Part shown: positions 1-64,000 of the stretch, piece after piece
How the letters are laid out: every line of letters starts with the position of its first letter
Numbering within the stretch: position 1 is the stretch's first letter
From: Candidatus Nomurabacteria bacterium
GTDB lineage: Bacteria; Patescibacteriota; Minisyncoccia; Phycocordibacterales; UBA9973
DNA length: 64,000 nucleotides
Assembly (NCBI GenBank): GCA_026396015.1
Contig: JAPLXP010000003.1
Coordinates: 26,626 to 90,625, forward strand
Direction of reading: 5' to 3'
Position numbers and translations under genes: made by a program
The notes under the pieces: model-generated
Databases searched by the model: none
What the model saw: the letters and a program-made list of their open reading frames with translations, nothing else
Told to the model about the DNA's origin: nothing

Positions 1-363
1 TGCTATGCCATTGATACATTCACTACGAAATTTATCTACACTAAGATTTTCTTTTATGTCTTTTTGAATATTTGCGGTCAGTGGAGCCAAAAAATCACTA
101 GTGGGGACTGATTTAAAACCATTCATCGCCATACTTAGTCCTAATGTGGCCGCGGTGGTTCCTGCATCAGAAATAATATTTGTGAATGTCGAGCTTATTT
201 TGTTTGTAATATTGCCACATCCTGGTACAGATCGAACAAGGTCAGAATTCATGACATTGTCCATATTTATATCGTATTGACCAGCAAAGGCGATAAAAGG
301 AGTTGTACTAATAGAGAGTACTATCGCAGCTGCAGATATAATTTTTTTTATTGGATATCTCAT
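1..363 (-). CDS. Hypothetical secreted protein, partial (5' end at 363, continues past window start)
   Basis: Minus-strand ORF starts at ATG 363 with a signal-peptide-like N-terminus (MRYPIKKIISAAAIVLSISTTPFIAFA) and runs off the window edge. No recognisable family. Confidence 0.4.
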   Translation of the reverse strand, partial: MRYPIKKIISAAAIVLSISTTPFIAFAGQYDINMDNVMNSDLVRSVPGCGNITNKISSTFTNIISDAGTTAATLGLSMAMNGFKSVPTSDFLAPLTANIQKDIKENLSVDKFRSECINGIA

Positions 364-368
364 TTAAA

Positions 369-1256
369 TTATAATTTTATTATACCATTTTTTTCAAAAA
401 AACTACCAATATTTTCTATATCAAATACGATCACATCGTAATATTTTTTATATTGCACTATGGCACGCATGCCAGAGAGAGGGTCATCTATCATATCTTT
501 CATGGAGAGTATCGCTTCGCCTGTATTATTGTAAGCATTTGCTAATATAATGTTCTGTCCTACTAGAGAAGACGGTACGTTGATCTTAGTGAGGTCTTCG
601 CCAAAATTTTTATAGGCATCACCAGTGTTGAGGAGCAGTTTAAGAGCTTGTGAATCTTTATTGTCCAGTGCTTGAGCAATAAGAGGTAGTTCCCCACCTA
701 AATCTTGATCAAAATATCTATCATTTATTTTATTTAAGTCTGCGCGGTAAGCTTTTATCGTTGTTGTTGTTGTGAGGACACTGTGAATATCTTTTTTTGT
801 ATACAAGTCTGCTGGTTCAGCGACTATGACCTGCTTGCCAATTTCATCAGCTATAAGGTCTTGAGCCTCTGGGGTGAGGCTATTTGTCTGCTTGAGTGAT
901 ACCACTAGAGTCAAAAGCTCTCTAGATAGAACTTCGTTCTTAGTAAGAGGTTTGTCAGAATCACTATTTCCGTTTTTTTTATTTAGTTCTGCTTTTTTTG
1001 CCAAAATAATAGTTCTATTTTCATCACCATTTTTTGTTGGGTCAAGACCCCAGAGGGTCTCCTCCCAGTCAGGTATGCCGTTTGTATTGGAATCTTTAAT
1101 GACTAGCTCTTTTATTGTCAAATCTTTTTTACTACGCAGTGTTATTCCCACTAGAAAAGGTTTTATTTTTATAAATATAAATACAAAAACAACCACAGCT
1201 AGTATGATAAAAGTATTTATTATAAAAATCTTACTGGGTAGATAATTTTTTGGCAT
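369..1256 (-). CDS. Hypothetical membrane-anchored protein
   Basis: 295-aa ORF with a single N-terminal TM helix (FIINTFIILAVVVFVFIFI). No recognisable motif. Confidence 0.5.
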   Translation of the reverse strand: MPKNYLPSKIFIINTFIILAVVVFVFIFIKIKPFLVGITLRSKKDLTIKELVIKDSNTNGIPDWEETLWGLDPTKNGDENRTIILAKKAELNKKNGNSDSDKPLTKNEVLSRELLTLVVSLKQTNSLTPEAQDLIADEIGKQVIVAEPADLYTKKDIHSVLTTTTTIKAYRADLNKINDRYFDQDLGGELPLIAQALDNKDSQALKLLLNTGDAYKNFGEDLTKINVPSSLVGQNIILANAYNNTGEAILSMKDMIDDPLSGMRAIVQYKKYYDVIVFDIENIGSFFEKNGIIKL

Positions 1257-1265
1257 TAGTTGTCT

Positions 1266-1631
1266 TTATTTTATAGTTGTAAAGTTGAATACTGGCATTG
1301 GTCCAGTCGGAGTAATACACTCATTGTAAACCATAGGGAATGGTCTATAAAAACCAAGAAATGGTTTTAATGGATAAATTTTTACCAAGAGATCACCTTT
1401 TCTTTTTGTTTGCCAGTCTATATTTAAAGGAAAGGGTGGAGCTATATTTGCTGGAGCAACTATCATTGGTCCTATATTACCAGGACCAGCACAGGTTGCT
1501 ATCCCTGGTAATTGAGTAATAATTCTCCCTCCAATAGGCAGGTTTAATCCAAATGCTTGAGTCTGTGTAGGAAAATTAATCAATGTGAATAAAAATACAA
1601 CAATTGATAATAATAAATATAGATGTTTCAT
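1266..1631 (-). CDS. Small secreted hypothetical protein
   Basis: 121 aa with a cleavable-looking signal peptide (MKHLYLLLSIVVFLFTLINFPTQTQA). Gly/Pro-rich. Confidence 0.45.
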   Translation of the reverse strand: MKHLYLLLSIVVFLFTLINFPTQTQAFGLNLPIGGRIITQLPGIATCAGPGNIGPMIVAPANIAPPFPLNIDWQTKRKGDLLVKIYPLKPFLGFYRPFPMVYNECITPTGPMPVFNFTTIK

Positions 1632-1678
1632 TCATTTATTATATAATATAAAAATAAATAAGTCATTTTATATTGCAA

Positions 1679-2515
1679 CTATTTTAGAAAATCTAGCCAA
1701 TTTGAAAGATTTATATCTTCTGCTCGGACTTTTTCATTGATATTATAGAACTTGAATAATTCAGATATTTTTTCTTTTGGCATTGCATCCTCGAGGTTCT
1801 TCTTCAGTACCTTTCTTTTGTGGGCAAAGCCAGCCTTTACTATCTCAAAGAATCTATTTTCTTGTTCTTGATCCTTGAAATTCTTTTTTGATATACCAGT
1901 TATTGAAATAATTGCAGAATCTACCTTTGGGGCAGGAGAAAAGAATCTTTTTTCTACCTTCATCATGTATTTTGGTGTTCCATATGCTTTTACACTGATA
2001 GATAGGATACTCTCCTTTGCATCTCGGGCTACTATTCGCTCGGTTACTTCCTTTTGGATCAGTAACACCATGCGTTCTGGTTGATTTATACTAGAGAGGA
2101 ATTTTTTGAGTATTGCACCAGTGATATTGTATGGAATATTGGCGATTAATTTGTATTTTTCAGCACTGGGTGTGTATTCTAGGCAGTCCCCTTGTACCAA
2201 TTCCAATTTTCCACTTTCAATCTCTGGCCCAAATTTTTCTTTCAAAAAGTCTATAAGGTCACGATCCTTTTCAATAGCTATGACTTTATTGGCTTTTTCC
2301 AATAGTTTTTCTGTCAGGGCCCCTTTTCCTGGGCCGATCTCTACTATAGTATCTGCCTCCCCTACCTCGCCGGCACTGATCATCATATTCAATGCTGGTT
2401 TACTCTTGAGAAAGTTTTGCCCTAAAGATTTCTTTGCCTTGAAAGAAGTCTCGGGCGAAAAACTTCTAGAAGGAAGTTTTTGTAGCCCTAAAGATTTTTT
2501 AGCTTTATGAATCAT
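1679..2515 (-). CDS. rsmA: 16S rRNA (adenine1518/1519-N6)-dimethyltransferase RsmA/KsgA
   Basis: SLGQNFL motif followed by the SAM-binding VEIGPGKGALTEKL, typical of KsgA. Length is consistent. Confidence 0.85.
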   Translation of the reverse strand: MIHKAKKSLGLQKLPSRSFSPETSFKAKKSLGQNFLKSKPALNMMISAGEVGEADTIVEIGPGKGALTEKLLEKANKVIAIEKDRDLIDFLKEKFGPEIESGKLELVQGDCLEYTPSAEKYKLIANIPYNITGAILKKFLSSINQPERMVLLIQKEVTERIVARDAKESILSISVKAYGTPKYMMKVEKRFFSPAPKVDSAIISITGISKKNFKDQEQENRFFEIVKAGFAHKRKVLKKNLEDAMPKEKISELFKFYNINEKVRAEDINLSNWLDFLK

Positions 2516-2628
2516 ACGTTTATTGTAGCATATTTGTATTAGAGCTCCTTATTTAAAGAGTATTTACCCATTACGGTGTATTGACTTTTAATATAAAAAG
2601 ATGTATAATATACACAAATATAAGAAAA

Positions 2629-3093
2629 ATGAAAAAAATAATAGCAATCGCAATAGTTTGCCTAGGATGGGCAAATCTTGCAAAAGGTCAAAACCTTGGT
2701 TATTTACCAAATAATATACAAGGTATGCCCCAAAGTGAATTTGTACAAAGAGTATGTATTGAAAACAACATACAAAATCAGGGTATTACTGATAATATGT
2801 TTTTAATTTGGAAAACTGCACACTTTTCAAGTGTGAGTGAATCAAATGGAAAACAAATTATTTCCAAGCCTTCCAGCTATTGGAGTAATGGTTATTTTGC
2901 AATTAACCACATGTTTAATAGCACAAAAGCGGGACAAGCCATGTTCGATTTACAGGATCGAGTTGGCAAGAAAATTGGATTGCAGCCGTCATATGATATG
3001 AATGGCATGCTGGTTTGCATTCCCCCGTATTACAATGAAACATGTGAATTATATGTTTCTAGATTGCTTGAACAATTCAATCAGTCTAACTAA
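2629..3093 (+). CDS. Secreted hypothetical protein
   Basis: Start chosen at MKKIIAIAIVCLGWANLAKG (signal peptide) inside ORF 2581..3093. No family recognised. Confidence 0.45.
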   Translation: MKKIIAIAIVCLGWANLAKGQNLGYLPNNIQGMPQSEFVQRVCIENNIQNQGITDNMFLIWKTAHFSSVSESNGKQIISKPSSYWSNGYFAINHMFNSTKAGQAMFDLQDRVGKKIGLQPSYDMNGMLVCIPPYYNETCELYVSRLLEQFNQSN

Positions 3094-3168
3094 ATTCAAA
3101 AAGGACTTCGATATTCTCGAAGCCCTTTTTTGTTTACAATAGTAATTGTTTATTCTTGGTGTAGCCGT

Positions 3169-5100
3169 TTAAATATATATTATTTTTTCTCCATTGCCTC
3201 CGCCTCTTTCATGCTTCACTAGGTGCGATGGGATGTCTTCTAGGAATTCACTCGGTGTATTCACTTGCTTCATTCCGAATATCGTTCGCAGTGATGCGTG
3301 GCATAGATATAGCTTCTTTTCAGCGCGAGTCAGTGCTACGTAGAATAGTCTACGCTCTTCTTCGCTATCCTCCTTCTTGCCACCACCAGGTCTTGAATGC
3401 GGGAATAAATCTTTTTCAAGGCCTGTGATAAATACATATGGGAATTCAAGACCTTTTGAGGCGTGCACAGTCATGAGTCGCACCCCACCGGGCTTTGGCT
3501 TGTTTATCAGACTGTCCTGATCGCTAGATAATGCTGCGTCTTCGAGGATCTTGTCTATACCCTCCTCGATGTCGAATCCATCGTAGCGTACAGCTAGTGT
3601 CACCAACTCCTTCATGTTCTCTAGTCTTTCTAGGTCGTCGCTGGTACCCTTTTTCAATTCATCTTCCAGTCCACTCTTTTCAATAATGAATTTGATGATA
3701 TCGCTTGGCTTGTTCACCATAGCGAATTCATGGATATTGTCGAGCAGTGTATAAAAATTGCTGATCTTCATCTGCATACTTGCAGGTAGGTCATTCAATC
3801 CTCCGGAAAATAGCTTTACCAATGTGACTTTGCCGATACCTCGAGCTGGTGTATTGATTACCCGCTTGATATCTGACAGGCTATCACGATTCAGTGCCGC
3901 ACGTAGATATGATAGTACGTCTTTGATTTCTCTTCTATCAAAGAATTTTGTGCCGAGGACTTGATAAGGGATATTCTTGGAAAGCATTGCCTCTTCGAGT
4001 ACGCGGGATTGGAAATTCGCACGATAGAGTATAGCTATATCCTCGGGTTTGTTCTCTCTTAGTAGTTCGTGGATCTGATTTGCTACATATTTACCCTCGT
4101 ATACCTCGTCGAATGCCTCATACACTGTGATATCCTCCCCTGTCTCCTTTTCTGTGAACAATGTCTTTGGTACACGGAAAATATTTTTATTGATCACATT
4201 GTTGGCTGCCTCGATGATATTCTTTGTAGAGCGATAATTTTGCTCGAGCATCACGATCTTGGTACGAGGATAATCTTTTTCAAAGTGCAGCATGTTCTTG
4301 ATATTTGCTCCGCGCCAGCTGTAGATATTCTGATCTGTATCACCCACTACGCAGATATTCTCCCTTGGTCCTACTAGTAGCTTTACCATCTCGTATTGCA
4401 CCTCGTTGGTATCCTGATACTCATCCACGTGGATATATTGCCATTGATTCTGATAATGTAGTTTTACTTCTGGGTACTTTTTCAATATCATCACGGTCTC
4501 GATCAGTAAATCATCAAAGTCTAATGCCTTTTCGGCTTTTAGTGTTCTCTCGTAATCACGCCAGATAGTAGCGACGACGCTCTCAAATCCTGATTTTACT
4601 TCATTTGCATATCTATCTAGATTTATAAAGTCACCTTTTGCACGGGAGATGATGTTCTTGATCTTCCTGGGTTCATATTGCTTTGGATCAATGTCGCGAG
4701 CTTTTAGGGATTCCTTTATTATCTTCATGCAGTCATCATCATCAGATATTACGAAATGTTTCGTCAAACCTAGTAAGTGCGCATTCTCCTTGATAATCCG
4801 TACGCCGAGTGCGTGAAATGTAGAAACGAATGGATAACCACTATGTCCACCAGCGGGGGCACCATTTTCCCTCTGTGAAAGTAGTCCTATCACTCTTTCC
4901 CTCATCTCTTTTGCAGCCTTATTGGTAAAAGTCACTGCCAATATGTTTTCCGGTTTCACTCCGCCATGTACTATATGTACGATTCTGTGTGTCAGAGTCT
5001 TGGTCTTGCCTGCTCCGGCCCCTGCCACTATTAATAAAGGCCCTTGTGTATAAAGGACCGCTTCGCGTTGTTTTTCATTTAGTGTATTTAAATATTCCAC
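3169..5100 (-). CDS. ATP-dependent DNA helicase, UvrD/PcrA/Rep family
   Basis: N-terminal LNEKQREAV...AGAGAGKTKTLTHR (Walker A), VDEYQDTN (motif II, DEYQD), and a C-terminal UvrD_C-like region. Confidence 0.85.
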   Translation of the reverse strand: MEYLNTLNEKQREAVLYTQGPLLIVAGAGAGKTKTLTHRIVHIVHGGVKPENILAVTFTNKAAKEMRERVIGLLSQRENGAPAGGHSGYPFVSTFHALGVRIIKENAHLLGLTKHFVISDDDDCMKIIKESLKARDIDPKQYEPRKIKNIISRAKGDFINLDRYANEVKSGFESVVATIWRDYERTLKAEKALDFDDLLIETVMILKKYPEVKLHYQNQWQYIHVDEYQDTNEVQYEMVKLLVGPRENICVVGDTDQNIYSWRGANIKNMLHFEKDYPRTKIVMLEQNYRSTKNIIEAANNVINKNIFRVPKTLFTEKETGEDITVYEAFDEVYEGKYVANQIHELLRENKPEDIAILYRANFQSRVLEEAMLSKNIPYQVLGTKFFDRREIKDVLSYLRAALNRDSLSDIKRVINTPARGIGKVTLVKLFSGGLNDLPASMQMKISNFYTLLDNIHEFAMVNKPSDIIKFIIEKSGLEDELKKGTSDDLERLENMKELVTLAVRYDGFDIEEGIDKILEDAALSSDQDSLINKPKPGGVRLMTVHASKGLEFPYVFITGLEKDLFPHSRPGGGKKEDSEEERRLFYVALTRAEKKLYLCHASLRTIFGMKQVNTPSEFLEDIPSHLVKHERGGGNGEKIIYI

Positions 5101-5128
5101 ATTTATATTATATACTTTTTTGTACCCC

Positions 5129-5158
5129 TTGACAAAGTGGCACTAAATATGCTATACT
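5129..5158 (+). promoter_or_regulatory. Sigma70-like promoter (TTGACA-18-TATACT) upstream of lipoprotein gene
   Basis: ttgacaaagtggcactaaatatgctatact read directly from the sequence. Confidence 0.4.
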
Positions 5159-5203
5159 TATACCTAAGTTCATTGAAATAGTGCTTGGTTGAGATTTGCT
5201 CAG

Positions 5204-5256
5204 ATATAAGAATTTTCCTTGGAAATAATCCTTGTTTTTAAGGAAAATTCTTATAT
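5204..5256 (+). promoter_or_regulatory. 17-bp perfect inverted repeat (leader hairpin) between promoter and lipoprotein start
   Basis: atataagaattttcctt ... aaggaaaattcttatat with a 19-nt loop. Confidence 0.35.
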
Positions 5257-5288
5257 CATAAACAAATCTAAAAAAACAAGCAAACAAA

Positions 5289-5879
5289 ATGAAAAAATCA
5301 ATGTTATTTACAATTGTCACTGCGGTGATAATCATGTTCTCTTTAACTTCATGTGTTCAAAGAGTAAATGTACCAGCTTCTAGCTCCCAAGTTCAACAGT
5401 ATCCTCAGCTTTATGTTGGAGGTGAGCAAGTTTCCATTCCTCAAGAAACCCACGAACTTTCAACAGTTCAAGGTAAAGACTGCAACGGCAAAACAGTTAC
5501 TTGGCAAAAAATTGGGAAAAATTGTAATGACCCTTATAAGGTTGTTACAACTCAAGGTCAGCCAGTAATATTTATGCCAGCACCATCTTCTCAGAATGGT
5601 ATCGATTCATATATCGACTGGAGTTCATTGTATGTGTTAGCCTGGATTTTGGGTATTATTGGTTTGATTTGGTTGTTGAGCATGATGCCATGGTCAACAT
5701 GGAGATCTCGAACAAATCACAATCATTACTACCCTTCTTACCACAGTGGTCCTAGTTGTAGAAATGATTATAGCAGACCTGTAGATTATACAGAGAATAC
5801 TAAAACCACTACAACTACAGATACTTCTACAACAAGAACGTATCACCATCCTGAAAATAATCACGGTGGAGGACATTAA
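5289..5879 (+). CDS. Hypothetical lipoprotein with internal TM segment and His/Thr-rich C-terminus
   Basis: Lipobox-like MKKSMLFTIVTAVIIMFSLTSC. A second hydrophobic segment LYVLAWILGIIGLIWLL. C-terminus rich in T/H/N. Confidence 0.5.
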   Translation: MKKSMLFTIVTAVIIMFSLTSCVQRVNVPASSSQVQQYPQLYVGGEQVSIPQETHELSTVQGKDCNGKTVTWQKIGKNCNDPYKVVTTQGQPVIFMPAPSSQNGIDSYIDWSSLYVLAWILGIIGLIWLLSMMPWSTWRSRTNHNHYYPSYHSGPSCRNDYSRPVDYTENTKTTTTTDTSTTRTYHHPENNHGGGH

Positions 5880-5953
5880 TCTGCTCTTTGTTTACCTTCT
5901 AAAAACAAAAACCCATTCAATTTTTAATTGGATGGGTTTTTATCTTCTAATTA

Positions 5954-8900
5954 TTATTTGTAAAGTTCTTCTATCAAGTTTTTTGTGTATTGTTCAGCAC
6001 TTATGCCATCCATTTTTGGCATTTCATACTCTTTCCTACCTGTTGCTTCCATCACTCTTGACCCCAGTTTTTTTATTGCTAATGTGATTGAATCATTAGG
6101 ATGTTTGAACATAAAATTACTCAAATCTTTTATTCTACCCAAGTTAACATCTGGAGATTCCATGTCCCAACTATTTTGACCTTCTGATGATTGTGATATT
6201 TTTCCAAAATTTTCATACATCCACAATCTGTGTCCTATTTCTGGTGTCTCAATCAGTTTTGTGTCTGGGTCCAGGTTCATTTCCGATTTTATTTCTGATA
6301 GTGCAACCTTATCAAATTGCTCTCTAGAAATCCCCGCCACTTTTTCATCCATAGGGAATGCCTTTGAAGCATAGTTGAATCCAGAATGTATTTTGTTTTC
6401 AGTGGGGATATTCTCTGCTGCTACCTTTGCTTTATTTTCAGTTATAACTTCAGCTACCTTATTACCCCCACCTGCTGATTTTAATTGAACAGGATCTGGT
6501 CCTGTGTGGGGTTGTGATGTTATCTCACCTACTTCATGGCCATTTATGTTGTGTGTTTCTCTGACAATAATATTTGAGTATGTCCCGTCTTCAAGTTTAA
6601 ATGATTTATCGTATGTATCTGCTGAATTTTCGAGAGATAGTTTATTTAATCCTGTTTGTTGAAATATTTCTTTACTTGCATTGCTGTTTGCCATATCTCT
6701 AGCATATTGTATATGTTCTAGGTCTGGACTCGTTCCTGTTGATATTGCTCGTAGTGTTTTTCCATCAGACTCATATAGAATACCTTTTTCCTTTAGGTCT
6801 TTTATTAATTCTGTGTAATTTTTCTCACCCAGTTGATTTTTTAAGTCAGCCAATTGAATATTTTGTATTTCGTGTATTTTTTCAATACTATTGAATCCCC
6901 TGAATGAATCTGCTCCAGCTGTAGCGCTCTCTATAACTGTATTTCCGGATGTGTGTAATATTGGAGTTTCTATAAAGTGATTTTTAATTGCGTAATCTTG
7001 TACTTTCAATAATTGAACTTGATCCAAGTGCCCGTCTGGCATTACCAACGGTTTATCGATTATGTGATTTTCCAATGCTATTTTTTGAAATAGTGAAAAT
7101 TGTCCCGGAGTTATTCCATATTTTTGTATATCACTAATAGAATTTAATTCTATTGAACCCCCTCCCCCTAATTGGGTTGGTACTTGGCCATTATCAAATA
7201 TATTCTTTTGTGAATTTATATTGTTTGATATTCCATGGGGTGCACCGTTTATGTTTGAACCCTTGTAATCAAACATCTTTCCATGGTAGTCGGCACCTTT
7301 TGAAATATCCTTGCCCCATTCAAATACATCGGATTCACCAGTCACTGGGTCCTTGAATGTCAGATTGCCTTGATCGTCCATGTGGAAATTTGCACCCTTG
7401 TGAAGCATGGCGGACTCATCTATTTGACCAGGTTTGAATCCACCGAATTCTTTTGCTAGGTCTGCATTACTTGTATTCATTATATGTTTTACACTCTCTG
7501 GTGCATTAGACATATCGGAACCCCATTTTTCAGCTACTGCATGCTTTAATTGACCAGCAAAATGAATCATACCTTGACCTCGGTCGATAGTCACATCTAA
7601 TCCATGACCTGCATCTGGTATTGGGAGTGTTTCTGGTGTTGGACTAGGTGTAGGCGTCACTCCGCCGTGCAACCATCTTTGGTAGTATTGACCAGCTACT
7701 GCACCAGCAAGACCTATAGCTGCTCCACGTACAACTGCACCCATTACTCTTGCGGTTCTCTTGTCTTCGTATATAGATTCTTGATAATTATCAAATCTTT
7801 TTATTCGATTGAGGCCATTTTCCGTAATATCATTACCGTCCTTATCTTTTTTTCCTGTTTTATAACTGTATAAATCCTCGATACCCTTCATCATAGGCTC
7901 ACCATTTTTATAGACAAGAAGAGCGGCAGTCCCTGTTGCTATTGCTTTGTTTAGTTCAAAGTTTTTTGCAATGTCATCTTTCTTTCCATAGTTTATAAAT
8001 CCTTTGTATTCTTTGTTGTTGATATAGTCTAGTCTAGATTTAATTCTTTGAGCCAAAACTTCTTTTTGTTCTGGGGTTTTTCCTTCTTTGTTTAATTCCT
8101 CAACTAAAAAGCTTATTTTTTTTATTTGATCATCGGCATTTATAAATCTATCTACTTTACTTTCTGAATTTTTTAAGCCAGCATTTTTTGCTTCGAGACG
8201 AGTCATTGATACTTGGTCTCCCTTGTAATCATCTTTTATACTTTTTTTACCAGTAAAAAAACCTCTAATACCTCCCCATATTGCGCCGCCACCATATGCA
8301 CCAACGGTGCTCTTTATTGCCATTCCTATCACTCCTCCACCTGCAAATGTAGTCAAATCACCTGTTAGTAATTTTTTATATGCTTTTTGGGTTGCGCTAT
8401 TTTCCAGTAATGCGGCTGCCTCTGGGTATTTACGAGTATAATTTAAATAATCAAAACCAAGCTCAGATTTTCTTATTGCATCAAGAGCCATCAATCGGGC
8501 TTCTTTTGCACCGTTACCTTGTGATAGGTAATGATTTTCCATTGAAGATATTAGATTATTTCGAATTGCATTATAGGCTGAGTCTATTTTTTGAAATTCT
8601 TTGTACTCATTACTTTTGAAAGGGTTTAGGCCATTTTTGTTTGCAGTTTTCTCATGTTGCCAATCTGTAGGCATCTTCATATATCTATTTGCAATTTCGT
8701 TGTATGCTCTGATCTGCTCTGCCTCTGCCCTCGTACTCATACCTTCGGGAGCCTTAAGAAATACTACCTCACCCGTCTGTTCATTTACTGTTAGGTTTAA
8801 TTCTTTAATTCTTGCCGAAATTTGACCAATAGTCTCAATATCTACACTATGTTCACCATTTCTTATTTGGCCTGCTATTGTTTTTTCAGCACTCGCCTTT

Positions 8901-10834
8901 TGGAAATTTTTTGAGAGACCATGTAGTACCTTCATAAAAATATTTTTATTTGCATAAGATGCAGCAACACGATCTTTTGTTAACTCTTCCATCTTTCGAG
9001 CATTTCTTTGGTTTATCTCCTCTAATACTAGAAGTTGCTCTCCAGTAGAAAGCTTTACGAATCCAGGTACATTTTCAAGGTCAGAAACTTTTAAACCACT
9101 AGAACCAAGATTTTTTGCCCATAGGGGTGACTTGTTTGCAGTGTCTAGCTTTAGTTTTTCTATGATATCAACCTTAACAGCCTCTACCTTTGCAGCTTTC
9201 GTTGCTTCTTTATCATCAAATCCACCATAATTTACAATCGCACTTTCTTTTTCTTCTTCTGCGTGAAATCCTCCAGTCGCCTCTATTACTTTTGCTCCAC
9301 TTCCTATTTCTGATTCATTTAAATCTTCAATTTTTGAAATATGCTCTGCACCTTTTTTGTGCTTTTTCTTCATGTCTTCAAGCTCTTGTGCTCTTTCGTA
9401 ATCTCCTGATTCTTGTGCTTTTTTTGATTCAGCATCTAGTCTTGCTATTGAATCTTTGTCTGCACCTGTTTTCTTTTTATCTAAAGCCACTAATGCTCTA
9501 ATGTTTTTTTCAAATAATTCTGCCGCTTCATAATCTCCTGACGCTTGAGCTGCTGCAGATTTTGCACGCAGGGATTCTATTGTGTCCTTACCACCCAATT
9601 CATGTGTTTTATTATTTATTTTTTTAGGTATTTCCATGGTATTTAAATCTTTTTTAACATCTTCTGGTTCGACTTTAGCTTCTTCTTTTGTATCTAAATC
9701 TTCTTTAATAATTTTTTCTTCAGTCACTACGTCTTCTTTTTTATCTTCTTCTGGTGTTTTTTTTGTTTCTTTTGCTTTCCTTTCTTTTTTTATTATTTCG
9801 TATTTATTTTTAAAGAGAAGTTCTTCCATCTTTTCCCTGTCTATGTTTACTGGTATATCTGCACCCTCTTCTTTGAATTTGATAGTCTTTTTTGTAGCGT
9901 TCAGTATTTCATATTTTTTACCATTCACCAGTACTGTATCTCCCTTTGATAAAAAAATATATTTTTCAGTTTTTCTGTAATCCTCGATCATTTTGATTAA
10001 GGTTTCTCTATTTATTGGTACTTCTTTACCTTCCCCTTTCAAGAATACCCTGTGTCTTGTTTCTCCATTTTTATTTGTCCAAGGTTTTACTGCTGTTACT
10101 ACGAATGTCTTTTCTGGCGGTATTATTTTAAGATAATTATTTATTTTCCTTACCAGACCTTCGCTTTCCATAACTGCCCCTTTTTTAATTTCAATGGAAT
10201 TGTTTGGTTTTTCAGCTTCTTTTGTTTCAGCTGGTTTTTCAGCTTCTTTTGTTTCAGCTGGTGTTTCTTCTGTTTTTTCTTCTTTGTATTCCATTTTAAT
10301 ATTGGGCGGTATTGTTATTGAGTCTATTGTTGGGTGGTGCTCTTTTTTATCTTCTTCTTGTTGCCTCTTTAATCTTTCTTGTGATTCTATCTGCCTTTTC
10401 TTTTTCTCTGCTTTTTTGTTCTCTCTATCTAATTCTTCTTGCTCATTTTTTAGATCATTTTGTTCTTTTATTTTATTTACTAGTTCTTGTCCTTCTTCGC
10501 GTACTTTTATCTTTTCCTCATCTAGTTTTTCTTTGTACATTTCTGCTGCTGTTAGGATGTCTGATATGGTCACTGTGTATGCCTTTTTTTCATCTGATTC
10601 ATTGGATGTACGCATTTTATCTTCAAGCATTTTTTTTGCCCTTTCAGGTTCTCCAGATAGGGCCATTTTTATGGCACCTTCAAAAAAACGATAAAAACCA
10701 AGTGTGATAGTACCCGTTCCTTCTTTTGTTGATTCTAAGTATTTTATTGTTTCTTGAATTTTTTGATCAAGTAGTTTTTTTTCTTGCTCTATTGTATTTT
10801 TGTGTACCACTACTTGTTCTGGAGTCTTTTCCAT
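5954..10834 (-). CDS. Giant (1626 aa) hypothetical protein with low-complexity and coiled-coil regions, TPR-like SGDYE repeats and glycine-zipper hydrophobic segments
   Basis: Single uninterrupted ORF. K/E-rich stretches, AETKEAEKP x2, SGDYEAAELF/SGDYERAQEL repeats, GGGVIGMAIKSTVGAYGGGAIWGGIRGFF and VMGAVVRGAAIGLAGAVAGQYY glycine-rich hydrophobic segments, TPTPSPTP linker. No catalytic motif recognised. Confidence 0.55.
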   Translation of the reverse strand: MEKTPEQVVVHKNTIEQEKKLLDQKIQETIKYLESTKEGTGTITLGFYRFFEGAIKMALSGEPERAKKMLEDKMRTSNESDEKKAYTVTISDILTAAEMYKEKLDEEKIKVREEGQELVNKIKEQNDLKNEQEELDRENKKAEKKKRQIESQERLKRQQEEDKKEHHPTIDSITIPPNIKMEYKEEKTEETPAETKEAEKPAETKEAEKPNNSIEIKKGAVMESEGLVRKINNYLKIIPPEKTFVVTAVKPWTNKNGETRHRVFLKGEGKEVPINRETLIKMIEDYRKTEKYIFLSKGDTVLVNGKKYEILNATKKTIKFKEEGADIPVNIDREKMEELLFKNKYEIIKKERKAKETKKTPEEDKKEDVVTEEKIIKEDLDTKEEAKVEPEDVKKDLNTMEIPKKINNKTHELGGKDTIESLRAKSAAAQASGDYEAAELFEKNIRALVALDKKKTGADKDSIARLDAESKKAQESGDYERAQELEDMKKKHKKGAEHISKIEDLNESEIGSGAKVIEATGGFHAEEEKESAIVNYGGFDDKEATKAAKVEAVKVDIIEKLKLDTANKSPLWAKNLGSSGLKVSDLENVPGFVKLSTGEQLLVLEEINQRNARKMEELTKDRVAASYANKNIFMKVLHGLSKNFQKASAEKTIAGQIRNGEHSVDIETIGQISARIKELNLTVNEQTGEVVFLKAPEGMSTRAEAEQIRAYNEIANRYMKMPTDWQHEKTANKNGLNPFKSNEYKEFQKIDSAYNAIRNNLISSMENHYLSQGNGAKEARLMALDAIRKSELGFDYLNYTRKYPEAAALLENSATQKAYKKLLTGDLTTFAGGGVIGMAIKSTVGAYGGGAIWGGIRGFFTGKKSIKDDYKGDQVSMTRLEAKNAGLKNSESKVDRFINADDQIKKISFLVEELNKEGKTPEQKEVLAQRIKSRLDYINNKEYKGFINYGKKDDIAKNFELNKAIATGTAALLVYKNGEPMMKGIEDLYSYKTGKKDKDGNDITENGLNRIKRFDNYQESIYEDKRTARVMGAVVRGAAIGLAGAVAGQYYQRWLHGGVTPTPSPTPETLPIPDAGHGLDVTIDRGQGMIHFAGQLKHAVAEKWGSDMSNAPESVKHIMNTSNADLAKEFGGFKPGQIDESAMLHKGANFHMDDQGNLTFKDPVTGESDVFEWGKDISKGADYHGKMFDYKGSNINGAPHGISNNINSQKNIFDNGQVPTQLGGGGSIELNSISDIQKYGITPGQFSLFQKIALENHIIDKPLVMPDGHLDQVQLLKVQDYAIKNHFIETPILHTSGNTVIESATAGADSFRGFNSIEKIHEIQNIQLADLKNQLGEKNYTELIKDLKEKGILYESDGKTLRAISTGTSPDLEHIQYARDMANSNASKEIFQQTGLNKLSLENSADTYDKSFKLEDGTYSNIIVRETHNINGHEVGEITSQPHTGPDPVQLKSAGGGNKVAEVITENKAKVAAENIPTENKIHSGFNYASKAFPMDEKVAGISREQFDKVALSEIKSEMNLDPDTKLIETPEIGHRLWMYENFGKISQSSEGQNSWDMESPDVNLGRIKDLSNFMFKHPNDSITLAIKKLGSRVMEATGRKEYEMPKMDGISAEQYTKNLIEELYK

Positions 10835-11034
10835 ACTTAAATTATACCACTATTTATATAGCCTATCAAAGTTTTATCTGTATTTTTTATTTTTCTAAAA
10901 TAGGGTGAATTTTGCCATCTGTGCATAACTATGGTTGACGAGCACCCCACCCTGGGGTACCATATATAGATAAGGGGTTCGCCTCTTTAGATACTGGAAA
11001 GTGGATAAATACCAGACGATGACAGCCAGACCGA

Positions 11035-12288
11035 ATGACCACATTTCTTATGCAATCATTTTTCTCTAAAAAGGAGACTTTGAGCAGTAAACTCTCAGAC
11101 ACGAAAGCCAATTCTCCAAAAATAGCCTTATTTTATAAAGCCTCTGTGGTAGGGGTGACTTTTTTGACTGTGACTACAATAGGAGCATTTATGTATCCTC
11201 ATACAGTATCTGCAAGTTTCTTTGGTGATATTTTAGACAATATTGTAGGCAATACTACCCAAGCTGTGCCCATCCTAGTAAACCCAAATAATTCGCAAAC
11301 AGTCCCTCTTCTTGAATCAAATCTAACTCCAGAACTAAAGAATACAGTTACAGATTTAAGTCAAGGGACTGTAGGTGAGCAGGCAATAGAGACTATTGAA
11401 GGTGCAAATACTGGCCGAGATATTGAAAAATATGCAACTTCTGCTGCTATTCGTAAATATGTAGTCAAAAAAGGTGATTCTATAGATAGTATTGCTCGCA
11501 AATTGAAGGTTTCAAAGGATACTATCGCCTACGCTTCAGATTTGGATAAGGGTGAGTCTCTAAAGGTTGGCCAAATATTGGCTGTTATTCCTGTGGATGT
11601 GCCAGTAGAAAAGACTGATAAGGCAGAAAAAGTAGATAAGGTAGAAAAAACAAAACAAATTGCTGATAAAAACGACAAAAAGAAGGAAACTGCTGTAGTT
11701 GTATCAGAAAAATCAAAGAAAATTGTCGCAGTTGCACCTGTAGTAGACGATGAACCTGAAAAGCCTGTAGTCGTACCGACTACTCCGGCACCTATAGCTA
11801 CTCCTGCTATCGATGTGAATAATACAGACTCAACTGTAAATAATCAGCCAGTTGAGCAGACTACTCCGACAGGACAGCCAAAAGGTACTATCTCAAATGG
11901 TTATATATGGCCATTTCCAGCTGGTGTAGGACGTATCTCTCAGGGTAAACATGCAGATAATGCTCGGGATTTTGCGGCACCAAAGGGTACACCTGTATAT
12001 GCAGTCCATGATGGTACTGTATTGATCGCTCATCCAACTGGATATAATGGAGGATATGGATTATACGTGGTTATCGACTTTACAGATGGACGCCAGGCAA
12101 TATTTGGCCATATGAGCAAGGTGTTGGTAGGGCCAGGTGATGTGGTAAAGCAGGGTGATGTTATTGGTCTTGTTGGTTCTACTGGTCATTCTACTGGTCC
12201 ACACTGTCATATTGGTTGGCATGGTACAGGTGGTGATCCTTATGATGGATTAAAAGTTAATGCGACAGATTTTATTTCAAATGACTAA
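11035..12288 (+). CDS. LysM-domain M23 family metallopeptidase (cell-wall endopeptidase)
   Basis: N-terminal TM. LysM region (YVVKKGDSIDSIARKLKVSKDTI...GQILAVIP). C-terminal M23 signature (GTPVYAVHDGTV...GHMSKVLVGPGDVVKQGDVIGLVGSTGHSTGPHCH). Confidence 0.8.
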   Translation: MTTFLMQSFFSKKETLSSKLSDTKANSPKIALFYKASVVGVTFLTVTTIGAFMYPHTVSASFFGDILDNIVGNTTQAVPILVNPNNSQTVPLLESNLTPELKNTVTDLSQGTVGEQAIETIEGANTGRDIEKYATSAAIRKYVVKKGDSIDSIARKLKVSKDTIAYASDLDKGESLKVGQILAVIPVDVPVEKTDKAEKVDKVEKTKQIADKNDKKKETAVVVSEKSKKIVAVAPVVDDEPEKPVVVPTTPAPIATPAIDVNNTDSTVNNQPVEQTTPTGQPKGTISNGYIWPFPAGVGRISQGKHADNARDFAAPKGTPVYAVHDGTVLIAHPTGYNGGYGLYVVIDFTDGRQAIFGHMSKVLVGPGDVVKQGDVIGLVGSTGHSTGPHCHIGWHGTGGDPYDGLKVNATDFISND

Positions 12289-12562
12289 AAAAATTATTTC
12301 AATCTTTATACTTTGTTCATTTATCCTTGGATATAGTCCGATGCTGGCTTCTGCTGCAAAGACTACTAAAAAAGTGACAGTAGTAAAGAAAAAGAAAAAA
12401 GCTAGAAAAGAGAAGCTCACTCTTAACCCACCATTATTTACACTAGAGACAGCTCCCCATTCCCCAAGGCCTATCGCTCGCGGTAAAAGGAAGTCAACTA
12501 AAAAAGTAGCAATCAAAAAACCAGGTACACCCTCAAAAGTAGTAGCTACAAAGAAAAAATAA
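12284..12562 (+). CDS. Small secreted lysine-rich basic protein
   Basis: Signal peptide MTKKIISIFILCSFILGYSPMLASA followed by a K-rich tail. Overlaps the end of the peptidase gene. Confidence 0.4.
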   Translation, partial: TKKIISIFILCSFILGYSPMLASAAKTTKKVTVVKKKKKARKEKLTLNPPLFTLETAPHSPRPIARGKRKSTKKVAIKKPGTPSKVVATKKK

Positions 12563-12592
12563 CACTTGAATAATCAAGTGTTATTTTTTTAT
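12563..12592 (+). terminator. Rho-independent terminator hairpin
   Basis: aacacttgaataatcaagtgtt followed by a T-run. Confidence 0.5.
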
Positions 12593-12808
12593 TGGTTTTT
12601 CTCTTTTTCTCTTTTTCTGTTTTTCTTTAGTTTTCCACCATGCTTTTTACTCATATATAGTAAAAATAAAAAAATAACGATGAAAATACAAAAGAGTATA
12701 AGCCAATCTTTGATGTCTGTGCTCTTTTGCATAGTAGATTTATTTATTCACAGTATATATCTTTTTGACTGGATGTGAAACAAATTAAAATCACTCAATT
12801 GGGTGATT

Positions 12809-14380
12809 TTAATTTTGAGTGCGGGGGCGGTATTGGAGGGCTTCGAGGATATGAGGAGTGGTGATGCGCTCACTACTCTCTAGATCTGCGATTGTGCGGG
12901 CAAGTTTGATCACACGGTGATATGCACGGGCTGAGAGTTGGAGGCGCTCTGCGCTACTATGTAGTATCTCCCTCACTTCGGGTGATAGAGGTGCAAAGGT
13001 GTTCAATTCTTTTACATTCATCTCACTATTTGTTTTTATATTTCTCGTAGTGCTTTTGAATCTCATTTCCTGAATGTTACGGGCGCGAGCTACACGCTCC
13101 TTGATGGTCTGTGTACGATCACCCTCCACACCCTCACTTGCAAGCTTGTCGTAATCTACCGATGATACATTCACCCAGATGTCGATACGGTCGAGGATCG
13201 GTCCTGAAAGTTTTCTGTTGTATCTATCCAGGTCCATTGGTTTGCAAATACAAATTTTTTTCTTGTCACCACGATTGCCACATGGGCATGGATTCATCGC
13301 AGCTACGAGAATAAAATTTGAAGGAAAAATTGCAGAGCCTCGTGCACGAGAGATGGATACGATATTATCTTCGAGTGGCTGACGGAGTGACTCGAGAACT
13401 TTTTTTTCAAATTCTGGGAACTCATCTAAAAATAAAACTCCTTTGTGTGCGAGAGTGACCTCACCTGGTTTTGGATTTGCTCCACCTCCGATCATCGATA
13501 CGTAGCTCGCAGTATGATGTGGTGCACGGAATGGTGAATCAGTCACGAGTGCTCCATCGAGTAATCCGACAACAGAATGTATTCCAGTAATTTCCAAAAT
13601 ATCTTCCTTGGATAATTCTGGTAGGATGTGAGAGAAGACTCGTGCGAGCATCGTCTTGCCTGTACCAGGTGATCCACTCATCGCAATGTTGTGTCCACCG
13701 GCAGCTGCGATTTCCAGTCCTCTTTTTGCACCCTCTTGGCCACGGATGTCAGAAAAATCTATTGTATGTTTTTTATTTTCAAAAATTATTTTTGTCTCGG
13801 GTGTAGGTGTGATTTTATTTTTCTCTGGCTCTAATAAATTTCCTTTTTTATCACGTCGCGGGGTAGATAGATGGTCAATGACTTCGCGGAGATTTCTCGC
13901 TCCAAATATTTTTATCCCCGACACTAGTGCAGCTTCACTCGCATTCCCGACCGGTAAAAATATTTCTTTATAGCCTCTTTTCTTCGCCTCCTCAGCCAGT
14001 GGTAGTGCACCTTTAATATTTTGTAGTTCACCGTTGAGTGAAAGCTCTCCTAAAAATATTTTTTCCTCAGGGTCAAAATCTATCTCACCTGCTGATAGTA
14101 AATATGCTAGCGCGATACCGAGATCAAAGTACGGCCCCTCCTTTTTCAAATCTGCTGGAGAGAGTGAGATGACTATTTTTTGATTTTGATTTTTTGGGGA
14201 ATTGAATCCCGAATTTTTTAGAGCTGAACTCATGCGGTCCTTGGATTCATCGACTGCCTTGTCTGGTAATCCGACAAGAGTAAAAGCATGGAGTGTACCC
14301 TTTGTGATGTCCACTTCGATAGTTACTACTTTGCCTGAAAGTATTTGTGTCTGCGCAGAATATATTCGCGAGAATGACAT
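12809..14380 (-). CDS. comM: ComM/YifB-family Mg-chelatase-like AAA+ ATPase
   Basis: N-terminal Lon-protease-like domain, Walker A (SGSPGTGKTMLA) and a ChlI-type C-terminus. Overall architecture is YifB/ComM. Confidence 0.85.
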   Translation of the reverse strand: MSFSRIYSAQTQILSGKVVTIEVDITKGTLHAFTLVGLPDKAVDESKDRMSSALKNSGFNSPKNQNQKIVISLSPADLKKEGPYFDLGIALAYLLSAGEIDFDPEEKIFLGELSLNGELQNIKGALPLAEEAKKRGYKEIFLPVGNASEAALVSGIKIFGARNLREVIDHLSTPRRDKKGNLLEPEKNKITPTPETKIIFENKKHTIDFSDIRGQEGAKRGLEIAAAGGHNIAMSGSPGTGKTMLARVFSHILPELSKEDILEITGIHSVVGLLDGALVTDSPFRAPHHTASYVSMIGGGANPKPGEVTLAHKGVLFLDEFPEFEKKVLESLRQPLEDNIVSISRARGSAIFPSNFILVAAMNPCPCGNRGDKKKICICKPMDLDRYNRKLSGPILDRIDIWVNVSSVDYDKLASEGVEGDRTQTIKERVARARNIQEMRFKSTTRNIKTNSEMNVKELNTFAPLSPEVREILHSSAERLQLSARAYHRVIKLARTIADLESSERITTPHILEALQYRPRTQN

Positions 14381-14402
14381 AGGTTCATTATAATATGAAT
14401 TT

Positions 14403-14551
14403 TAAATTATTTAAATAGCTTCTCTCAAAAAGCATGAATATTTTTTTGGTAAAAAATTTCTCTGCTCGTCGATCAAGAAAATAATATTCGTAAACTCATT
14501 TATTTTCTAATCTCCTGTGCAAGACTTTTTTCAAGAACTATTTAAATAATT
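14403..14551. ncRNA. Copy A of a three-copy structured-RNA-like element (novel; strand unresolved)
   Basis: Terminal helix aaattatttaaatag / ctatttaaataattt (perfect 15 bp). Internal hairpin atttttttGGTaaaaaat. Conserved core ...ctctgctcgtcgatcaagaaaataatattcgtaaactcatttattttctaatctcctgtgcaagactttt. Lies 23 nt 5' of the comM start. Confidence 0.45.
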
Positions 14552-14552
14552 T

Positions 14553-14581
14553 TTACCAATAAAAAAATCCGCAATTGCGGA
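14553..14581 (-). terminator. Rho-independent terminator of dksA-like gene
   Basis: aaaaaaatccgcaattgcggattttttt palindrome with flanking A/T runs. Confidence 0.5.
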
Positions 14582-14589
14582 TTTTTTTA

Positions 14590-14931
14590 TTACATACAAT
14601 TTTTACAAGTCAGTGCAGATGGGTTTGCTTCGATGCGGTCTTCTTCAATCTTACCTCCGCATGTATCGCATACTCCATAAGTCCCCTCCTCTATTTTTAG
14701 TAATGCTTTGATGGTTGTGTTTAGTTTTTTTACGAGCACATTGATGAGTGAAGATTTTTCTTCGTAGTCTTCACTGCGGTCATCCATGTCACTCTCGTCA
14801 GCTTCAGTAGCACCTGAATCATCACTGACTGCTTGCCATTCACCAGTCTCTGAATTCTTTTTACCCAAGCCAGAGAGCTCTTCTTCTAATAACAATTTCT
14901 CTGTTTCAAGTTGTAGTTTATATTTTTCCAT
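14590..14931 (-). CDS. DksA/TraR-family C4-type zinc-finger protein
   Basis: C-terminal CDTCGGKI...CKNCM four-Cys finger. Coiled-coil N-terminus. Confidence 0.65.
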   Translation of the reverse strand: MEKYKLQLETEKLLLEEELSGLGKKNSETGEWQAVSDDSGATEADESDMDDRSEDYEEKSSLINVLVKKLNTTIKALLKIEEGTYGVCDTCGGKIEEDRIEANPSALTCKNCM

Positions 14932-14967
14932 AAATAAATTTTAACACTTTAACCTAAAACCACAAGG

Positions 14968-15852
14968 CTACAAGGGTTTTATGTTTTGTGTAACTAGCCT
15001 TACTAATATTTCACGAATAGAATCTTGGTCATCTGTTATTACTAATTTATCTTTACCTAAGAACATATAAGTGAGTAATTCTTTTCCATTTTCATCTCTC
15101 AGTACTCTGGAATCTTTGTTTTCAATGATCTTGTCTGACCAGGGTGTTTCAAAGATGCTCTGCGAGCCTATTGAAACGTCTGTTTGGAATAGTGTAAACA
15201 TGTCGGAAAGGATATTGGATTCCCATGAAAGCATTCCTGCGAATGATTGATTGTAGTCATTTGTCTTCAATATTATAAACAAATGATTCTTTGCATTGTT
15301 GTTGTAAACACCAATCATGAAACTATTGTCCAAGGATCTAGATAATGCACCGGGCATATTTACTCCGAGTAGATTCAAGAATGTCGGAGTGTCCATAATC
15401 TGTGATACACCGTTGACTGTAGTGATTGGAATTATTGATGCAATTTTATTATTTTTAACTTCACCCTTGCTCGCATTTATTATCGCAGTGGCCATATCAT
15501 TTTTGTTCGTGATCGCGGTGACATCTAATAGTGTTTGACTGTCTCCGTGAACTAGAGTTTCTATTTGAATTTTTGGTTGAGATACTTGCGAAGCTTCTTT
15601 ACCTTTTTGAATCAAAAATATTGTTCCCCATATCGCAAGAGCTACCAAAAATATTCCACCTATAACATAAAATATATTCATCGAGAATGCTTTCTTTGTC
15701 TCTACTACAATCTCCTCATTCTCACGTCTTGCCTTTTCTGCGAGAGCGATCTTGATGACAGTCCCCTCCTGCTCTCGAACAGCATCAGCCATGTCTGATT
15801 CGTAGGTGTGCAGTTGTCTTATTTTTTGATTTGCAATATTTTGTTCGTCCAT
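14968..15852 (-). CDS. Hypothetical single-pass membrane protein
   Basis: 294 aa. TM at IFYVIGGIFLVALAIWGTIFLI. No family recognised. Confidence 0.45.
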   Translation of the reverse strand: MDEQNIANQKIRQLHTYESDMADAVREQEGTVIKIALAEKARRENEEIVVETKKAFSMNIFYVIGGIFLVALAIWGTIFLIQKGKEASQVSQPKIQIETLVHGDSQTLLDVTAITNKNDMATAIINASKGEVKNNKIASIIPITTVNGVSQIMDTPTFLNLLGVNMPGALSRSLDNSFMIGVYNNNAKNHLFIILKTNDYNQSFAGMLSWESNILSDMFTLFQTDVSIGSQSIFETPWSDKIIENKDSRVLRDENGKELLTYMFLGKDKLVITDDQDSIREILVRLVTQNIKPL

Positions 15853-15869
15853 ATTTTTTAAATAATTTA

Positions 15870-16022
15870 AATCTTACATAAAATAGCTTCTCTTGAAAAG
15901 CACACATAATTCTCTGGTGAGAATTTGCTCTGCTCGTCGATCAAGAAAATAATATTCGTAAACTCATTTATTTTCTAATCTCCTGCGCAAGACTTTTCTC
16001 GAGAACTATTTTATTACAGATT
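15870..16022. ncRNA. Copy B of the three-copy structured-RNA-like element
   Basis: Terminal helix aatcttacataaaatag / ctattttattacagatt (covaries relative to copy A). Hairpin aattctcTGGTgagaatt. Core nearly identical to copy A. Lies 18 nt 5' of the start of membrane-protein gene 14968..15852. Confidence 0.45.
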
Positions 16023-18162
16023 ACTTTATTTCTGTAGGAACTACTATTTTTGGTTTGAAGAAATCTTTGTTTGCTTCTTTGATTGAAAAGTTTAGTCTTC
16101 CCTTTTCATCTACCTTTATTATTTTTACTGGAACAGTGTCTCCTTCCTTAAGCATATCAGAAACTTTCTCTACACGGAATGGTGCGATCTCTGAGATGTG
16201 CACTAGACCTTCTGTACCAGATGCGATAGATACGAATGCTCCGAATTCCATGAGCTTGACTACAGTACCCGTAGCCTCTTCGCCTACTTTGTATTCGTGT
16301 GTCATGTCTGCGATTATCTTCTGAGCTTTTTCTGCGGCACCATTTTTACCTGTGACAAAGACTGTTCCATCTTCTTCAATTGTAATTTCTGCTCCAGTCT
16401 TTTCACGAATCATGTTTACATTTTTTCCTCCTGGGCCGATGACCATACCGATCTGATCTTTATTTATTTTTACTGTCAAAATCTTTGGAGCGTTCACAGA
16501 AATGTCTGCGCGGTTTGTAGAAATTTCTTTTGTGATTGTCTCTAGTATTTGTAGTCGAGCAGCTTTTGCACGAGTGAGTGCGTCCTTCAAAATAAATACG
16601 CTGATGCCTCCGACTTTGATATCGAGTTGGATAGCAGTGATACCATTCACAGTTCCTCCTACTTTGAAGTCCATGTCTCCGTAGTGATCCTCTGGTCCTT
16701 GGATGTCAGAGATGAGTGCGTACTTTGTGTTGTCTTTTTCATCGATCATAACCCCGATTGAAATTCCTGCTACTGGAGTCTTGATCGGTACTCCCCCATC
16801 CATCAACGCAATTGTCGATGCACAAATACTTGCTTGCGAAGTTGATCCATTTGAAGCTGTAGATTCAGATACTACACGAATAGTGTAAGGGAAAATTTCT
16901 TTTGCTGGAATAACTGGGATCAATGCTTTTTCTGCTAGGAATCCATGACCCATCTCTCGGCGATTGATACCACCTACGCGACCTGTCTCTCCTGCTGAGT
17001 ATGGAGGGAAGTTGTAGTGATGCATAAATCTTTTCTTTGCTGAAAATTCTATTCCATCGATTGTGAACATACTCTCTGGTCCAGCTAGTGTGAGCACTGA
17101 TAGTACGTGAGTCTCTCCTCGGTAGAATATTCCAGAGCCATGTAGGACTTCTGATATTCCTCCAGCCTTGGCATACAGACTACGAACTTCATCGAGCTTT
17201 CTTAGATCTGGACGCTTTGATTCTAGTAGTGCCGCATCGTGAATAACCTTGTTGATATATTCCTCGATGTAATCTTCTGCTACGAATTTTGTCTCAGGCA
17301 TGTCTGCATATTTCTCATCTACTATTCCCTTCCAGATGTGCCATGCATCATCGAGAACTTTTTTACTATTTGGTCCGAATGCACCTTCGTCTAAGATTGG
17401 TTTTATTTTTTCTGCGAATAGTTCTGATAGCTCTGCTGGAGTCTCCGGCTTTGGGAATGAAAGTTTTGTTTTACCAAATTCTGCTACGAGCATCTTTTGG
17501 AAATTTTCCCATTTTTCAATCTCGGCAACTGCACGATCAAAACCTTCACCGATTACTTCTTCAGATAGTTCGAATGCCATTGCTTCGATCATCGCGATGT
17601 TGCGATCCTTTCCACAGACCATCAGGTCGAGTGTGTATACTGGCTCGTCTGCTTGAGGGATGTAATTGTTGATTGCTATTGTAGGATCATCATTTGTCAT
17701 AGACATATGGACTGCACCGATTGGTCCGTGCCATGGGATGTCTGATGTACATAGTGCGATAGAGGCAGCATTGGTACCTAATGTCTTTGGGTCTGCCTTG
17801 CCTACTGCGATCACAGTCACGATCACTTGAACGGCATTTTTGATGTGGTGTTCAAACAATGGACGGATTGTACGGTCGATCACACGAGCGGCTAGAATCG
17901 CCTGCTCACTAGGACGGCCTTCACGACGAGTGAATTGAGATCCTAGTATTTTGCCTGCAGCGTAGAACTTTTCTAGATATTCTACTGTCAGGTTAAAGAA
18001 TCCTGGATTAGATTTACCATCACGACTGATAACTGCAGTAGCCATGACAACTGTACCCTCGCACTTGAGCATTACAGAGCCATTTGCCTGGTTTGCTAAA
18101 TCACTAAAAACCGCGACAACTTGCTTGCCGCCTATTTCTAAACTGTATTCTTTACTTTGCAT
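16021..18162 (-). CDS. pnp: Polynucleotide phosphorylase (PNPase)
   Basis: Two RNase PH domains, KH and S1 at the C-terminus. Conserved GGISEVLHGSGIFYRGETHVLSV. rpsO lies upstream on the same strand. Confidence 0.9.
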   Translation of the reverse strand: MQSKEYSLEIGGKQVVAVFSDLANQANGSVMLKCEGTVVMATAVISRDGKSNPGFFNLTVEYLEKFYAAGKILGSQFTRREGRPSEQAILAARVIDRTIRPLFEHHIKNAVQVIVTVIAVGKADPKTLGTNAASIALCTSDIPWHGPIGAVHMSMTNDDPTIAINNYIPQADEPVYTLDLMVCGKDRNIAMIEAMAFELSEEVIGEGFDRAVAEIEKWENFQKMLVAEFGKTKLSFPKPETPAELSELFAEKIKPILDEGAFGPNSKKVLDDAWHIWKGIVDEKYADMPETKFVAEDYIEEYINKVIHDAALLESKRPDLRKLDEVRSLYAKAGGISEVLHGSGIFYRGETHVLSVLTLAGPESMFTIDGIEFSAKKRFMHHYNFPPYSAGETGRVGGINRREMGHGFLAEKALIPVIPAKEIFPYTIRVVSESTASNGSTSQASICASTIALMDGGVPIKTPVAGISIGVMIDEKDNTKYALISDIQGPEDHYGDMDFKVGGTVNGITAIQLDIKVGGISVFILKDALTRAKAARLQILETITKEISTNRADISVNAPKILTVKINKDQIGMVIGPGGKNVNMIREKTGAEITIEEDGTVFVTGKNGAAEKAQKIIADMTHEYKVGEEATGTVVKLMEFGAFVSIASGTEGLVHISEIAPFRVEKVSDMLKEGDTVPVKIIKVDEKGRLNFSIKEANKDFFKPKIVVPTEIK

Positions 18163-18179
18163 ACTATTTTGTTAAGTTT

Positions 18180-18248
18180 GCCTGCAGACTCTAGCTTTGA
18201 AATGGCCATTTTGCCCTTCAACTCTAATTGTCCGGAGGCAAACTCATT
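18180..18248 (-). promoter_or_regulatory. Long stem-loop in pnp 5' leader (candidate RNase III/autoregulatory hairpin)
   Basis: gtttgcct...aggcaaac closing helix around ~50 nt, immediately 5' of the pnp start. Confidence 0.3.
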
Positions 18249-18355
18249 TAACCTATTAATACTGTAATCTTACCAGAAAATAGCCTTTTTTCAAATGAAA
18301 AATATAAATAAAATAGCCCCCGACCTACTGGTCGGGGGCTATTTTATTTAGTTAT

Positions 18356-18859
18356 TTATCTCATCAAATATTTCTGTGGGCTGGCAGATAGGTCGAGGAA
18401 GTCATCGGCGGCATCTTTTAGTTTCATAGATGCGGATTTACCGAATGAAACGACTTCTACCTGGGTACCGTATGTATTCTGTAGATATTCTACGAGCGGG
18501 ATAAAGTCCCCATCTCCAGCTACTAGCACTACTGCATCCAGACGGGGTGCCATCTTCATAGCATCTACTGCTATTCCGACATCCCAGTCTCCCTTCTTTG
18601 CTCCACCGGCAAAAATCTGAAGTTCTTTTGTTTTTGTCTCGATTCCTAGCTTGGTCAATGCGTCAAAGAAGCTCTTTTCATCGCCTGCTTCACTAGTGAT
18701 CACATATGCTGTGGCGCGGACTAATTTACGTCCTGCTACTGCGTCTTTTAATACTGCACCAAAATTAACCTTTCTTTTATAAAGGTTCTTGGCACTATGG
18801 TAGAGGTTGGCTGTATCGATAAATACACCCACTCTCTGTTCTTTGTGTTTTATTATCAT
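18356..18859 (-). CDS. NYN-domain (LabA-like, PIN-related) protein
   Basis: VGVFIDTANLY...VLVAGDGDFIPLV pattern typical of NYN/LabA nucleases. Confidence 0.65.
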   Translation of the reverse strand: MIIKHKEQRVGVFIDTANLYHSAKNLYKRKVNFGAVLKDAVAGRKLVRATAYVITSEAGDEKSFFDALTKLGIETKTKELQIFAGGAKKGDWDVGIAVDAMKMAPRLDAVVLVAGDGDFIPLVEYLQNTYGTQVEVVSFGKSASMKLKDAADDFLDLSASPQKYLMR

Positions 18860-19007
18860 TTTATTTTTATTTATACGGTGACATAATGTTATTTTTGGAA
18901 CAATAATTTTCTGCTGAAAATTATTTCAGGCTTCGGGCCGGCCGCCCTGCAGAAGTCCAAAAATAATATCATGGCACCTCTTAATACTATTACAGTATAC
19001 CAAATTA

Positions 19008-19036
19008 AAATATCTCGACTAACAGTCGAGATATTT
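19008..19036 (-). terminator. Terminator hairpin downstream of rpsO
   Basis: atctcgactaacagtcgagat stem flanked by T/A runs. Confidence 0.5.
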
Positions 19037-19039
19037 TAA

Positions 19040-19300
19040 TTATGCTTTTAATTTTTTACTAACTGTCGCATGGCGAGTCTTGTCTGTCTTTTCTAAATAC
19101 TTTAGGTGTTTTCGGCGGTCTGCAACCATCTTGATAAGTCCACGACGAGAGTGATTGTCCTTCTTGTGTGTCTTCAAGTGTGATGCTAGCTCATCAATCT
19201 TTTCAGTTATTACAGCGATCTGAACCTCTGGAGATCCAGTGTCCTTGTCGTGAAGCTGATTTTTCTTAATGATGTTTGCCTTTTTCTTCGTTGTTAACAT
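19040..19300 (-). CDS. rpsO: 30S ribosomal protein S15
   Basis: MLTTKKK...[14 protein letters not shown]...[19 protein letters not shown] matches S15. Start chosen at the internal Met; the ORF's N-terminal extension is spurious. Confidence 0.85.
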
Positions 19301-19411
19301 AATGCATATAGTATCACATATTGTTTGAAAACGCAAGCTACTTTTGAATAAGCAAAAAGTTATCCCCATACTTTACTTGACTAAAGTACTTTACTCTGAT
19401 AAAGTAGGTAT

Positions 19412-19810
19412 ATGGGCAAGGGAATGAATAAAAATACAAAAGTTGGAGATGTTGAAGAGATTTACGTCCTCTCAAAAGATTTCAATTGGAATACTAAAGA
19501 AAATCGTCAGCTTGTCGATGCGTTTATTTCTATTGATGACAAATCCAAGATGGAAGCATTCCTCCGCGATCTGATGACGGAGAGTGAAATCATCGAATTC
19601 TCAAAACGCCTAGAAGCCGCTCGCCTACTCTCCCGAGATACACAGTATCTCTCTATCACAGAGCGTACTGGCCTCTCCTCTGCTACCGTGGCACGTATTG
19701 CAAAATGGCTAAGGGGTCCACTTGGTGGATACCGTTTCGCGCTATCAAATATTGCAAATCTTTCACAGCATCATCATCCTCTCTCAAAACTTGAGAAAGG
19801 ATTGTCTTGA
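19412..19810 (+). CDS. TrpR/YerC-YecD-like DNA-binding protein
   Basis: LSITERTGLSSATVARI helix-turn-helix typical of the Trp-repressor-like YerC family. Confidence 0.5.
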   Translation: MGKGMNKNTKVGDVEEIYVLSKDFNWNTKENRQLVDAFISIDDKSKMEAFLRDLMTESEIIEFSKRLEAARLLSRDTQYLSITERTGLSSATVARIAKWLRGPLGGYRFALSNIANLSQHHHPLSKLEKGLS

Positions 19811-19955
19811 TAGTATCTATTTATATTTATCTATAAAGCTAACCTCTTCTCAAGTTTTACTTGTGAAGGGGTTTTGTCTTGTATATCTCCGAATGAATCG
19901 GAAAAACGATAAGTCTGCGAAAAGAAAAAAATTTGTTATTTAAAAATTAAATAAA

Positions 19956-20855
19956 ATGGAAAAACAAAAAATCTATGATCATTTCACAAAAGGACTTGAT
20001 CAAGAATTTCGGGGCTGGATTGGATCTGAAATCGAAACACATTTCATTGATGGGAATGGAAAACCAATCACTGTTGACTGCTCACAGCAAATCTTTAGAG
20101 TGTTGGTAGAATCTGGTTGGAAAATTTTAAAGAGAAAAAATTCCTTAATCACAGAAATTGAAAAAGGTGGGGCCAGGATTTTGTATGAATTAGGACGACA
20201 AAATATAGAAATCGCTACTCCTCCTGCCGAGCACAATTTTTTGGTTGAAGTAATCAAATTACTTTTAGCCGAACTTTATGCTGCAGCATGTCTATGTGAT
20301 GCTTATCCTTTGTTTGCGCCCATCATGGAATCTGATGAAGACTTGCTGGTGATTCCAGACGAGCGTGATGCATCATGGCTCGAGCTTGATGGTAGAGAAA
20401 ACCTTACGCCACTTTCCACAACATCTTCTGTTCAATTTACTTTGGAGACAAAGGGTCCAAATAATGCAATATCTCTATTGAATGATTTGGCAGATGTGCG
20501 CAAGCATTTACTCTTTTCTAATCCATATGTCCAAGACAAAATCTGGAGAAAATATATTCAGAATTCAAATGCTGGATATAAAAAAAGTCGTTATGGAGTG
20601 GTAAGACCAAACTCAATCGAGCATTATGTGGATTTGCTGTCAGTTCATGACGTAGTCATCAACGGCAAGCTCGTACCATTCCCAATAGCTGAGCAAGAAA
20701 ATATTGATTTGTTTTTGCGTTCGGTATGGTGGAACTTTCGTTTGCGTAGGTACAACGATCGTCTCTGTATCGAGGTGAGGACGTTTTCTAGAAGGGGTGA
20801 TGATCAGATATTCAGTGATTTGTTATTTTTTGTAATGAATCATTATTGTATTTGA
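19956..20855 (+). CDS. Hypothetical protein, possibly glutamate-cysteine ligase family 2 (carboxylate-amine ligase)-like
   Basis: IGSEIETHFID and NIEIATPP resemble the GCS2/YbdK motifs (lGvEeE...; EiATpp). Weak match. Confidence 0.3.
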   Translation: MEKQKIYDHFTKGLDQEFRGWIGSEIETHFIDGNGKPITVDCSQQIFRVLVESGWKILKRKNSLITEIEKGGARILYELGRQNIEIATPPAEHNFLVEVIKLLLAELYAAACLCDAYPLFAPIMESDEDLLVIPDERDASWLELDGRENLTPLSTTSSVQFTLETKGPNNAISLLNDLADVRKHLLFSNPYVQDKIWRKYIQNSNAGYKKSRYGVVRPNSIEHYVDLLSVHDVVINGKLVPFPIAEQENIDLFLRSVWWNFRLRRYNDRLCIEVRTFSRRGDDQIFSDLLFFVMNHYCI

Positions 20856-20926
20856 TTATTTAAACAAGTGGTGATTTTCTAAAACTAAAAAATGCGACAC
20901 AATGTGTCGCATTTTCTTTGATTTTC

Positions 20927-21610
20927 TTAATGATTTTTTCCATAAATTATATGCAGCAAGTTTTCATCTTCTGTTATGTGTTTGCCTGTAGACTCCAGTA
21001 TGTCCCTGGCAATATTCCCAAGATTTTCTGATATTGAAAATGATCTTTCATTGCAGATTAGTCCCCACTTCTCCTTAAGTTGGTAGTATTGAATTATTTT
21101 TTCAATACTACCAGACTCTTTTGATTTTAAATGTTCAGCTTCTAATAGAGACAATAATCTATCTTCTATTCTACATGTGACTATCAAAACAACTTCGATA
21201 AAAGGTGGTGAATTCAAAATATGAATATTTTCTTTTAGCCAGCCGTTTCTGTATTGCCTTTTGAATTCATCACTTCCAAATACAAATGGTTCAACGGTGG
21301 CCCTCTTGATAAAATCCATTATTTCTAGGCATCTCCCTAAATCCCAAGCATCTATTTCTTCTAACGTTGAATCACAAAGGATTAAAGATTGAAACTCTTT
21401 CAAATATTCGTGCATTTCATTCGAAAAAGTAGTGAGATCATAGTTGTAGAAATCAGCGTATTTTATCTCCTCTTTTAGCATCAAGATCAAATTGTAGAGT
21501 CCCCCGCGTATTAACACATAGCGCAGATAGAATATCTTTATTTTTTGAAGGTTAAATATGCATAGTATGAAAAATCCAACTATGCATAGTATAGCAAGTG
21601 TAGCTTTCAT
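20927..21610 (-). CDS. Hypothetical protein with N-terminal TM helix
   Basis: 227 aa. TM at ILCIVGFFILCIF. No family recognised. Confidence 0.4.
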   Translation of the reverse strand: MKATLAILCIVGFFILCIFNLQKIKIFYLRYVLIRGGLYNLILMLKEEIKYADFYNYDLTTFSNEMHEYLKEFQSLILCDSTLEEIDAWDLGRCLEIMDFIKRATVEPFVFGSDEFKRQYRNGWLKENIHILNSPPFIEVVLIVTCRIEDRLLSLLEAEHLKSKESGSIEKIIQYYQLKEKWGLICNERSFSISENLGNIARDILESTGKHITEDENLLHIIYGKNH

Positions 21611-21691
21611 TTTTTTAATTTTTTATTCATCATATATTAAAAATACAAAATATCAAATGTCATTGTGGTATAATTATTTTACGACATTAAT

Positions 21692-22609
21692 ATGACACAA
21701 CTAGAAAAATTAAAAAGAGAATTCCTCGAGCATGTAGAGATTGAAAAGGGCAATAGTCTGCTGACTGTGCGCAATTATGATCATTATATATCTCGTTTTT
21801 TTCAGGTGGCCAAAGTCTCTGACCCTACAGATATCACAGATGATGTGATACGTGAATTCAGATTGCATATAAATAGATTACCAGGCATGAAAGTTCGTGG
21901 TCAGTCTGCTGCAACATTGAAAAAGAATACACAGAACTATCATCTGATAGCGTTGCGTGCATTCCTAAAATACATGATGAAGCGCGGAGTCACATCCCTA
22001 TCCCCTGACAAGATAGAACTAGCCAAGATAAAAGAACGACATCTGGATTTGATATCTGTAGATGAGCTCGCTCGCTTGATGAATGCACCCGATATGGCTA
22101 CACCAAAGGGTCTTCGCGACAAGGCGATACTGGAATTATTCTTCTCGACTGGACTTCGTCTCTCTGAATTATGTTCACTGAATCGCGATCTGGATCTATC
22201 TAAAGATGAATTCTCTATCCGCGGAAAGGGTGAAAAGGTGCGAGTAGTATTCCTATCCCCTACAGCCAAGGAAGCCATCAAGGTATATTTGAAAAATAGA
22301 AAGGATCTTGACGAGCCACTATTCGTACAGAATTCTCGTAATCGTTCTGATTCAGGACGCCTCACTCCCCGATCTATCGAGCGTATAGTAAAATACTATG
22401 CTATCAAGGCTGGAATATCTAAAAAGGTCACTCCTCACGTGATTCGCCATAGCTTTGCTACTGACCTACTGTCCAATGGAGCAGACATCCGCTCTGTGCA
22501 GATGATGCTCGGCCATGCGAATATCGCCACTACACAGATCTATACCCATGTGACAGATAGTCAGTTGAGAGATGTTCACAAGAAATTCCACTCAAAAGGT
22601 AAAAAATAA
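21692..22609 (+). CDS. xerD: Tyrosine site-specific recombinase XerC/XerD family
   Basis: C-terminal HVIRHSFATDLLSNGADIRSVQMMLGHANIATTQIYTHV with the catalytic R..H..R..Y pattern. Confidence 0.85.
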   Translation: MTQLEKLKREFLEHVEIEKGNSLLTVRNYDHYISRFFQVAKVSDPTDITDDVIREFRLHINRLPGMKVRGQSAATLKKNTQNYHLIALRAFLKYMMKRGVTSLSPDKIELAKIKERHLDLISVDELARLMNAPDMATPKGLRDKAILELFFSTGLRLSELCSLNRDLDLSKDEFSIRGKGEKVRVVFLSPTAKEAIKVYLKNRKDLDEPLFVQNSRNRSDSGRLTPRSIERIVKYYAIKAGISKKVTPHVIRHSFATDLLSNGADIRSVQMMLGHANIATTQIYTHVTDSQLRDVHKKFHSKGKK

Positions 22610-22862
22610 CCCCCGATCTTACTCGAGGGTATTTTAAATTAAGGCGGCTTCGGTTAGTTGTTTGCTACTGCGTAGTTTCTTCGACCATCATTGTCGAAAT
22701 CTTTGTGCTTTTTGTTTTTCATCGTTTTGTTGATTAAATTACCTAATCACAAGGTGATTTTCTTGTGTTTCTACAATTCTTGTTTGTACAAGTGGCCTTG
22801 AGTTCCCATTTATGATAATGGTATCACGCTACAATTTTTTGTAAATATGATATTCTATAATA

Positions 22863-23657
22863 ATGAAAATAATTTCTTGGAATACTAATGGATTGAGGGC
22901 TACGATAAAGCAAGGCAATTTTGATCCCCTTTTCAATAAATACAAGCCAGATATCGTCTGCCTCCAAGAGACAAAGGCTGAAAAAGAGCAGCTTCCAAAT
23001 GAAGTCCAGAATTATTTTGGATATAATTCATATTTTTCACATTCACGGACTCGCAAGGGTTATAGTGGTGTAGCTATTTATACTAGGGTAAAACCAGATA
23101 AAGTAGAAGAAGGCATGGGTATAGAAGAGTTGGATCAAGAGGGTCGCCTGCTCGTACTGTACTTTGAAAAAGGACTTACGGGAATGAAGAATAAAGTAAT
23201 TCTGATAAACGGATACTATCCAAATGGTGGATCGGGTCCAGATCGTCTGGAATACAAGCTCAAATTTTATGACGCATTCCTAAAATTCATAAATAAAAAA
23301 AGAAAGCTCGGCTATGAGATTATATTTACTGGCGATGTGAATACTGCGCATACTGCTATCGACCTGGCACGACCAAAGGCAAACGAAGAGAATACAGGAT
23401 TCCTCCCTATCGAGCGTGCATGGATAGATAGTGTGATCGCGAATGACTATATAGATACATTTCGTCATCTGCACCCAGATACTCTTGATATGTATACATA
23501 CTGGGATCAAAAGACTGGTGCCCGAGCCCGCAATGTCGGCTGGCGCATCGACTATTTCTTTGTTTCTTCACCTCTTATTAAAAAAGTAAAAGATTCATAT
23601 ATGCTCACGGATTATATGGGGTCTGATCATTGTCCACTAGTATTGGAGCTGAAATAA
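22863..23657 (+). CDS. xth: Exodeoxyribonuclease III (AP endonuclease)
   Basis: MKIISWNTNGLRA...DIVCLQETK and C-terminal SDHCP. Classic ExoIII. Confidence 0.85.
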   Translation: MKIISWNTNGLRATIKQGNFDPLFNKYKPDIVCLQETKAEKEQLPNEVQNYFGYNSYFSHSRTRKGYSGVAIYTRVKPDKVEEGMGIEELDQEGRLLVLYFEKGLTGMKNKVILINGYYPNGGSGPDRLEYKLKFYDAFLKFINKKRKLGYEIIFTGDVNTAHTAIDLARPKANEENTGFLPIERAWIDSVIANDYIDTFRHLHPDTLDMYTYWDQKTGARARNVGWRIDYFFVSSPLIKKVKDSYMLTDYMGSDHCPLVLELK

Positions 23658-23689
23658 AAAAACGGAACATATTTGTTTCGTTTTTTTAT

Positions 23690-25234
23690 TTATACATTAT
23701 GCTTTTTTCTCAATTCCCCTATTTCTTCATTCTCTAATTCATCTTTGAGCTCTTTTGCTTTATCTGCTAGCTCTTTTAATGTTTCATCAGTCATATCATT
23801 TAGCTCCCGCACTCGGATATCTAGATATTCTCGAGTGTTTTTTGTTGGGTCTTCGAGGACTTCTTCCAGGAGTGCGTGGAGAATCCAACCCATTCGGCGA
23901 CCGGGTACTACGCCTAGCTCCTCGCGCATAATATTGCCATCTACTACGAGCTGTCCGACAGATATCGGATCACGTAGGCATTCCTCGATCATCGCATGAT
24001 ATTTTCTTAGTCTATATGGAGCCTCAGCCTTTTTCATCCCTACCCTGTCGCATTCACGGATCTCCATCAATTCCCAGATATGTTCGGGTCTGACATTCTG
24101 TATCACTCTGCGGACTGCAGATAGAGTAATCTGCTCTGTATCAGAGAAGAACATGTGTCTGCGAACCATATTGGATACAAATTCTATTGTATCCTTTGGA
24201 AATTTGAGTCTTTCCATTATCATCCGCGTCATCCTGGCCCCTACTACCTCATGGCCATAGAATGTAGGCTTGTTGATCCCATTTCTCTTGGTTCTCGGTT
24301 TGCCTATATCGTGGAATAGTGCAGCAAGGCGGATATTAGTAGAATATCCCTTGTCAGTAGCATGTCCGAGTGCACCTAGGCAGTGAGTGAATACATCATA
24401 GATATGTGCGCCACCCTGATCGCATCCTATACCCTCTTCTAGTTCAGGAATTATATATTTTAGTAGTCCAAGTTTTTGTAGCATCCCTACCCCTTCGACG
24501 CTTCGAGGGCTCTCGATGATCTTGATGAATTCATCACGAATTCTCTCCCCGGAAATATTCTTTAAAAGATGCGAGTTATCCACAGCCCCTGCCATAGTAT
24601 CAGAATCGATCATAAAGCCGAGCTGTGATGTGAATCGTACTGCACGTAGCATTCGTAGGCCATCCTCTTGGAATCTCAAGGACGAGGCACCTACGGCCCG
24701 TATAACACTGTCCGTTAGGTCTTGTTGTCCTTTATATAGGTCAATAACTTGTCCTTTATCTATATTGTAGGCCATAGCGTTGATTGTGAAGTCTCGTCTC
24801 TGAAGATCCTCTGATATATCTTTGCTGAACTTTACTTCATCTGGATGCCTATTATCGCTATATTTTGCTTCAGTTCTATACGGTGTGACCTCCATTATGT
24901 GGTATTCAGCCTTTATTTCTGATGGAATTGTTACATGTGTAACATCTTCTACTGTTTCTTGTGTAACTATTGTGTTAGTTTCATGTGTAACCTTTGGGAT
25001 ACATACGCCCACTGTTCCGAACTTGTTCTCGTATATAGTCTTTTCGAATAGTGGGATGATTTCCTCTGGATTGGCATTGGTTGTGATATCCCAATCCTTT
25101 ACTTCCCTGCCGATCATCAGGTCTCGTACACAACCTCCAACGAGAAATGCCTCGAAACCAGCGTTTTCGAGGGTAGATGTTACATGTGTAACATATTCAG
25201 GTATATTTGAATTGTTTATAGGTTGTAGTTTCAT
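23690..25234 (-). CDS. cca: CCA-adding enzyme / poly(A) polymerase family tRNA nucleotidyltransferase with HD domain
   Basis: Head-domain motif LVGGCVRDLMIGREVKDWDITT. HD motif HDIGK. Start placed at MKLQPINN (25234); the longer ORF would overlap tRNA-Arg. Contains an unusual inserted loop with VTHVT/VTHET repeats. Confidence 0.8.
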   Translation of the reverse strand: MKLQPINNSNIPEYVTHVTSTLENAGFEAFLVGGCVRDLMIGREVKDWDITTNANPEEIIPLFEKTIYENKFGTVGVCIPKVTHETNTIVTQETVEDVTHVTIPSEIKAEYHIMEVTPYRTEAKYSDNRHPDEVKFSKDISEDLQRRDFTINAMAYNIDKGQVIDLYKGQQDLTDSVIRAVGASSLRFQEDGLRMLRAVRFTSQLGFMIDSDTMAGAVDNSHLLKNISGERIRDEFIKIIESPRSVEGVGMLQKLGLLKYIIPELEEGIGCDQGGAHIYDVFTHCLGALGHATDKGYSTNIRLAALFHDIGKPRTKRNGINKPTFYGHEVVGARMTRMIMERLKFPKDTIEFVSNMVRRHMFFSDTEQITLSAVRRVIQNVRPEHIWELMEIRECDRVGMKKAEAPYRLRKYHAMIEECLRDPISVGQLVVDGNIMREELGVVPGRRMGWILHALLEEVLEDPTKNTREYLDIRVRELNDMTDETLKELADKAKELKDELENEEIGELRKKHNV

Positions 25235-25257
25235 ATGAAACTTATGTGCACCCGCCA

Positions 25258-25329
25258 GGATTCGAACCTGGAACAACTGCTTCGAAGGCAGGCATGATAT
25301 CCATTTCACTACGGGTGCATACGTTTATT
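25258..25329 (-). tRNA. tRNA-Arg (anticodon UCG)
   Basis: Minus-strand GCACCCGTAGTGAAATGGATATCATGCCTGCCTTCGAAGCAGTTGTTCCAGGTTCGAATCCTGGCGGGTGCA. Cloverleaf with anticodon loop CUUCGAA. Confidence 0.7.
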
Positions 25330-25452
25330 TATTTGACGACTATGGCATTATATACTAAAACGCTGTTTTAGTAAATAATGTTTAAATATAAGGGAAAAGT
25401 CTGTATTGCATTTTTTGCTGTAAAATATTATAATCTATGTGTTATTTTGTTT

Positions 25453-25523
25453 GCGGGATTAGTTTAGTGGTAGAACTACAGTTTTCCAAACTGTTGGCAG
25501 GCGTTCGATTCGCCTATCCCGCA
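25453..25523 (+). tRNA. tRNA-Gly (anticodon UCC)
   Basis: GCGGGATTAGTTTAGTGGTAGAACTACAGTTTTCCAAACTGTTGGCAGGCGTTCGATTCGCCTATCCCGCA. Anticodon stem ACAGT/ACTGT, loop UUUCCAA. Confidence 0.7.
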
Positions 25524-25539
25524 CTATAAGGGTATTTTT

Positions 25540-25657
25540 GCGGGATAAAAAGCAAACTTCTTTGCTTTTGTAGGAGAATTGAAAGACTTTTAACTGTTCG
25601 TCTCCTGACGAACCAAAAAAGTACCTGACTACGTGGTAGTGATTCGCCTATCCCGCA
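25540..25657 (+). pseudogene. tRNA-Gly gene fragment / disrupted duplicate (5' gcgggat ... 3' gattcgcctatcccgca around a ~95-nt non-tRNA insert)
   Basis: Shares the acceptor 5' 7-mer and the 3' T-arm/acceptor 17-mer with the adjacent tRNA-Gly(UCC), but lacks D and anticodon arms. Confidence 0.4.
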
Positions 25658-25936
25658 CTATATTTATTTAAATACTTTTAATGGACGTCCTTAATTTGTC
25701 CCTTTATCCCCATGTTAATCCCCTATAATATAAGTGATTATGTGGATAACTATGTGTGTATTGTTTATAAGACAGGGTTTTATTGGATAAAGTCATCTTG
25801 GTATCTGATAGGACAATATATGAAATATCATTATTTACCAAGCTATTTTAGTGAAAGACACATTGCGAAACGATTTTGATGTCTAATAAATAGGAAAACG
25901 TTTCACGTGGCACACTTTATTGGTTACACATGTAAC

Positions 25937-26347
25937 ATTATGAAGAAATTTACTTCAAATACTCAAAAAATAGGGGAATTGGGTGAAGGTGTCGCCTGCA
26001 CGTTTTTCGAGAAACAGGGTTATTCTATATTGGAGCGTAATTATACAAAGAAGTGGGGAGAGATAGATATTATTGCTGAAAAGGGAAATATCCTTTATTT
26101 TATTGAGGTAAAGTCTAAATCTGTGTCAGATCTGGATTACGTTACACATGAAACCGGAAATAGCTTCTTTAGGCCTGAGGAGAATGTGCACATATGGAAG
26201 CGCAAGAGATTGGCACGTGTTATTCAGACATACCTAATTCACAACAGGATAGGGAATAGAGATTGGCAATTTGATATATTAGTGGTTTATCTGGATTTAG
26301 AGAACAGGAAGGCGAGAGTAAAGAGGATGGAGAATATAATACTTTAA
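25937..26347 (+). CDS. YraN/UPF0102-family endonuclease-like protein
   Basis: GELGEGVACTFFEKQGYSILERNYTKKWGEIDIIAEKGNILYFIEVKSK matches the UPF0102 (PD-(D/E)xK) core. Start at MKKF. Confidence 0.65.
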   Translation: MMKKFTSNTQKIGELGEGVACTFFEKQGYSILERNYTKKWGEIDIIAEKGNILYFIEVKSKSVSDLDYVTHETGNSFFRPEENVHIWKRKRLARVIQTYLIHNRIGNRDWQFDILVVYLDLENRKARVKRMENIIL

Positions 26348-26536
26348 GAGAAAGATAATCGGCTAAATTAGAGAATCGGATATGGGTGTTTTTATCTGGC
26401 CACAAATAATTTCTCGCCGCCGCTCAAAATTTTCGCGACCCCGCCTCGTGGTTTTGCATGCTTGCAAAACATCACTCCGGCTCACAAAAACGAGAAAGAG
26501 CACTTAAATAGTGCTCTTTCTTAATTCACGTTTTTG

Positions 26537-26607
26537 TGCGGGATAGGAGAATCGAACTCCTGTCTCATCCTTGGCAAGGACGTGTTCTACCACTAAACCA
26601 ATCCCGC
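26537..26607 (-). tRNA. tRNA-Gly (anticodon GCC)
   Basis: Minus-strand GCGGGATTGGTTTAGTGGTAGAACACGTCCTTGCCAAGGATGAGACAGGAGTTCGATTCTCCTATCCCGCA. Anticodon loop UUGCCAA. Confidence 0.7.
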
Positions 26608-26765
26608 ATATGCCTATTCTATTTTAAGCCTTATATTGCTACATGGCTTTGTTGACACGATAAACCACTAAACCAATCCCGCATATGCCTATTCCATTTT
26701 AAAGCCTTATATTACTATAATGGCTTTGTTGACACGATAAACCACTAAACCAATACTGCTTTAGA
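26590..26765. repeat. Tandem ~75-bp repeats (2+ copies), each a 5' fragment of tRNA-Gly(GCC) plus its upstream promoter-like region
   Basis: atgcctattc[t/c]attttaa(a)gccttatatt.cta...tggctttgttgacacgataaaccactaaaccaat repeated directly. Each copy ends in accactaaaccaat(cccgcat), which is the reverse complement of the tRNA 5' end. Confidence 0.6.
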
Positions 26766-26816
26766 AGCTATTATATACTATTTTTTTTATATTTTCAAAT
26801 ATAGTATGATTAGGGT

Positions 26817-27554
26817 ATGGAGAAACATCTGGAAGTTATAAAAAAATATGTAGAATCAAAAGAAGTGGAAGATCTTGCTTTGTGTGTTAAGAATCTAATT
26901 GAAAAGAATGGACAGGAGGCAGGTGAGGGTGCCAATGCTGATGTATTTCGATTAAACCATGAAACATTTGGTCAAATATGTATTAAAAGATCAAAGAAAA
27001 TGAGAAAATTTAAAATTATTGATGAAGAAAAGGAATTTGATACACAAGAAGAAATTTGGGAAAGAGGTGTGTCTTCTCCTAGGCCAATAATTCTAATTGA
27101 AGATAAGATTTCAAAAGATCGTTATATTGCTATGAAATTTATTGAAGGTTGCACTATCGGAGAGATCATGGAGGGTAAACAAGAACTACCTGAGACATAT
27201 GATCATGAAAAATTTTGGAAAAAAGTCGAATCAGATATTGGTTTGATGCATGATAAAGTTGGTAAATACAATAAATCTATTCACCATAGAGATCTACATC
27301 CTTATAATTTAATGATTGAAAGAGCTACGGGTATTCCTGTATTGATAGACTTCGGTTCTTCTGGCGAAGATTTTGGTGGTGGAGATGTATATAGAGAAGA
27401 TATTCTAATGCTGAATGAAGAAAAGGGGAATTATGAATTTAGAAAGAATTACCCTCTTAAAAATGATTTGATGCAGATGAATTCTATTAAAAAGGAAATG
27501 TTTCATAAATCATTGACAATTAGGTCGAAAAGTGATATAATACCAAAGAAATAA
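26817..27554 (+). CDS. Protein kinase-like (eukaryotic-type/RIO-Kdo-like) protein
   Basis: Catalytic-loop HRDLHPYNLMI and VLIDFGSSGE (DFG). ATP-binding region with lysine (ICIKRSKK). Confidence 0.6.
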   Translation: MEKHLEVIKKYVESKEVEDLALCVKNLIEKNGQEAGEGANADVFRLNHETFGQICIKRSKKMRKFKIIDEEKEFDTQEEIWERGVSSPRPIILIEDKISKDRYIAMKFIEGCTIGEIMEGKQELPETYDHEKFWKKVESDIGLMHDKVGKYNKSIHHRDLHPYNLMIERATGIPVLIDFGSSGEDFGGGDVYREDILMLNEEKGNYEFRKNYPLKNDLMQMNSIKKEMFHKSLTIRSKSDIIPKK

Positions 27555-27561
27555 AGAATAT

Positions 27562-27795
27562 ATGTTCATACTATCAAAATCATTGCGAAAGCAAATTATC
27601 GCAAGAGCAAAAGAGATCTTGGATTCACAAGAGCAGAAAGGGGATTCTTTGATAAGTGAATTCACTAAAACTAAGATTACTGTCTTAGAAAAGAATGATA
27701 CAAATATTCCAAGTGAATACCTTGTAATTATTAATGATATTACAGTAAACGAAGAACCAGCTCTGGTAAACAAAAAGATTTTTTTCGGAAATTAA
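27562..27795 (+). CDS. Hypothetical small protein
   Basis: 77-aa ORF followed by terminator hairpin gcggtccaa..ttggatcgc. No family recognised. Confidence 0.3.
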   Translation: MFILSKSLRKQIIARAKEILDSQEQKGDSLISEFTKTKITVLEKNDTNIPSEYLVIINDITVNEEPALVNKKIFFGN

Positions 27796-27835
27796 AAAAG
27801 GCGGTCCAATTTATTTTGGATCGCTCTTTTTTTTG

Positions 27836-27906
27836 TCGGGGTGCAGGGAATTGAACCCTGTTCTCACGGTCCCAAACCGCGTATACTACCGGTGTACTAC
27901 ACCCCG
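27836..27906 (-). tRNA. tRNA-Pro (anticodon UGG)
   Basis: Minus-strand CGGGGTGTAGTACACCGGTAGTATACGCGGTTTGGGACCGTGAGAACAGGGTTCAATTCCCTGCACCCCGA. Anticodon loop UUUGGGA. Confidence 0.75.
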
Positions 27907-28014
27907 AAACGTCTTTTCATATTAGCATATTTTAGATTAAACACAAATTTAGCAAGAAAAAACACCTTAGATAGAATAAGGTGTTTTTTCGTTTTTCATA
28001 TTTAAAAGCTTTGA

Positions 28015-28287
28015 TTACTTAACTGCGTCCTTTAGAGCCTTTGCTGCTCTGAACTTTGGAACTGTAGTTGCAGCAACCTTTACTTGTTCTCCAGTCTTTG
28101 GATTGCGAGCCATACGAGCTGCGCGAGCCTTAACTGAAAAGATTCCAAGACCTGCGATTGATACTTCGCCACCTTTTTTCAAAGTTGCAACGATTGCATC
28201 AAACATACCGTTCACTACTTCTTCTGCTTGTACTTTTGTACCGCCCAATTTTTCGTGAACCAATTCTACTAATGCTTGTTTATTCAT
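28015..28287 (-). CDS. hup: DNA-binding protein HU
   Basis: MNKQALVELVHEKLGGTKVQAEEVVNGMFDAIVATLKKGGEVSIAGLGIFSVKARAARMARNPKTGE matches HU/IHF. Start at the internal Met. Confidence 0.85.
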   Translation of the reverse strand: MNKQALVELVHEKLGGTKVQAEEVVNGMFDAIVATLKKGGEVSIAGLGIFSVKARAARMARNPKTGEQVKVAATTVPKFRAAKALKDAVK

Positions 28288-28663
28288 ATTTTTTGTAGCA
28301 CCTATTTTTACAAATAGGGGACTAGTTGAATAATATTCGACCGTTTGCAAACGATCCCTGATAAACAGGAGTAAAACCATTATACACCAATGCATTTTAA
28401 AAGGGAAATATTGACTTTTGATTTATAGGTGGTATATTGTAATTAAATTAATTTAAAATGAAAAAAAATAGAATTGAATTCTCGCCATTTACACTGAAAT
28501 TGTTCTCAATATTTAGAGCAATTTGGTTGATAATACTAGTATTTATAGTGAGACCTATCGCTTTTTTAGCCATAGATATTTCTAATTATTTAAAAAGTCT
28601 ACCTAAAAAAAATAAATTTTAATTTTAAAAAATTTCAAAAAACCCTTTAAAAATAAAAGAAAT

Positions 28664-28945
28664 ATGCCAAAAGGATTTAATCCACCCGCAAAACGCACGT
28701 GCAATTCCAAAAAAGCACCTGTGAAAAATGGTCTTGATTTGACCAACAAAAAATCTGAGAAAGAAAAAGCAAAAGACAAATTGACGAAAAGAGAAGAGAA
28801 GAAGAAGCAGAAATTAGTTACTCACTACAGAAATATCGGACTCGATAAAAATGGTAACGAGAAACCGAAAAAGATTAAGAGTGACAGTGGGGATATCCCT
28901 GTTGATATCAACGTGTTAAAGGTGCATGATTTTATCAAAGATTAA
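28664..28945 (+). CDS. Lysine-rich hypothetical small protein
   Basis: 93 aa, K/E-rich. No family recognised. Confidence 0.35.
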   Translation: MPKGFNPPAKRTCNSKKAPVKNGLDLTNKKSEKEKAKDKLTKREEKKKQKLVTHYRNIGLDKNGNEKPKKIKSDSGDIPVDINVLKVHDFIKD

Positions 28946-29044
28946 AATCTTACCTAAACAACAAAATGTTTTTATAAATAAATCTCGTAATAGAAATATT
29001 ACGAGATTTTATATTTCCTTGCTTTTTTTTGAGATTATGTTATT

Positions 29045-29435
29045 GTTAATCTTGTTCCGCAGCGAGTGAATGCTCTAAGATGTGAATGCATGGGGCTAAA
29101 CCCTTTAGGGTCGCCCGAACATGCGAAGCATGTTTTAGGGAGGAAAGTCCGAACACTCAGTGAATGAAAATTCATTAAACGTAGCAGGTAACGCCTGCCG
29201 TCGGCAACGATAGAGGTGCGAGCAGAGACGCCTGATGTCGAAAGACTAGGGTATCTAAAATTTATTTTAGATAAATCTTTATAGTGATATAGAGGGTGAA
29301 ACGGCTAAATCCTTACGCGAGTGCAAGATCGTGTCCGAGTTTTCTCGGAAGAATCGCTCGAGCTATATGGCGACATATGGCCCAGATAAATATTCACTTA
29401 GAAACAGAATTCGGCTTACGAATGCGAAATATATG
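29045..29435 (+). ncRNA. rnpB: RNase P RNA (bacterial type); ends approximate
   Basis: Universal P4 elements GGGAGGAAAGTCCGAAC and ACAGAATTCGGCTTA. AGGGTGAAACGGC matches the conserved AGGGUGAAA motif. Region is GC-enriched relative to flanks. Confidence 0.75.
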
Positions 29436-29564
29436 GAGATACACCAGACCAAAGCTGGTGTATTTTCACGTCTGGGTGTTATCGGAAAAAGGACGGTCCT
29501 TTGTTGGGCCCAAGGTCCGTCCTTGGGGAGAATAAATATTTTGTGATACAATCACTTGTAATAT

Positions 29565-29960
29565 ATGCATAAAAAAGTAACTAGGACATTCCTGCGAACT
29601 GACGAGACGATGGAAAAATATATGAGAATTTCATCTGAAAGAAAAGAACTCGGTCATAAAGTTGATCACTTTTTACGATGGCAAGAGAATTTAGTTAAAG
29701 AATTCGATAATTGGGTCATAGTGACCAATGAATTCCCCTATGATGCAGTGGCTAGTACTAGTCATATGATCGCTACAAAGAGGGAGGTGGGCTTTGATTG
29801 GGCATTACTGTCTACTGAAGAGCGTGAAGAATATGAATTGATAAAGAAGACATATCTAGCAGAACACTACGATGCTATCTGGGAGAATCTTCCACGAGGA
29901 TCTACCGTGGCTCATCACTTTCATGTGCATTTGATAGTACTGAAAAGAGAAGAGATCTAA
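29565..29960 (+). CDS. HIT-family (histidine triad) hydrolase-like protein
   Basis: C-terminal AHHFHVHLIVL fits the HxHxHxx histidine-triad motif. Size is appropriate. Confidence 0.45.
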   Translation: MHKKVTRTFLRTDETMEKYMRISSERKELGHKVDHFLRWQENLVKEFDNWVIVTNEFPYDAVASTSHMIATKREVGFDWALLSTEEREEYELIKKTYLAEHYDAIWENLPRGSTVAHHFHVHLIVLKREEI

Positions 29961-29972
29961 ATAAATACAAAA

Positions 29973-30000
29973 TGAGCGCGGCCTATGGCCGCGCTCATTT
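29973..30000. terminator. Bidirectional terminator hairpin between HIT-like gene and rny
   Basis: gagcgcggccataggccgcgctc followed by a T-run. Confidence 0.5.
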
Positions 30001-30016
30001 TGTATTTAGTGTTCTA

Positions 30017-31543
30017 TTATCTTGCGAATTCTACGACTCTGTTTTCTCGGATCATTGTTACTTTGATCTCTCCTGGGTAGGTGAGTTCTTGTTCGATTTT
30101 CTTTGCTATCTCACGAGCCATGTCTTTAGCTTGAACATCAGTTACTTTTTCTGGAGTTACAAATATTCGGATCTCACGGCCGGCTGCTAGGGCGTATGAC
30201 TTTTCTACTCCTGCAAATGTCTTGGTTAGAGCTTCGAGATCTTGTAGGCGTTTGATGTAGTTCTCTACACTGTCACGTCTTGCACCTGGGCGTCCACCTG
30301 AGATATGGTCAGCGGTCTGCACGATCACCGCTTCGATAGATTCATGTGGGCAATCATCGTGGTGAGACTTCATTGATGTGATGATTCGTGGGTCAGCACC
30401 GAATTTCTGGAGGATGCGGATACCGATGTCGATATGCGTACCTTGTACCTCGTGGTCTAGGGCCTTACCGATATCGTGTACCAATGCACCTGCCTTTGCT
30501 ATTTGGATATCTGCACCTAGCTCTTCAGCGAGCATTCCTGCGATGTGTGCCATCTCGATAGAGTGCTGGAGTACATTTTGTCCATAACTTGTTCGGAAGT
30601 AAAGTCTTCCTGCTATTGCTACTATACGTGGGTCAAGATTGAAGATTCCACATTCGTATACTGCCTGATCTCCCTTGTCTTTGATAATCTTGTTGATATC
30701 TTCTTGAGCCTTGGCTACTACCTCTTCGATCTTTGCTGGTTGGATACGGCCATCTAGTATAAGGTTTTCCAATGCTAGACGTGCTACTTGTCGGCGTACT
30801 GGATCAAATGAAGAGATTACTATCGCACCTGGAGTCTCGTCTATCACTAGCTCTACTCCGGCTGCTCGTTCGAATGCACGAATATTTCTACCTTCCTTAC
30901 CGATAATCTTTCCCTTGATCTCATCATTTGGGATATTTACAGAAGTCATCATCATCTCACTAGCAGTTGAAGCTGCAAGACGATTGATAGATGTAGATAG
31001 GATGTCTTTTGCACGACGATCCAGCTTTTCAGCATTAGTAGTCTCCATCTTTTGCATTCGTACTAGCAAATCTTCTTCATACTTTACTTCGATATTCTTC
31101 ATCAAGATCTCTCGAGCATCATCGGCGGATAGATGGGCGACTTTTTCAAGTTCTTTTTGCTTTTCTTCCTGCATGCCATCTACTCGCTCTTTGATCTTTT
31201 TTACCTCTTCAACCTTTGTCTTTATCTTTTCGACTTCACGATCAATCTCGCTTTGGCGGGAATCGAGCATTTCGTCTTTTTTGATAAGGCGCTGTTCTGT
31301 GGCTTTCCACTCTACCTCTTTTTTCTTTTCTTCTTTGTGAAGTTCGGCTGTCCGTTCCTCTGCCTTTTTCTTGGCTTCGTCGAGGACTTTTTGCGCGTCT
31401 TCTTTTGCGCCCATTAACATCTGCTTGATCTCAAGATCCATAGAACCTTTTTGACCAAGGGAGATGATTAGACGCAAATAATAACCAATACCTACTCCTC
31501 CTGCGAGGGCGGCGATTGCTATAATTATTGCGATTAAACTCAT
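30017..31543 (-). CDS. rny: Ribonuclease Y
   Basis: N-terminal TM helix, long coiled coil, KH domain (IGKEGRNIRAFERAAGVELVIDETPG) and HD domain (HSIEMAHIAGMLAEELGADIQIAKAGALVHDIGK). Confidence 0.9.
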   Translation of the reverse strand: MSLIAIIIAIAALAGGVGIGYYLRLIISLGQKGSMDLEIKQMLMGAKEDAQKVLDEAKKKAEERTAELHKEEKKKEVEWKATEQRLIKKDEMLDSRQSEIDREVEKIKTKVEEVKKIKERVDGMQEEKQKELEKVAHLSADDAREILMKNIEVKYEEDLLVRMQKMETTNAEKLDRRAKDILSTSINRLAASTASEMMMTSVNIPNDEIKGKIIGKEGRNIRAFERAAGVELVIDETPGAIVISSFDPVRRQVARLALENLILDGRIQPAKIEEVVAKAQEDINKIIKDKGDQAVYECGIFNLDPRIVAIAGRLYFRTSYGQNVLQHSIEMAHIAGMLAEELGADIQIAKAGALVHDIGKALDHEVQGTHIDIGIRILQKFGADPRIITSMKSHHDDCPHESIEAVIVQTADHISGGRPGARRDSVENYIKRLQDLEALTKTFAGVEKSYALAAGREIRIFVTPEKVTDVQAKDMAREIAKKIEQELTYPGEIKVTMIRENRVVEFAR

Positions 31544-31764
31544 AAATGTGACCGTGTCACATTAAAATACTACGCTTTAAAAGCGCTTTAGAATATAGGT
31601 ATTTTTATACAAACGAGGAATTATGGGAAAAATTTTGTTCATAGAAATAAATATCATTTTAGGAATTACCAGATAAACCGTACTTTAAATTAGACACCTT
31701 GCTAACTATTAAAATTCGATACATACATAGTACCGCAAAAGAGTATCTTTGTACAGAGGAGTTT

Positions 31765-32517
31765 TTATTTTGAAATTGGTAATGAGATGTAAAAAATAGT
31801 TCCATTGTTTGGGTCTTTTGACTGAAAATTTATTTTACCATAATGATGGTCAATGATATTTTTTGCTACATATAGCGAAAGTCCCATACCATCGGTGTTC
31901 ATTTTTACGGCCGCTGCGCTACGGTAGAATCTTTTAAATACATTTCTTTTGTCTTTCCATTTCATGCCAATACCAGAGTCTTCGATTGCTAACACAATAT
32001 TACTATCCTCCACTTTTGCCCCAATAGATATCGTACCTTCGGTCTGTGAGTACCGTATCGCATTTTCTAAAACCGCATGAATTGCAAAAGAAATCTTTTT
32101 TGTATCTACTGATAATAATGGTAGGGAATTTAGGGCTGATATTTGGAGATGAATTTTCTTTTCATTTATTGGGTTGTGATATTTAGCGATACCTTCCTCT
32201 ATAATCTCTCGCAGTGATACTGTCTTCATAAAATACAATGAACTATTGTTCACATCTTGTATTCCCGCAAGAGTGTCAACTATTTCTAGTAGGTGATTGG
32301 TTGTATTTGAAATATTTTTATTTATTTCTATTTGTTCTGTGCGGGGCAAATCAGGGTTCATATTGTCGGTCATCCACTTTATGCGAGTTAGTGGTGTGCG
32401 AAAAGTATGATTTACTATTGAAATAAAGGATTTTTCAATGATTTTACCGTCTATATGTGTTTTTATTGAATAAATAAATAATGCGATTAGCAGAATAAAT
32501 AAAATTGTTGTTTGCAT
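31765..32517 (-). CDS. Sensor histidine kinase (orphan, single TM)
   Basis: H-box NHTFRTPL. HATPase_c with DSGIGM and GMGLSLYVAKNII. No adjacent response regulator. Confidence 0.75.
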   Translation of the reverse strand: MQTTILFILLIALFIYSIKTHIDGKIIEKSFISIVNHTFRTPLTRIKWMTDNMNPDLPRTEQIEINKNISNTTNHLLEIVDTLAGIQDVNNSSLYFMKTVSLREIIEEGIAKYHNPINEKKIHLQISALNSLPLLSVDTKKISFAIHAVLENAIRYSQTEGTISIGAKVEDSNIVLAIEDSGIGMKWKDKRNVFKRFYRSAAAVKMNTDGMGLSLYVAKNIIDHHYGKINFQSKDPNNGTIFYISLPISK

Positions 32518-32524
32518 ATATTTA

Positions 32525-32558
32525 TTATAACAAAAAACCTCACGCTGTGTGAGGTTTT
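32525..32558 (-). terminator. Terminator downstream of clpP
   Basis: aaaaaacctcacgctgtgtgaggtttttttt. Confidence 0.5.
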
Positions 32559-32565
32559 TTTTATT

Positions 32566-33150
32566 CTACTTCTTTACTTTTGTGATTATCTGATCGATGA
32601 TACCGTATTTCTTTGCTTCGTCTGCAGACATCCAGTAGTCGCGGTCTGCATCCTTTTCTACTTCTTCAAATTTTTTACCAGTATTCTTTGCCAATATTTT
32701 ATTTAAAGTGTCTTTACTTCGCAAAATATGTTTTGCAGAGAGTGCGATATCACTGGCTTGACCTTCGGCACCTCCCATCACCTGATGTATCATAACTTCA
32801 GAATTCGGTAATGTGAATCGCTTGCCTTTTTCTCCTGCAGATAAGATCAGTGCACCCATAGATGCAGCTACTCCTACGCAGATTGTAGATACATCACTCT
32901 TGATAAAGTTCATCGTGTCGATGATAGCTAGCCCCGCAGTCACAGATCCGCCAGGGGAGTTGATATATAGGGAAATATCTTTTTTGTTGTCTGTATGCTC
33001 GAGATATAGCAGCTGGGCTATGACGAGATTGGCCATATGGTCATCGATACCACCGGCTAGGAAAATAATACGCTCATTTAAAAGGCGAGAGTATATATCA
33101 TATGCTCTTTCGCCATTTATTGTCTTTTCTATTACTGTAGGGATTAACAT
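32566..33150 (-). CDS. clpP: ATP-dependent Clp protease proteolytic subunit
   Basis: [18 protein letters not shown]...[11 protein letters not shown] (catalytic Ser) ...HQVMGG (His). Classic ClpP. Confidence 0.9.
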
Positions 33151-33177
33151 AGTTTTGTATATAATTAAATTATTAAA

Positions 33178-33292
33178 GCGAATCTTAAAATTAGCTCTTC
33201 TCTAAATGCACGCATGATTTTCTGGTGAAAATCTGCTCTGCTCGGCTACCCGCCTGCGCAAGGCATTTCTCAAAGACTAGTTTTAAGATTCG
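33178..33292. ncRNA. Copy C of the three-copy structured-RNA-like element (shorter variant)
   Basis: Terminal helix gcgaatcttaaaattag / ctagttttaagattcgc (16/17, with one U-G if on + strand). Hairpin gattttcTGGTgaaaatc. Core ctgctctgctcg...cctgcgcaagg conserved, but the ~45-nt variable hairpin of A/B is replaced by a short segment. Lies 27 nt 5' of the clpP start. Confidence 0.45.
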
Positions 33293-33399
33293 CAAATTAC
33301 CTATATATCTTAACAAAATAAGGGGAATTTACCCCATTGACAAAAGGGGTATAAATATGATATAATATACACAAGAAAACAAATTAACTAAATACGGAT

Positions 33400-34011
33400 A
33401 TGAAAAATAAAAATGTTCTTTTAATCGTTATAGCTTTTGTTGCTATAACCTCAGCAATCTCTTGTAGTCCTTGTTGTTCTACCTGTGGATGTGCAGGTAC
33501 TGTAAGTCCACAGTATCCACAATCTGTCGTGCGTAAAACACACGAGAAAATTGTAGTTGGTGGTGCAACTTTTCATGATGGGTATTTATTTACCTGTCTA
33601 GTAAATGGATTTGGTGACGTGCGAGATATAAATGGTAATCACCCCATTCACATGCCGTGTACTGATCCGTTGATTAAACAAAGGTTAGACCCCAACCAGG
33701 GTGGTTGGAATTTTGCTTGCCAAGGTGCATGTCGCGTAGGTGGATCATGTGACGCTATCGTTTTAGTCTATGATGACGATGGCACCCTAGTAAATCATCC
33801 AGATTATCCAAAAACAGTTGGAAATTGGGTGTTAGATGAATTCCTTGGTGACGACCAACATTTTGTGAAGCTGATCGATAAAGCTAAACTACCGAAGGTA
33901 GATATAAGCTTTAATCTTCCAGTTAGCATTCAAAGTCTTAGGGAATTACAAAAGGATACTATTATTCCTTTTGAAGGACCGAAAGAAATCATTTTTACCT
34001 TTACTAAATAA
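33400..34011 (+). CDS. Cys-rich secreted/lipoprotein-like hypothetical protein
   Basis: Signal peptide then SCSPCCSTCGCAG. Multiple Cys throughout. Confidence 0.45.
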   Translation: MKNKNVLLIVIAFVAITSAISCSPCCSTCGCAGTVSPQYPQSVVRKTHEKIVVGGATFHDGYLFTCLVNGFGDVRDINGNHPIHMPCTDPLIKQRLDPNQGGWNFACQGACRVGGSCDAIVLVYDDDGTLVNHPDYPKTVGNWVLDEFLGDDQHFVKLIDKAKLPKVDISFNLPVSIQSLRELQKDTIIPFEGPKEIIFTFTK

Positions 34012-34029
34012 AAGTAATAGGTAATCAAA

Positions 34030-34060
34030 AGGCCAAAACATTTATGTTTTGGCCTTTTTT
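34030..34060 (+). terminator. Terminator hairpin
   Basis: aaaaggccaaaacatttatgttttggcctttttt. Confidence 0.5.
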
Positions 34061-34102
34061 ATTTTTGCTAATCACTAGAAACTAGCTACTAATCACTAAC
34101 CC

Positions 34103-35164
34103 TTATAGACTCTCTAGGAAATTGAAAACTTTTTCATTGCCCATCATCTGCTCTACGTATGCACGAGCTCGGATTGGATCCGCATCTTTGTACATATTTA
34201 GTAGTGCATCTACTTCTTTTTGAATTTCTTCATCACTTGGCTTTAGGTTTTCCTTTTCCATTAGGCGGTGGATGATCATCGCTAGCTTTGCACGCTTTTC
34301 TGCTTCTGGTCTCCACTCTGTACGGAGGTCAGCCTCAGTCTTTCCTACTTGCTTTAGATATTCATCAAATTTGAATCCCATTTGAGTCACATCTGCTTCG
34401 AGTCTATATAGGAGCTTGTCTTCCTCACTCACTGTCAGGATCTCTGGGATCTCTGCTTCTGTTTTCTCTAGGAGCTTTTCTATGATAGCTAGGCGACATT
34501 TGTCTTTATTTTCTGTTTCCTTTTCAGTCTTTAGATTTTCTGCAACTTTTGCCTTCAATTCAGCTACATTTTCAAATTTACCGATTGATTTTGCAAATTC
34601 ATCATCTACAGCTGGTAAATCTTTCTCTTCTGGTTCTGGGTGTTCTGCATGTGGTGCGCCTGGGGCATCATCCTTGTGTAGATCCTGGTGTGCACGCATC
34701 TTGCGTAGATCTAGTAATACTTTTTCGATATCTGCCTCTTCTATTACTACTTCTTTCTTGTATTCTTCCTTTGCATTTTCCTCTTTTGCGATCTGTGTAT
34801 AGTCTGGGAGGTTTATCTCTGGTAGGACTGCAGTCTTGATTGTGAATTCAAGGTCATTGCCTCGTGCGATCTTTGTAATACTGATCTCTGGGCGTCCGAT
34901 AGCATCAATCTTCTCCTGTTCTAGCATCTCTGCATATGCAGATGTGATAGCACGCTCTGCCATCTCTTCTAATAGCATCATATCGTTGATATTTTGCTTT
35001 ACCATCTCAGCTGGGACTTTACCTGGGCGAAAACCTGGCAATTCCATGCGAGTTCCAATATGTGCGAGGGCTTTGTCTTCATAAGACATAAAAACAGAGG
35101 CTTCTATTACGCCTTCTATTGCTACTTCACTTTTTTCTAATTTTTTAACTGTTGTTTTAATCAT
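34103..35164 (-). CDS. tig: Trigger factor
   Basis: MIKTTVKKLEKSEVAIEGVIEA...ELPGFRPGKVP. Start at the internal Met. Close to clpP, as in many bacteria. Confidence 0.85.
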   Translation of the reverse strand: MIKTTVKKLEKSEVAIEGVIEASVFMSYEDKALAHIGTRMELPGFRPGKVPAEMVKQNINDMMLLEEMAERAITSAYAEMLEQEKIDAIGRPEISITKIARGNDLEFTIKTAVLPEINLPDYTQIAKEENAKEEYKKEVVIEEADIEKVLLDLRKMRAHQDLHKDDAPGAPHAEHPEPEEKDLPAVDDEFAKSIGKFENVAELKAKVAENLKTEKETENKDKCRLAIIEKLLEKTEAEIPEILTVSEEDKLLYRLEADVTQMGFKFDEYLKQVGKTEADLRTEWRPEAEKRAKLAMIIHRLMEKENLKPSDEEIQKEVDALLNMYKDADPIRARAYVEQMMGNEKVFNFLESL

Positions 35165-35246
35165 ACGTTCCCACAGTCTATATAAATAGAGCCTTTTTGT
35201 CAAAAACAATAAAGCACCCATATTTATATGGGTGCTTTATTGTTTT

Positions 35247-35831
35247 TTAGTCTAATTTTGGGGCGTATTCCTTTTCGTATTTCTCAGTACACTCTTTTAG
35301 GACCTTGATTGCTTCTTCTGGTCCGTAGAATGTCTCTACTACTCCGGTACCTGGTTTCTTTAGGTATTTTATGTTTTCCCAGAAATATTTAGTCTCTGTT
35401 TTAAAATATTCACCTAAATCTTCAACAGTTTTGATGTGGTCAGACCGGCGATCATCAGCGAGTACTGCGATAATCTTGTCATCTACCTCACCACCGTCTA
35501 TGAATTTCATGACACCGATCACACGAGCTTCTACTAGGGATCCTGGTACGAGGGGCTCTGTGATGTTTACGATCTCTACATCTAGTGGATCACCATCATA
35601 ATCCCAAGTCATAGGGATCGCTCCGTATGTGAATGGGTATGCTAGTGTCGAATATCCTACACGATCCAGCTTCAGCTGGCCTGATTCTGTAATCATCTCG
35701 TATTTATTGATGCTACCAGCAGATACTTCGATTATTGTATTGATCACACCTTTTTCTTCGTTTGCAAATGCAGGTAGCACGTGCAATAGATTGTACATGA
35801 ATTTACTAGGTTTTTGATTTATGTTTGCCAT
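35247..35831 (-). CDS. ppa: Inorganic pyrophosphatase
   Basis: DYDGDPLDVEIV and surrounding family-I PPase motifs. Confidence 0.85.
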   Translation of the reverse strand: MANINQKPSKFMYNLLHVLPAFANEEKGVINTIIEVSAGSINKYEMITESGQLKLDRVGYSTLAYPFTYGAIPMTWDYDGDPLDVEIVNITEPLVPGSLVEARVIGVMKFIDGGEVDDKIIAVLADDRRSDHIKTVEDLGEYFKTETKYFWENIKYLKKPGTGVVETFYGPEEAIKVLKECTEKYEKEYAPKLD

Positions 35832-35922
35832 AGAATTAGTTTCTAGTAACTAGGGGCTAGTTGCTAGTGTAATTTATTTATAATTTTTTCTAGTCACTAG
35901 AACCTAGTTACTAGCTTGCTAA
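35832..35922. repeat. CTAG-built palindromic intergenic repeat (family member 1)
   Basis: tagtttctagtaactaggggctagttgctagt ... ctagtcactagaacctagttactagc. Between ppa and nusA. Confidence 0.6.
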
Positions 35923-37107
35923 TTAATTTGTTCCATCATCTACTATTCCATCATCTAGTACATCTTCTGATGCTGTATCACCACTGTCTACTGTCACAGC
36001 TTCTGCACCATTGATATCGATTCTCCATCCTGTGAGTTTTGCTGCAAGGCGTACATTTTGTCCACCCTTGCCTATAGCTAGTGATAGCTGATCTGCGGCT
36101 ACTTCTACTGTAGCCTTGTGATCTGCTTCATTTATAGTCAGACTGAGGACTTTTGCTGGAGATAGGGCACTAGTTACGTATTCACCAGTATCTGCTGACC
36201 ATGGGATGATGTCGATCTTTTCACCGGCAAGCTCACTCATGACTGTAGTCACGCGGATACCTTTTTGACCTACACATGATCCTACTGGATCAATATGCTC
36301 ATCATTTGAATATACTGCGATTTTTGAACGACTTCCAGCTTCGCGGGCGATAGATTTGATCTCTACTGTGCCACCTGCTATTTCTGGAGCCTCAACTGCG
36401 AACAATCCTTCGATAAATTGAGGATGTGTACGAGAAAGCTTTAGATTGATACCTCTTGGAGTCTCTTCGACTGCATATAGATATGCACGGATTCTCTCTC
36501 CACGCTTGTAGAATTCTCCTGGAATTTGCTCTTCTGGGAGCATGATACCTGTCGCACGGTTAAATTCAATATATACGATACCTCTTTCTACTTTTTGTAC
36601 GAAACCATTAATGATTTCTCCTTCTTTTGCACCGTATTCATCGATAATACTTGCTCTCTCTGCTTCACGGATCTTTTGGATTATTACTTGTTTTGCTGTC
36701 TGAGCGGCAATACGTCCATAATCTTCATGTGTCTCAAGGGGGAATATGAGTTCTTCTTCTAGTTGAACGTCACTCTTTATCTTTTTTGCATCTTCGATTA
36801 GGATATGATGCTCTTCGTTAAAGCGTGTACGCTCATCGTCTTCTGCTAGTTCTTCCTCTTCAACGCCTTCAATATTCTTTGGGATGTATACTATTGTCTC
36901 ATCTACTGCGATTTTTACTTGGTAGAAATCCATAGCACCAGTATCCAGGTCAAAGCGATTGCGGATTATCTGGCCCTTCTTACCGTATTCCTTTTTGTAA
37001 GCAGCAGCCAAAGCTTGCTCTATAGCATCGAGAATTTTATCTTTTGGTATTTTTCTCTCAGTCTCGAGTTGTTCGAGTGCTGATTTCATTGTTTTTATGT
37101 CTATCAT
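35923..37107 (-). CDS. nusA: Transcription termination/antitermination factor NusA
   Basis: N-terminal NusA domain, S1, and two KH domains (GQKGIRVTTVMSELAGEKIDII ; IGKGGQNVRLAAKLTGWRIDI). Confidence 0.9.
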   Translation of the reverse strand: MIDIKTMKSALEQLETERKIPKDKILDAIEQALAAAYKKEYGKKGQIIRNRFDLDTGAMDFYQVKIAVDETIVYIPKNIEGVEEEELAEDDERTRFNEEHHILIEDAKKIKSDVQLEEELIFPLETHEDYGRIAAQTAKQVIIQKIREAERASIIDEYGAKEGEIINGFVQKVERGIVYIEFNRATGIMLPEEQIPGEFYKRGERIRAYLYAVEETPRGINLKLSRTHPQFIEGLFAVEAPEIAGGTVEIKSIAREAGSRSKIAVYSNDEHIDPVGSCVGQKGIRVTTVMSELAGEKIDIIPWSADTGEYVTSALSPAKVLSLTINEADHKATVEVAADQLSLAIGKGGQNVRLAAKLTGWRIDINGAEAVTVDSGDTASEDVLDDGIVDDGTN

Positions 37108-37160
37108 ATTAGTTTCTAGGTTTTAGTTTCTAGTTGCTAGCTAAAACTAAAACTCTTTTT
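37108..37160. repeat. CTAG-built palindromic repeat (family member 2) in nusA upstream region
   Basis: ttagtttctaggttttagtttctagttgctagctaaaactaaaac. Confidence 0.55.
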
Positions 37161-37318
37161 ATTAAATTATAATTTTTTTATTTTAAACCAAGCCTGGTTT
37201 AAAATAAATAAAGTCCGGTTCGAGACGGACATTAATAACATCATAATACCAGTTTTTTCACATAAAAGCAATATTTTATTTTGCTCAATGTTTCTATTGA
37301 TGATATAATATTTTTATA

Positions 37319-37609
37319 ATGATTGATTTTAAGAATAAAAATATTTTGGGCAAAATATTAATTGGTTTAGTTATTTTTTCTATTGTTTGTTCTTATTTTG
37401 GTTTTAAATATTACAAAAAAATTGCCGCTCAAAATAGACTTAATAAAAATATCCAACAGATCTCAGATTCAGCCTTGAAAGTTAAGGTTTCAGAAGACCA
37501 AAAACTACAATCTATCAATGAACTATCTAGTCAATCTTCTGAAAAAATATCTCCTGAAGAAGCATCAAAGCGTGAAGCTGAAATTATTAATCAATTAAAT
37601 TCTAAATAA
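37319..37609 (+). CDS. Small membrane-anchored coiled-coil protein
   Basis: TM at ILIGLVIFSIVCSYFGF. Stop overlaps the start of the next gene. Confidence 0.4.
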   Translation: MIDFKNKNILGKILIGLVIFSIVCSYFGFKYYKKIAAQNRLNKNIQQISDSALKVKVSEDQKLQSINELSSQSSEKISPEEASKREAEIINQLNSK

Positions 37610-37610
37610 T

Positions 37611-40187
37611 ATGCGTATTCGTTCTATATTGATGTCACCCTTATTGCTCTCTTTAGTCTTTTTGCTATCTATTTTTATGGGTAGTTTCAAGGTTGAGGCT
37701 GCCTCTGTGTCAAATGATTTGTTTGGAGCGGCATATTCTAATAACATAGGCCCTGTTTCCTTTAATAATTGTGCTAGCTCTGACCCTGCTAGTTGTAGTG
37801 GACAATCTTACAAAGTGACTACTTTTTGGGATTCAAGTAATCCTAATTGGACATATTTAACTGGGTACGCCTGGAGTGATAGTATTGGCTGGATCGCTTT
37901 TTCAAATAGCTATGTGTCTACTTCAGGTTGCCCACCAATTCCTAATTGGTATAGTTGTCAGATTGCCTACAGTACCAATACTGGTGTTATCTCTGGATGG
38001 GGTCGTGCTGTTTCGTATGGTGATGGCTGGGATGGTTGGATAAACTTTAGTGGTGTCACTGTAGGTAGTGCTGGGCCTTCTGGAATCAGAGCCTTGTCTG
38101 GTAATGCTTGGGGTTCAGATATTGTTGGTTCATTGAATATGTCTGGCGTAAATATAAAGGAAACACCACCTACTAGCTCAGTAACATTGGTCGCAAGTCC
38201 TAATCAAGTTGGTCCTGATGGTAGTGGTGCTAGTAATCAAACTACATTGATATGGTCAGGTCAAAATGTGACTAGCTGTACAGCATCAGCTTCTTCTTCA
38301 AGAGGTGATTGGACCGGCCCTCTCGGTACTAGTGGTACAAAAGTTGTTCAAGTTGGCCCAAGTGTTACATATTCTATAGATTGTATAAATAATGTTACCA
38401 ATCAAGTTGCATCAGCTAGTGCTCCTGTGACTACTGGAGTAGCACCTAGTGATGATCTTGATGTAATTTTCCTTAATTCATTTGGTAAAACTATCAATGT
38501 TAGTAGTGTTGGTACTTGGAGTAATACGATCACTGCTATATTGACTAGTCATAGTGGTGCTACGAATGTGTCACTTTTTATAGATCCTAATTCTGGAGGC
38601 CCTAATCCTTCAGAAATTACTGATTTGAGTAATTACAATATAAAAGTGTATAGCTCTTATAATTTTAATGTTTCGGGTCAGTGTAGTGGAAATGTTATTT
38701 TTAGCAGTGCTAATCCTCAATCTTTTTCAATTCCCGCTCGAGAAGTGTATTGTGTTGAAGTTAAATCAAAACTTCCAGTATTGCCACCGACAGGTCCTTA
38801 TGGTAGCTATTACAATTTATTCTTGGTTGCTACCAGTCAAAATGTTACTACACCGGTTAATACTCCATTTGGTGGTAATGGTTTTCAGGTTAAAGTTACA
38901 AATAATACACCAACACTTACTTTTGTTGCTAGTACTACTCCGAGTAGTGGATTGCCTTACACTGGAGGGCCCGTTAGATTAAATTGGGATAGTACAAATA
39001 CCACAGATTGTACTGCAAGCACTAATTGGTCTACTTGGGCCGGTTCGCCTACTTGGGCTGGTGCAGGTATGACACCGAAGAAGCTTGGTGATGTGAAGGG
39101 AACGGCTTCAGGTAACATTACCAACACGGAAACATTTACTATTTCTTGTAATTATATTGGTTCACCAACTCCAATTACAGCCAGCGTTGTCGTAACTGTT
39201 CCTCCTGATCCTGCGTTACCGACTGTTAGTCTGACTGCAAGTCAAACTAAATTTACTGGGTCAATAGGTAAACCTACATTGTCTTGGACTAGTACAAAAG
39301 CTGTGAGTTGTGGTCCTGAAAGTTGGACAAAAAAGACATCTACTAGCGGATCAGAAGTTGTGACTGTTAATACTAGTACTACTTTTAATTTAACTTGTTA
39401 TAACTCATCCAATGGTTCAACTACAGATACAGTAAAAATTACAGTAATTCCAGGTCAGTTGCCAGAAATATATATGTCGGCATCTCCAGATACTCTGGGC
39501 ACAGGTGGAGGAAATACTGTCATATCTTGGGACTCTAGACCATATGGTACTTCTTGTGGTAGTCCAACTATCGGTGGTAGTGTGTCATCTCCTGCATGGA
39601 CAACAAAAACTTCTGCATATGGCTCACAGAGTGGCTCACAGAGTGTTTCTCTGACGACAGGGTCTACTTATGGCATTAGTTGTTCTAATTCCTTTGGAAC
39701 AACAAAATCTTCTATTACTATTCCAGTTGCAAATACTCCACCAGCTCCAGCAGTACTAATGCAGGCCACTTTGATAAATGGAAATAATTATAAAATATCA
39801 TGGAGCAGTACAGACACAACGTATTGCGGAAACCCAACAGTGTCACCTGCATCTTCAAACCCTTGGACTACAAAAGATACAGTTGATGGTTTTGAAAATT
39901 TGTCCATCAGTGTTAATACATCTTTTGGAATTACTTGTTATAACTCAAATGGAGATTCAGCTATAGATAATGTGAGTGTGACTCCTGCTCCACCTATTCT
40001 TCCAAATATAATTATGTCAGCAAAACCCCATTCTCTGGGCACAGGTGGAGGAAATACTGTCATATCTTGGGACTCTAGACCATATGGTACTTCTTGTGGT
40101 AGTCCAACTATCGGTGGTAGTGTGTCATCTCCTGCATGGACAACAAAAACTTCTGCATATGGCTCACAGAGTGACTTATGGCATTAG
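37611..40187 (+). CDS. Giant secreted Ser/Thr/Gly-rich surface protein with tandem Ig-like repeat modules, N-terminal part (likely one gene with 40045..42891)
   Basis: Signal peptide MRIRSILMSPLLLSLVFLLSIFMGSFKVEA. Repeated ~90-aa modules with W(S/D)S...C and F.I.C.N motifs. Ends at a stop created by a 32-bp length difference inside a 540-bp tandem repeat. Confidence 0.6.
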   Translation: MRIRSILMSPLLLSLVFLLSIFMGSFKVEAASVSNDLFGAAYSNNIGPVSFNNCASSDPASCSGQSYKVTTFWDSSNPNWTYLTGYAWSDSIGWIAFSNSYVSTSGCPPIPNWYSCQIAYSTNTGVISGWGRAVSYGDGWDGWINFSGVTVGSAGPSGIRALSGNAWGSDIVGSLNMSGVNIKETPPTSSVTLVASPNQVGPDGSGASNQTTLIWSGQNVTSCTASASSSRGDWTGPLGTSGTKVVQVGPSVTYSIDCINNVTNQVASASAPVTTGVAPSDDLDVIFLNSFGKTINVSSVGTWSNTITAILTSHSGATNVSLFIDPNSGGPNPSEITDLSNYNIKVYSSYNFNVSGQCSGNVIFSSANPQSFSIPAREVYCVEVKSKLPVLPPTGPYGSYYNLFLVATSQNVTTPVNTPFGGNGFQVKVTNNTPTLTFVASTTPSSGLPYTGGPVRLNWDSTNTTDCTASTNWSTWAGSPTWAGAGMTPKKLGDVKGTASGNITNTETFTISCNYIGSPTPITASVVVTVPPDPALPTVSLTASQTKFTGSIGKPTLSWTSTKAVSCGPESWTKKTSTSGSEVVTVNTSTTFNLTCYNSSNGSTTDTVKITVIPGQLPEIYMSASPDTLGTGGGNTVISWDSRPYGTSCGSPTIGGSVSSPAWTTKTSAYGSQSGSQSVSLTTGSTYGISCSNSFGTTKSSITIPVANTPPAPAVLMQATLINGNNYKISWSSTDTTYCGNPTVSPASSNPWTTKDTVDGFENLSISVNTSFGITCYNSNGDSAIDNVSVTPAPPILPNIIMSAKPHSLGTGGGNTVISWDSRPYGTSCGSPTIGGSVSSPAWTTKTSAYGSQSDLWH

Positions 40188-42891
40188 TTGTTCTAATTCC
40201 TTTGGAACAACAATATCTTCTATCCCTATTCCAGTCGATAATACGCCTCTTCCTCCTTCTGTGTCCATGCAAAAAACATTGATAAGTGGAAATAATTATA
40301 AAATATCATGGAGCAGCACAGATACAACATCTTGTGGAAATCCAACATCAATACCTATATTGTTTGGTGCTAATTCTCCGAACCCTTGGACTTCACAAAA
40401 TGCAACTACTGGTTTTGAAAATTTGACTATTGAAACGAATACATCTTTTGGAATTACTTGTTATAACTCAAATGGAGATTCAGCTACAGATAGTGTGAGT
40501 GTGACTCCTACTCCTGTCACACCCGAAATATCTATGTCTATATCTCCGGCAATCTTGCCTGCTGGTGGTGGAAATTTTACTGTTTCTTGGACAAGTGCAA
40601 ATACTGTATCTTGTCATGCCGTGACTCCTGTTGATTGGACTACAAAAACATCAACATCTGGATCTGAGAGTATGACAATCGGTGATAATCCTGGAACTTA
40701 TGACATAGTAATATCTTGTTCTAATGCTATCGGTGTACTGGCAACAGTAAGTAGTAGGATTAGTGTCCCTGAGCGTCCTAAATTGAGTGCAACAATTTCT
40801 GTTACTCCCGTCGTAGGAGGAATGACAGATATATCTTGGAAAAGTGAGGGAACTAATAGTTGTAGCGCCACTTGGACAGAATATCGGGCCACAAAAGGAA
40901 CACAAAGGAATGTGCTGGTTCGTGGGTCAACAGAATTCGGCATTACTTGTTTTAATGGAGAAAAGAGTGTGACAGCTTCGACTATTGTGGTAGTAGGTGG
41001 GGGAGAAGTAACAGTTACCTTGAGTGCTATTCCTGCTTTTTCTGGTGGAGAGGCTACTCTTGTCTGGGAATCTACAGATACTGGACCTGGACCTGTTTCT
41101 TGTTATCAAAATAATTCAAAAGAAAACATTAATTGGAGTTCTTGGGCAGGAGCTACCACTGCTGGTAGTGGTTATGCAAAAGGGGATGTTGCAAAAACAG
41201 ACACATTTAGTATTACTTGTAAGGATGTAAACAGTCCAGATTCTAAGGCATCTACAGCATTTGTTTCTATTTCTGTTGTTAAATCAAATCCTATTTCTGC
41301 TTCATTGTTTGTCTCACCTTCAGCCCTGTCTTCTCCTGGAAATGTTGATTTGAGTTGGAATAGTATTGGAACTGTGAGTTGTACTCCAAGTTGGTCAAGC
41401 TCAAATTTTGCTACTAGTGGCACTGAGACTGTCGCTGTGAATAATAAAACACAATTTACTGTTGTTTGTACTGATGGCAAGAGTAGTTTTACTACTGCTT
41501 CAGCTACTGTATTGGTTGGTGGTTCTTCCTCTGGTATCACATTTAATACAAATATTTATGCCAACCCGAATGTTTTATATGAAGTAGGAACAACAAAAAT
41601 AACATGGAGTTCTGGTTCTAATGCTACTTCTTGTGTAAAAGATTGGATGGATCCTTTAAATACAGCTACTAATGGCACAGATACTTTGAATGTATCAAGT
41701 ACAAAACTTTTTACTGTCACTTGTTCTGATGGTTCGGGAAATGAAGAAAAATCTTCTGTATCTGTCGTTGTAAAGACTCCCTCTAAACTTCGAGTGTCTA
41801 TCTCAGCGACACCTTCTTCTAGTTTTGGTAGTCGCTCTGTAGTGGGTAGTGGTGCTGGTCCTGTGACTCTCGACTGGTCAAGTATAAGTGCTACGGATTG
41901 TACTCCAAGTTGGAATAGTGCTAAAAAGGGTGATTTAAATGGCAGTGAGAGTATTTGGTTGTCTGAAACTACTACTTTTGTTATTGATTGTACTGATGGT
42001 AATCAGAGTGCCTCTGCATCTGTGGTTGTAAATATTGTGGATACTGATAAACCATTGATGAATAGTTCAATCTTTGCAAATCCACCATCCCTACCTTCTG
42101 CAGGTGGAATTGTAAAACTTATTTGGAATAGTATTGGATTATCGGATTGTTCACAGAGGTCTTCCTCAAATTCAGGCGGTAGAGACTGGACTGATTGGTT
42201 GGGGGCAGATCCTTCTACCGGTGGTAGTGCTAAAAAGTTCCTTTCTTGGAGTGATTTGTTTAGTATTACTTGTACTGGTCCAGAGCATTCTGCTACTACC
42301 GGTTTTGTAGTGTCTCCTTCAAGTAATTTTGACTTACATGTTTCATTGTCTACTGATAAGACAGTATTTGACACAAATGGAAAAGCCCTACTTTCTTGGG
42401 ATAGTAATGCAGATAATTGTACTCCAAGTTGGAATAGTTCAAAAAATGGTAAAAAGGATAGTGAACTTGTAAATATTACAGGTACAGAAACATTTACTGT
42501 TGTATGTCATACAAACAAAGCTGAGGCGAGTTCTACTATAACTGTGTTCATGGTTGATTCTGATGGATCATATGTCAATTTAAGTGCTACTCCGAGTACT
42601 CTTTTCGGGAAAGGTAAATCAAAGATTGTATGGAGTGGTAGTAATAATCTTAAGTGTGTAAAGGATTGGATGGATCCAGCAGATACAACATCAGATGGTT
42701 TTGATATCATAGATATTGTACAACAAAAAACATTTAAAATTTCCTGTACAGCAATAGGTAGTATCGTTCCAATCAAGAGATCTGTAACTGTCGGGTATAG
42801 AGAGGACCTAGGTGGTGGAGGAGGCTGCAAGGGGTGGTGTCCTATTTCTACTGGTTCTGCTATTCATAAATCAAAATACAAAGAAAGATAA
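40045..42891 (+). CDS. Giant secreted Ig-repeat surface protein, C-terminal part (continuation in +1 frame)
   Basis: Same module architecture repeated about 12 more times. First 133 nt are identical to 39493..39625 in the upstream ORF. C-terminus GGGGGCKGWCPISTG. Confidence 0.6.
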   Translation: MEEILSYLGTLDHMVLLVVVQLSVVVCHLLHGQQKLLHMAHRVTYGISCSNSFGTTISSIPIPVDNTPLPPSVSMQKTLISGNNYKISWSSTDTTSCGNPTSIPILFGANSPNPWTSQNATTGFENLTIETNTSFGITCYNSNGDSATDSVSVTPTPVTPEISMSISPAILPAGGGNFTVSWTSANTVSCHAVTPVDWTTKTSTSGSESMTIGDNPGTYDIVISCSNAIGVLATVSSRISVPERPKLSATISVTPVVGGMTDISWKSEGTNSCSATWTEYRATKGTQRNVLVRGSTEFGITCFNGEKSVTASTIVVVGGGEVTVTLSAIPAFSGGEATLVWESTDTGPGPVSCYQNNSKENINWSSWAGATTAGSGYAKGDVAKTDTFSITCKDVNSPDSKASTAFVSISVVKSNPISASLFVSPSALSSPGNVDLSWNSIGTVSCTPSWSSSNFATSGTETVAVNNKTQFTVVCTDGKSSFTTASATVLVGGSSSGITFNTNIYANPNVLYEVGTTKITWSSGSNATSCVKDWMDPLNTATNGTDTLNVSSTKLFTVTCSDGSGNEEKSSVSVVVKTPSKLRVSISATPSSSFGSRSVVGSGAGPVTLDWSSISATDCTPSWNSAKKGDLNGSESIWLSETTTFVIDCTDGNQSASASVVVNIVDTDKPLMNSSIFANPPSLPSAGGIVKLIWNSIGLSDCSQRSSSNSGGRDWTDWLGADPSTGGSAKKFLSWSDLFSITCTGPEHSATTGFVVSPSSNFDLHVSLSTDKTVFDTNGKALLSWDSNADNCTPSWNSSKNGKKDSELVNITGTETFTVVCHTNKAEASSTITVFMVDSDGSYVNLSATPSTLFGKGKSKIVWSGSNNLKCVKDWMDPADTTSDGFDIIDIVQQKTFKISCTAIGSIVPIKRSVTVGYREDLGGGGGCKGWCPISTGSAIHKSKYKER

Positions 42892-42905
42892 TATATTAAA
42901 TAAAT

Positions 42906-43442
42906 ATGAAAGAAAATAATAAAAAAAATAATATAGAAGACAATAATTATAATACTCGAGAATCTCTAGTAGTAATTCTAGTGGGGATTCTTTTCTTTGG
43001 AAATGTTATATTTGCGGAACCTTCTTCTACTCCACCATCTGGTAATCCTGATATCCCAATCAATGCACTTGCATTGCCTCAGTATAAAGAGGGTGAGGCT
43101 ACAAATGGTTATGTAAATAGAGCACTCGGGGTAGGGTATACTCCAGGTTCATTGCCTGTAGGTGTTACACTTGGTGTTTTTGGTCAAATGAAAATTGGAA
43201 CACTCTCTGGGACATCTGATGGTATGTCTGTATTTGGGGATATGAGAGATATTAATACTACGGTTTTGTGTCAGACTAGTCATACTTATAGTAGTCACTC
43301 AACACCTTGTGGGGCTGCGGGCACCAATAATACTAGTGATGGAAATGTAATTGTTACAAGTTTGAGCGGAAGTGGCTCGAGTACTTCTGTGTGTGTGCAG
43401 CTAGATAATGAAAATAGAAAACAATTAGTACGTTGTCCATAA
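42906..43442 (+). CDS. Small membrane-anchored fibre-like protein, paralog 1
   Basis: N-terminal hydrophobic anchor. Shared ALGVGYTPG...VTLGVFGQMKIGT motif. Ends LVRCP. Confidence 0.5.
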   Translation: MKENNKKNNIEDNNYNTRESLVVILVGILFFGNVIFAEPSSTPPSGNPDIPINALALPQYKEGEATNGYVNRALGVGYTPGSLPVGVTLGVFGQMKIGTLSGTSDGMSVFGDMRDINTTVLCQTSHTYSSHSTPCGAAGTNNTSDGNVIVTSLSGSGSSTSVCVQLDNENRKQLVRCP

Positions 43443-43447
43443 AATAT

Positions 43448-43807
43448 ATGTCAAAATCTTTAAAAAAATCACTATATACAATATTATTAGGCCTTGGTGT
43501 CGCATGGGTGTCTTCATTGGCTCCAGTTGTTTTTGGTTTTAATTACACTCCTATATACAAGAATAATCAAGTTCAAGAAAAATTCGGCTCTCTTGCAATT
43601 GGTAAAAATTCAAACCCTCTACCTTCAGTAAAACTAGAAGTTCCCGGGATTGTTGTTGCTAATGGATTTATCTCTAGTGGGGCAGCCGGAGTGAATATTT
43701 ATGGAAATCTTCAGGTTAAAAGGTTATTTTTAGATAATTTAACTGCTACTTCAACTCCGAGTCCTGTGTGTTCTGATACTAACGGTAATTTGATTAATTG
43801 TCTATAA
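43448..43807 (+). CDS. Small membrane-anchored fibre-like protein, paralog 2
   Basis: Anchor LYTILLGLGVAWVSSLAPVVFG. LAIGKNSNPLPSVKLEVPGIVVANGFISSG. C-terminal Cys pair VCSDTNGNLINCL. Confidence 0.5.
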   Translation: MSKSLKKSLYTILLGLGVAWVSSLAPVVFGFNYTPIYKNNQVQEKFGSLAIGKNSNPLPSVKLEVPGIVVANGFISSGAAGVNIYGNLQVKRLFLDNLTATSTPSPVCSDTNGNLINCL

Positions 43808-43816
43808 TTTAAATTT

Positions 43817-44233
43817 ATGATTAAAATTTTAAGAAACAAAAAGATATTTCCAGCAACCATTATTTTATTAGGATTTTTATTGTTCGCGAGTGTCACATAC
43901 AGTTATACTGCTTATAATGCTAGTTGTTCTGTTGCTGGTTGTAATTTAGGGCCAATAAATGAAGGCGATCAGCCTCAGTATAAAATCGGACCATTGGCAC
44001 TAGGAAAGGCGTCCGATCCAGTTTCCGGTGCTAGTTTGGATGTTTCAGGGACAATAAATGTTTCTAGTTTGTTGTCTTTTGGTAACATTACAGTAAATAA
44101 CCCCTCAGACAATTCTCTTGGTAATTATAGTGCTAGTAATATGCAGATTGATAATTTTTACAATTCTGGTGCTATTAAACGCCCAGTGTGTACAGATCAA
44201 AATGGTAAAATATCTATCTGTTCTTCAAATTAA
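43817..44233 (+). CDS. Small membrane-anchored fibre-like protein, paralog 3
   Basis: Anchor ATIILLGFLLFASV. LALGKASDPVSGASLDVSGTINVSS. C-terminal VCTDQNGKISICSSN. Confidence 0.5.
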   Translation: MIKILRNKKIFPATIILLGFLLFASVTYSYTAYNASCSVAGCNLGPINEGDQPQYKIGPLALGKASDPVSGASLDVSGTINVSSLLSFGNITVNNPSDNSLGNYSASNMQIDNFYNSGAIKRPVCTDQNGKISICSSN

Positions 44234-44417
44234 TTATTAAAACCTATGTATTGTGCCTTTTTTAGAATTGAACCCCTTGTTTTTTGGGGATAGACGAAAG
44301 AAAACTCTTGTAATCTATGTGGAAGAAGTGGTTATGTAAAAGTGACTTTAGTAGCATTTGCGTGTTTATTTAGGAAAAAGTTCTAATAAATAAGCTAACA
44401 ATATAATGCAAAAAATA

Positions 44418-44456
44418 AATCCCTCATGGGCATGGCCTATGAGGGATTATTTTTTT
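44418..44456. terminator. Bidirectional terminator (AATCCCTCA...TGAGGGATT stem family)
   Basis: aaatccctcatgggcatggcctatgagggattattttttt. Confidence 0.55.
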
Positions 44457-44462
44457 AAGTCT

Positions 44463-44798
44463 TTATTTGAGTAAATTCTTGAAGAATCCTTTAATTCCTT
44501 TCTCTTTTTTCTGAACTTCCTCCTTTAAGAAAAATTCTTTGTCTCCAGGAATTGCAGAAAATTTCTTCTCTTCAGTCTGAGCGTTTGTTTCAGACAATTT
44601 ATCTTTGATTTCCTCCTGAACCTTCGTGATTTGTGCTTGATTCCTTATGTTTTTCTCATCTATTTCCTCTTGTGTCATAGGTCGAGTCTCTTCTTTTAAG
44701 ACATATTCATCTTTAGCTATAATTGCAGAAAATTTCTTTTTTTCTTGCCCAGGTACAGTTGAGCCCTGGTCTTCTTTTTTGTTTAGTTCTTCGTTCAT
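44463..44798 (-). CDS. K/E-rich hypothetical small protein
   Basis: 111 aa, low complexity, internal repeat KKFSAI..KE..LKEE x2. Confidence 0.35.
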   Translation of the reverse strand: MNEELNKKEDQGSTVPGQEKKKFSAIIAKDEYVLKEETRPMTQEEIDEKNIRNQAQITKVQEEIKDKLSETNAQTEEKKFSAIPGDKEFFLKEEVQKKEKGIKGFFKNLLK

Positions 44799-45050
44799 GA
44801 TAAATATATTTTAAATCTTCGTATATATTTTGTCAATATTTTGTACTTCTTATTACACAAAACCTATCAATTTGACTTTTTGCTGAAATTTGCTAATATA
44901 GGCTAATCGCATTTTCTGCGTGCCCTCCTAAAAAAGGGACCCGAACCTTAGCTAGGTAAGGGAGAAAAAATAATTATTAATAATTTATGTTTGTATATTA
45001 TAATAGAACCTTTTAAGGCTCCGTTATTTTTATAAACCAATAAAACATAT

Positions 45051-46250
45051 ATGGCAGAAGAATTTAATCGTTCAAAGCCGCACGTAAACGTTGGTACTAT
45101 TGGCCACGTTGACCACGGCAAGACGACTTTAACAGCAGCAATCCTTAACACATTGGCTCGCCAAGGTGGTGGATATAGTGCAAAACTAAAGGGGGTAGGG
45201 GATATTGACTCAGCTCCTGAAGAAAAAGCTCGTGGAATCACTATCGCGCTTTCTCATAACGAGTATGAAACTCCAGCTCGTCACTACGCTCACATTGATG
45301 CTCCAGGTCACGCTGACTACATCAAAAACATGATTACTGGTGCCGCTCAAATGGATGGTGCTATCCTCGTAGTTGCTGCAACTGACGGTGCGATGCCTCA
45401 AACAAAAGAGCACGTGCTTCTAGCAAAACAGGTTGGTGTGCCACAATTCGTTGTGTTTCTAAACAAATGCGACATGGTGGAGGACCAAGACATGTTGGAA
45501 CTAGTTGAAGAAGAAATCCGTGATTTGCTTACAAAAAATGGATATGATGGTAAAAATACTCCAGTTATCCGTGGTTCAGCTCTAAAGGCTCTAGAATCAG
45601 CAGATAACAATGACGAATGGGCAAAGAAGATCCTAGATCTTACTAACGCTCTAGATACATACATTCCACAACCAGAACGCGATATTACAAAGCCATTCCT
45701 TATGCCAATCGAAGATATCTTTTCTATCGAAGGCCGTGGAACAGTGGTTACAGGTAAGATCGAGCGCGGTATCGTGAAAGTAGGACAAGACGTAGAAATC
45801 GTTGGTATCAAGGATACAGTGAAGACTACAGTTACTGGTATTGAAATGTTCAACAAATCTTTGAAAGAAGGTATGGCTGGAGACAATGCTGGAATCCTAA
45901 TCCGTGGTATCAAAAAAGAAGATATTACTCGTGGACAAGTTCTTGCAATCCCAGGTTCAGTTACTCCACACTCAGAATTCGAATGTGAAGTTTACGTTCT
46001 AAAGAAGGAAGAAGGTGGTCGCCACACTCCATTCTTTACTGGATACAAGCCACAATTTTACATCCGTACAACAGACGTTACAGGTGAATCAACTCTTCCA
46101 GAAGGTGTAGAGATGGTTATGCCAGGAGACACTGTTAAACTAAAGGTAAAACTAGTTACTCCAGTAGCTCTCGAAGATCAAACACACTTTGCTATCCGTG
46201 AAGGAGGTAAGACAGTCGGTGCTGGTGTCGTAACAAAGGTTATCGCTTAA
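45051..46250 (+). CDS. tuf: Elongation factor Tu
   Basis: [18 protein letters not shown] and NKCD G-motifs. Full-length EF-Tu. Confidence 0.95.
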
Positions 46251-46345
46251 GTTAGGTGCTAGTAACTAGGGACTAGGTTCTAGTTTGAATTTAATTCAAC
46301 TAGAAACTAGAAACTAGAAACTAGAAACTAGAAACTAAAAATATT
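46251..46345. repeat. CTAG-built palindromic repeat (member 3) with a (CTAGAAA)x5 heptamer tandem array
   Basis: gctagtaactagggactaggttctagtttgaatttaattcaactagaaactagaaactagaaactagaaactaaaaa. Confidence 0.6.
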
Positions 46346-46699
46346 ATGACTACAACTACCGTTAAAAAAGAAAAAAAGGTGAAAGAGGATGGTATCGTCC
46401 GTCTCCGTATCCGCGTAAGAGCTTATGAAAATAAGATTCTTGACACTAGTGTCAAGCAGATTATCGATACAGCACTCCGCTACGATGCAAAGATCGTTGG
46501 TCCAATCCCTCTTCCAACTGAAATAAAGAAGTACACTGTGAACCGTGCATCATTCGTTTTTAAGAATGCTCGTGAACAGTTTGAAATAAGAATTCACAAG
46601 CGTGTTATCGATATCCTGAATCCAAATCCAAAGACTATCGAGGCGTTGACTAACTTGTCTCTTCCGTCCGGAGTAGATATTGATGTGAAAATGATGTAA
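46346..46699 (+). CDS. rpsJ: 30S ribosomal protein S10
   Basis: RLRIRVRAYENKILDTSVKQIIDTALRYDAKIVGPIPLPT matches S10. Protein has a ~15-aa N-terminal extension. Confidence 0.9.
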   Translation: MTTTTVKKEKKVKEDGIVRLRIRVRAYENKILDTSVKQIIDTALRYDAKIVGPIPLPTEIKKYTVNRASFVFKNAREQFEIRIHKRVIDILNPNPKTIEALTNLSLPSGVDIDVKMM

Positions 46700-46781
46700 T
46701 TAAAATTAGGTTTCAGTAGCTAGTGATTAGTTTTTAGTATTTATATACTAGACCCTAGAAACTAGAACCTAACCCCAATAT
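46700..46781. repeat. CTAG-built palindromic repeat (member 4)
   Basis: tagctagtgattagtttttagt...actagaccctagaaactagaacctaacc. Confidence 0.55.
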
Positions 46782-47381
46782 ATGAAATTTATTCTAGGTA
46801 AAAAACAGAATATGGTGCAGTTCTTCGATGAAGATGGCACAGTAGTCCCAGCAACGATTATCGATGCGGGTCCTATTGTAGTTACTCAAGTCAAGACTCC
46901 AGAGACTGATGGCTACACTGCTGTTCAAGTAGCATTCCTCGATCAAAAAAAGGAGCGTGCGACTAAAGCGCACCTGGGCCATGTTAAAGAAGGTGCTTAC
47001 AAGCATCTTCGAGAGTTTCGCGATATCGAAGAAATCGCAGTCGGTGATCGTATCACAGTGAGTAGTTTTGCTGCAGGTGATACAGTTATCGTATCAGGTA
47101 TTTCAAAAGGAAAAGGTTTTCAAGGAGTTGTGAAGCGTCACGGCTTTGCTGGAGGTCCTCGCACACACGGTCAGAAACACTCTGAGCGTGAGCCAGGTTC
47201 TATCGGCGGAGGTCTTCGTAATCGTGTACCAAAAGGTATGCGCATGGCGGGACGTATGGGTGGTGATCGTATCACAGTTCGCAACTTGAAAGTGGTCGGC
47301 GTAGATGTTGAAAACAACCAATTACTCATTAAAGGCGCAATCCCTGGACGACGTGGTACTCTAGTGGAAGTCATAGGATAA
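46782..47381 (+). CDS. rplC: 50S ribosomal protein L3
   Basis: ILGKKQNMVQFFDEDG...GKGFQGVVKRHGF matches L3. Confidence 0.9.
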   Translation: MKFILGKKQNMVQFFDEDGTVVPATIIDAGPIVVTQVKTPETDGYTAVQVAFLDQKKERATKAHLGHVKEGAYKHLREFRDIEEIAVGDRITVSSFAAGDTVIVSGISKGKGFQGVVKRHGFAGGPRTHGQKHSEREPGSIGGGLRNRVPKGMRMAGRMGGDRITVRNLKVVGVDVENNQLLIKGAIPGRRGTLVEVIG

Positions 47382-47385
47382 TATT

Positions 47386-48054
47386 ATGGAAACACAAGTA
47401 TACAATCAAAAGGGTAAGTCTGTTGGAACTTTAAAACTTCCAGAGACAGTATTCGGTCTTAAATGGAATGGCGACTTGGTTCACCAAGTTGTTACAGCGA
47501 TGCAGGCAAATGCCCGCACTCCTGTAGCTCACGTCAAAACTCGCGGAGAAGTTCGTGGAGGAGGACGTAAGCCATGGAAACAAAAGGGAACAGGTCGTGC
47601 TCGTCACGGTTCATCTCGTTCTCCAATCTGGGTTGGTGGAGGTGTTACACACGGTCCACGCAATGATAAAATCTACGCTCAAAAGATCAACAAAAAGATG
47701 AAAACAGCAGCATTGTTCACAGTTCTTTCAAAGAAATTCAAGAATGGTGAAATAATGTTTGTTGAAGATCTTTCAATGAAAAATATTAAAACAAAGGACG
47801 CAATAACTGTACTAAAAGACTTGAGTTCTGTATCTGGCTTTGAAAAAATGTCAGGTGGTACAAAACCAAAAGCTTATATCACAGTTCCTGCAAAAAATGA
47901 TGTCTTAAAGAAGAGTTTTGCTAACATCCCAATCGTTGAGGTTGATGAAGTTCGCAATATGAATCCAGTCGACCTTCTTTCATTTAAATATCTTATTATT
48001 GCTTCTCCGACAGAATCCGTTGCGTTTTTGGGAGGTAAGCTAGAAAAGAAATAA
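47386..48054 (+). CDS. rplD: 50S ribosomal protein L4
   Basis: GGGRKPWKQKGTGRARHGSSRSPIWVGGG matches L4. Confidence 0.9.
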   Translation: METQVYNQKGKSVGTLKLPETVFGLKWNGDLVHQVVTAMQANARTPVAHVKTRGEVRGGGRKPWKQKGTGRARHGSSRSPIWVGGGVTHGPRNDKIYAQKINKKMKTAALFTVLSKKFKNGEIMFVEDLSMKNIKTKDAITVLKDLSSVSGFEKMSGGTKPKAYITVPAKNDVLKKSFANIPIVEVDEVRNMNPVDLLSFKYLIIASPTESVAFLGGKLEKK

Positions 48055-48058
48055 TTTT

Positions 48059-48394
48059 ATGGCTACAACAAAAACAACTAAAAAAGCAGTAGAAAAGGTA
48101 GTAGATGAAAAGAAAGTTGCAAAGACACATCCTCTTATAAAAGGTCTTCGTATTACTGAAAAGGCAGCCAAGCAAGCTTTAAACAATGCCTACACATTCA
48201 ATGTGGCACCAAATGCAAATAAGAGTGAAATCAAAAAAGCAATCAAGATGATGTATGGTGTCTCACCAGTACGTGTGACTACTACACAAATCAAAGAAAA
48301 AATCACATTCCTTCGTGGAAAACTTGGAAAGAAACAAGGTGGTAAAAAGGCGGTCGTATATTTAAAGAAGGGCGATAAGATTGAATTTGTATAA
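48059..48394 (+). CDS. rplW: 50S ribosomal protein L23
   Basis: Position between rplD and rplB. LRITEKAAKQALNNAYTFNVAPNANKSEIKKAIKMMYGV matches L23. Confidence 0.85.
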   Translation: MATTKTTKKAVEKVVDEKKVAKTHPLIKGLRITEKAAKQALNNAYTFNVAPNANKSEIKKAIKMMYGVSPVRVTTTQIKEKITFLRGKLGKKQGGKKAVVYLKKGDKIEFV

Positions 48395-48399
48395 TTTTT

Positions 48400-49245
48400 A
48401 TGAAAACATATAAACCTACAACACCATCAAAGCGTCATCAGACTACTGTCTCTTACCGTAGCGTACTTACTACAGACAAGCCAGAAAAATCTTTGACTCA
48501 TGGATTCAAGCGTTCAGTTGGACGCAATCACCATGGTCGCATTACTACTCGCCATAAGGGGGGTGGTCACAAGCGTCTATATCGTGAAGTTGACTTTATG
48601 TACAACAAGCATGATATTCCTGCAAAGATTACTTCTATTGAATATGACCCAAACCGTAATGCATTTATCAGTCTCGCAGTATTTGCTGACGGAGAAAAGC
48701 GTTATGTAGTGGTTCCAAAATCAGTGAAAGTTGGAGATAAATTCATCGTTGGTGAAAAAGCTCCTCTTACAGTTGGAAACCGCGTTCCTCTAAAGTTTAT
48801 CCCAGTGGGTACATTCGTGTACAACATTGAGATAAAGCCAGGAAACGGTGGAAAGCTCGTACGATCTGCTGGAGCATTCGGACAAGTTGTTGCTAATGAT
48901 GCTGGTTTTACTAACATCAAGATGCCATCAACAGAAGTTCGTAAAGTTTCAGAAAATTGTTGGGCATGTATCGGTGAAGTTTCAAATGGTGAATATCATC
49001 TTCAGAATTTTGGTAAAGCTGGACGTTCACGCTGGAAGGGTATCCGCCCAACAGTACGTGGAAGTGCCATGAACCCTGTAGACCACCCATACGGAGGAGG
49101 TGAAGGAGCTCAAGGACGAGGTCTACGCCGTGCCAAGACTATGTGGGGAAAGCCATCTGGAAAGGGCCAAAAGACTCGTACACCAAAGAAATACTCAAAT
49201 ATGCACATTGTCTCACGACGACGTGTTGGAAAAGCAAAGAAGTAG
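48400..49245 (+). CDS. rplB: 50S ribosomal protein L2
   Basis: GRNHHGRITTRHKGGGHKRLYR and SAMNPVDHPYGGGEG match L2. Confidence 0.95.
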   Translation: MKTYKPTTPSKRHQTTVSYRSVLTTDKPEKSLTHGFKRSVGRNHHGRITTRHKGGGHKRLYREVDFMYNKHDIPAKITSIEYDPNRNAFISLAVFADGEKRYVVVPKSVKVGDKFIVGEKAPLTVGNRVPLKFIPVGTFVYNIEIKPGNGGKLVRSAGAFGQVVANDAGFTNIKMPSTEVRKVSENCWACIGEVSNGEYHLQNFGKAGRSRWKGIRPTVRGSAMNPVDHPYGGGEGAQGRGLRRAKTMWGKPSGKGQKTRTPKKYSNMHIVSRRRVGKAKK

Positions 49246-49349
49246 AAAAAACAAAAATAGTCTATCCTATTTTAAAAAAGTTCTATCACAAAAAGCACCC
49301 GAAAGGGTGCTTTTTGATTGCTTGACAAAATTATACCAGAATATATACT

Positions 49350-49631
49350 TTGGTATATATGACTACAACAACAATGCTTATAAAAACAAATAAAGAATTA
49401 AAAACCAAGGCTCAAATTCTCGCAAAAGAGATGGGCCTACCTTTGGGTACTCTTATAAACAATTATTTAAAGACTTTTGTGATTGAAAGACAGGCTGTCT
49501 TTACTGCCCCAATGCCCAATAAAAAGACTATAAAGGCTATTGAACAGGCAAGACGTGATATAAAGGCAGGAAAGAATTTAGTTGGACCATTTGATAATGT
49601 AAAAGATATGATGAAAAGCCTCAATTCATAA
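49350..49631 (+). CDS. dinJ: RelB/DinJ-family antitoxin
   Basis: LINNYLKTFVIERQAVFTAPMPNKKTIKAIEQARRDIKAGK parallels E. coli DinJ (LVRITLTKVAREKALPFDLREPNQLTIQSIKNSEAG). Confidence 0.6.
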   Translation: MVYMTTTTMLIKTNKELKTKAQILAKEMGLPLGTLINNYLKTFVIERQAVFTAPMPNKKTIKAIEQARRDIKAGKNLVGPFDNVKDMMKSLNS

Positions 49632-49645
49632 TCTTTAAAAATAAT

Positions 49646-49903
49646 ATGATATTTGGTTATTCTCATTCATTTAAAAAAGATTATAAAAAACTTCCTCCTA
49701 AAATCAAGAAGCAACTTGGTATTAGGATTGAAATTTTTAAATTAAATCAATTTGATCGAATCCTGAATAATCATGCCGTACATCATCCATATACAGGATG
49801 TAGAAGTATAAATATTACAGGAGATTTACGAGCTTTGTATGAGGTAGATGGTGATAAACTCATATTTATCCGAATTGGTACGCATAGTGAATTATATGAA
49901 TAG
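49646..49903 (+). CDS. yafQ: YafQ/RelE-family mRNA interferase toxin
   Basis: Size and C-terminus ALYEVDGDKLIFIRIGTHSELYE parallel YafQ (ILIYKLTDKLLRFERTGTHAALFG). Immediately follows the DinJ-like gene. Confidence 0.6.
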   Translation: MIFGYSHSFKKDYKKLPPKIKKQLGIRIEIFKLNQFDRILNNHAVHHPYTGCRSINITGDLRALYEVDGDKLIFIRIGTHSELYE

Positions 49904-50343
49904 TTAAATAAAGAAGCATCCGAAAGGGTACTTTTTGTTTATTTATTCTATATATTATGGAAAATATAAAGCCTGAGGATTATGAAAATTCAAAATATAT
50001 AATTCAAAACAAAATAGATATTAATTTTAATAATTTATTAAAATCTCAAAAAGTCTTTTTAAAAGTATCTAAAATTTCTTTAGTAATCGCAATTCTTGGA
50101 TTTTTTTTGGAGTAATAGGTATATTGGTGATGGTGGCAGAAATGGAAACATTTTTATGTTTTCTGGCCCAGTTTCGTTTATTTCATTTTTGGGTTTTAAG
50201 TCTGATTCAGTAAGATTATCTAAAATAGAAAAATAGCAAAAAGCACCCACATGGGTGATTTTGATTGGGGGTAGGGGAAAAATTTGACAATTATTTTAAA
50301 TTTGCTAGTATAACCCTACGAGCTCAGTTAGAGCTTCTTTATA

Positions 50344-50697
50344 TTGTATATGACAAGATCACTAAAAAAAGGCCCATATGTAGATGAAAGGCTCTTGAAA
50401 AAGATTGCCGGAAAAAAGCCGATTGAAACGGCTATGATTAAGACTTGGTCTCGACCATGTGTTATATCACCAGAAATGGTTGGTTTTATGTTCGGTGTAC
50501 ACAATGGTAAGACTCATGTCGAAGTATTAGTAAGTGAAGACATGGTGGGTCACCGATTGGGCGAATTCTCTCCTACAAAGAAATTCGTACGTCACGGAGG
50601 TAAAATGCAGAAAGAATTAGAACAGAAGAAAAAGGAGGCCGAGATTACAGCCGCAAAGTCAGCAAAGGCTACAACGACCGACACTAAGAAGAAATAA
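50344..50697 (+). CDS. rpsS: 30S ribosomal protein S19 (with K/E-rich C-terminal extension)
   Basis: [15 protein letters not shown]...[28 protein letters not shown] matches S19. Confidence 0.9.
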
Positions 50698-50707
50698 TAT
50701 TTAATTT

Positions 50708-51130
50708 ATGAAAGCATTTCTAAAAAACTATAGACAGTCTCCTCGCAAGGTTCGCCTTGTAGCGGGACTCATTAAAGGCAAAAGGGTTGCTGATGCTAAC
50801 ACGCATCTGTCTTTCTTACCAAAGAGAGCATCACTTCCTATACAAAAGCTACTGAATTCAGCTGTTGCGAATGCAAAGCACGCTGGTATCAATACAGATA
50901 ATCTGATCGTGGCTACAGTTACAGTAGACAAGGGTATCGTCATGAAGAGATTCATGCCTCGTGCTCGTGGTTCTGCTTCACGCATCAACAAGCGCACAAG
51001 TCACGTAGTACTAACTCTTGCTGAGAAGGTAACTACAGAAAAAAAGTCGAAATCAACACCAAAGAAAGTATTGGCCTTAAAAGTAGCAAAGACTACAAAG
51101 AAGGTTACAAAAACTGCTAAAAAAGCTTAA
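50708..51130 (+). CDS. rplV: 50S ribosomal protein L22
   Basis: RQSPRKVRLVAGLIKGKRVADA...KRFMPRARGSASRINKRTSHV matches L22. Confidence 0.9.
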   Translation: MKAFLKNYRQSPRKVRLVAGLIKGKRVADANTHLSFLPKRASLPIQKLLNSAVANAKHAGINTDNLIVATVTVDKGIVMKRFMPRARGSASRINKRTSHVVLTLAEKVTTEKKSKSTPKKVLALKVAKTTKKVTKTAKKA

Positions 51131-51143
51131 TCTATAATATTAT

Positions 51144-51806
51144 ATGTCAAAAGTTGTCCATCCATACGCACATAGAATTGTAATCCTCCGTGATTGGAAA
51201 TCACGCTGGTTTGCTGATAAGAAATACAGTGACTTGCTAGCAAGTGACGTTGTTATCCGTGAATTCCTAGCAAAGAAGCTACGTGGTTTTTATGTTTCTC
51301 GTGTTGATATTGAAAGAAATGCAAAAGCAACAAAGGTTATCGTTCACACATCTCGCCCTGGTATGATCATCGGACGTGGAGGGGATGGTGCTACAAAGCT
51401 AAAGGCAGATATAATCAAGGCCCTAGCAAAGCGTAGAATCAAGGCTACTGAAGATTTGAAGCTCGACATAGTCGAAGTATCAAATCCAGATGCAGATGCT
51501 GCTATCGTGGCATGTATGATCGCTGAAGGTCTAGAAAAGCGTCTTCCTTACCGCCGTGTACTAAAGCAGACAATCGAAAAGGTTATGGGTGCTCGTGGAG
51601 TAAAGGGAGCACGTATATTCCTAGGTGGACGTCTTGCTGGTTCAGAAATAGCTCGTACAGAAAATATTAAACGTGGTTCTATTCCTCTTCAAACTTTTCG
51701 TGCTGACGTTGATTTCGCTCGCGAAAAGGCCCACATGAGTTATGGAGATATCGGTATCAAGGTCTGGATTTACCGTGGTGAAGTCTTTAGTGACGAAAAA
51801 AAGTAA
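51144..51806 (+). CDS. rpsC: 30S ribosomal protein S3
   Basis: KH domain and IGRGGDGATKLKADI. C-terminal S3 signature. Confidence 0.9.
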   Translation: MSKVVHPYAHRIVILRDWKSRWFADKKYSDLLASDVVIREFLAKKLRGFYVSRVDIERNAKATKVIVHTSRPGMIIGRGGDGATKLKADIIKALAKRRIKATEDLKLDIVEVSNPDADAAIVACMIAEGLEKRLPYRRVLKQTIEKVMGARGVKGARIFLGGRLAGSEIARTENIKRGSIPLQTFRADVDFAREKAHMSYGDIGIKVWIYRGEVFSDEKK

Positions 51807-51819
51807 TTAAATAATCTTT

Positions 51820-52242
51820 ATGTTATTACCCAAAAAAGTAAAATTTAGAAAATGGCACACAGGTCGCAAGAGCGAATCTCGTATGCAAAGTGGAGTTGAG
51901 ACTCGTGGTCTTACTGTTGCTTTTGGTTCTTATGGCCTAAAAGCTATATCAGCTGGACGCATCAAATCAAACCAACTAGAATCTGCTCGTAAGGCTGCTA
52001 CTCGTGCAGCTACAAAGGCAGCTCGCATCTGGATCCGTGTTTTCCCTGATAGACCATTTACAGCAAAGCCAGCAGAGGTAGGTATGGGAAAGGGTAAAGG
52101 AGATCCACAAGGTTACTGCGTAGAAATATTCCCTGGACGTATGTTATTTGAAGTAGATGGTATTCCAGAGGCTCTTGCAAAAGAAGCACTCCGAAAAGCC
52201 GGTACAAAGTTACCAGTTAAGACTCGCGTGGTAGCACGATAA
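51820..52242 (+). CDS. rplP: 50S ribosomal protein L16
   Basis: [16 protein letters not shown]...[12 protein letters not shown] matches L16. Confidence 0.9.
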
Positions 52243-52247
52243 TATAT

Positions 52248-52490
52248 ATGAACACAACAAAGATAAATAAGAATAAAGTACTCAAAGGAGTTGTAACAAG
52301 TGATAAGATGGATAAGACAATCGTAGTATCTGTAACTCGCTTCGTAGAACACGCAAAGTACGGAAAGCGAATCAAGAAGAGCAAGAAATACAAGGCTCAT
52401 GATGAAAACAACACAAAGAAAATTGGCGATGTAGTCGAAATCGAAGAGACAAAACCAATGTCAAAAGACAAGCATTTTAAGGTAATATAG
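52248..52490 (+). CDS. rpsQ: 30S ribosomal protein S17
   Basis: [22 protein letters not shown]...[31 protein letters not shown] matches S17. No L29 gene lies between rplP and this gene. Confidence 0.85.
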
Positions 52491-52571
52491 AATTAGTTTA
52501 TAGTAGCTAGGGGCTAGGTTCTAGGGATTGAATTCACTAGAAACTAGAAACTAGAACCTAATCAAAAATTT
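52491..52571. repeat. CTAG-built palindromic repeat (member 5)
   Basis: tagtagctaggggctaggttctagggattgaattcactagaaactagaaactagaacctaatc. Confidence 0.6.
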
Positions 52572-52943
52572 ATGATACAAGACGGAACAGTAGTAAAGAT
52601 CACAGATAATGCCGGCGGTAAAGTCGGAAAGGTTTTCAAAGTGCTTGGATCTTCAAAGCGTCGTTATGCTGGTATCGGTGACCGTGTAGTCCTCTCAGTA
52701 AAAGTTGCTGAACCTCGCAAGGGTGTAAAGAAAAAGGATGTTCTACAGGCTGTCGTTGTACGTACTACAAATGCATTTCGCCGTAAGGATGGTTCATACA
52801 TCCGTTTTGATGACAACGCAGTTGTAATCTTAGAAAAGGACAAGCAGGATCCAAAAGCAGGTCGTGTGTTCGGTCCAATTCCTCGTGAATTGGCAGAACG
52901 TGGTTACCAAAAGATCATATCTTTGGCACCAGAGGTGATTTAA
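52572..52943 (+). CDS. rplN: 50S ribosomal protein L14
   Basis: MIQDGTVVKITDNAGGK...RVFGPIPRELAERGY matches L14. Confidence 0.9.
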   Translation: MIQDGTVVKITDNAGGKVGKVFKVLGSSKRRYAGIGDRVVLSVKVAEPRKGVKKKDVLQAVVVRTTNAFRRKDGSYIRFDDNAVVILEKDKQDPKAGRVFGPIPRELAERGYQKIISLAPEVI

Positions 52944-52961
52944 TAATTTCAATATAATATT

Positions 52962-53177
52962 ATGCACGTAAAAAAAGGAGACAATGTAATAGTTATTGCC
53001 GGAGGAAGTAAAGGAAAGAAAGGCAAAATCGAAAAGGCAATCCCAACTTCAAACATGGTGGTTATTGAAGGTGTTAACATCAAAAAGAAGCACATGAAAG
53101 CTACTCGCGGAGCAAAAGGTCAAATCGTAGAAAAGGCTATGCCTATCCACGTTTCTAATGTTAAGAAAGTAAGTTAA
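52962..53177 (+). CDS. rplX: 50S ribosomal protein L24 (short form, KOW domain)
   Basis: [23 protein letters not shown] (KOW). Position between rplN and rplE. Confidence 0.8.
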
Positions 53178-53184
53178 AATATTT

Positions 53185-53724
53185 ATGGAAACAACAAAGA
53201 CAAAAGAAAAGAAGGCATACAGTACAATGAAGGCTGAATTCGGCTACAAGAGTAGTATGGCAGCCCCACGCCTCACAAAGGTAGTAGTTGCTTGCGGTAC
53301 TGGTTCAGGTGTAAAGCGTGATAAGGATCGCAATAAATTTATTGCTGATCGTATCGCAAAGATCACTGGACAGAAGCCATCACTCCGTGGAGCAAAGAAA
53401 TCAATTGCATCATTCAAGGTTCGTGAAGGGGATCCAGTAGGAGTCATGGTGACTCTACGTGGAGCTCGTATGTACGGATTCCTAGACAAGCTAATCAATG
53501 TAGCTATCCCTCGTACAAAGGACTTTCGTGGAATTGAACGCAAGATCGTAGACAACATCGGTAATCTGACTATGTCTATCAAGGAGCACACAATCTTCCC
53601 AGAGACTGGCGACGAAGAACTAAAGGATGTATTCGGTCTAGCAGTCACAATCGTGACTACAGCTGGAGACAAGAAAGAGGCTACAAAATTCTTTGAGCTT
53701 ATCGGTGTACCATTCAAGAAATAA
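53185..53724 (+). CDS. rplE: 50S ribosomal protein L5
   Basis: VTLRGARMYGFLDKLINVAIPRTKDFRG matches L5. Confidence 0.9.
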   Translation: METTKTKEKKAYSTMKAEFGYKSSMAAPRLTKVVVACGTGSGVKRDKDRNKFIADRIAKITGQKPSLRGAKKSIASFKVREGDPVGVMVTLRGARMYGFLDKLINVAIPRTKDFRGIERKIVDNIGNLTMSIKEHTIFPETGDEELKDVFGLAVTIVTTAGDKKEATKFFELIGVPFKK

Positions 53725-53790
53725 TCTAGTTTTCATAAAAATCCCTCATCCGAGGGATTTTTTGTTAGTTATGGCGCATAATTCATTTAT

Positions 53791-54027
53791 GTGGTATTAT
53801 ATTTGTATATGAAATTCCCAAGTGTTATACAATTTTTTATCCAAAATGCTGAAGAGGGGGGTTACACCGCTTCTGCTGTTGGTTATTCTATTTATACTCA
53901 AGGAGAGACCCTCGATGAAACTGTTCGCAATATAACAGAAGCAGTTGAATGTCATTTCGGAGAAGATGAAGTAAAATCACGTTCTCTTCCCATTATGGTT
54001 AATTTTGCAGTGCCTACATTGGCGTAA
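53791..54027 (+). CDS. hicB: HicB-family antitoxin
   Basis: IQNAEEGGYTASAVGYSIYTQGETLDETVRNITEAVECHF parallels the HicB/UPF0150 core (EDGGY..FPDLPGC.T.GDTLEEA..NA.EAL.LH). Confidence 0.6.
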   Translation: MVLYLYMKFPSVIQFFIQNAEEGGYTASAVGYSIYTQGETLDETVRNITEAVECHFGEDEVKSRSLPIMVNFAVPTLA

Positions 54028-54032
54028 TCTCT

Positions 54033-54272
54033 ATGCAGAAATTGAAGCAACTTTCAGGCAGGGAAGTAGTAAAAATTTTTGAATCCCATGGTTTTCAAGT
54101 AAAACGAATAGTAGGAAGTCATACTCGACTGACATTACTTAAAGATGATAATTCCTACCATGTGACTATTCCACTCCACAATCCGGTCAAAAAGGGGACA
54201 CTGCACAGTATTATGAAAGATTTTGAACTTTGTTTTGGAAAAGAAGAAACAAATAAATGCTTTTATAATTAA
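54033..54272 (+). CDS. hicA: HicA-family mRNA interferase toxin
   Basis: GREVVKIFESHGFQVKRIVGSHTRLT...VTIPLHNPVKKGTLHSIMKDF parallels HicA/YcfA (GFELVRQKGSHH.F....TV..H...L..GTL.SIL). Confidence 0.6.
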   Translation: MQKLKQLSGREVVKIFESHGFQVKRIVGSHTRLTLLKDDNSYHVTIPLHNPVKKGTLHSIMKDFELCFGKEETNKCFYN

Positions 54273-54276
54273 TGAC

Positions 54277-54358
54277 AAAATTCTTTGAGGCTTTAGGTGT
54301 ACCATTCAAAAAAGCATAATCTAGTTTTCATAAAATCCCTCATTTGAGGGATTTTTAT
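54277..54358 (+). repeat. Direct-repeat copy (~88% identity) of rplE 3' end plus its terminator (53689..53770), flanking the HicBA cassette
   Basis: acaaaattctttgag[ctt/gct]t..ggtgtaccattcaa.aaa...taatctagttttcataaaa(a)tccctcat..gagggattttt in both places. Confidence 0.65.
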
Positions 54359-54398
54359 CTGTTACAAAATTTACATCCAAATATGGTATAATAAGATT

Positions 54399-55181
54399 AT
54401 GAAAAAAATATTAATTGTTTTATTAGTCCTGCTTGTTTTTTGTAGTCTTTTTTATTTTTTAAAAAATAATTCTATTAATATATTAGATAAACCTTCTCCT
54501 CAAATAGAGAATATTAAAACTCAAGCAAGCGAGACAACAAAAACCGAGAATAATATTCAAACAAATCCTAATATTTTACAAGCTGGGTCAATTAGACTTA
54601 TAGAACCATTTGATGGTGAAAAGTTAATCTCTGGTTCTAAAATCAGTGTGCAGTATGAGATATTAGGACCTATAAAATTTGGGTCTATTTTAATATCAAA
54701 GGATTGTAATCATACAATAAATTTACAAGAAAATATTGGAAAACATTCATTTGATTGCACTTTACCAAAAACAATTGGCAATTTAAAGATTGGAATTCAA
54801 GAAATGATATATTCACCAAAGGTAGAAAGTAAAGAGGCGAATGGAAATTTAACTTTAATTGAATCAAATGATTTATCAGTTAAGGATATCTTATATTACC
54901 CTGAACAAATTTTTATGGATGCAACACCTAAAAAACAAAATGATGGGTACGTGTCATTTAAAGTACTTTATAGTGATGGAACAAAAAACGAAGTTGATAC
55001 CTCGTTGTTCGATATTCATATTAAAGATGAATCAGTTGCTTCAATTTTTGGGAAGTCAAATGGAGGGATTGTCAGCTTGGATGGAAAAAAAGAGGGTCAA
55101 ACTCAAATGATTGTTAATTATAAAGGTATCAATAAAATTATTCCAATTGAAGTTTATCCTCACGACGATTCTTTACAATAG
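54399..55181 (+). CDS. Secreted/anchored protein with C-terminal bacterial Ig-like (Big_2-like) domain
   Basis: N-terminal TM/signal. C-terminal ...GGIVSLDGKKEGQTQMIVNYKGINKIIPIEV typical of Big_2. Confidence 0.45.
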   Translation: MKKILIVLLVLLVFCSLFYFLKNNSINILDKPSPQIENIKTQASETTKTENNIQTNPNILQAGSIRLIEPFDGEKLISGSKISVQYEILGPIKFGSILISKDCNHTINLQENIGKHSFDCTLPKTIGNLKIGIQEMIYSPKVESKEANGNLTLIESNDLSVKDILYYPEQIFMDATPKKQNDGYVSFKVLYSDGTKNEVDTSLFDIHIKDESVASIFGKSNGGIVSLDGKKEGQTQMIVNYKGINKIIPIEVYPHDDSLQ

Positions 55182-55204
55182 TTCTATTTATAAATCTAAA
55201 AAAT

Positions 55205-55459
55205 ATGAATGAAATAAAACCATTAGTGAATAATCCCAATATCAATAAACTCAAAACACCAACTTTAGCTATCATCCTACTTAGTAGTGGAATAGTATGT
55301 TTTGGTTTATTCTTTTTTCTATTAATGTACTCATGTAAAGGGGATGATTTTGTTTGTGGAATAGGTTTATTCATTAAAGGCATGGTAATAATACTACCTG
55401 CTTCACTAGTACTATTGATTTGGGGGTTGATTGAGCTTCATAAATTTTTCAAGAAATAA
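55205..55459 (+). CDS. Small two-TM membrane protein
   Basis: Two hydrophobic helices. No family recognised. Confidence 0.35.
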   Translation: MNEIKPLVNNPNINKLKTPTLAIILLSSGIVCFGLFFFLLMYSCKGDDFVCGIGLFIKGMVIILPASLVLLIWGLIELHKFFKK

Positions 55460-55544
55460 TCTCGTTTCCATAAAAATCCCTCAATGAGGGGTTTTTTGTA
55501 CGTGTGTGATAAAATTATGATAGATTTTTATTAACTTATATTTT

Positions 55545-56771
55545 ATGCAATCAAATATTTTTAAAAGATTTTTTGTTTTGATTCTGATCTTCCTGATTCC
55601 TATCTCCAATGCTTTTGCTCGTGGCGGCGGGGGAGGGTCTGGCGGCGGGGGCTCTGGTAGTGGTAGTTCTGGTGGAGGGTCTTTACTCCAGCCAGCTGTT
55701 GCTTTGATGGTCTTCATTACTATTACAATAGTAGGTGTTTATAATAGGAATAAGAAACTTAAACAAACAAAATCATTATTGGAAAAGGCCGTATCTTCAG
55801 ACCCAGCCTGGGGCGAGGCTGGAATAAAACAAATAGCGTCAGATACCTTTAATAAATTCCAAAAAGATTGGAGTGATTTTAATTGTGATGGTATGAAGTC
55901 TTATTTGACTGAGAGTTTCTATCAGAGGGTGTCTTTGGAATTGAACGTCTTAAAAAATCAAAAAAGACAAAATCTCATGTCAGATGTGTATTTGGGTAGT
56001 GTGGTTGTTTGGAATTTAAAAGATAACGAAGGGGTAAATAGTGATTCTGTAACACTTGAAATGTCTGCTTCTGCAAAGGACCAGCTTGTAGACCTTGAAT
56101 GCAATAAAGTTTTGTATACTGATAGTGAACCCTTTATCGAATATTGGACTTTTGTGAGGGTCAACAGTGGGTGGAAATTGAATTTGATAGAGCAAGCCAC
56201 AGAAGATAGGGCTATGAGAGAGGATTCTATTGCAGATTTTGCAGAACGTAACAAATTCTTTTATGATGCTGACTTTGGTTGGCTCATGATGCCTTTGAAT
56301 GGAGTCGTATTCAGAAAGGGGAATCTGACTGTGTCAGATATAAATAATCATGTCATTGGTTCATTCAAGGATAAAATCGTTGAATTTTATACATTCATTC
56401 CAAACCCACAGTCATTTTCTAAAAAGAACTATATTGTCGCTCAGGCCATACTGCCAATAAAATACAAGGATATTCTGGTTAGAAGGAAGAGAATGTTGTT
56501 CAACCTTAGTCCACGTGGACTAAGGAGGGTCAGGACAGAGAGCAACGATTTTGACCGCAAATTCTGCCTCTGGGCGCATCCTCAGGATCAGATTAATTCA
56601 TTCGAGCTATTAACTCCTGATTTTATGGTCAAGATTTATGATCTGCCGTTTGAGTTGAATATCGAGATAGTAGACAATATCCTGTATTTCTATGCTGAAT
56701 CTAGGAAGGATATAGATTACGACGTTATGCTCGATCTCCTGGGTAGAGCATTTGACGATATGGAAAGATAA
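55545..56771 (+). CDS. Membrane protein with Gly/Ser-rich linker and Tim44-like domain
   Basis: Signal/TM, (G/S) run RGGGGGSGGGGSGSGSSGGG, second TM, then a region resembling the Tim44-like fold (DPAWGEAGIKQIASDTFNKFQKDWSDFN...YWTFVRVNSGWKL). Confidence 0.4.
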   Translation: MQSNIFKRFFVLILIFLIPISNAFARGGGGGSGGGGSGSGSSGGGSLLQPAVALMVFITITIVGVYNRNKKLKQTKSLLEKAVSSDPAWGEAGIKQIASDTFNKFQKDWSDFNCDGMKSYLTESFYQRVSLELNVLKNQKRQNLMSDVYLGSVVVWNLKDNEGVNSDSVTLEMSASAKDQLVDLECNKVLYTDSEPFIEYWTFVRVNSGWKLNLIEQATEDRAMREDSIADFAERNKFFYDADFGWLMMPLNGVVFRKGNLTVSDINNHVIGSFKDKIVEFYTFIPNPQSFSKKNYIVAQAILPIKYKDILVRRKRMLFNLSPRGLRRVRTESNDFDRKFCLWAHPQDQINSFELLTPDFMVKIYDLPFELNIEIVDNILYFYAESRKDIDYDVMLDLLGRAFDDMER

Positions 56772-56971
56772 TAAAGTCCCCGAAAGGGGCTTTTATTATT
56801 GTTTTTGCATTTGACATTATCCTACCTATCTGATAGGATAGGGGGACGTGATTGATGGATCCGTTCTTCTCCTTAAGAGATAATAATACTTTTAAGAAAA
56901 GGAATGAGATATCGCAATCATATCCCTAGGGTATATCCCTCGGGTCAGTTTTATTAAAGATAAATTATAAT

Positions 56972-57157
56972 ATGGCAAAAACATCAGTTATAGCAAGACA
57001 TTTAAAGAAGAGTAAGTTTACATCTCGAGAAACAAATCGTTGTTTTCGTTGTGGTCGTGGACATGCATTTATGAGAGATTTCGGTCTATGTCGTATCTGT
57101 TTCCGTGAACTAGCTAATGAAGGTATGCTACCAGGTGTTCGTAAGTCTTCTTGGTAA
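56972..57157 (+). CDS. rpsZ: 30S ribosomal protein S14 type Z (zinc-binding)
   Basis: 61 aa with [23 protein letters not shown] four-Cys motif. Confidence 0.9.
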
Positions 57158-57186
57158 TCTCAAAATAAACTTTTAACTAAAAATAT

Positions 57187-57573
57187 ATGGATCAAATAGC
57201 AAACATGGTAAATATGGTAAAGAATGCAAACCGCGTAGAGCGCGAGTCTGTGACTGTTCCATATTCAAAATTAAAGCAATCAATAGCAGATGCACTAGTA
57301 GCAGAAGGGTACCTAAAGAAGGCTACAAAGAAGATGCAAAAAGGATTCCCTACACTAGAACTAGAATTGGTATATGTAGATGGATCACCAAAAGTTACAG
57401 GAGTAGAACGTGTTTCAAAGTCATCATGTCGTGTTTACAAGGGTGTAAAGGAAATCCGCTCTGTTCGTCATGGTTTTGGATCAATGTTTCTTTCAACACC
57501 AAAAGGTATCTTAACAGACAAGCAAGCTCGTAAAGAGATGGTCGGAGGCGAAGTATTATTTAAAATCTGGTAA
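57187..57573 (+). CDS. rpsH: 30S ribosomal protein S8
   Basis: IADMLTRIRNA-like N-terminus (IANMVNMVKNANRVE) and C-terminal GGEVLFKIW match S8. Confidence 0.9.
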   Translation: MDQIANMVNMVKNANRVERESVTVPYSKLKQSIADALVAEGYLKKATKKMQKGFPTLELELVYVDGSPKVTGVERVSKSSCRVYKGVKEIRSVRHGFGSMFLSTPKGILTDKQARKEMVGGEVLFKIW

Positions 57574-57582
57574 TAACATTTT

Positions 57583-58119
57583 ATGTCACGTATAGGAAAA
57601 CAAATAATAAATATCCCCGCAGGAACTGAGGTAAAGCAGACAGGTACTAGCATGTCTATAAAAGGACCAAAAGGAACACTCGTACGAGATTTCCCTGGTA
57701 CTGTTGCTATAAACATCAACGGCGCAGAGATAACTCTCACTCCAAAGAATGAAAACGACAAGACAGAGCGCTCTCTATGGGGTACTTATGCTTCTCATAT
57801 CAAGAATATGGTAGCAGGAGTAAATACAGGATACACAAAGAAATTGATCCTAGAAGGAGTTGGATTCAAGTCAGAAGTAGCAGGCAAGGTATTAAAGCTT
57901 GCTCTTGGTTTTTCACACCCAGTAAACGTTGATATCCCAGAAGGTCTTACAGTCACAGCAGAAAAGAACATTGTTACAGTTACAGGTATCGATAAGGAGC
58001 TCGTTGGTCAATGGACAGCAGGTGTTCGCTCATTGAAAAAGCCAGAACCATACAAGGGTAAAGGTTTCCGTTACGATACTGAAGTTATTCGTCGTAAGCA
58101 AGGTAAGAAAGCTGCATAA
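57583..58119 (+). CDS. rplF: 50S ribosomal protein L6
   Basis: [18 protein letters not shown]...LILEGVGFK... matches L6. Confidence 0.9.
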
Positions 58120-58124
58120 AATAT

Positions 58125-58466
58125 ATGAACAAGAAACAAGAAAAAAGAATAAGATTAAAGAAAAAGATTCGTGCAAAGATTGGTGTTGGTTCTTCTCGCC
58201 CTCGTCTTTCAGTGTTTCGTTCAAATGCATTTATCTATGCTCAGGTTATTGATGATACAAAGGGTATAACACTCGCTTCTTCTTCAGACATAAAAGTAAC
58301 ATCTGGCACAAAATCAGAACGTGCTGCCGCAGTAGGTGCAGAAGTTGCAAAGCTAGCTATCGCAAAAGGAATCAAAGAAGTAGTTTTTGATCGTAATGGA
58401 TTTAAATATACAGGTCGCGTAAAAGCATTAGCTGATGGGGCTCGCTCCGGTGGCTTGCAATTCTAA
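58125..58466 (+). CDS. rplR: 50S ribosomal protein L18
   Basis: [20 protein letters not shown]...[42 protein letters not shown] matches L18. Confidence 0.9.
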
Positions 58467-58475
58467 TAAATTTTT

Positions 58476-59108
58476 ATGGATACAAATAACAAACCAAAAC
58501 CAAATACAGCTACACCTACAAGTACAAGACCTCGCTACGGAACACGTCCAGCAGGAACAGGAGCAAGACCAGGTACAGGTGGAACTGGTGACAGAAAGCC
58601 TCGTGCATTCTTTGAGAGACCAAAACCAGAATTTGATCAGAAAATGGTTTCTATCCGTCGCGTTACTCGTGTGGTATCAGGTGGACGTCGTATGACATTC
58701 GCTGTAGCACTAGCTATCGGTGACAAGAAGGGTTCAATCGGACTAGGAACAGGTAAGGGTGCTGACACAGCAGTTGCAATAGCAAAGGCTCTACGTGCAG
58801 CAAAGAAAAGTATGTTCAAGATTGCTCTTACAAAAGAAATGTCTATCGCTCATGAGACAGCTGCAAAATTTGGAAGTTCAAAGGTTGCAATCATGCCAAA
58901 CAAGGGTAAGGGACTAGTTGCAGGTAGTACAGTTCGTGATATGCTAGTTCTAGCAGGAGTCAAGAATGTAACTGCAAAATTGCACTCTGGAAGTAAAAAC
59001 AAACTAAACAATGCTCGTGCTGCCTACGATGCTCTCGCATCAGTAAAAGCAAGAAAGGTTGTAGCAAAGAAAGAAGCAGAAGTAGTAGAAGCTGTAGAAG
59101 CAAAATAA
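58476..59108 (+). CDS. rpsE: 30S ribosomal protein S5 with ~50-aa P/T/G-rich N-terminal extension
   Basis: VSIRRVTRVVSGGRRMTFAVALAIGDKKGSIGLGTGKGADTAVAIAKA matches S5. Confidence 0.9.
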   Translation: MDTNNKPKPNTATPTSTRPRYGTRPAGTGARPGTGGTGDRKPRAFFERPKPEFDQKMVSIRRVTRVVSGGRRMTFAVALAIGDKKGSIGLGTGKGADTAVAIAKALRAAKKSMFKIALTKEMSIAHETAAKFGSSKVAIMPNKGKGLVAGSTVRDMLVLAGVKNVTAKLHSGSKNKLNNARAAYDALASVKARKVVAKKEAEVVEAVEAK

Positions 59109-59122
59109 TCTAAAATAATTTT

Positions 59123-59551
59123 ATGCAATTAAACGAATTAAAAAGAAATAATCCAAATAGAAAAGCTCGTCAAGTTGGACGCGGAGGTATTCGTGGTAAA
59201 CAAGCTGGACGTGGAGGCAAGGGTCAGACAGCTCGTGCAGGTAACAAGCGCCGCCCTCAAATTCGTGATATCATAAAGAAGCTTCCAAAGCTCCGTGGTT
59301 ACCGATTCAAGTCTACAGTTTTGAAGCCAAACGTTGTAAACGTGTCAGCATTGAATGTATTCGAAGCTGGTACAGTTGTGACTCCTACATCTCTATTTGC
59401 AAGTAAGCTAATCCGTAAATCTCATGGAAAGCTTCCAAAGGTAAAGATCCTAGGAACAGGTGAGTTGACTACAAAGATAAATGTTGAAGGTTGTATCGTT
59501 TCTGAAACTGCCGCAGCAAAAATTAAACAAGTTGGAGGAACTATCAAATAA
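59123..59551 (+). CDS. rplO: 50S ribosomal protein L15
   Basis: MQLNELK...GRGGIRGKQAGRGGKGQTARAG matches L15. No L30 gene precedes it. Confidence 0.9.
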   Translation: MQLNELKRNNPNRKARQVGRGGIRGKQAGRGGKGQTARAGNKRRPQIRDIIKKLPKLRGYRFKSTVLKPNVVNVSALNVFEAGTVVTPTSLFASKLIRKSHGKLPKVKILGTGELTTKINVEGCIVSETAAAKIKQVGGTIK

Positions 59552-59558
59552 TAACTAA

Positions 59559-60830
59559 ATGGAAAAGTTTTTACACAAACTAAAGATAGTATTCACCGAC
59601 CGCGCGCTGCGAAAGCGTGTCTTGTTTGTTCTTGCACTACTAGTAGTGTTCAGACTATTGGCTGCTATTCCAATTCCTGGAGTAGATGCTATGAAGCTAC
59701 AAGCTTTTTTGAATAACAATCAATTTCTAGGAGTACTGAATGTATTCTCTGGTGGGGGATTGTCACACCTTTCATTGATCATGCTTGGGGTAGGACCATA
59801 CATTACTTCATCTATCATCATGCAGCTTTTGACTATCATGTCACCTCGTATCAAGGCTATGTATCAGGAGGATGGTGAGATCGGACGTAAAAAGTTCAAT
59901 CGCATCAGTCGTTTTGTTACTATCCCTCTTGCTATAATCCAAGCTATCACATTTATAATGCTTCTTTCAAAGCAAGGAGTACTAGGTGATATCACACTAT
60001 TTGCAAAGATCGCAAACATCTCACTAGTTGTCGCTGGTTCAATGCTGCTTATGTGGCTCGGTGAATTAGTTTCAGAATTTGGTATTGGTAATGGTGTATC
60101 ATTGATCATCTTTGCTGGTATCGTAGCTAATCTTCCAAAAGAAATTAGTCAATTCATGTTTACTTTTGATGCTGCTAGTATTCCACTTTACATACTATTT
60201 CTACTTGTTGGAATCTTGATCATCATCGGTGTAGTAGTAGTTACAGAGGCAGAGCGCCCAATTCCAGTTACTTATGCTCGTCAGATTCGTGGTGGTGCTA
60301 CTTCAGGTGGTACATCTACATACATACCTCTACGAGTGAACCAGTCAGGTGTTATTCCAATAATCTTTGCATTGTCTATATTGCTATTCCCTCAGATTGC
60401 AGGAACATTCCTCTCTACAATGGCAAATCACACACTAACAACTATCGGTGCTGGACTGCTATGGTTCGTACAAAATGTATGGCTATACTCACTTGTATAC
60501 TTTATATTCGTATTCCTATTTACATATTTCTATACAGCTGTGACATTTGATCCAAATCAGCTCGCAGAGAACCTACAAAAGAATGGTGCATTCATCCCAG
60601 GTATTCGTCCAGGTATCGCTACTCGTGACTATATCGCAAAGGTATTGAATCGTATCACCTTGATGGGTGCTATATTCCTCGGAGTTATCGCTGTTCTTCC
60701 ATTGATAATGAAAGCAATCACAGGTATTACTTCATTCGCATTGGGTGGTACTGCGTTGTTGATCGTTGTTTCAGTAGTGCTTGATATTATTAAAAAAGTT
60801 GAAGCCGAACTCTCCATGAGAGAGTACTAA
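59559..60830 (+). CDS. secY: Preprotein translocase subunit SecY
   Basis: Ten TM helices. Position after rplO. Confidence 0.9.
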   Translation: MEKFLHKLKIVFTDRALRKRVLFVLALLVVFRLLAAIPIPGVDAMKLQAFLNNNQFLGVLNVFSGGGLSHLSLIMLGVGPYITSSIIMQLLTIMSPRIKAMYQEDGEIGRKKFNRISRFVTIPLAIIQAITFIMLLSKQGVLGDITLFAKIANISLVVAGSMLLMWLGELVSEFGIGNGVSLIIFAGIVANLPKEISQFMFTFDAASIPLYILFLLVGILIIIGVVVVTEAERPIPVTYARQIRGGATSGGTSTYIPLRVNQSGVIPIIFALSILLFPQIAGTFLSTMANHTLTTIGAGLLWFVQNVWLYSLVYFIFVFLFTYFYTAVTFDPNQLAENLQKNGAFIPGIRPGIATRDYIAKVLNRITLMGAIFLGVIAVLPLIMKAITGITSFALGGTALLIVVSVVLDIIKKVEAELSMREY

Positions 60831-60874
60831 AATCCCTCATTTAATTGAGGGATTTTTTGTGGTATATTAAAATT

Positions 60875-61465
60875 ATGAAAACTTATACATTTGTATTTTT
60901 TGGAATAGCTGGATCTGGAAAGGGAACTCAAGGTGCCTTGTTGGAAAAATTTTTGAAAGAGGGTAAATTGACTGAAGATATAATATATATAGCTCCAGGT
61001 GCAGAATACCGCAAATTGGTAGACAATGGTGGTTATACTGGTCAGATTATAAAGAGAACTTCAGAGAAGGGTTTCCTTCAGCCAGATTTCCTAACTACTA
61101 GTCTATTCACAAATATACTTATCTCAAATATGACAGCAAATATGTCTTTTATCGCTGATGGATACCCTAGGACAATTTCACAATCAGAGAGTTTTGAAAA
61201 GGCAATGAATTTTTACGAAAGATCAGATATTCATGTTATCTATATAGAAGTAAGTAAGGAGGAGGCTGTAAAGCGTATGAAAGTCCGTGCTCGTGCTGAT
61301 GATACTGATGAGGGTATAGAGACTCGTTTTGATGAATATGTTAAGAATGTACTGCCTTCTATGAAATACTTTGAAGGTAAACCAGGATATACTCTGCATA
61401 CAATAAATGGCGAACAGACTGTAGATCAGGTTCACGCAGATATTATTAAGACATTAGGAATGTAA
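60875..61465 (+). CDS. adk: Adenylate kinase
   Basis: P-loop GIAGSGKGTQ and LID region. Start at MKTYTF within ORF 60845..61465. Confidence 0.8.
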   Translation: MKTYTFVFFGIAGSGKGTQGALLEKFLKEGKLTEDIIYIAPGAEYRKLVDNGGYTGQIIKRTSEKGFLQPDFLTTSLFTNILISNMTANMSFIADGYPRTISQSESFEKAMNFYERSDIHVIYIEVSKEEAVKRMKVRARADDTDEGIETRFDEYVKNVLPSMKYFEGKPGYTLHTINGEQTVDQVHADIIKTLGM

Positions 61466-61469
61466 TCTG

Positions 61470-62165
61470 ATGGATTCTGTAAATAAACAAAAAAGAATTG
61501 TAATATCATTGGGTGGTTCATTAATCGTACCCAATCAGATAGATATAGATTTTATATCTTCTTTTGTTCATTTGATTAATGAATATACATCTTCTGGTTT
61601 TAAATTTATTGTTATTACTGGGGGTGGACATATCTGTCGCAATTATAATAATGCGATAAAGGTGATAGTAGAGCCGACAAATGAAGACCTAGACTGGATG
61701 GGAATTGCAGCTACAAGATTGAATGCTGAATTTATTCGTATTGCTTTTGATGGACTAGCATATGAAAAGATAATGCTTGATCCAGACGAGCTCCCCGATA
61801 CAGATAAATCTGTGATAGTAGGAGGTGGATGGCAGACTGGTAACAGTAGTGATCTAGCAGCAGTACACATAGCTCGTGCATCTGACGCAGGCAAGGTCAT
61901 CAATCTTTCAAATATTGATTTTGTTTATGATAAAGATCCAAAGAAACATGACGATGCAAAACCTATAGAGAGCACTTCATGGGCAGAATTCAGATCAATC
62001 CTTCCTAAGGAATGGGATCCAGGTCTAAACTCTCCATTTGATCCGATAGCAGCACAAGAATCAGAATCATTAGGATTAGAAGTTGTAATCATGAATGGAA
62101 AGAATATAGATAATTTGAGAAAGTATTTAAACGGAGAAGTATTTACGGGTACAGTAATAAAATAA
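61470..62165 (+). CDS. pyrH: Amino-acid-kinase-family protein resembling archaeal-type UMP kinase (PyrH)
   Basis: RIVISLGGSLIVPNQIDIDFI, ITGGGHICRNY, MGIAATRLNA, DKDPKKHDDAK and DPIAAQESESLGLEVVIM parallel archaeal PyrH (RIVFDIGGSVLVP.NPDIDFI; VGGGKLARKY; IGIQITRANA; DPKKDPTAKK; DPLAAKIIARSGIKTIVI). Confidence 0.6.
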   Translation: MDSVNKQKRIVISLGGSLIVPNQIDIDFISSFVHLINEYTSSGFKFIVITGGGHICRNYNNAIKVIVEPTNEDLDWMGIAATRLNAEFIRIAFDGLAYEKIMLDPDELPDTDKSVIVGGGWQTGNSSDLAAVHIARASDAGKVINLSNIDFVYDKDPKKHDDAKPIESTSWAEFRSILPKEWDPGLNSPFDPIAAQESESLGLEVVIMNGKNIDNLRKYLNGEVFTGTVIK

Positions 62166-62171
62166 AAATAT

Positions 62172-62939
62172 ATGGCAATAATAATAAAAACACCAGAAGA
62201 AATAGAGATACTACGCGAAGGTGGTAAGATCCTAGCAGAGATATTGGCAAAGGTGGCAGAAAAAGTAAAACCAGGTATTTCTACCTGGGAGCTTGATCAA
62301 TATGCATACAAATTAATCCGTGAACAAGATGGTGATCCAGCTTTCTTAGACTACCGCCCAGAAGGGCATCAGAAGCCTTATCCAGCATCACTCTGCTCAT
62401 CTGTGAATAGTGAGATTGTGCACGGTATACCAAAGCGTGGAATCATTCTAAAAGAAGGGGATATTATCTCTATAGACCTAGGTATCAAGCACAAGGGCCT
62501 ATTTACTGACCATGCGATGACTGTAGGCGTAGGTACAATATCTAAGAGAGATCAGGCTCTGATGGACGATACTCGTGAGGCACTAGAGATTGGTATCTGG
62601 GCTGCTCGTGGAGGTGCTACGACAGGTGACATCGGTCATGCTATCGAATCATTCGTACACAAGCGCTATGGTATCGTACGTGAGCTCTCAGGGCACGGCG
62701 TAGGCAAGAAGATTCACGAAGATCCATATATCCCAAACTATGGTAAGGCTGGCCGCGGTGCCAAGCTCGTACCAGGTATGGTAGTAGCGATCGAGCCGAT
62801 GCTGACTCAAGGTAATCCAAATATCTATGTAGCGGACGACGGATACACAGTAAAGACTATAGATGGTGGACGTGCTGCACACTTTGAACACACAATCCTC
62901 ATCACCGAAGGCGACGCAGAAATTCTAACTAAAATATAA
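62172..62939 (+). CDS. map: Methionine aminopeptidase type I
   Basis: Pita-bread fold motifs: ...GHGVGKKIHEDP..., metal ligands D..D..H..E..E. Confidence 0.9.
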   Translation: MAIIIKTPEEIEILREGGKILAEILAKVAEKVKPGISTWELDQYAYKLIREQDGDPAFLDYRPEGHQKPYPASLCSSVNSEIVHGIPKRGIILKEGDIISIDLGIKHKGLFTDHAMTVGVGTISKRDQALMDDTREALEIGIWAARGGATTGDIGHAIESFVHKRYGIVRELSGHGVGKKIHEDPYIPNYGKAGRGAKLVPGMVVAIEPMLTQGNPNIYVADDGYTVKTIDGGRAAHFEHTILITEGDAEILTKI

Positions 62940-62967
62940 AACAAAAAAACATCACGACACCGTGATG

Positions 62968-63000
62968 TTTTTTTGTTACCCAATCTGTTAATGATATAAT
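62968..63000 (+). promoter_or_regulatory. Sigma70-like promoter (TTGTTA-N16-TATAAT), copy 1 of a 33-bp direct repeat
   Basis: tttttttgttacccaatctgttaatgatataat. Identical (1 mismatch) to 63821..63853. Confidence 0.45.
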
Positions 63001-63006
63001 TTAAAT

Positions 63007-63390
63007 ATGGATAAAGAGTTTGATGAGTGGAATATACAAAAGAAGAATTTAAATTCTAAATTCGAATTATTTTCAAACATAAGAGAAATTTGGTGGTGTT
63101 CACTTGGTCTAAATATAGGAGTTGAGATTGATGGTAAAAATCAAAATTTTGAACGCCCAGTTTTAATATTGAAAGTATATAATAAAAATATGATTTTAGT
63201 TGCTCCACTATCTACAAAATTTAAAGATAATCCGTATTATTTTCCAGTTAAAATTTCAGAAAATAAAACTTCATATGTAATTCTTTCACAATCAAGATTG
63301 GTTAGTAGTAAACGATTGGTAAGAAAAATAAGTCGTTTAAATAAAAAATCATTTGAAAAGGTTATAAATGCTTTTAAAAATCATATATAA
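63007..63390 (+). CDS. PemK/MazF-family toxin-like protein (no adjacent antitoxin ORF)
   Basis: EIWWCSLGLNIGVEIDGKNQNFERPVLIL...VAPLSTK...RLVRKISRLNKKSFEKVINAF parallels MazF/PemK (EIWLVDLGP..GSEQ.G.RP.L.V...v.PlT....RLVRKLGRLSEEDMEKVDEAL). Confidence 0.55.
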   Translation: MDKEFDEWNIQKKNLNSKFELFSNIREIWWCSLGLNIGVEIDGKNQNFERPVLILKVYNKNMILVAPLSTKFKDNPYYFPVKISENKTSYVILSQSRLVSSKRLVRKISRLNKKSFEKVINAFKNHI

Positions 63391-63593
63391 AACAATCGGA
63401 CCCCCCACTTTCGTGGAGGGTCCTCGGAGCCCGAAGGCCTAATAAACATAATATATCATATATTCTTAAATTCTGCAATATCCACACAAAACCCTTTAAA
63501 ATATGAACATTTTTACTCATTGACAAAATGGGTATTTTTATGCTATAATATACACAATAAATAAGTTTTTTAAAATTTAAACCAAAATAAAAA

Positions 63594-63785
63594 ATGAAAA
63601 CATCAGTATTCTGTGGATTTATCCTAATTGCATTGTTTGCCGTAGTAATCGGTTTCAATGCATTTTTCCCAACATTATCTACTCCTGAACAGAAAGTAAA
63701 CTGTTCATTGTTGGCATTACTTTCCCTTGTAGTTGGAATGGGCTTACTGGTCTATAGTAGAAATAAAGGATATAAAATTCTTTAA
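63594..63785 (+). CDS. Small two-TM membrane protein
   Basis: 63 aa, two hydrophobic helices. Confidence 0.3.
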   Translation: MKTSVFCGFILIALFAVVIGFNAFFPTLSTPEQKVNCSLLALLSLVVGMGLLVYSRNKGYKIL

Positions 63786-63820
63786 AAAATAAAATCGTTA
63801 TCTTAATTAAAGGGTAACGG

Positions 63821-63853
63821 TTTTTTTGTTACCCAATCTATTAATGATATAAT
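63821..63853 (+). promoter_or_regulatory. Sigma70-like promoter, copy 2 of the 33-bp direct repeat
   Basis: tttttttgttacccaatctattaatgatataat. Precedes ATG at 63860. Confidence 0.45.
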
Positions 63854-63859
63854 AATCGG

Positions 63860-64000
63860 ATGATTAAAGCTGAGTCATTTATTTTTTATGGATATAAAAT
63901 TAATCCTAAAAAATCTAGAATAGAATTTACTTATAGAATTGAATTAAAAAACGGTAAAACTAGAACCTACACAGATAACTTATTCTTTAAAAATGTTACA
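63860..64000 (+). CDS. Hypothetical protein, partial (continues past window end)
   Basis: ATG 6 nt after the promoter copy. MIKAESFIFYGYKINPKK.... Confidence 0.3.
   Translation, partial: MIKAESFIFYGYKINPKKSRIEFTYRIELKNGKTRTYTDNLFFKNVT

Follow-up and report, generated by a model that had tools for sequence, protein, structure and literature searches.

The 64,000-nt stretch of Candidatus Nomurabacteria DNA analyzed here (the window) contains four copies, named A to D, of what is probably a repeat family of Patescibacteria (CPR) intergenic regions, dispersed, non-autonomous, and mobile in the recent past, and the best reading of this repeat is a new structured MITE- or REPIN-like element. The element sits in the short gaps that separate housekeeping genes, facing either way, is gained or lost between close relatives, and spreads as whole units from genome to genome; what would have to fold is a single-stranded form of it, either an ssDNA intermediate or its own RNA. 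CPR genomes are very small, and mobile DNA and known regulatory RNAs are generally said to be scarce in them. Many short CPR spacers are filled by the present family, which in some loci reaches one copy at each gene boundary; it moves among close relatives and, it seems, from species to species. A search for a CPR repeat of this kind found no description in the searchable literature or in Rfam.

The first-pass annotation had reported three copies of a structured RNA-like element, each just upstream of a minus-strand gene. All three were recovered with edges shifted by at most 1 base, at 14404 to 14552 (copy A), 15870 to 16022 (copy B), and 33178 to 33293 (copy C), and a fourth, diverged member that this count had missed was found at 18877 to 18978 (copy D); all four read best on the minus strand. 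The copies were scored with two covariance models, R1 being built from copies A, B, and C and R2 being family-wide. Copies A (149 nt) and B (153 nt), both of the long-arm form, obtained 151 and 169.6 bits with R1 and 80.6 and 101.2 bits with R2, respectively, and the short-form copy C (116 nt) obtained 115.7 and 108.5 bits. Copy D, which was matched on the minus strand only, scored 24.9 bits with R1 and 45.6 bits with R2 (E = 5 × 10−8); it has a variant apical core and a 23-bp outer helix and is without the UAG/UGAGA scaffold of the family. The remaining model matches in the window were plain hairpins with equal scores on both strands. A 22-nt core pattern matched the window three times (copies A, B, and C) versus 0.07 matches expected, and the folds of these copies had z values of −3.9 to −6.3 against shuffled sequence (−4.6 for copy A). 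Copy A is placed between the terminator of p113 (DksA/TraR-type) and the comM promoter, copy B between the PNPase stop codon, which it overlaps by 2 nt, and the gene for a 294-aa membrane protein, copy C in the divergent region between clpP and a gene for a 203-aa product, and copy D inside the 5′ UTR of an NYN-domain gene.

The core had been presented as plus-strand sequence, and the loop as UGGU on the plus or ACCA on the minus strand. In copies A, B, and C, G·U occurs at five pair positions on the minus strand versus one on the plus strand, and for A and B the minus-strand fold is the more stable one by about 9 kcal/mol. These results indicated that the element reads on the minus strand, with ACCA as its loop. 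The fold is a long rod consisting of an outer closing helix, a scaffold, a short helix P1c, and an apical three-way junction. The outer closing helix is well conserved only inside sub-lineages; in copy A, its 5′ arm AAATTATTTAAATAG (14538 to 14552, minus strand) is a perfect 15-bp complement of the 3′ arm CTATTTAAATAATTT (14404 to 14418, minus strand). In L234, one of the compared loci, sequence resembling CTATTTAAATAATTT is plain flank. The scaffold is semi-conserved, UAG-UYCUUGAGAA being paired with UUUGAGAGRAGCUA, and holds a GA-type internal loop with a symmetric YGAR/YGAR. At the junction, P2 (UUGC/GCAG, with a conserved RCAGG opposite CGA) bears either a hairpin of about 10 nt or an arm of about 45 nt, and P3 is a fast-covarying hairpin of 7 to 8 bp with a bulged A. 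In copy A, all on the minus strand, the conserved CUUGCRCAGG (14514 to 14523) comprises the 5′ strand of P2 and the internal loop, the long variable arm P2a spans 14471 to 14513, the conserved CGAGCAGAG (14460 to 14468), invariant in A, B, and C, comprises the 3′ strand of P2 and the junction, and P3 with its ACCA loop and bulged A, as placed by the fold and by pair comparison, spans 14436 to 14460. Alignments confirmed the earlier observation of a variable arm of about 45 nt that is present in A and B and replaced in C; P2a is missing from short forms in general, and both the short (about 115 nt) and the long (about 150 nt) form occur family-wide. Across the long-arm subfamily, the apical stem of P2a covaries around a G-UAnY-C loop.

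The fold is convincingly real and is kept by compensatory change. The terminal helices and hairpin stems were as first described, and among copies A, B, and C alone, 19 of the 57 predicted pairs stay paired despite changes on both sides. In 75 distinct long-arm sequences, whose alignment, like the others behind our pair counts, was fitted to the model, 95.6% of cells are paired (73.3% in shuffles), both partners have changed at 46 of the 57 pairs, and the covariation score is 0.49, versus 0.13 in shuffles and at most 0.13 with slid partners. P3 was left unconstrained in the search behind the long-arm alignment; family-wide, 9 of its 10 pairs have changed on both sides, and its stems are unrelated between copies (AUCCGCC/GGCGGAU, AAUUCCU/AGGAAUU, and others). 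The tetraloop that had been called invariant is ACCA throughout the window and varies across the family, where AGCA, AGCU, AGUA, AACA, AGAA, and others occur besides ACCA. Conservation peaks in the central asymmetric core and is weakest at the ends. Because GAGCAGAG belonged to the search pattern, the conservation of CGAGCAGAG among retrieved copies is partly forced, and the U·G pair in P2, which is invariant, depends in part on a G fixed by the search patterns. CUUGCRCAGG lies outside the search patterns, and its conservation is therefore real. Altogether, the covariation of this multi-helix fold is as strong as in accepted RNA families.

Consistent with the first-pass annotation, which could not assign the element to a known RNA family, a scan with Rfam 15 at the gathering score returned only four tRNAs in the window and no family at the element, and at E ≤ 10 nothing was matched on the element cores. 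The E ≤ 10 matches near 14560 to 14590 concerned the neighboring terminator only, and resemblances to the hammerhead, twister, and hairpin ribozymes, 5S rRNA, SRP RNA, U6, boxA, integron attC, and the K-turn were considered by eye, none of them with supporting matches. The covariance-model search for homologues, which had been proposed as a check, yielded about 130 further copies in Patescibacteria genomes and metagenomes. An exact-pattern scan of species-representative genomes gave 46 loci, nearly all with Patescibacteria-type MAG titles (Nomura-, Kaiser-, Yonath-, and Taylorbacteria and Paceibacteria, some being labeled Saccharibacteria), and these loci hold 51 good covariance-model copies, with up to 6 to 7 per 8 kb; a metagenome scan for the long-arm form gave 74 loci with 82 model matches. 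The total is about 137 copies in about 750 kb of CPR loci, with four in the window. Records from several candidate CPR lineages carry the family, which was seen here mainly in those titled as Paceibacteria/Parcubacteria-type. The window itself matches a MAG named Candidatus Nomurabacteria through an identical 294-aa protein. As a control, 1.06 Mb of viral DNA chosen with partial patterns gave no model match, and the specific pattern was absent from viral contigs. A loose 14-nt pattern had 111 chance matches in viral contigs, none of which was confirmed by the model, and CTTGCGCAGG-N(4-30)-CGAGCAGAG matched 33 viral loci, again with none confirmed; the recurrent group among them, a false lead, reads as the coding sequence ACAGILRRAEK, which occurs in methyltransferase-like proteins.

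Comparison of filled and empty sites was then used to assess mobility; L followed by a number labels a compared genome or metagenome locus, and L192:3524 denotes position 3524 in L192. L191 and L192, with flanks 94 to 96% identical, are reciprocally filled and empty. In L233, a relative with 93% identity to the window in the membrane protein, an orthologous copy A with an identical outer helix is present and copies B and D are missing. The copy B site is empty in L233, L238 to L241, L133, L134, and L117, and L234 carries the copy B unit with an identical 3′ arm; further filled/empty pairs were seen among the compared loci. Copy B and the copy at L192:3524 lie at unrelated loci, yet the entire units, outer helices included, are 94% identical, although the membrane protein of the L192 genome is only 54% identical to that of the window. 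These data, together with the near-identical element cores of L133 and L134 and the mosaic make-up of copies A and B described below, showed whole-unit spread and exchange between genomes. With such spread, the argument made earlier against a transposase-recognized MITE, namely, that a mobile element would keep identical ends, falls; REPINs, which are mobile hairpins, also show compensatory changes (PMC3116915). The element is 115 to 155 nt in length, non-coding, multi-copy, and dispersed, with filled versus empty sites in close relatives, as is typical of MITEs.

Several observations weigh against a mobile repeat. Neither a transposase nor a RAYT or reverse transcriptase was present in the fetched loci, and in L149 and L121, where copies are dense, the genes are just those for L11, EF-P, RecA, and FtsK. 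An orphan-end search for an autonomous parent with matching ends found none and was swamped by AT-rich noise. Two events showed possible AT-rich direct repeats of 5 to 9 nt (TATGNAATA-like), which are inseparable from the quasi-palindromic ends of the element, and the low complexity and AT-richness of the junctions kept any clean target-site duplication from being shown. Furthermore, the most conserved part of the element is an asymmetric core with G·U and GA-type motifs, which is more RNA-like than MITE ends are, and the pair counts come from the model-fitted alignments noted above.

From their position, the copies could be 5′ leaders of three genes, namely, comM, clpP, and that for the membrane protein. 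A cis-regulatory leader RNA, riboswitch-like or protein-binding, would account for the conserved fold and for the fact that all four window copies are sense, 12 to 27 nt upstream of a start codon (23 nt for A, 17 nt for B, and 27 nt for C; the range of 18 to 27 nt given previously holds for A and C and not for B). It would also account for the recurrence of clpP-upstream copies in other genomes: L189, L203, and L215 have sense copies that share a TTAG/CTAA junction with copy C, and the orientation is sense in 4/4 genomes. Four sense out of four, however, would come about by chance about 1 time in 8 (two-sided). Family-wide (about 137 copies), co-directional gene contexts comprise 30 sense and 36 antisense copies, so that 36 of 66 are oriented against a leader function, and orientation flips at orthologous sites. 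The p113|comM spacer has a sense copy in the window, L133, and L190 and an antisense copy in L134, and the spacer upstream of recA has a sense copy in L149 and an antisense copy in L121. Between L133 and L134, ComM is 93% identical and the third codon positions of the flanking comM are only 57% identical (59% within identical residues), although the element cores are 97% identical. The neighbors are unrelated housekeeping genes encoding ComM, ClpP, PNPase, an NYN-domain protein, RecA, FtsK, EF-P, and L11, without a functionally coherent set among them, and copies B and D are dispensable in the 93%-identical relative L233.

Promoter layout also argues against a leader. Start codons in this genome are without Shine-Dalgarno sequences, and many have TATAAT about 6 nt upstream, often extended as TGnTATAAT, which together imply leaderless mRNAs. 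The comM promoter has its −10 box TATAAT at 14387 to 14392 (minus strand), 6 nt before the ATG at 14380 and between copy A and comM; in L133 and L134, comM has TGCTATAAT and TGCTATACT, respectively, at the −10 box position, with the same layout as in the window. For copies A and C alike, the stretch from element to ATG contains a −10 box. Since the gap of 17 to 27 nt before the ATG is the promoter, copies A and C lie upstream of the proximal promoter, as copy B probably does too, and the proximal transcript would be leaderless. Copy D alone is downstream of a recognizable promoter, an extended −10 element TGGTATACT at 18994 to 19002 (minus strand; TGTTATACT in L233), and hence is in a 5′ UTR. 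A leader would have neither a Shine-Dalgarno sequence nor a terminator to act on: the window copies showed no terminator-like sites, and the 8 nt after the helix contained 2.7 T on average, no different from controls. A canonical terminator was rejected in its own right, as no U-tract follows the helix. A search for a promoter of the element's own found TGnTAnnnT reading into it in 14/121 copies, and in 1/33 copies in antisense context; an internal promoter with TTGAGA as the −35 box was discarded on account of its inconsistent spacing to the real −10 box. A leader controlling these three genes is most improbable, and the element is a dispersed mobile repeat rather than their dedicated leader. 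Its siting near comM, the membrane-protein gene, and clpP would be a by-product of compact spacers with the order stop codon, hairpin, −10 box, and ATG, and effects on window genes would be secondary, through transcript-end stability, read-through, or promoter context.

The opposite orientations at orthologous sites, together with inverted repeats of 15 to 30 bp around an asymmetric core, could also be explained by an inverton, in which the core flips in place between the outer repeats and alters the promoter or terminator context. In-place inversion would keep the outer helices, and those of the flipped L133 and L134 copies are unrelated. Moreover, no promoter is found consistently inside the element, no invertase lies nearby, and the internal hairpins covary, for which an inverton has no need. 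A flipped copy C was not found in a metagenome collection in which the presence of the native strain is not established. We consider an inverton highly improbable. A ClpP identical-protein search returned the same organism only (100% identical), with no strain variant.

The strand on which the fold is constrained was examined by counting G·U versus A·C, only at pairs where no pair type reaches 70%. At these variable pairs, G·U outnumbers A·C by 184 to 38, and the excess was found in every gene context (45:6 sense, 47:14 antisense, 45:8 divergent, and 26:2 convergent). At the outermost 14 pairs, a strand-symmetric ungapped count gave 47:20 (p = 0.0013). These data showed a one-strand constraint on the fold that does not depend on how the flanking genes are oriented. 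Because orientation is random relative to genes, strand-biased mutation linked to transcription or replication cannot account for the excess. Our interpretation is that the sense strand of the element itself has to fold in a single-stranded form, either an ssDNA transposition intermediate or its own RNA, and that the mRNA of the neighboring gene is not what is constrained. Such ssDNA intermediates occur in the transposition of IS200/REPIN-type elements.

Two comparisons of copies at orthologous sites point to some maintenance in place, as judged from the substitutions. Upstream of clpP, three double changes and one G·U separate the outer helix of the L189 copy from that of the L215 copy, and a U-A to C-G swap in the closing pair of P3 distinguishes copy A of the window from its L233 ortholog. 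The uniformly sense clpP-upstream copies with their double changes thereby speak against a purely mobile repeat and for a possible host-level role. On the other hand, perfect palindromes centered on AGCU are frequent in P3, which suggests that DNA template switching at hairpins could yield some of the paired changes without selection, a further point that tempers the compensatory evidence.

The constraint on the fold would also be met by a host-functional RNA module that began as, or turned into, a useful piece of polycistronic transcripts, acting as a 3′-end stabilizer, an RNase processing site, or an insulator (roles known from ERIC and Correia elements), or by a set of small RNAs bound by a conserved CPR protein, with the fold kept by host-level selection at each locus; this would overlap with a mobile origin. 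The element is tight against stop codons, with a median distance of 1.5 nt on the 3′ side, copy D is in a real 5′ UTR, and the conservation of CUUGCRCAGG outside the search patterns, the excess of G·U over A·C, the sense orientation and in-place compensatory change of the clpP-upstream copies, and the P3 swap between the window and L233 are all in line with such a role. A host RNA would hardly be expected to be oriented at random while its fold is constrained on one strand, or to have a recognizable sense-strand promoter in only 1 of the 33 antisense-context copies; no U-tract follows the helix, close relatives manage without a copy at the same site, and the flanking genes (PNPase, RecA, FtsK, EF-P, ClpP, and ComM) have no common function. 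We regard a host-functional module as unlikely. The three-way-junction core might instead be an RNA of a new kind, catalytic or enzyme-recruiting, through which the element moves by an RNA-mediated route. Its ribozyme-like pattern, in which junction and loop nucleotides are conserved and the stems covary freely, its many copies in either orientation under a one-strand constraint, and its failure to match any known class fit this proposal, against which stand the lack of any reverse transcriptase association among the loci seen and the lack of A-tails and of clear variable-length target duplications; we find it improbable. If the mobilizing activity is new, or if the core is catalytic or recruits an enzyme, the family would represent a new kind of small mobile element.

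For the mobile repeat that we favor, the closing helix and the empty alleles bear on how copies arise. Ends are common to copy B, L192:3524, and L191:5105, and likewise to L149:3052 and L121:4651; between sub-lineages the ends are unrelated, and the inner scaffold alone is shared family-wide. Four well-resolved empty alleles retain one arm-like sequence. At the D site, L233 has a single forward GGTGACATAATGTAATT, which the window has as the 5′ arm, together with an inverted copy as the 3′ arm. At the B site, the end of the PNPase gene in L233 (TCTGAAATAAAATAA) and the spacer of L238 (ATCTGAGGTAAAAAT) each resemble the 5′ arm, and L191:3928-3942 retains GTATGAAATATT, resembling the last 12 nt of the 3′ arm. 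The retained arm fits an asymmetric excision leaving a singlet, by analogy with what has been proposed for REPINs (PMC3116915). It fits as well an insertion beside host sequence, the arm being formed by pairing with the element tail or by fold-back copying, and it could be pre-existing host sequence.

From these arms, a new class of structured selfish element can be proposed tentatively, and with no great likelihood in our estimate, in which the core, as ssDNA or RNA, is the substrate of a mobilizing enzyme, and the closing helix is rebuilt at each site. Rebuilding would take place by pairing with, or inverted copying of, adjacent host sequence. If true, this chemistry of transposition would dispense with the fixed terminal repeats and direct target duplications that are usual. 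A sequence present singly in the L233 empty allele recurs, inverted, as the 3′ arm of copy D, the reverse complement of this arm matching L233 at the first 13/13 positions. When the outer arms were taken as guides to other sites in the window, one 12-mer only was found, adjoining copy B.

By behavior, the closest known systems are, by analogy, ERIC/Correia-type MITEs and REPINs. Correia/NEMIS and ERIC/IRU are bacterial MITEs, and Correia elements have short and long forms of 107 and 155 bp that differ by an internal insertion (both in PMC2229807). Like Correia and ERIC elements, the CPR element is shorter than 200 bp, non-coding, A+T-rich, and intergenic, is present in many copies in either orientation, has ends that pair into one long stem-loop, has filled and empty sites between relatives, and has TA within conserved junctions (UAG...CUA in the CPR element); as in Correia, a short and a long form (about 115 and 150 nt) differ by an internal insertion of about 45 to 50 nt. 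Unlike these elements, to which it has no sequence similarity and which belong to another phylum, it is most conserved in an asymmetric central three-way junction and not in terminal inverted repeats, its outer helix differs between sub-lineages, neither a target-site duplication nor a parent IS is demonstrable for it, and it occurs across several candidate CPR lineages and not in a single genus or family.

REPINs are REP doublets that form hairpins and are mobilized by RAYT transposases (PMC3116915). Like them, the CPR element has a predicted hairpin of about 100 nt, as ssDNA or mRNA, in which changes are compensatory, and it is extragenic, occurs in tandem or adjacent copies, and is long persistent. 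The four empty alleles that keep one arm-like sequence recall the singlet left by asymmetric REPIN excision, and a single-stranded intermediate would account for the excess of G·T/G·U on one strand. REPINs have conserved terminal REPs and a variable spacer, whereas the CPR element has the reverse; its core is not palindromic, and no RAYT gene was present in the fetched loci. Membership in the Correia/ERIC or the REPIN class could not be shown by any defining feature beyond that of a small mobile hairpin. The element also resembles orphan structured RNA motifs, deposited in Rfam with unassigned function, in its covarying multi-helix fold and conserved junction nucleotides and in the pattern of hundreds of representatives in one lineage, but it matches no Rfam 15 model and, unlike cis-regulators, has no fixed orientation or gene association. 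An element that looks like a riboswitch is a trap for motif hunters, and this one is also a marker for strain-level population genetics.

In CPR MAGs, the family also gives rise to assembly chimeras and rearrangements. The metagenome copies in L190 and in L220/L229 join halves of different copies, which could reflect recombination or assembly chimeras. Within the window, copies A and B form a mosaic, in which 53 nt of the arm are identical and 8 of the next 28 positions, in P3, differ.

Some metagenome copies of the element were composite. In L190 (positions 779-934), the 5' and 3' halves, with non-complementary arms, came from two different element copies (those of L123 and L133), and the same organization was seen in L220 (2191-2343) and L229 (13609-13761), where the halves, again with arms that do not pair, came from the L223 and L216 copies. 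These half-and-half copies reflect either recombination across the conserved core or chimeric assembly at the repeat. Two element copies were also found 5-50 nt apart within a single spacer (L117:5689-5956, L151:6791-7027, and L120:3571-3851), in divergent, convergent, or tandem arrangement.

The flanks of the window copies were compared on the minus strand. The 3' arm of copy A together with its flank (TTTAAATAATTTAAAA) was similar to the 3' flanks of copies B (TAAATTATTTAAA, window 15857-15868) and C (TTTAATAATTTAA, 33152-33177). This block is AT-rich and may be either an upstream promoter sequence that the sites have in common or a target preferred by the element.

Other repeats and insertions were present outside the window. 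A second structured repeat (L121:519-626 and L129:4930-5017) had an AUAG...CUAU scaffold like that of the element and a long closing helix, while its G+C-rich core, GGUGUGGGCGCGCCG.AGCGAG...CGAGCG.AGAGGGAUAAG, was unlike the element's. The PNPase/membrane-protein gene spacer, where copy B lies in the window, carried in L235 (3873-4000; the same in L236) an insertion of ~115 nt unlike the element. Its terminal inverted repeats (ATCCCGTTAGAGAT) are perfect over 14 bp and ATGGA stands at either side, so this insertion is a classical MITE that overlaps the start codon. Among the viral control loci, a recurrent phage sequence with CTTGCGCAGGGATWCTSCGCCGAGCAGAG was found in L245, L248-L255, L257, L259, L260, L264-L267, and L271-L273. 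By our translation, it encodes ...ACAGILRRAEK..., presumably a motif of methyltransferase-like proteins, and the match between CTTGCGCAGGGATWCTSCGCCGAGCAGAG and the element P2 sequence looks coincidental.

In the window, Shine-Dalgarno sequences were absent at all gene starts (e.g., 1631, 2515, 10834, 31765-32517, 54399, 60875, and 63007), and at many of them a -10 box of the TATAAT type, frequently in the extended form TGnTATAAT, ended ~6 nt 5' of the ATG. Together, these features imply that leaderless mRNAs would be widespread in this Nomurabacteria-type genome. Several start codons, on the plus as well as the minus strand, were directly preceded by CTAG recurring every 7 nt, as (A/T)CTAGNN in 4-6 units (35830-35914, 37103-37140, 46246-46352, 46700-46786, and 52487-52575); these arrays could be regulator-binding arrays or a second repeat family. 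Bidirectional intrinsic terminators (A-run, G+C stem, T-run) were located at 14560-14590, 18300-18357, and 19003-19041, and the shoulders of the one at 18300-18357 (AAAATAG...CTATTTT) resembled element junctions. Finally, a large gene region at 39100-42550 contained several internal direct repeats of 170-540 nt, with units 93-96% identical, a pattern typical of a repetitive surface protein.

Follow-up and report, generated by a model that had tools for sequence, protein, structure and literature searches.

The locus studied here raises the question whether two overlapping ORFs for repetitive secreted proteins, located within a 64,000-nt stretch of DNA (the window), represent two genes or the halves of a single gene, and, if the latter, whether the gene is truly broken in the organism or only in the assembly. 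According to the ORF list and the sequence, ORF1 covers 37611..40187 (858 aa, frame 0) and ORF2 covers 40045..42891 (948 aa, frame +1). The NCBI record names a Candidatus Nomurabacteria MAG as the source, in agreement with the CPR host assumed by the sequence-only reading, and gives each half a hypothetical protein of its own, MCX6755875.1 (836 aa) and MCX6755876.1 (910 aa). The immediate surroundings and the point of interruption are:

37319..37609, forward strand: gene for a 96-aa membrane protein, with its stop 2 nt before the giant gene; conserved upstream partner
40173..40174, forward strand: deletion junction, where frame 0 passes into frame +1
40185..40187, forward strand: premature TAG of ORF1, seen in the sequence
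42906..44233, forward strand: three small secreted proteins of 178, 124 and 138 aa with the motif P-x-N-x(5-6)-Q-x-K-x-G

ORF1 and ORF2 are one gene, which encodes a secreted Ig-module protein of ~1,770 residues in Candidatus Nomurabacteria. Re-adding after 40173 the 32 nt that are missing relative to a neighboring repeat copy yields a single open frame of 1,770 codons, and re-adding just the last 20 nt likewise yields a single open frame (1,766 codons). The repaired protein aligns end to end with the single-ORF ortholog P0001 (1,413 aa) at 57% identity, and the sole large gap (~360 aa) corresponds to four extra modules, A1-B1-A2-B2. Furthermore, P0001 and a second ortholog, P0020 (966 aa, also a single ORF), share the N-terminal domain and the C-terminal motif and hold them in one ORF, which bears out the initial proposal of a single gene, and the same arrangement of head and C-terminal motif within one ORF is found in 40+ complete relatives of 300-1,750 aa. 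The P0001 locus is syntenic, comprising nusA, the 96-aa gene, the giant gene, the 178-aa gene and more small genes; the 96-aa gene also precedes the ortholog in locus L001 and is identical in six Logan assemblies. For the annotation, NTX85_00850 and NTX85_00855 should consequently count as one ~1,770-aa surface protein gene with its true start at 37611; the NCBI start at M23 cuts off the signal peptide. The protein is composed as follows:

37611..37700, forward strand: Sec-type signal peptide MRIRSILMSPLLLSLVFLLSIFMGSFKVEA/AS, read from the sequence (the slash marks the cleavage site)
37701..38180, forward strand: N-terminal non-repeat domain, 160 aa, W-rich, with four G[YW]AWSxxIGWIxF-type beta-hairpin repeats
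38187-38423, forward strand: module M1 (module alignment)
38424-38918, forward strand: atypical ~165-aa region (module alignment)
38919-39437, forward strand: modules M2 and M3 (module alignment)
39465-39722, forward strand: module A1, in tandem unit copy 1
39735-39977, forward strand: module B1, in tandem unit copy 1
40005-40230, forward strand: module A2, bearing the deletion, in tandem unit copy 2
40243-40500, forward strand: module B2, in tandem unit copy 2
40522..42786, forward strand: modules M4-M12, one-to-one orthologous to P0001 M4-M12
42787..42891, forward strand: C-terminal tail GGGGGCKGWCP...IHKSKYKER with the family's terminal [FYW]-x-E motif, then the stop

The export signal is recognizable by its basic n-region, Leu-rich core and VEA/A cleavage site, and the hydrophobic N-terminus is kept in P0001. 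In the module alignment the stalk consists of 16 canonical W...C...C modules and one atypical ~165-aa region, so that the earlier count of ~20 modules has to be replaced by 16 modules, this region and the 160-aa non-repeat N-terminal domain. The Ig-like beta sandwich with a disulfide that had been expected for a module was recovered in the AF2 model of A1-B1 (pLDDT 84), whose Foldseek matches are tandem Ig/FN3 pairs; in Pfam and NCBIfam the stalk modules matched no model. The N-terminal head domain, with 1,173 cluster representatives at E<=1e-3, mostly from CPR, was modeled by AF2 with a pLDDT of 82 and had no match in Pfam, NCBIfam or PDB. Foldseek against PDB and BFVD gave nothing convincing for this domain (TMq, the query-length-normalised score, <=0.37), and its few higher target-normalised TM-scores stem from short Ig/PKD domains. 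Profile searches of PDB sequences gave no matches, literature searches for the head-domain motif and for the run accessions found nothing, and with Pfam and NCBIfam no known surface anchor (LPXTG, T1SS or autotransporter signal) was detected. Overall, these features point to a Sec-exported, fibre-like cell-surface protein with a probable role as surface fibre or adhesin, in which the C-terminal motif may serve anchoring or assembly.

The interruption falls into the second copy of a tandemly repeated unit, for which the following elements were defined:

39465..40004, forward strand: tandem unit copy 1, 540 nt, 180 codons
40005..40527, forward strand: tandem unit copy 2, 523 nt (540 - 32 + 15)
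39493..39705, forward strand: homogenised tract in copy 1, with its counterpart in copy 2 at 40033-40213
39620-39645, forward strand: 12-nt tandem repeat TGGCTCACAGAG x2.2 (GSQSGSQS), in copy 1 only (TRF)
39634-39665, forward strand: 32 nt present in copy 1 and missing from copy 2, GCTCACAGAGTGTTTCTCTGACGACAGGGTCT
40187..40211, forward strand: 10-bp hairpin directly after the stop (z = -4.0 for 40150-40270)

The tandem duplication of a 540-bp unit had already been recognized from the letters, and its boundaries can now be set at 39465-40004 and 40005-40527. Exact identity covers 141 nt (39493-39633 = 40033-40173) and, beyond the indel, another 40 nt (39666-39705 = 40174-40213); the identity first noted between 39493..39625 and 40033..40165 is real, while its extent was given too short. 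Codons 10-79 of both units show zero differences, with a dS of ~0.5 elsewhere, and considering that the units differ at 24% of positions outside the identical tract, an identical run of 181 nt would be expected by chance with P ~1e-22. Moreover, in four samples the Logan contigs (k=31) run just 30 nt into the tract and terminate at 39522. Two strains among these samples bear a SNP in this 30-nt stretch; because their contigs still terminate at 39522, the SNP must sit in both copies. This SNP and contig-end evidence, although indirect, shows copies that are alike within a strain and differ between strains, and the contig breaks in strains 96-97% identical to ours (ERR12084942 and ERR12084902) indicate ongoing gene conversion. 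Together, these data show old units in which gene conversion maintains identity between A1 and A2 over ~210 nt. The stalk was probably lengthened in this lineage when a two-module unit, A-B, was inserted twice between M3 and M4; the module most similar to A is M4, and the one most similar to B is M3. A homology search with A1-B1-A2-B2 alone gave no match at E<=1e-3. The conversion tract shows how stalks of such proteins grow and remain homogenised.

The extra 32 nt that the sequence-only reading had seen in copy 1 are indeed there, the segment itself now being placed at 39634-39665. The segment opens with 12 nt that form the second copy of the 12-nt repeat, so that the difference between the copies amounts to a 12-nt in-frame duplication plus 20 nt; these 20 of the 32 missing nt are unique sequence, and the frameshift does not equal a change in repeat copy number. 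Neither direct repeats nor microhomology were found flanking the missing 32 nt. The junction reads CAGAGTG/ACTTATGG, and A2-specific bases lie upstream of it at 40005-40032 and downstream of it with the T at 40214, by which the alleles can be defined: the string CACAGAGTGACTTATGGCATTAGTTGTTCTAATTCCTTTGGAACAACAAT joins the deletion junction to this T, GGGTCTACTTATGG upstream of the T marks an intact A2, as does GGGTCTACTTATGGCATTAGTTGTTCTAATTCCTTTGGAACAACAAT, and versions ending in ...CAACAAA belong to A1. The frameshifted end reads ...SQSDLWH and then meets TAG at 40185-40187, the position that the sequence-only reading had given for the stop created by the frameshift. Among the missing residues, GSQSVSLTTGS, is the predicted strand 56-63, a core beta-strand of the module in the AF2 model. 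By ending translation at 40185, the frameshift would part the head and the signal peptide from nine modules and the C-terminal motif, and ORF2 has no signal peptide.

Comparing the two halves with ERR12084942 and ERR12084902, we obtained a dS of 0.107 and a dN/dS of 0.19 for the ORF2 part, which is open in both strains, and a dN/dS of 0.30-0.49 for the ORF1 part; with this constraint between strains, ORF2 is not an old pseudogene. The gene is disrupted relative to its intact orthologs P0001 and P0020, as a pseudogene would be, and downstream of the stop, where ORF2 stays open for 2.7 kb, neither further lesions nor relaxed selection were found. If it is a pseudogene, only a very recent disruption is compatible with these data. 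The split is hence a very recent lesion or a choice made by the assembly and not a designed switch, the signals of which are absent.

Between a lesion and an assembly choice, the evidence tips slightly towards a real, very recent deletion, either fixed or still segregating; selection otherwise maintains the gene, of which this would be a newly arisen loss-of-function or truncation allele. The two sides of the junction have no k-mer overlap, so that a de Bruijn assembler would need reads containing the junction, and we infer that the deletion exists in real molecules. In addition, Logan contigs, which were built independently, agree at every position (100% identity) with ~17 kb of window sequence on the flanks. 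Whether from the strain itself or from the strains with 96-97% identity, the Logan contigs break off at 39522 and resume at 40444-40457, so that the junction lies outside them. Exact look-ups of ORF1 (as 858 and 836 aa) and of the 50-aa suffix at the premature stop had no contig on record. A collection of 15 billion proteins contained neither the guessed full-length versions (1,770 and 1,766 aa) nor the products of alternative ORF2 starts (948 and 935 aa); the only forms present there were the two gene products that NCBI annotates in the source MAG. Scans of genome and metagenome contigs brought up no close strain, only distant relatives of the N-terminal domain with 30-40% identity. CPR genomes carry few pseudogenes, which was counted against a real deletion.

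The strongest competing explanation, which we nevertheless consider rather unlikely, is an artefact of assembly or consensus building, in which A2 is intact in the genome with the 20 or 32 nt present and the locus is one gene for 1,766-1,770 aa. The error would have been made in the 141+40-nt exact repeat when repeats were resolved, gaps closed or the sequence polished; alternatively, the assembler would have threaded a rare variant into copy 2. The indel indeed sits inside the gene's only long exact repeat, where assemblers and polishers err and where a bubble in the shared tract may get one branch per copy, and with k=31, assemblies of these data are interrupted both where the repeat region starts and where it stops, which marks this region as hard to assemble. 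The intact orthologs and the nature of the deleted residues, a core strand, would also agree with an undamaged gene, as would the purifying selection on the open 2.7 kb of ORF2, although the lack of relaxation fits a very recent event equally well. Against an artefact stand the presumed need for junction-containing reads, the flanks free of errors in comparison with the independent assembly, and the fact that collapse of a tandem repeat normally loses a whole 540-nt unit rather than 32 nt.

If the deletion is real, it could in principle be part of an on/off and length switch based on recombination, with conversion between A1 and A2 or unequal crossing-over copying or erasing the frameshifting indel time and again and giving rise to ON and OFF cells. 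In favor of such a switch, homogenisation between the copies is demonstrable in more than one strain for the very tract that contains the indel, and crossing over within the 40 nt to the right of the indel would leave a gene that is in frame and shorter by one unit. Selection still acts on ORF2, and the gene encodes a surface protein in what is probably an episymbiont. However, all this comes from a single snapshot, and neither a dedicated recombinase nor inverted repeats came to light. The tract is already explained by the concerted evolution that tandem repeats ordinarily undergo, and nothing at the deletion, neither microhomology nor a repeat, would make it likely to recur; we therefore regard such a switch as very improbable. 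If true, it would mean that a giant surface fibre toggles between full-length and truncated forms and varies in length in an ultra-small episymbiotic bacterium, by a phase switch within one gene that requires neither simple-sequence repeats nor a dedicated recombinase. The frameshift would be ordinary unless both alleles coexist.

Even less probable, in our view, is a tolerated frameshift, with ORF2 being made by +1 recoding near the TAG or separately from ATG 40084 or 40159, in which case the out-of-frame translation MVLLVVVQLSVVVCHLL could serve as export signal. The dN/dS of ORF2, the hydrophobic stretch encoded by its 5' end and the stable hairpin that begins at the last base of the stop codon could be read in this way, but the hairpin is probably incidental, since copy 1 has the same sequence in frame as normal coding sequence. 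Moreover, GAC TTA TGG CAT TAG offers no slippery motif for +1 re-pairing of the P-site tRNA, no Shine-Dalgarno-like sequence was found before the ORF2 starts, the orthologs P0001 and P0020 have no frameshift, and A2 would lack its core strand even if the frame were restored in translation. Finally, the slipped-strand contingency locus suggested at first is unsupported, as TRF reported repeats with units of 12 nt (x2.2) and 24 nt (x2) and no simple-sequence repeat whose unit length is not divisible by three; at the site itself there is a single tandem repeat, and its 12-nt unit keeps the frame.

Beyond this single locus, the gene belongs to a large, uncharacterised CPR family whose members combine a W-rich head and a conserved C-terminal motif with an Ig/PKD stalk that varies. 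The P-x-N-x(5-6)-Q-x-K-x-G neighbor family is present in 30 of 58 related loci, some of its members bearing the Peptidase_S74 tail-fibre chaperone domain, and type IV pilus genes adjoin family members in a third of the longer loci; within the window no type IV pilus genes were found. Often located beside tail-fibre-like secreted proteins, the family is a good candidate for host-contact structures. Two further relationships were rejected, namely paralogy with the window's other giant ORF (5954-10834) and homology of an extra ORF in the ERR strains to the long third gene of L001.

Contingency loci such as Neisseria opa and Haemophilus lic carry simple-sequence repeats. Here, too, a frameshift truncates a surface protein gene, but unlike in opa and lic there is no homopolymer or short repeat with a unit other than a multiple of three. 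The alpha C/Rib proteins of group B Streptococcus and Vsa of Mycoplasma are tandem-repeat surface proteins varied by intragenic recombination; like the giant gene, they have tandem modules that are almost identical and that such recombination homogenises and rearranges. These proteins gain or lose whole in-frame units, whereas the giant gene misses a 32-nt out-of-frame piece within a unit and has just part of its unit homogenised. With fibrillar adhesins (Salmonella SiiE, staphylococcal SasG/Aap and the Bap type) it has in common a signal peptide, a long Ig-like stalk and a non-repeat terminal domain, and one of the Foldseek matches is the SiiE BIg pair 2yn3; in contrast to these adhesins, its modules fit no Pfam or NCBIfam model and each bears a conserved Cys pair, the family ends in its own [FYW]-x-E motif instead of an LPXTG, T1SS or autotransporter signal, and the head has no known fold; a role in adhesion is putative. 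The Pam pili of Candidatus Mycosynbacter amalyticus are CPR-specific filaments of Sec-exported Ig-like proteins with a tail-fibre-like gene nearby, built from pilin subunits of 39-55 kDa that are polymerised by donor-strand exchange (bioRxiv 10.64898/2026.03.03.709456). No window protein matched a Pam-named NCBIfam model (the library holds at least PamR, NF058578), and given this result and the different subunit build, membership in the Pam pilus was rejected. Both systems combine a Sec-exported CPR surface protein of Ig-like type with a tail-fibre-like neighbor, yet Pam assembles its filament from polymerised subunits, whereas the giant protein carries 16 modules on one chain.

The two open reading frames of the giant Ig-repeat surface protein, which the sequence-only reading had joined into one interrupted gene, are indeed halves of a single gene, as is borne out by a full-length homolog alignment, synteny and a second relative with a single ORF. 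The features concerned are:

37611..40187, plus strand: ORF1, 858 aa, frame 0
40045..42891, plus strand: ORF2, 948 aa, frame +1
39465-40004: copy 1 of the 540-nt tandem unit (modules A1-B1)
40005-40527: copy 2 of the tandem unit (modules A2-B2)

With 32 nt re-inserted after 40173, the repaired protein matches P0001 (1,413 aa) over its whole length, signal peptide and final ...IHKxKYKER included, at 57% identity, with a lone gap of ~360 aa that corresponds to modules A1-B1-A2-B2. The P0001 locus is syntenic: an oppositely oriented nusA is followed by a 96-aa membrane protein gene, the giant gene and genes for secreted proteins of 178 aa and ~120 aa. The second relative, P0020 (966 aa), is likewise a single ORF. 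The sequence comes from a Candidatus Nomurabacteria MAG, whose NCBI annotation lists each half as a separate hypothetical protein (MCX6755875.1 and MCX6755876.1). The model of the former (836 aa) begins at M23 (37677 instead of 37611) and so loses the signal peptide. The earlier start, 37611, is shared with the ortholog and comes 2 nt downstream of the preceding gene's stop.

Further downstream, the third small secreted protein (43817-44233) has 138 aa in the window versus 491 aa in the ortholog locus (L001, 13657-15132), where it is extended by an Ig-like module plus a Gly-rich domain. In the related ERR strains (96-97% identical; L066-L068, 3795-4407) the sequence diverges completely from the window just past this gene (44240 onward): a plus-strand ORF of 151-156 aa stands in place of the window's non-coding stretch and its minus-strand gene of 111 aa. 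A second giant ORF in the window (5954-10834, minus strand, 1,626 aa) showed no similarity to the Ig-repeat protein and no Pfam match.

The protein consists of a Sec-type signal peptide, a 160-aa head domain (37701-38180) in which a G[YW]AWSxxIGWIxF-like repeat occurs four times, then module M1, an atypical region of ~165 aa and 15 further modules of 73-90 aa each, following the pattern L.W.S...C....W.....G....v....tF.i.C. We counted 16 canonical modules rather than the about 20 proposed earlier. The atypical region (38424-38918, between M1 and M2) lacks the module motif and has its own Cys pair (C358, C381).

The 540-nt tandem unit with its identical tract was confirmed, the exact identity being longer than first described: 39493-39633 equals 40033-40173 (141 nt) and 39666-39705 equals 40174-40213 (40 nt). 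Between these tracts copy 1 alone carries 32 nt (39634-39665), and their absence from copy 2 shifts translation to frame +1, so that the product ends ...SQSDLWH before TAG at 40185, where the sequence-only reading had also placed the stop. Of the 32 nt, the first 12 form copy two of a 12-nt tandem repeat, and the remaining 20 are unique, with no direct repeat or microhomology flanking them. Re-insertion of all 32 nt yields a single open frame of 1,770 codons, and of the 20 nt alone one of 1,766 codons. Both A modules contain, within their coding sequence, a 10-bp hairpin (GTTGTTCTAA...TTGGAACAAC) at 40187-40211 and 39679-39703. The hairpin of copy 2 starts on the final base of the premature TAG, and the 121 nt around it fold with z = -4.0.

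Module A is closest to M4 (43%) and B to M3 (35-42%), which suggests that the order M3-[A-B]-[A-B]-M4 arose by repeated duplication of an M3/M4-type pair. Between the units, codons 0-9 and 80-184 differ with dS ~0.5 and dN/dS 0.44-0.9, while codons 10-79 show zero differences; given 24% divergence elsewhere in the units, the chance of an identical 181-nt run is ~1e-22. Independent Logan contigs (k=31) from two runs of the window strain, SRR20698644 and SRR20698640, match the window at 100% identity over stretches of 12.2, 6.5, 4.9 and 3.9 kb. In both runs they stop at 39522 and resume at 40457, each time 30 nt into a shared tract, where a de Bruijn graph has to break, so the reads do contain the repeat structure. 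In ERR12084942 and ERR12084902 (96-97% identical) the contigs likewise stop at 39522 despite an A-to-C change within those 30 nt, so the change must be present in both copies, a case of concerted evolution through gene conversion.

Compared with these ERR strains, the ORF1 part shows dS 0.07 and dN/dS 0.30-0.49, and the ORF2 part, open in both, dS 0.107 and dN/dS 0.19 (57 synonymous and 37 non-synonymous changes). The downstream half has been translated through essentially all the time separating the window strain from the ERR strains, and an old pseudogene is ruled out. The selection data fit a real deletion and an artefact alike. We favour a real deletion, very recent or segregating, as the somewhat more probable reading, because no k-mer is common to both sides of the junction, so that a graph assembler needs reads containing it, because the window flanks are error-free against an independent assembly, and because repeat collapse normally removes a whole unit. 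These same points weigh against an error of assembly or polishing within the exact repeat, a reading that is possible but less probable; in its favour, the indel sits exactly where errors cluster. No second copy of the junction was found by protein look-ups or a homology search with A1-B1-A2-B2. A recombinational on/off switch between A modules is conceivable, since the open frame would be restored by conversion from A1 or by crossing-over in the 40-nt tract that follows the indel, yet it is unsupported and very improbable. The slipped-strand contingency switch proposed earlier found no support, there being no suitable repeat and the deleted sequence being unique. A programmed +1 shift is likewise unsupported: no re-pairing site exists, the orthologs lack the shift, and the hairpin sequence of 40187-40211 simply forms part of the coding sequence in copy 1.

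Should the deletion be real, the exported 858-aa fragment would keep the head and six complete modules, with a seventh broken, but would be short of nine modules and the conserved C-terminal motif, and ORF2, lacking a signal peptide or ribosome-binding site, would be silent. As encoded, A2 could not, by prediction, fold even with the frame restored in translation, because the lost residues (GSQSVSLTTGS) include the predicted strand 56-63.

The head domain occurs in 57 other fetched loci (30-40% identity, except ~59-66% in the L001 ortholog) and in 1,173 cluster representatives (E<=1e-3). The family is mostly CPR, its members with a source name being CPR MAGs. The head domain (AF2 model, pLDDT 82) found no convincing counterpart by structure or sequence in PDB or BFVD, and none in Pfam or NCBIfam. 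A typical member has 300-450 aa (signal peptide, head domain, one Ig-like module), and larger ones contain PKD or Ig domains. About 45 of 53 complete members end in a shared motif, ...LPLPEW[KR]E[VI]xP[FW] or the shorter ...P-x-[FY]-[QKE]-E-x (C-termini of L002-L058 and P0008-P0020), a possible signal for sorting, anchoring or assembly. In the window protein (C-terminal region 42787-42888) and in P0001 the ending is ...KYKER. The frameshift thus cuts the conserved head off from the conserved C-terminus of the family. In some members an amphipathic tail is added, for example VIWLKKFLAMVSDFLNGFLKFQ.

In 30 of 58 loci the family gene adjoins secreted proteins starting ...FAWTEPTxxPPxGNVxxPxNxGxxxQxKxG, some with a Peptidase_S74 tail-fibre chaperone domain; the motif's core is shared by the three small ORFs that follow the giant gene (42906-44233). 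Genes for pilB, pilC or pilin-like proteins lie within a few kb in 8 of 24 loci of at least 8 kb (L003, L011, L026, L037, L041, L047, L053, L054), immediately downstream in L003 (7468-12312); the window has none. A housekeeping neighbourhood of clpP, trigger factor, RNase Y, pyrophosphatase and nusA recurs on diverse CPR contigs (L001, L003, L006, L013, L020, L023, L026, L053, L058 and the window), which suggests old, vertical inheritance. The original observation and its one-gene reading were thus right; more useful than the frameshift are the uncharacterised CPR family and the evidence of gene conversion inside the stalk, the frameshift itself being an ordinary kind of event for a repeat-rich surface protein gene.

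Follow-up and report, generated by a model that had tools for sequence, protein, structure and literature searches.

A candidate surface-fibre cassette in Nomurabacteria: three small, putatively exported paralogues beside a giant GYAWS protein

A window of Candidatus Nomurabacteria DNA (the whole stretch analysed here, 64 kb in length) encodes three consecutive small proteins, P1, P2 and P3, just downstream of a giant surface-type protein. To the reading that these belong, as 'headless' members exported by the Sec route and stabilised by disulfides, to a modular fibre/adhesin family restricted to Patescibacteria, and are produced from a five-gene unit, we give about an even chance; their most likely role would be that of an envelope-anchored fibre or adhesin module. 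The features on which this proposal is built are collected in Table 1.

The triplet and its operon

The three genes are consecutive open reading frames of the plus strand, located where the first-pass annotation had placed them, and the motifs which it had quoted are all present verbatim. The frame of P2 had been listed from a TTG at 43433, and independent gene callers start it at the ATG of 43448. By their alignments the three products are true paralogues, beyond what chance would give, as had been claimed: P2 and P3 share 34% identity over 97 aa (BLASTP, E=1e-13) and P1 is matched to P3 at E=5e-5, while P1 compared with P2 alone gives nothing significant (E=0.06). The place of P1 in the set is also seen through the family profile, as an HMM built without it scores it at about 1e-10 to 1e-11 and finds no other open reading frame of the window below E=0.005; the HMM of alignment A3 gives 1e-35 to 1e-36 for P2 and P3, and about 1e-10 for P1. 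Orthologues exist for each of them, three for P1 (L005_178, P0006 and P0009), two for P2 (P0004, with 67% identity, and P0005, with 58%), and, for P3, proteins of sister genomes that extend into Ig-like and glycine-rich regions, reaching 491 and 682 aa. No remnant of such a head lies 3' of P3, where the long orthologues match positions 43817-44224 only (tblastn). All three genes are under purifying selection: over their 438 codons, a strain that is 97% identical in DNA differs by 8 synonymous changes and by not a single non-synonymous one.

Table 1. Features of the five-gene cassette, in positions of the window
Feature	Coordinates	Strand	Description
96-aa single-pass membrane protein	37319..37609	+	First operon gene; acidic C-terminal helix motif 'S/T-x-E-E-(A/K)-x-K/R-x-x-(I/L)-(I/L)'
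Giant secreted protein (predicted)	37611..42891	+	~1760 aa; signal peptide, N-terminal GYAWS beta-domain, ~14 Ig-like Cys-containing repeats, end ...KYKER
GYAWS domain of giant	37698..38210	+	Residues 30-200; repeats 'GYAWSDSIGWIAF', 'GWDGWINFSG', 'GNAWGSDIVG'; alignment A6
Frameshift point in giant gene	40173..40174	+	32 nt missing in second copy of duplicate (pairwise DNA alignment of copies)
P1	42906..43442	+	178 aa; divergent family member, own sub-type ('VNRALGVGY...', two Cys pairs)
P1 conserved N-module	43017..43199	+	Residues 38-98; EPSSTPPSGNPDIPIN...QYKEG...ALGVGYTPG...VTLGVFGQMKIG; alignment A1 and HMM match
P1 C-terminal Cys pair C163-C177	43392..43436	+	VCVQLDNENRKQLVRC; codons checked
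P2	43448..43807	+	119 aa from ATG; compact family member ending at Cys hairpin
P2 conserved N-module	43502..43657	+	Residues 19-70; AWVSS...TPIYKNNQVQEKFGSLAIGKNSNPLPSVKLEVPGIVV; alignment A3
P2 terminal Cys-x9-Cys hairpin	43769..43801	+	CSDTNGNLINC; both Cys and Gly invariant in 32 sequences
P3	43817..44233	+	138 aa; 'headless' family member
P3 conserved N-module, C-x4-C staple variant	43901..44062	+	Residues 29-82; SYTAYNASCSVAGCNLGPINEGDQPQYKIGPLALGKASDPVSGASLDVSGTINV; alignment A3
P3 terminal Cys-x9-Cys hairpin	44189..44221	+	CTDQNGKISIC
Intrinsic-terminator-like hairpin closing operon	44418..44457	+	14-bp stem and T-run; 3' of P3

The genes follow one another in the order 96-aa membrane protein, giant, P1, P2 and P3, with gaps of 2, 14, 5 and 9 nt, and the sole strong terminator, at 44418-44448, comes after P3, which makes the triplet the end of an operon of five genes that begins at 37319. 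This operon is embedded in a core-genome context, with nusA, ppa and tig upstream, tuf and the S10 operon downstream, and clpP and rny as further neighbours. The giant protein said to stand immediately upstream is indeed there, in the form of two overlapping open reading frames (37611-40187 and 40045-42891) which represent a single gene, interrupted by the loss of 32 nt within a near-identical tandem duplicate of 540 nt, the first copy of which begins at about 39444 and the second at about 39984. In the comparison that left P1-P3 without a single amino-acid change, the C-terminal 813 codons of the giant carry 56 synonymous and 33 non-synonymous changes.

The N-terminal beta-domain of the giant is marked by the motif 'GYAWSxNIGWIxF', from which we name it. 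AlphaFold models it as all-beta (pLDDT 83, pTM 0.76), it has no Pfam match, and Foldseek searches of PDB and BFVD gave no significant structural neighbour, the weak likenesses to small beta-barrels (TM about 0.4) being treated as no match. Since the domain is without a recognisable structural relative, the role of 'base' or anchor that we ascribe to it below is a guess.

Export and anchoring

Each of P1-P3 has a single hydrophobic segment, at its N-terminus, which had been taken as an anchor. The segment is there in all three, but it has the appearance of a Sec signal peptide that would be cleaved off: about three Lys or Arg residues are followed by some 16 uncharged ones, with Ala at -1 and Ala, Val, Ser or Thr at -3, and the predicted cleavage site stands before a conserved aromatic residue. 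An SPase I-type site located after the hydrophobic stretch predicts removal of the latter, and this anatomy makes permanent anchoring by the segment doubtful. After the predicted cleavage no LPXTG motif, lipobox or second transmembrane segment is evident in any of the three, whose C-termini read ...LVRCP, ...LINCL and ...ICSSN. The combination expected of sortase pilins, in which an LPXTG-type C-terminal signal is followed by hydrophobic residues and then a basic tail, is likewise absent from P1-P3, and readings as bacteriocins, lipoproteins or sortase substrates were rejected on inspection of the termini, which have no double-Gly leader, lipobox or LPXTG.

The C-terminal cysteine loop had been credited to two proteins of the triplet. 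It is present in the three of them, as a hairpin of 9-13 residues at the very end, with an even number of cysteines in each protein (four in P1, two in P2 and four in P3). In the AlphaFold monomer of P3, computed with 32 homologues and of low confidence overall (pLDDT 61), only the signal helix and this hairpin are defined, with the two cysteines on strands 124-126 and 132-134, which pair with each other. A fibre fold thus finds no confident support in the model.

The family and its architecture

Seen through word-indexed protein searches, the triplet has hardly any relatives: a profile of three sequences retrieved itself only, and one of 32 sequences gave 7 matches. The family was revealed by an exhaustive HMMER search, which, run against 1.84 billion proteins, gave 112 representatives below E=1e-3. 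All the organism names obtained are Patescibacteria, with the exception of one contig that is probably mis-binned; a scan of GTDB representatives for P2 orthologues found nothing. Searches of Pfam, NCBIfam, PHROGs, PADLOC and PDB sequences gave nothing significant for P1-P3, the giant or the small membrane protein, P1-P3 having no Pfam match even at E<=1, and we found in the literature no description of this family, of its motifs or of such a fibre system in the CPR. As far as these searches go, the family thus appears to be uncurated, undescribed and restricted to Patescibacteria.

Its signature is a signal peptide followed by 'AWTxPTxxPPxGNxxAPINxGxxxQxKxGxLxIGKxxxPxxGxxLDVxG', and P1-P3 conform to the corresponding pattern, a Sec signal peptide and then [W/Y]TxP..PPxGN..P[I/L]N......QxKxGxLx[I/L/V]G......L[D/E]VxG (alignments A1-A3). 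The C-x4-C variant found in the N-module of P3 recurs in many members. After a short beta-rich stretch, about 34 of the 113 members have the hairpin 'LCxDxxGxLxxC'; the alignment of 32 sequences is clean, with an invariant C...G....C. The comparison of the beta-rich 'LxVxG' motif with fibre proteins was well founded, in that the motif corresponds to a single unit of a repeat of the fibre type: the part of the profile from position 57 to 88 is matched 20 times in tandem along a protein of 5556 aa, the C-terminus of which, 'SDARLKSNIE', is the start motif of an S74 chaperone as read by eye, not as a database match. The conserved N-module is followed in other members by varied tips, namely Gly_rich_2 (at least nine members), Peptidase_S74 (two, P0073 and P0107), Gp53-like_C, Gp10_C and H_lectin. 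One more member has a Shufflon_N match, and it was not found among ten proteins with the 'VLTSD' motif. P1-P3 have neither an S74 match nor any tip domain, which is why we call them headless, and any binding role of theirs must consequently be indirect.

A conserved gene partnership

The association with a large protein, proposed as a test of the whole idea, is kept in all the related cassettes that were examined. In each of five cassettes, all of different genomes, the family is represented by exactly three genes, accompanied by a single GYAWS protein (338-1760 aa) and by a membrane protein of some 100 aa; the triplet as such is less general, and in Kaiserbacteria and a further lineage these two partners are accompanied by one or two members of the family. 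The arrangement, with orthologues of the 96-aa protein at the same place, recurs in six loci (L005, L006, L008, L011, L012 and L014), and an HMM of seven proteins of the 96-aa type matched eight further loci, beside family or GYAWS genes. The partner need not be a giant rich in Ser and Thr, as had been supposed: the partner proteins range from about 300 to 1760 aa, and what is kept is the N-terminal GYAWS domain and a C-terminus of the form aromatic-x-Glu-x, the Ig repeats and the richness in Ser and Thr being absent from what is conserved.

An independent sample was obtained with the pattern of the N-module alone, a genome scan with canonical members (alignment A7) which fetched 47 loci. In 20 of these a GYAWS open reading frame lies on the same strand, mostly adjacent, together with the small membrane protein in eight. 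The adjacency does not extend to all 47, and many family members occur alone. The position of the cassette beside nusA, tuf and fusA is kept across distant lineages. With a large surface protein of one and the same type as their recurrent neighbour, P1-P3 are probably part of a device of the cell surface, for fibre formation or attachment.

Competing explanations and known systems

What kind of device this may be must be weighed against better known systems, beginning with type IV pili. P1-P3 and the giant could be an accessory module of the pilus, a non-pilin adhesin complex associated with its tip or shaft in the way of PilY1 and the minor pilins. PilY1 is a large Sec-exported non-pilin encoded together with small paralogous proteins, and the module of Pseudomonas (fimU-pilVWXY1E) has in common with ours a group of small, exported paralogues that begin with a hydrophobic segment, one large Sec-exported non-pilin and a terminal disulfide loop. 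A few cassettes of Patescibacteria also abut pilB, pilC, pilD or pilin genes: in L063 the order, on one strand, is pilT-pilC-pilin-pilD, small membrane protein, family member with S74 and GYAWS protein; in two Nomurabacteria genomes pilB directly follows the cassette (L040 and L052), with pilC too in one of them; and pilB is found within a few kb of it in L021 and L014. Nevertheless, a pilus gene of any kind occurs in the flanks of 5 of the 47 independently retrieved loci (about 8 of some 55 distinct loci overall), an enrichment estimated at roughly two- to fourfold over a background that is itself guessed, and the window holds no pilus gene, neither a pilB, pilC or pilD homologue nor a prepilin motif. 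Unlike minor pilins, P1-P3 have no class III signal peptide, which is found in no member of the family, no Glu5, no N_methyl domain and no evidence of a pilin fold; unlike PilY1, the giant has its conserved domain at the N-terminus, and this is unrelated by sequence to the PilY1 propeller. We consider such an accessory role rather unlikely.

The setting of the operon invites another view. Its translation-gene neighbourhood could equally suit an abundant structural protein of the envelope, and P1-P3 might accordingly be not adhesins but constituents of a layer associated with the wall or the S-layer, with GYAWS as a module that binds a wall polymer. The core-genome place kept in distant lineages and the strong purifying selection acting on P1-P3 are consistent with this, as are two PG_binding_1 proteins located inside the Kaiserbacteria cassette and the aromatic and Gly-rich repeats of GYAWS, which we take to resemble wall-binding repeats. 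Against it, members of the family bear highly variable tips of the receptor-binding type (S74 fibres, H_lectin, Gp53-like_C), the giant evolves fast in its C-terminal part, which is more typical of outward-facing recognition proteins, and no Pfam match to SLH, CWB2, CW_binding or LysM was found. A purely structural layer is, in our judgement, unlikely.

Could the triplet be a new, Sec-dependent pilus, in which P1-P3 would join head-to-tail, for example by strand exchange through the N-terminal segment, the giant forming the tip or the base of the filament? The conserved mature N-terminus does have a strand-like segment, 'GxLxIG', several small paralogues accompany one large protein, and the P3 monomer is not predicted to fold alone. 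Comparable in part are the Ena1A, Ena1B and Ena1C subunits of the endospore appendages of Bacillus (with the jellyroll domain DUF3992), three small fibre-associated paralogues encoded together and stabilised by cysteines near their termini. Ena proteins differ in that they are without a signal peptide, are assembled inside the mother cell and have no giant partner, and P1-P3 match neither DUF3992 nor any other Pfam family. Open polymers of this kind are distinctly improbable here: the cassette encodes neither an usher nor a sortase, a dedicated peptidase or an assembly ATPase, certain cassettes contain a single member, and S74 proteins are closed homotrimers, so that the S74 chaperone of some members implies closed trimers and not open polymers.

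Tail fibres and tailspikes of phages with Peptidase_S74 offer a parallel in design. The family shares with them the shaft-type motif 'GxGxxxPxxxLxVxG', the domains Peptidase_S74, Gp53-like_C, Gp10_C and Gly_rich_2 on some members, and the association of a conserved proximal part with a swappable tip. This might suggest that P1-P3 are remnants of prophage tail-fibre genes, and one could also imagine secreted proteins without relation to one another whose genes happen to lie in one operon. Both are very improbable. In contrast with tail fibres, all members have Sec signal peptides and are chromosomal genes, P1-P3 are without tip or chaperone domain, no phage gene lies nearby, and no match was found in 50,697 phage records or in IMG/VR; with core-genome synteny kept in distant genomes, a phage origin of the triplet was rejected, and the recurring three-way partnership argues against chance co-location. 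Variable binding modules on a conserved N-terminal moiety for assembly are also known in the modular type IV pilins of Gram-positive bacteria, such as PilB and PilC of Streptococcus sanguinis, and in the PilV shufflon adhesin of R64, the latter echoed here by the single Shufflon_N match, but the conserved moiety of our family is not a pilin.

Finally, that P1-P3 are themselves type IV (minor) pilins, canonical or degenerate, is hardly credible in spite of their small size, N-terminal hydrophobic segment and C-terminal disulfide loop, since G|F(T/S)LxE is absent from the three proteins, as first noticed, and also from all 113 members (a regular expression that does pick out true pilins in L019 and L063), the likely cleavage site follows the hydrophobic segment instead of preceding it, no N_methyl match exists in Pfam, and the likeness to pilin D-regions comes down to the existence of a terminal disulfide hairpin.

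A possible mode of action

We can therefore return to the fibre/adhesin module, for which we infer the oligomeric state, the physical contacts and the adhesive role as follows. The five-gene operon would act as one unit, providing a small membrane protein, a secreted 'base' and three proteins of the family. The base would retain the Trp- and Gly-rich GYAWS domain, and be lengthened here by its Ig-like repeats. After export and cleavage of their signal peptides, the proximal modules of P1-P3 would assemble together, probably as a trimeric fibre stub of the kind seen in tail fibres, and at the cell envelope they might also assemble with the GYAWS domain or with the membrane protein. The two PG_binding_1 proteins of the Kaiserbacteria cassette would fit such a module too, as a link to the cell wall. 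Reach, and a binding surface for contact with other cells or surfaces, would then come from the arm of Ig repeats in the giant, a contribution that the head of the P3 orthologue may also make in sister genomes. The logic of the family, as we see it, would be that of a conserved proximal module to which exchangeable distal tips, of the kinds used by phage tail fibres, can be attached.

Biological meaning

How the ultra-small cells of CPR/Patescibacteria recognise and hold their partner cells is largely unknown; the few members in cultivation depend on type IV pili and on several adhesins for their epibiotic growth (PMC10633639, PMC11623550). N-module and GYAWS are, as far as database comparison can tell, two protein modules without a counterpart in Pfam, NCBIfam and PDB. 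We put forward, as a tentative extension of our proposal and one that we hold to be more doubtful than the proposal itself, that the cassette is the Nomurabacteria version of an undescribed surface apparatus found throughout Patescibacteria, made of three components: a membrane protein, a GYAWS base with an aromatic-x-Glu-x C-terminus, and fibre proteins with interchangeable tips. It might serve episymbionts as a device for recognition of their partners, possibly together with type IV pili. What makes the cassette a concrete candidate for a lineage-specific device of attachment or recognition is that the names obtained are those of Patescibacteria only, that its place is in the core genome, that two of its modules are missing from those three collections, and that the tips of the family are those which phages use for the choice of their host. 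With sequence models of the N-module, the GYAWS domain and the small membrane protein now in hand, this hypothesis lends itself to testing in thousands of genomes as well as in enrichment cultures.

A secreted family built on a common proximal module

The three small genes that lie directly 3' of the giant surface protein (P1, P2 and P3), deposited as hypothetical proteins of a Candidatus Nomurabacteria MAG (locus tags NTX85_00860/865/870), encode a real paralogous triplet of proteins that are predicted to be exported and to contain disulfides. The paralogy proposed in the first-pass annotation is borne out by BLASTP for P2 and P3 (E=1e-13) and for P1 and P3 (E=5e-5); the pairwise comparison of P1 with P2 was not significant, and P1 scored about 1e-10 with an HMM of 32 relatives that did not include it, a profile which, over the 64-kb window, retrieved no ORF beyond the family below E=0.005. 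All the motif strings quoted at that stage are found in the three ORFs. Each protein has a single hydrophobic segment, at the N-terminus, and its cysteines are even in number (4 in P1, 2 in P2 and 4 in P3); the terminal cysteine pair, which had been attributed to two of the three, is present in P1 as well (VCVQLDNENRKQLVRC), making the loop common to all.

Features of the operon and its surroundings, with two distant cassettes
Feature	Window position	Strand	Remarks
Lys/Glu-rich long protein	5954-10834	-	1626 aa
Small membrane protein	37319-37609	+	96 aa, single-pass; 2-nt gap before the giant
Giant, first ORF	37611-40187	+	One gene, as two overlapping ORFs, interrupted by a 32-nt deletion
Giant, second ORF	40045-42891	+	As above
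P1	42906-43442	+	178-aa ORF
P2	ATG at 43448	+	119 aa; best start; independent gene callers agree on it in four contigs that are identical or nearly so
P3	43817-44233	+	138-aa ORF
Terminator-like hairpin	44418-44448		3' of P3
Convergent gene	44463-44798	-	111 aa
P0087 cassette			517-106-145-297-310 aa; beside nusA
P0072 cassette			104-338-655-141-163 aa

None of the three matches anything in Pfam, NCBIfam, PHROGs, PADLOC or the PDB sequences. HMMER, run exhaustively against 1.84 billion cluster representatives, recovered 112 family proteins at E<1e-3; the family is uncurated, and every organism name obtained belongs to the Patescibacteria. Its N-terminus is basic (median 3 K/R), followed by about 16 uncharged residues and then by small residues ahead of a conserved aromatic (Ala at -1 in 36/82 sequences; A, V, S or T at -3 in 61/82). 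Judged from sequence, the layout is that of a Sec/SPase I signal peptide and not that of a membrane anchor or prepilin leader. The aromatic opens the conserved proximal block, or N-module, '[W/Y]TxPTxxPPxGNxxAP[I/L]NxGxxxQxKxGxLx[I/L/V]GKxxxPxxGxxL[D/E]VxG'. In P3 a C-x4-C staple takes the place of 'PPxGN', a variant that recurs in the family, and P1 stands for a sub-type with 'VNRALG' and an additional cysteine pair (relatives P0006, P0009, P0023, P0033 and P0096). About 34/113 members run on for 50-70 residues and close with 'LCxDxxGxLxxC', a hairpin in which both cysteines and the glycine are invariant in 32 sequences. Some of these proteins, P2 and P3 among them, stop at the hairpin; in others it joins onto a larger C-terminal part.

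Wherever Pfam domains are found in family members they are confined to the C-terminus and are all tail-fibre or receptor-binding types: nine or more members have Gly_rich_2, two have Peptidase_S74 and two H_lectin, and Gp53-like_C, Gp10_C, DUF1554 and one Shufflon_N also occur. The family can therefore be understood as a conserved proximal module carrying swappable distal tips. In one 5556-aa protein, 20 tandem units match the segment 'LALGKASDPVSGASLDVSGTINV' (profile positions 57-88); the end of this protein, 'SDARLKSNIE', we take by eye, not from Pfam, to be the start of a tail-fibre S74 chaperone. To our knowledge S74-bearing proteins are homotrimeric fibres in all characterised cases, so that the N-module would be in keeping with a trimer. 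P1-P3 themselves are 'headless': P3 shares 65% and 45% identity with the first 133 residues of orthologues of 491 and 682 aa, respectively, which extend into Ig-like and glycine-rich regions ending in 'GxVxITW', and no remnant of such a head is present in the window. At another locus (L065 6961-10865) a 954-aa member with a Gp53-like_C tip is preceded by genes for a TfoX_N (competence regulator-like) protein, a DUF5663 protein and a cassette-type small membrane protein, and followed by those for ribosomal proteins L10 and L12.

The AlphaFold2 model of P3 (32-sequence alignment, pLDDT 61) defines nothing beyond the signal helix and a beta-hairpin at the C-terminus, with C125 and C135 on paired strands; this low-confidence monomer would fit a protein that folds only on oligomerisation, though it does not prove one.

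A conserved operon in a core-genome setting

The small membrane protein, the giant and P1-P3 form a predicted five-gene operon, with intergenic gaps of 2, 14, 5 and 9 nt and the sole strong terminator-like hairpin after P3. The operon's neighbours are housekeeping genes: rny, clpP, tig, ppa and nusA upstream, tuf and the S10 ribosomal operon downstream. Within the giant gene a 540-nt stretch is duplicated in tandem (39444-40260), the copies being locally 100% identical over about 180 nt; 32 nt are missing from the second copy (junction about 40173/40174), which splits the gene, and this could reflect an assembly collapse in the repeat or may be a genuine lesion (frameshift or pseudogene). An acidic amphipathic motif, '(S/T)xEE(K/A)xxxLxxL', occurs one to three times in the small membrane protein, according to lineage (the window, L005, L006, L008, L011, L012, L014, L063 and L065).

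In a strain 97% identical to the window over 40444-44240, P1-P3 differ by 8 synonymous and 0 non-synonymous changes in 438 codons, as against 56 synonymous and 33 non-synonymous in the C-terminal 813 codons of the giant. P1-P3 are thus under purifying selection; the small proteins are the conserved parts, and the Ig arm the variable one. Identity with this strain is maintained to the end of P3; beyond window position 44240 (L002 and L003 3795-4400) the convergent gene is replaced in the strain by an altogether different one, an ORF of 151-156 aa on the + strand, so that there is a strain-level breakpoint directly after the operon. The convergent gene itself encodes a Lys/Glu-rich protein of no assigned family with an internal duplication (EKKKFSAIIAKDEYVLKEE / EEKKFSAIPGDKEFFLKEE), and L005 has a 109-aa gene at the equivalent position. 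The long Lys/Glu coiled-coil-like protein elsewhere in the window has neither signal peptide nor Pfam match, and the HMMs used show no relation between it and the cassette.

The conserved part of the giant is its N-terminal beta-domain, GYAWS, with repeats such as 'GYAWSDSIGWIAF', 'GWDGWINFSG' and 'GNAWGSDIVG'. Its model (giant residues 30-200, 13 sequences) is all-beta (pLDDT 83, pTM 0.76); searches of the PDB and BFVD gave no significant structural match to it, the closest likeness being to small designed beta-barrels at TM ~0.4. Homologues are typically just 230-340 aa long, made of a signal peptide, the GYAWS domain, one Ig-like domain and the C-terminus, and the giant follows the same plan, its Ig-like domain being present in about 14 copies. 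The very C-terminus (window 42871-42891; L005-L062) nearly always reads (P)-x-[F/W/Y/I]-x-E-x, usually aromatic-x-Glu-x with a nearly invariant penultimate Glu (YEEI in VYEEI, FEEF in KFEEF, WREL in FWREL, YKER in KYKER, and DIQEI), and looks like a recognition or docking tag.

Two related genomes, on contigs of the closest relatives, have the cassette at the same location: nusA(-) is followed by a ~100-aa gene, a giant of 1413 or 966 aa, and P1-like, P2-like and P3-like genes (the last of 491 or 682 aa). The far more distant members P0087 and P0072 lie in cassettes of the same composition, and in each of these five cassettes, that of the window included, exactly three proteins are picked up by the family HMM. 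In Kaiserbacteria (CP066682.1) the interval from fusA to tuf holds, in this order, a small protein, a GYAWS protein, two PG_binding_1 (peptidoglycan-binding) proteins and two family members, the PG_binding_1 pair (L012 9158-12053) hinting at a cell-wall connection; another lineage has a small protein, a GYAWS protein and a single family member. As an independent test, loci were fetched from GTDB species representatives by the canonical N-module pattern alone. All 47 loci found come from Patescibacteria (Nomura-, Yonath-, Taylor-, Falkow- and Nealsonbacteria, Paceibacterota and Minisyncoccia among them), save one contig, probably mis-binned. A GYAWS-domain ORF is on the same strand in 20/47, usually adjacent, with the small membrane protein additionally present in 8, a co-occurrence that we estimate, informally, to be far above chance for a genome of about 1 Mb. 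The three-way gene partnership is conserved in a core-genome setting.

A proposed modular fibre and its alternatives

Family, operon and partnership together lend support to part of the original proposal, that of a surface-appendage or adhesin module working as a non-canonical fibre system; its 'anchored' and 'pilin-like' elements find no support. The proximal modules of P1-P3 would assemble at the envelope into what is probably a trimer-like fibre stub, their partners being the GYAWS domain, the small membrane protein or both. The Ig arm of the giant would provide outward reach and binding, a job which, in other genomes, tips on the family members may do.

The main rival is an accessory complex of type IV pili. 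At the locus of P0073, a member with an S74 domain (L063 1-7677), pilT-pilC-pilin-pilD, the small membrane protein, the family member and the GYAWS protein follow one another on one strand, and the pilin is canonical; in two Nomurabacteria genomes pilB comes directly after the cassette on the same strand (L040 3368-12182, where pilC is also present, and L052 4447-12079), and further loci have pilB within a few kb. Pilus genes are present at only about 8 of some 55 distinct loci, however, and the link is suggestive but modest; with none in the window, we do not take it as the lead explanation. Behind it come a structural layer of the envelope, and then a new polymerising pilus. Degenerate pilins fare worse: the prepilin motif G|F(T/S)LxE occurs in 0/113 family sequences, and the same pattern detects genuine pilins in two fetched loci. 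A phage remnant, for all the tail-fibre tips of the family, is about as unlikely, as the window holds no phage genes anywhere, any more than pilB/C/D homologues or a prepilin motif.

The 889-aa GYAWS protein of L063 (5010-7676) has an insert of about 240 aa dividing its GYAWS repeats, which by eye resembles a concanavalin/laminin-G-like lectin region; if lectin-like, it would be another route to adding a binding module to the base protein. We found no description of the N-module or the GYAWS module in the literature, and both are absent from Pfam, NCBIfam and the PDB. Modular secreted fibres and adhesins are familiar as a general kind; that the cassette represents a distinct, lineage-wide recognition apparatus of these bacteria is a real, though less likely, possibility.
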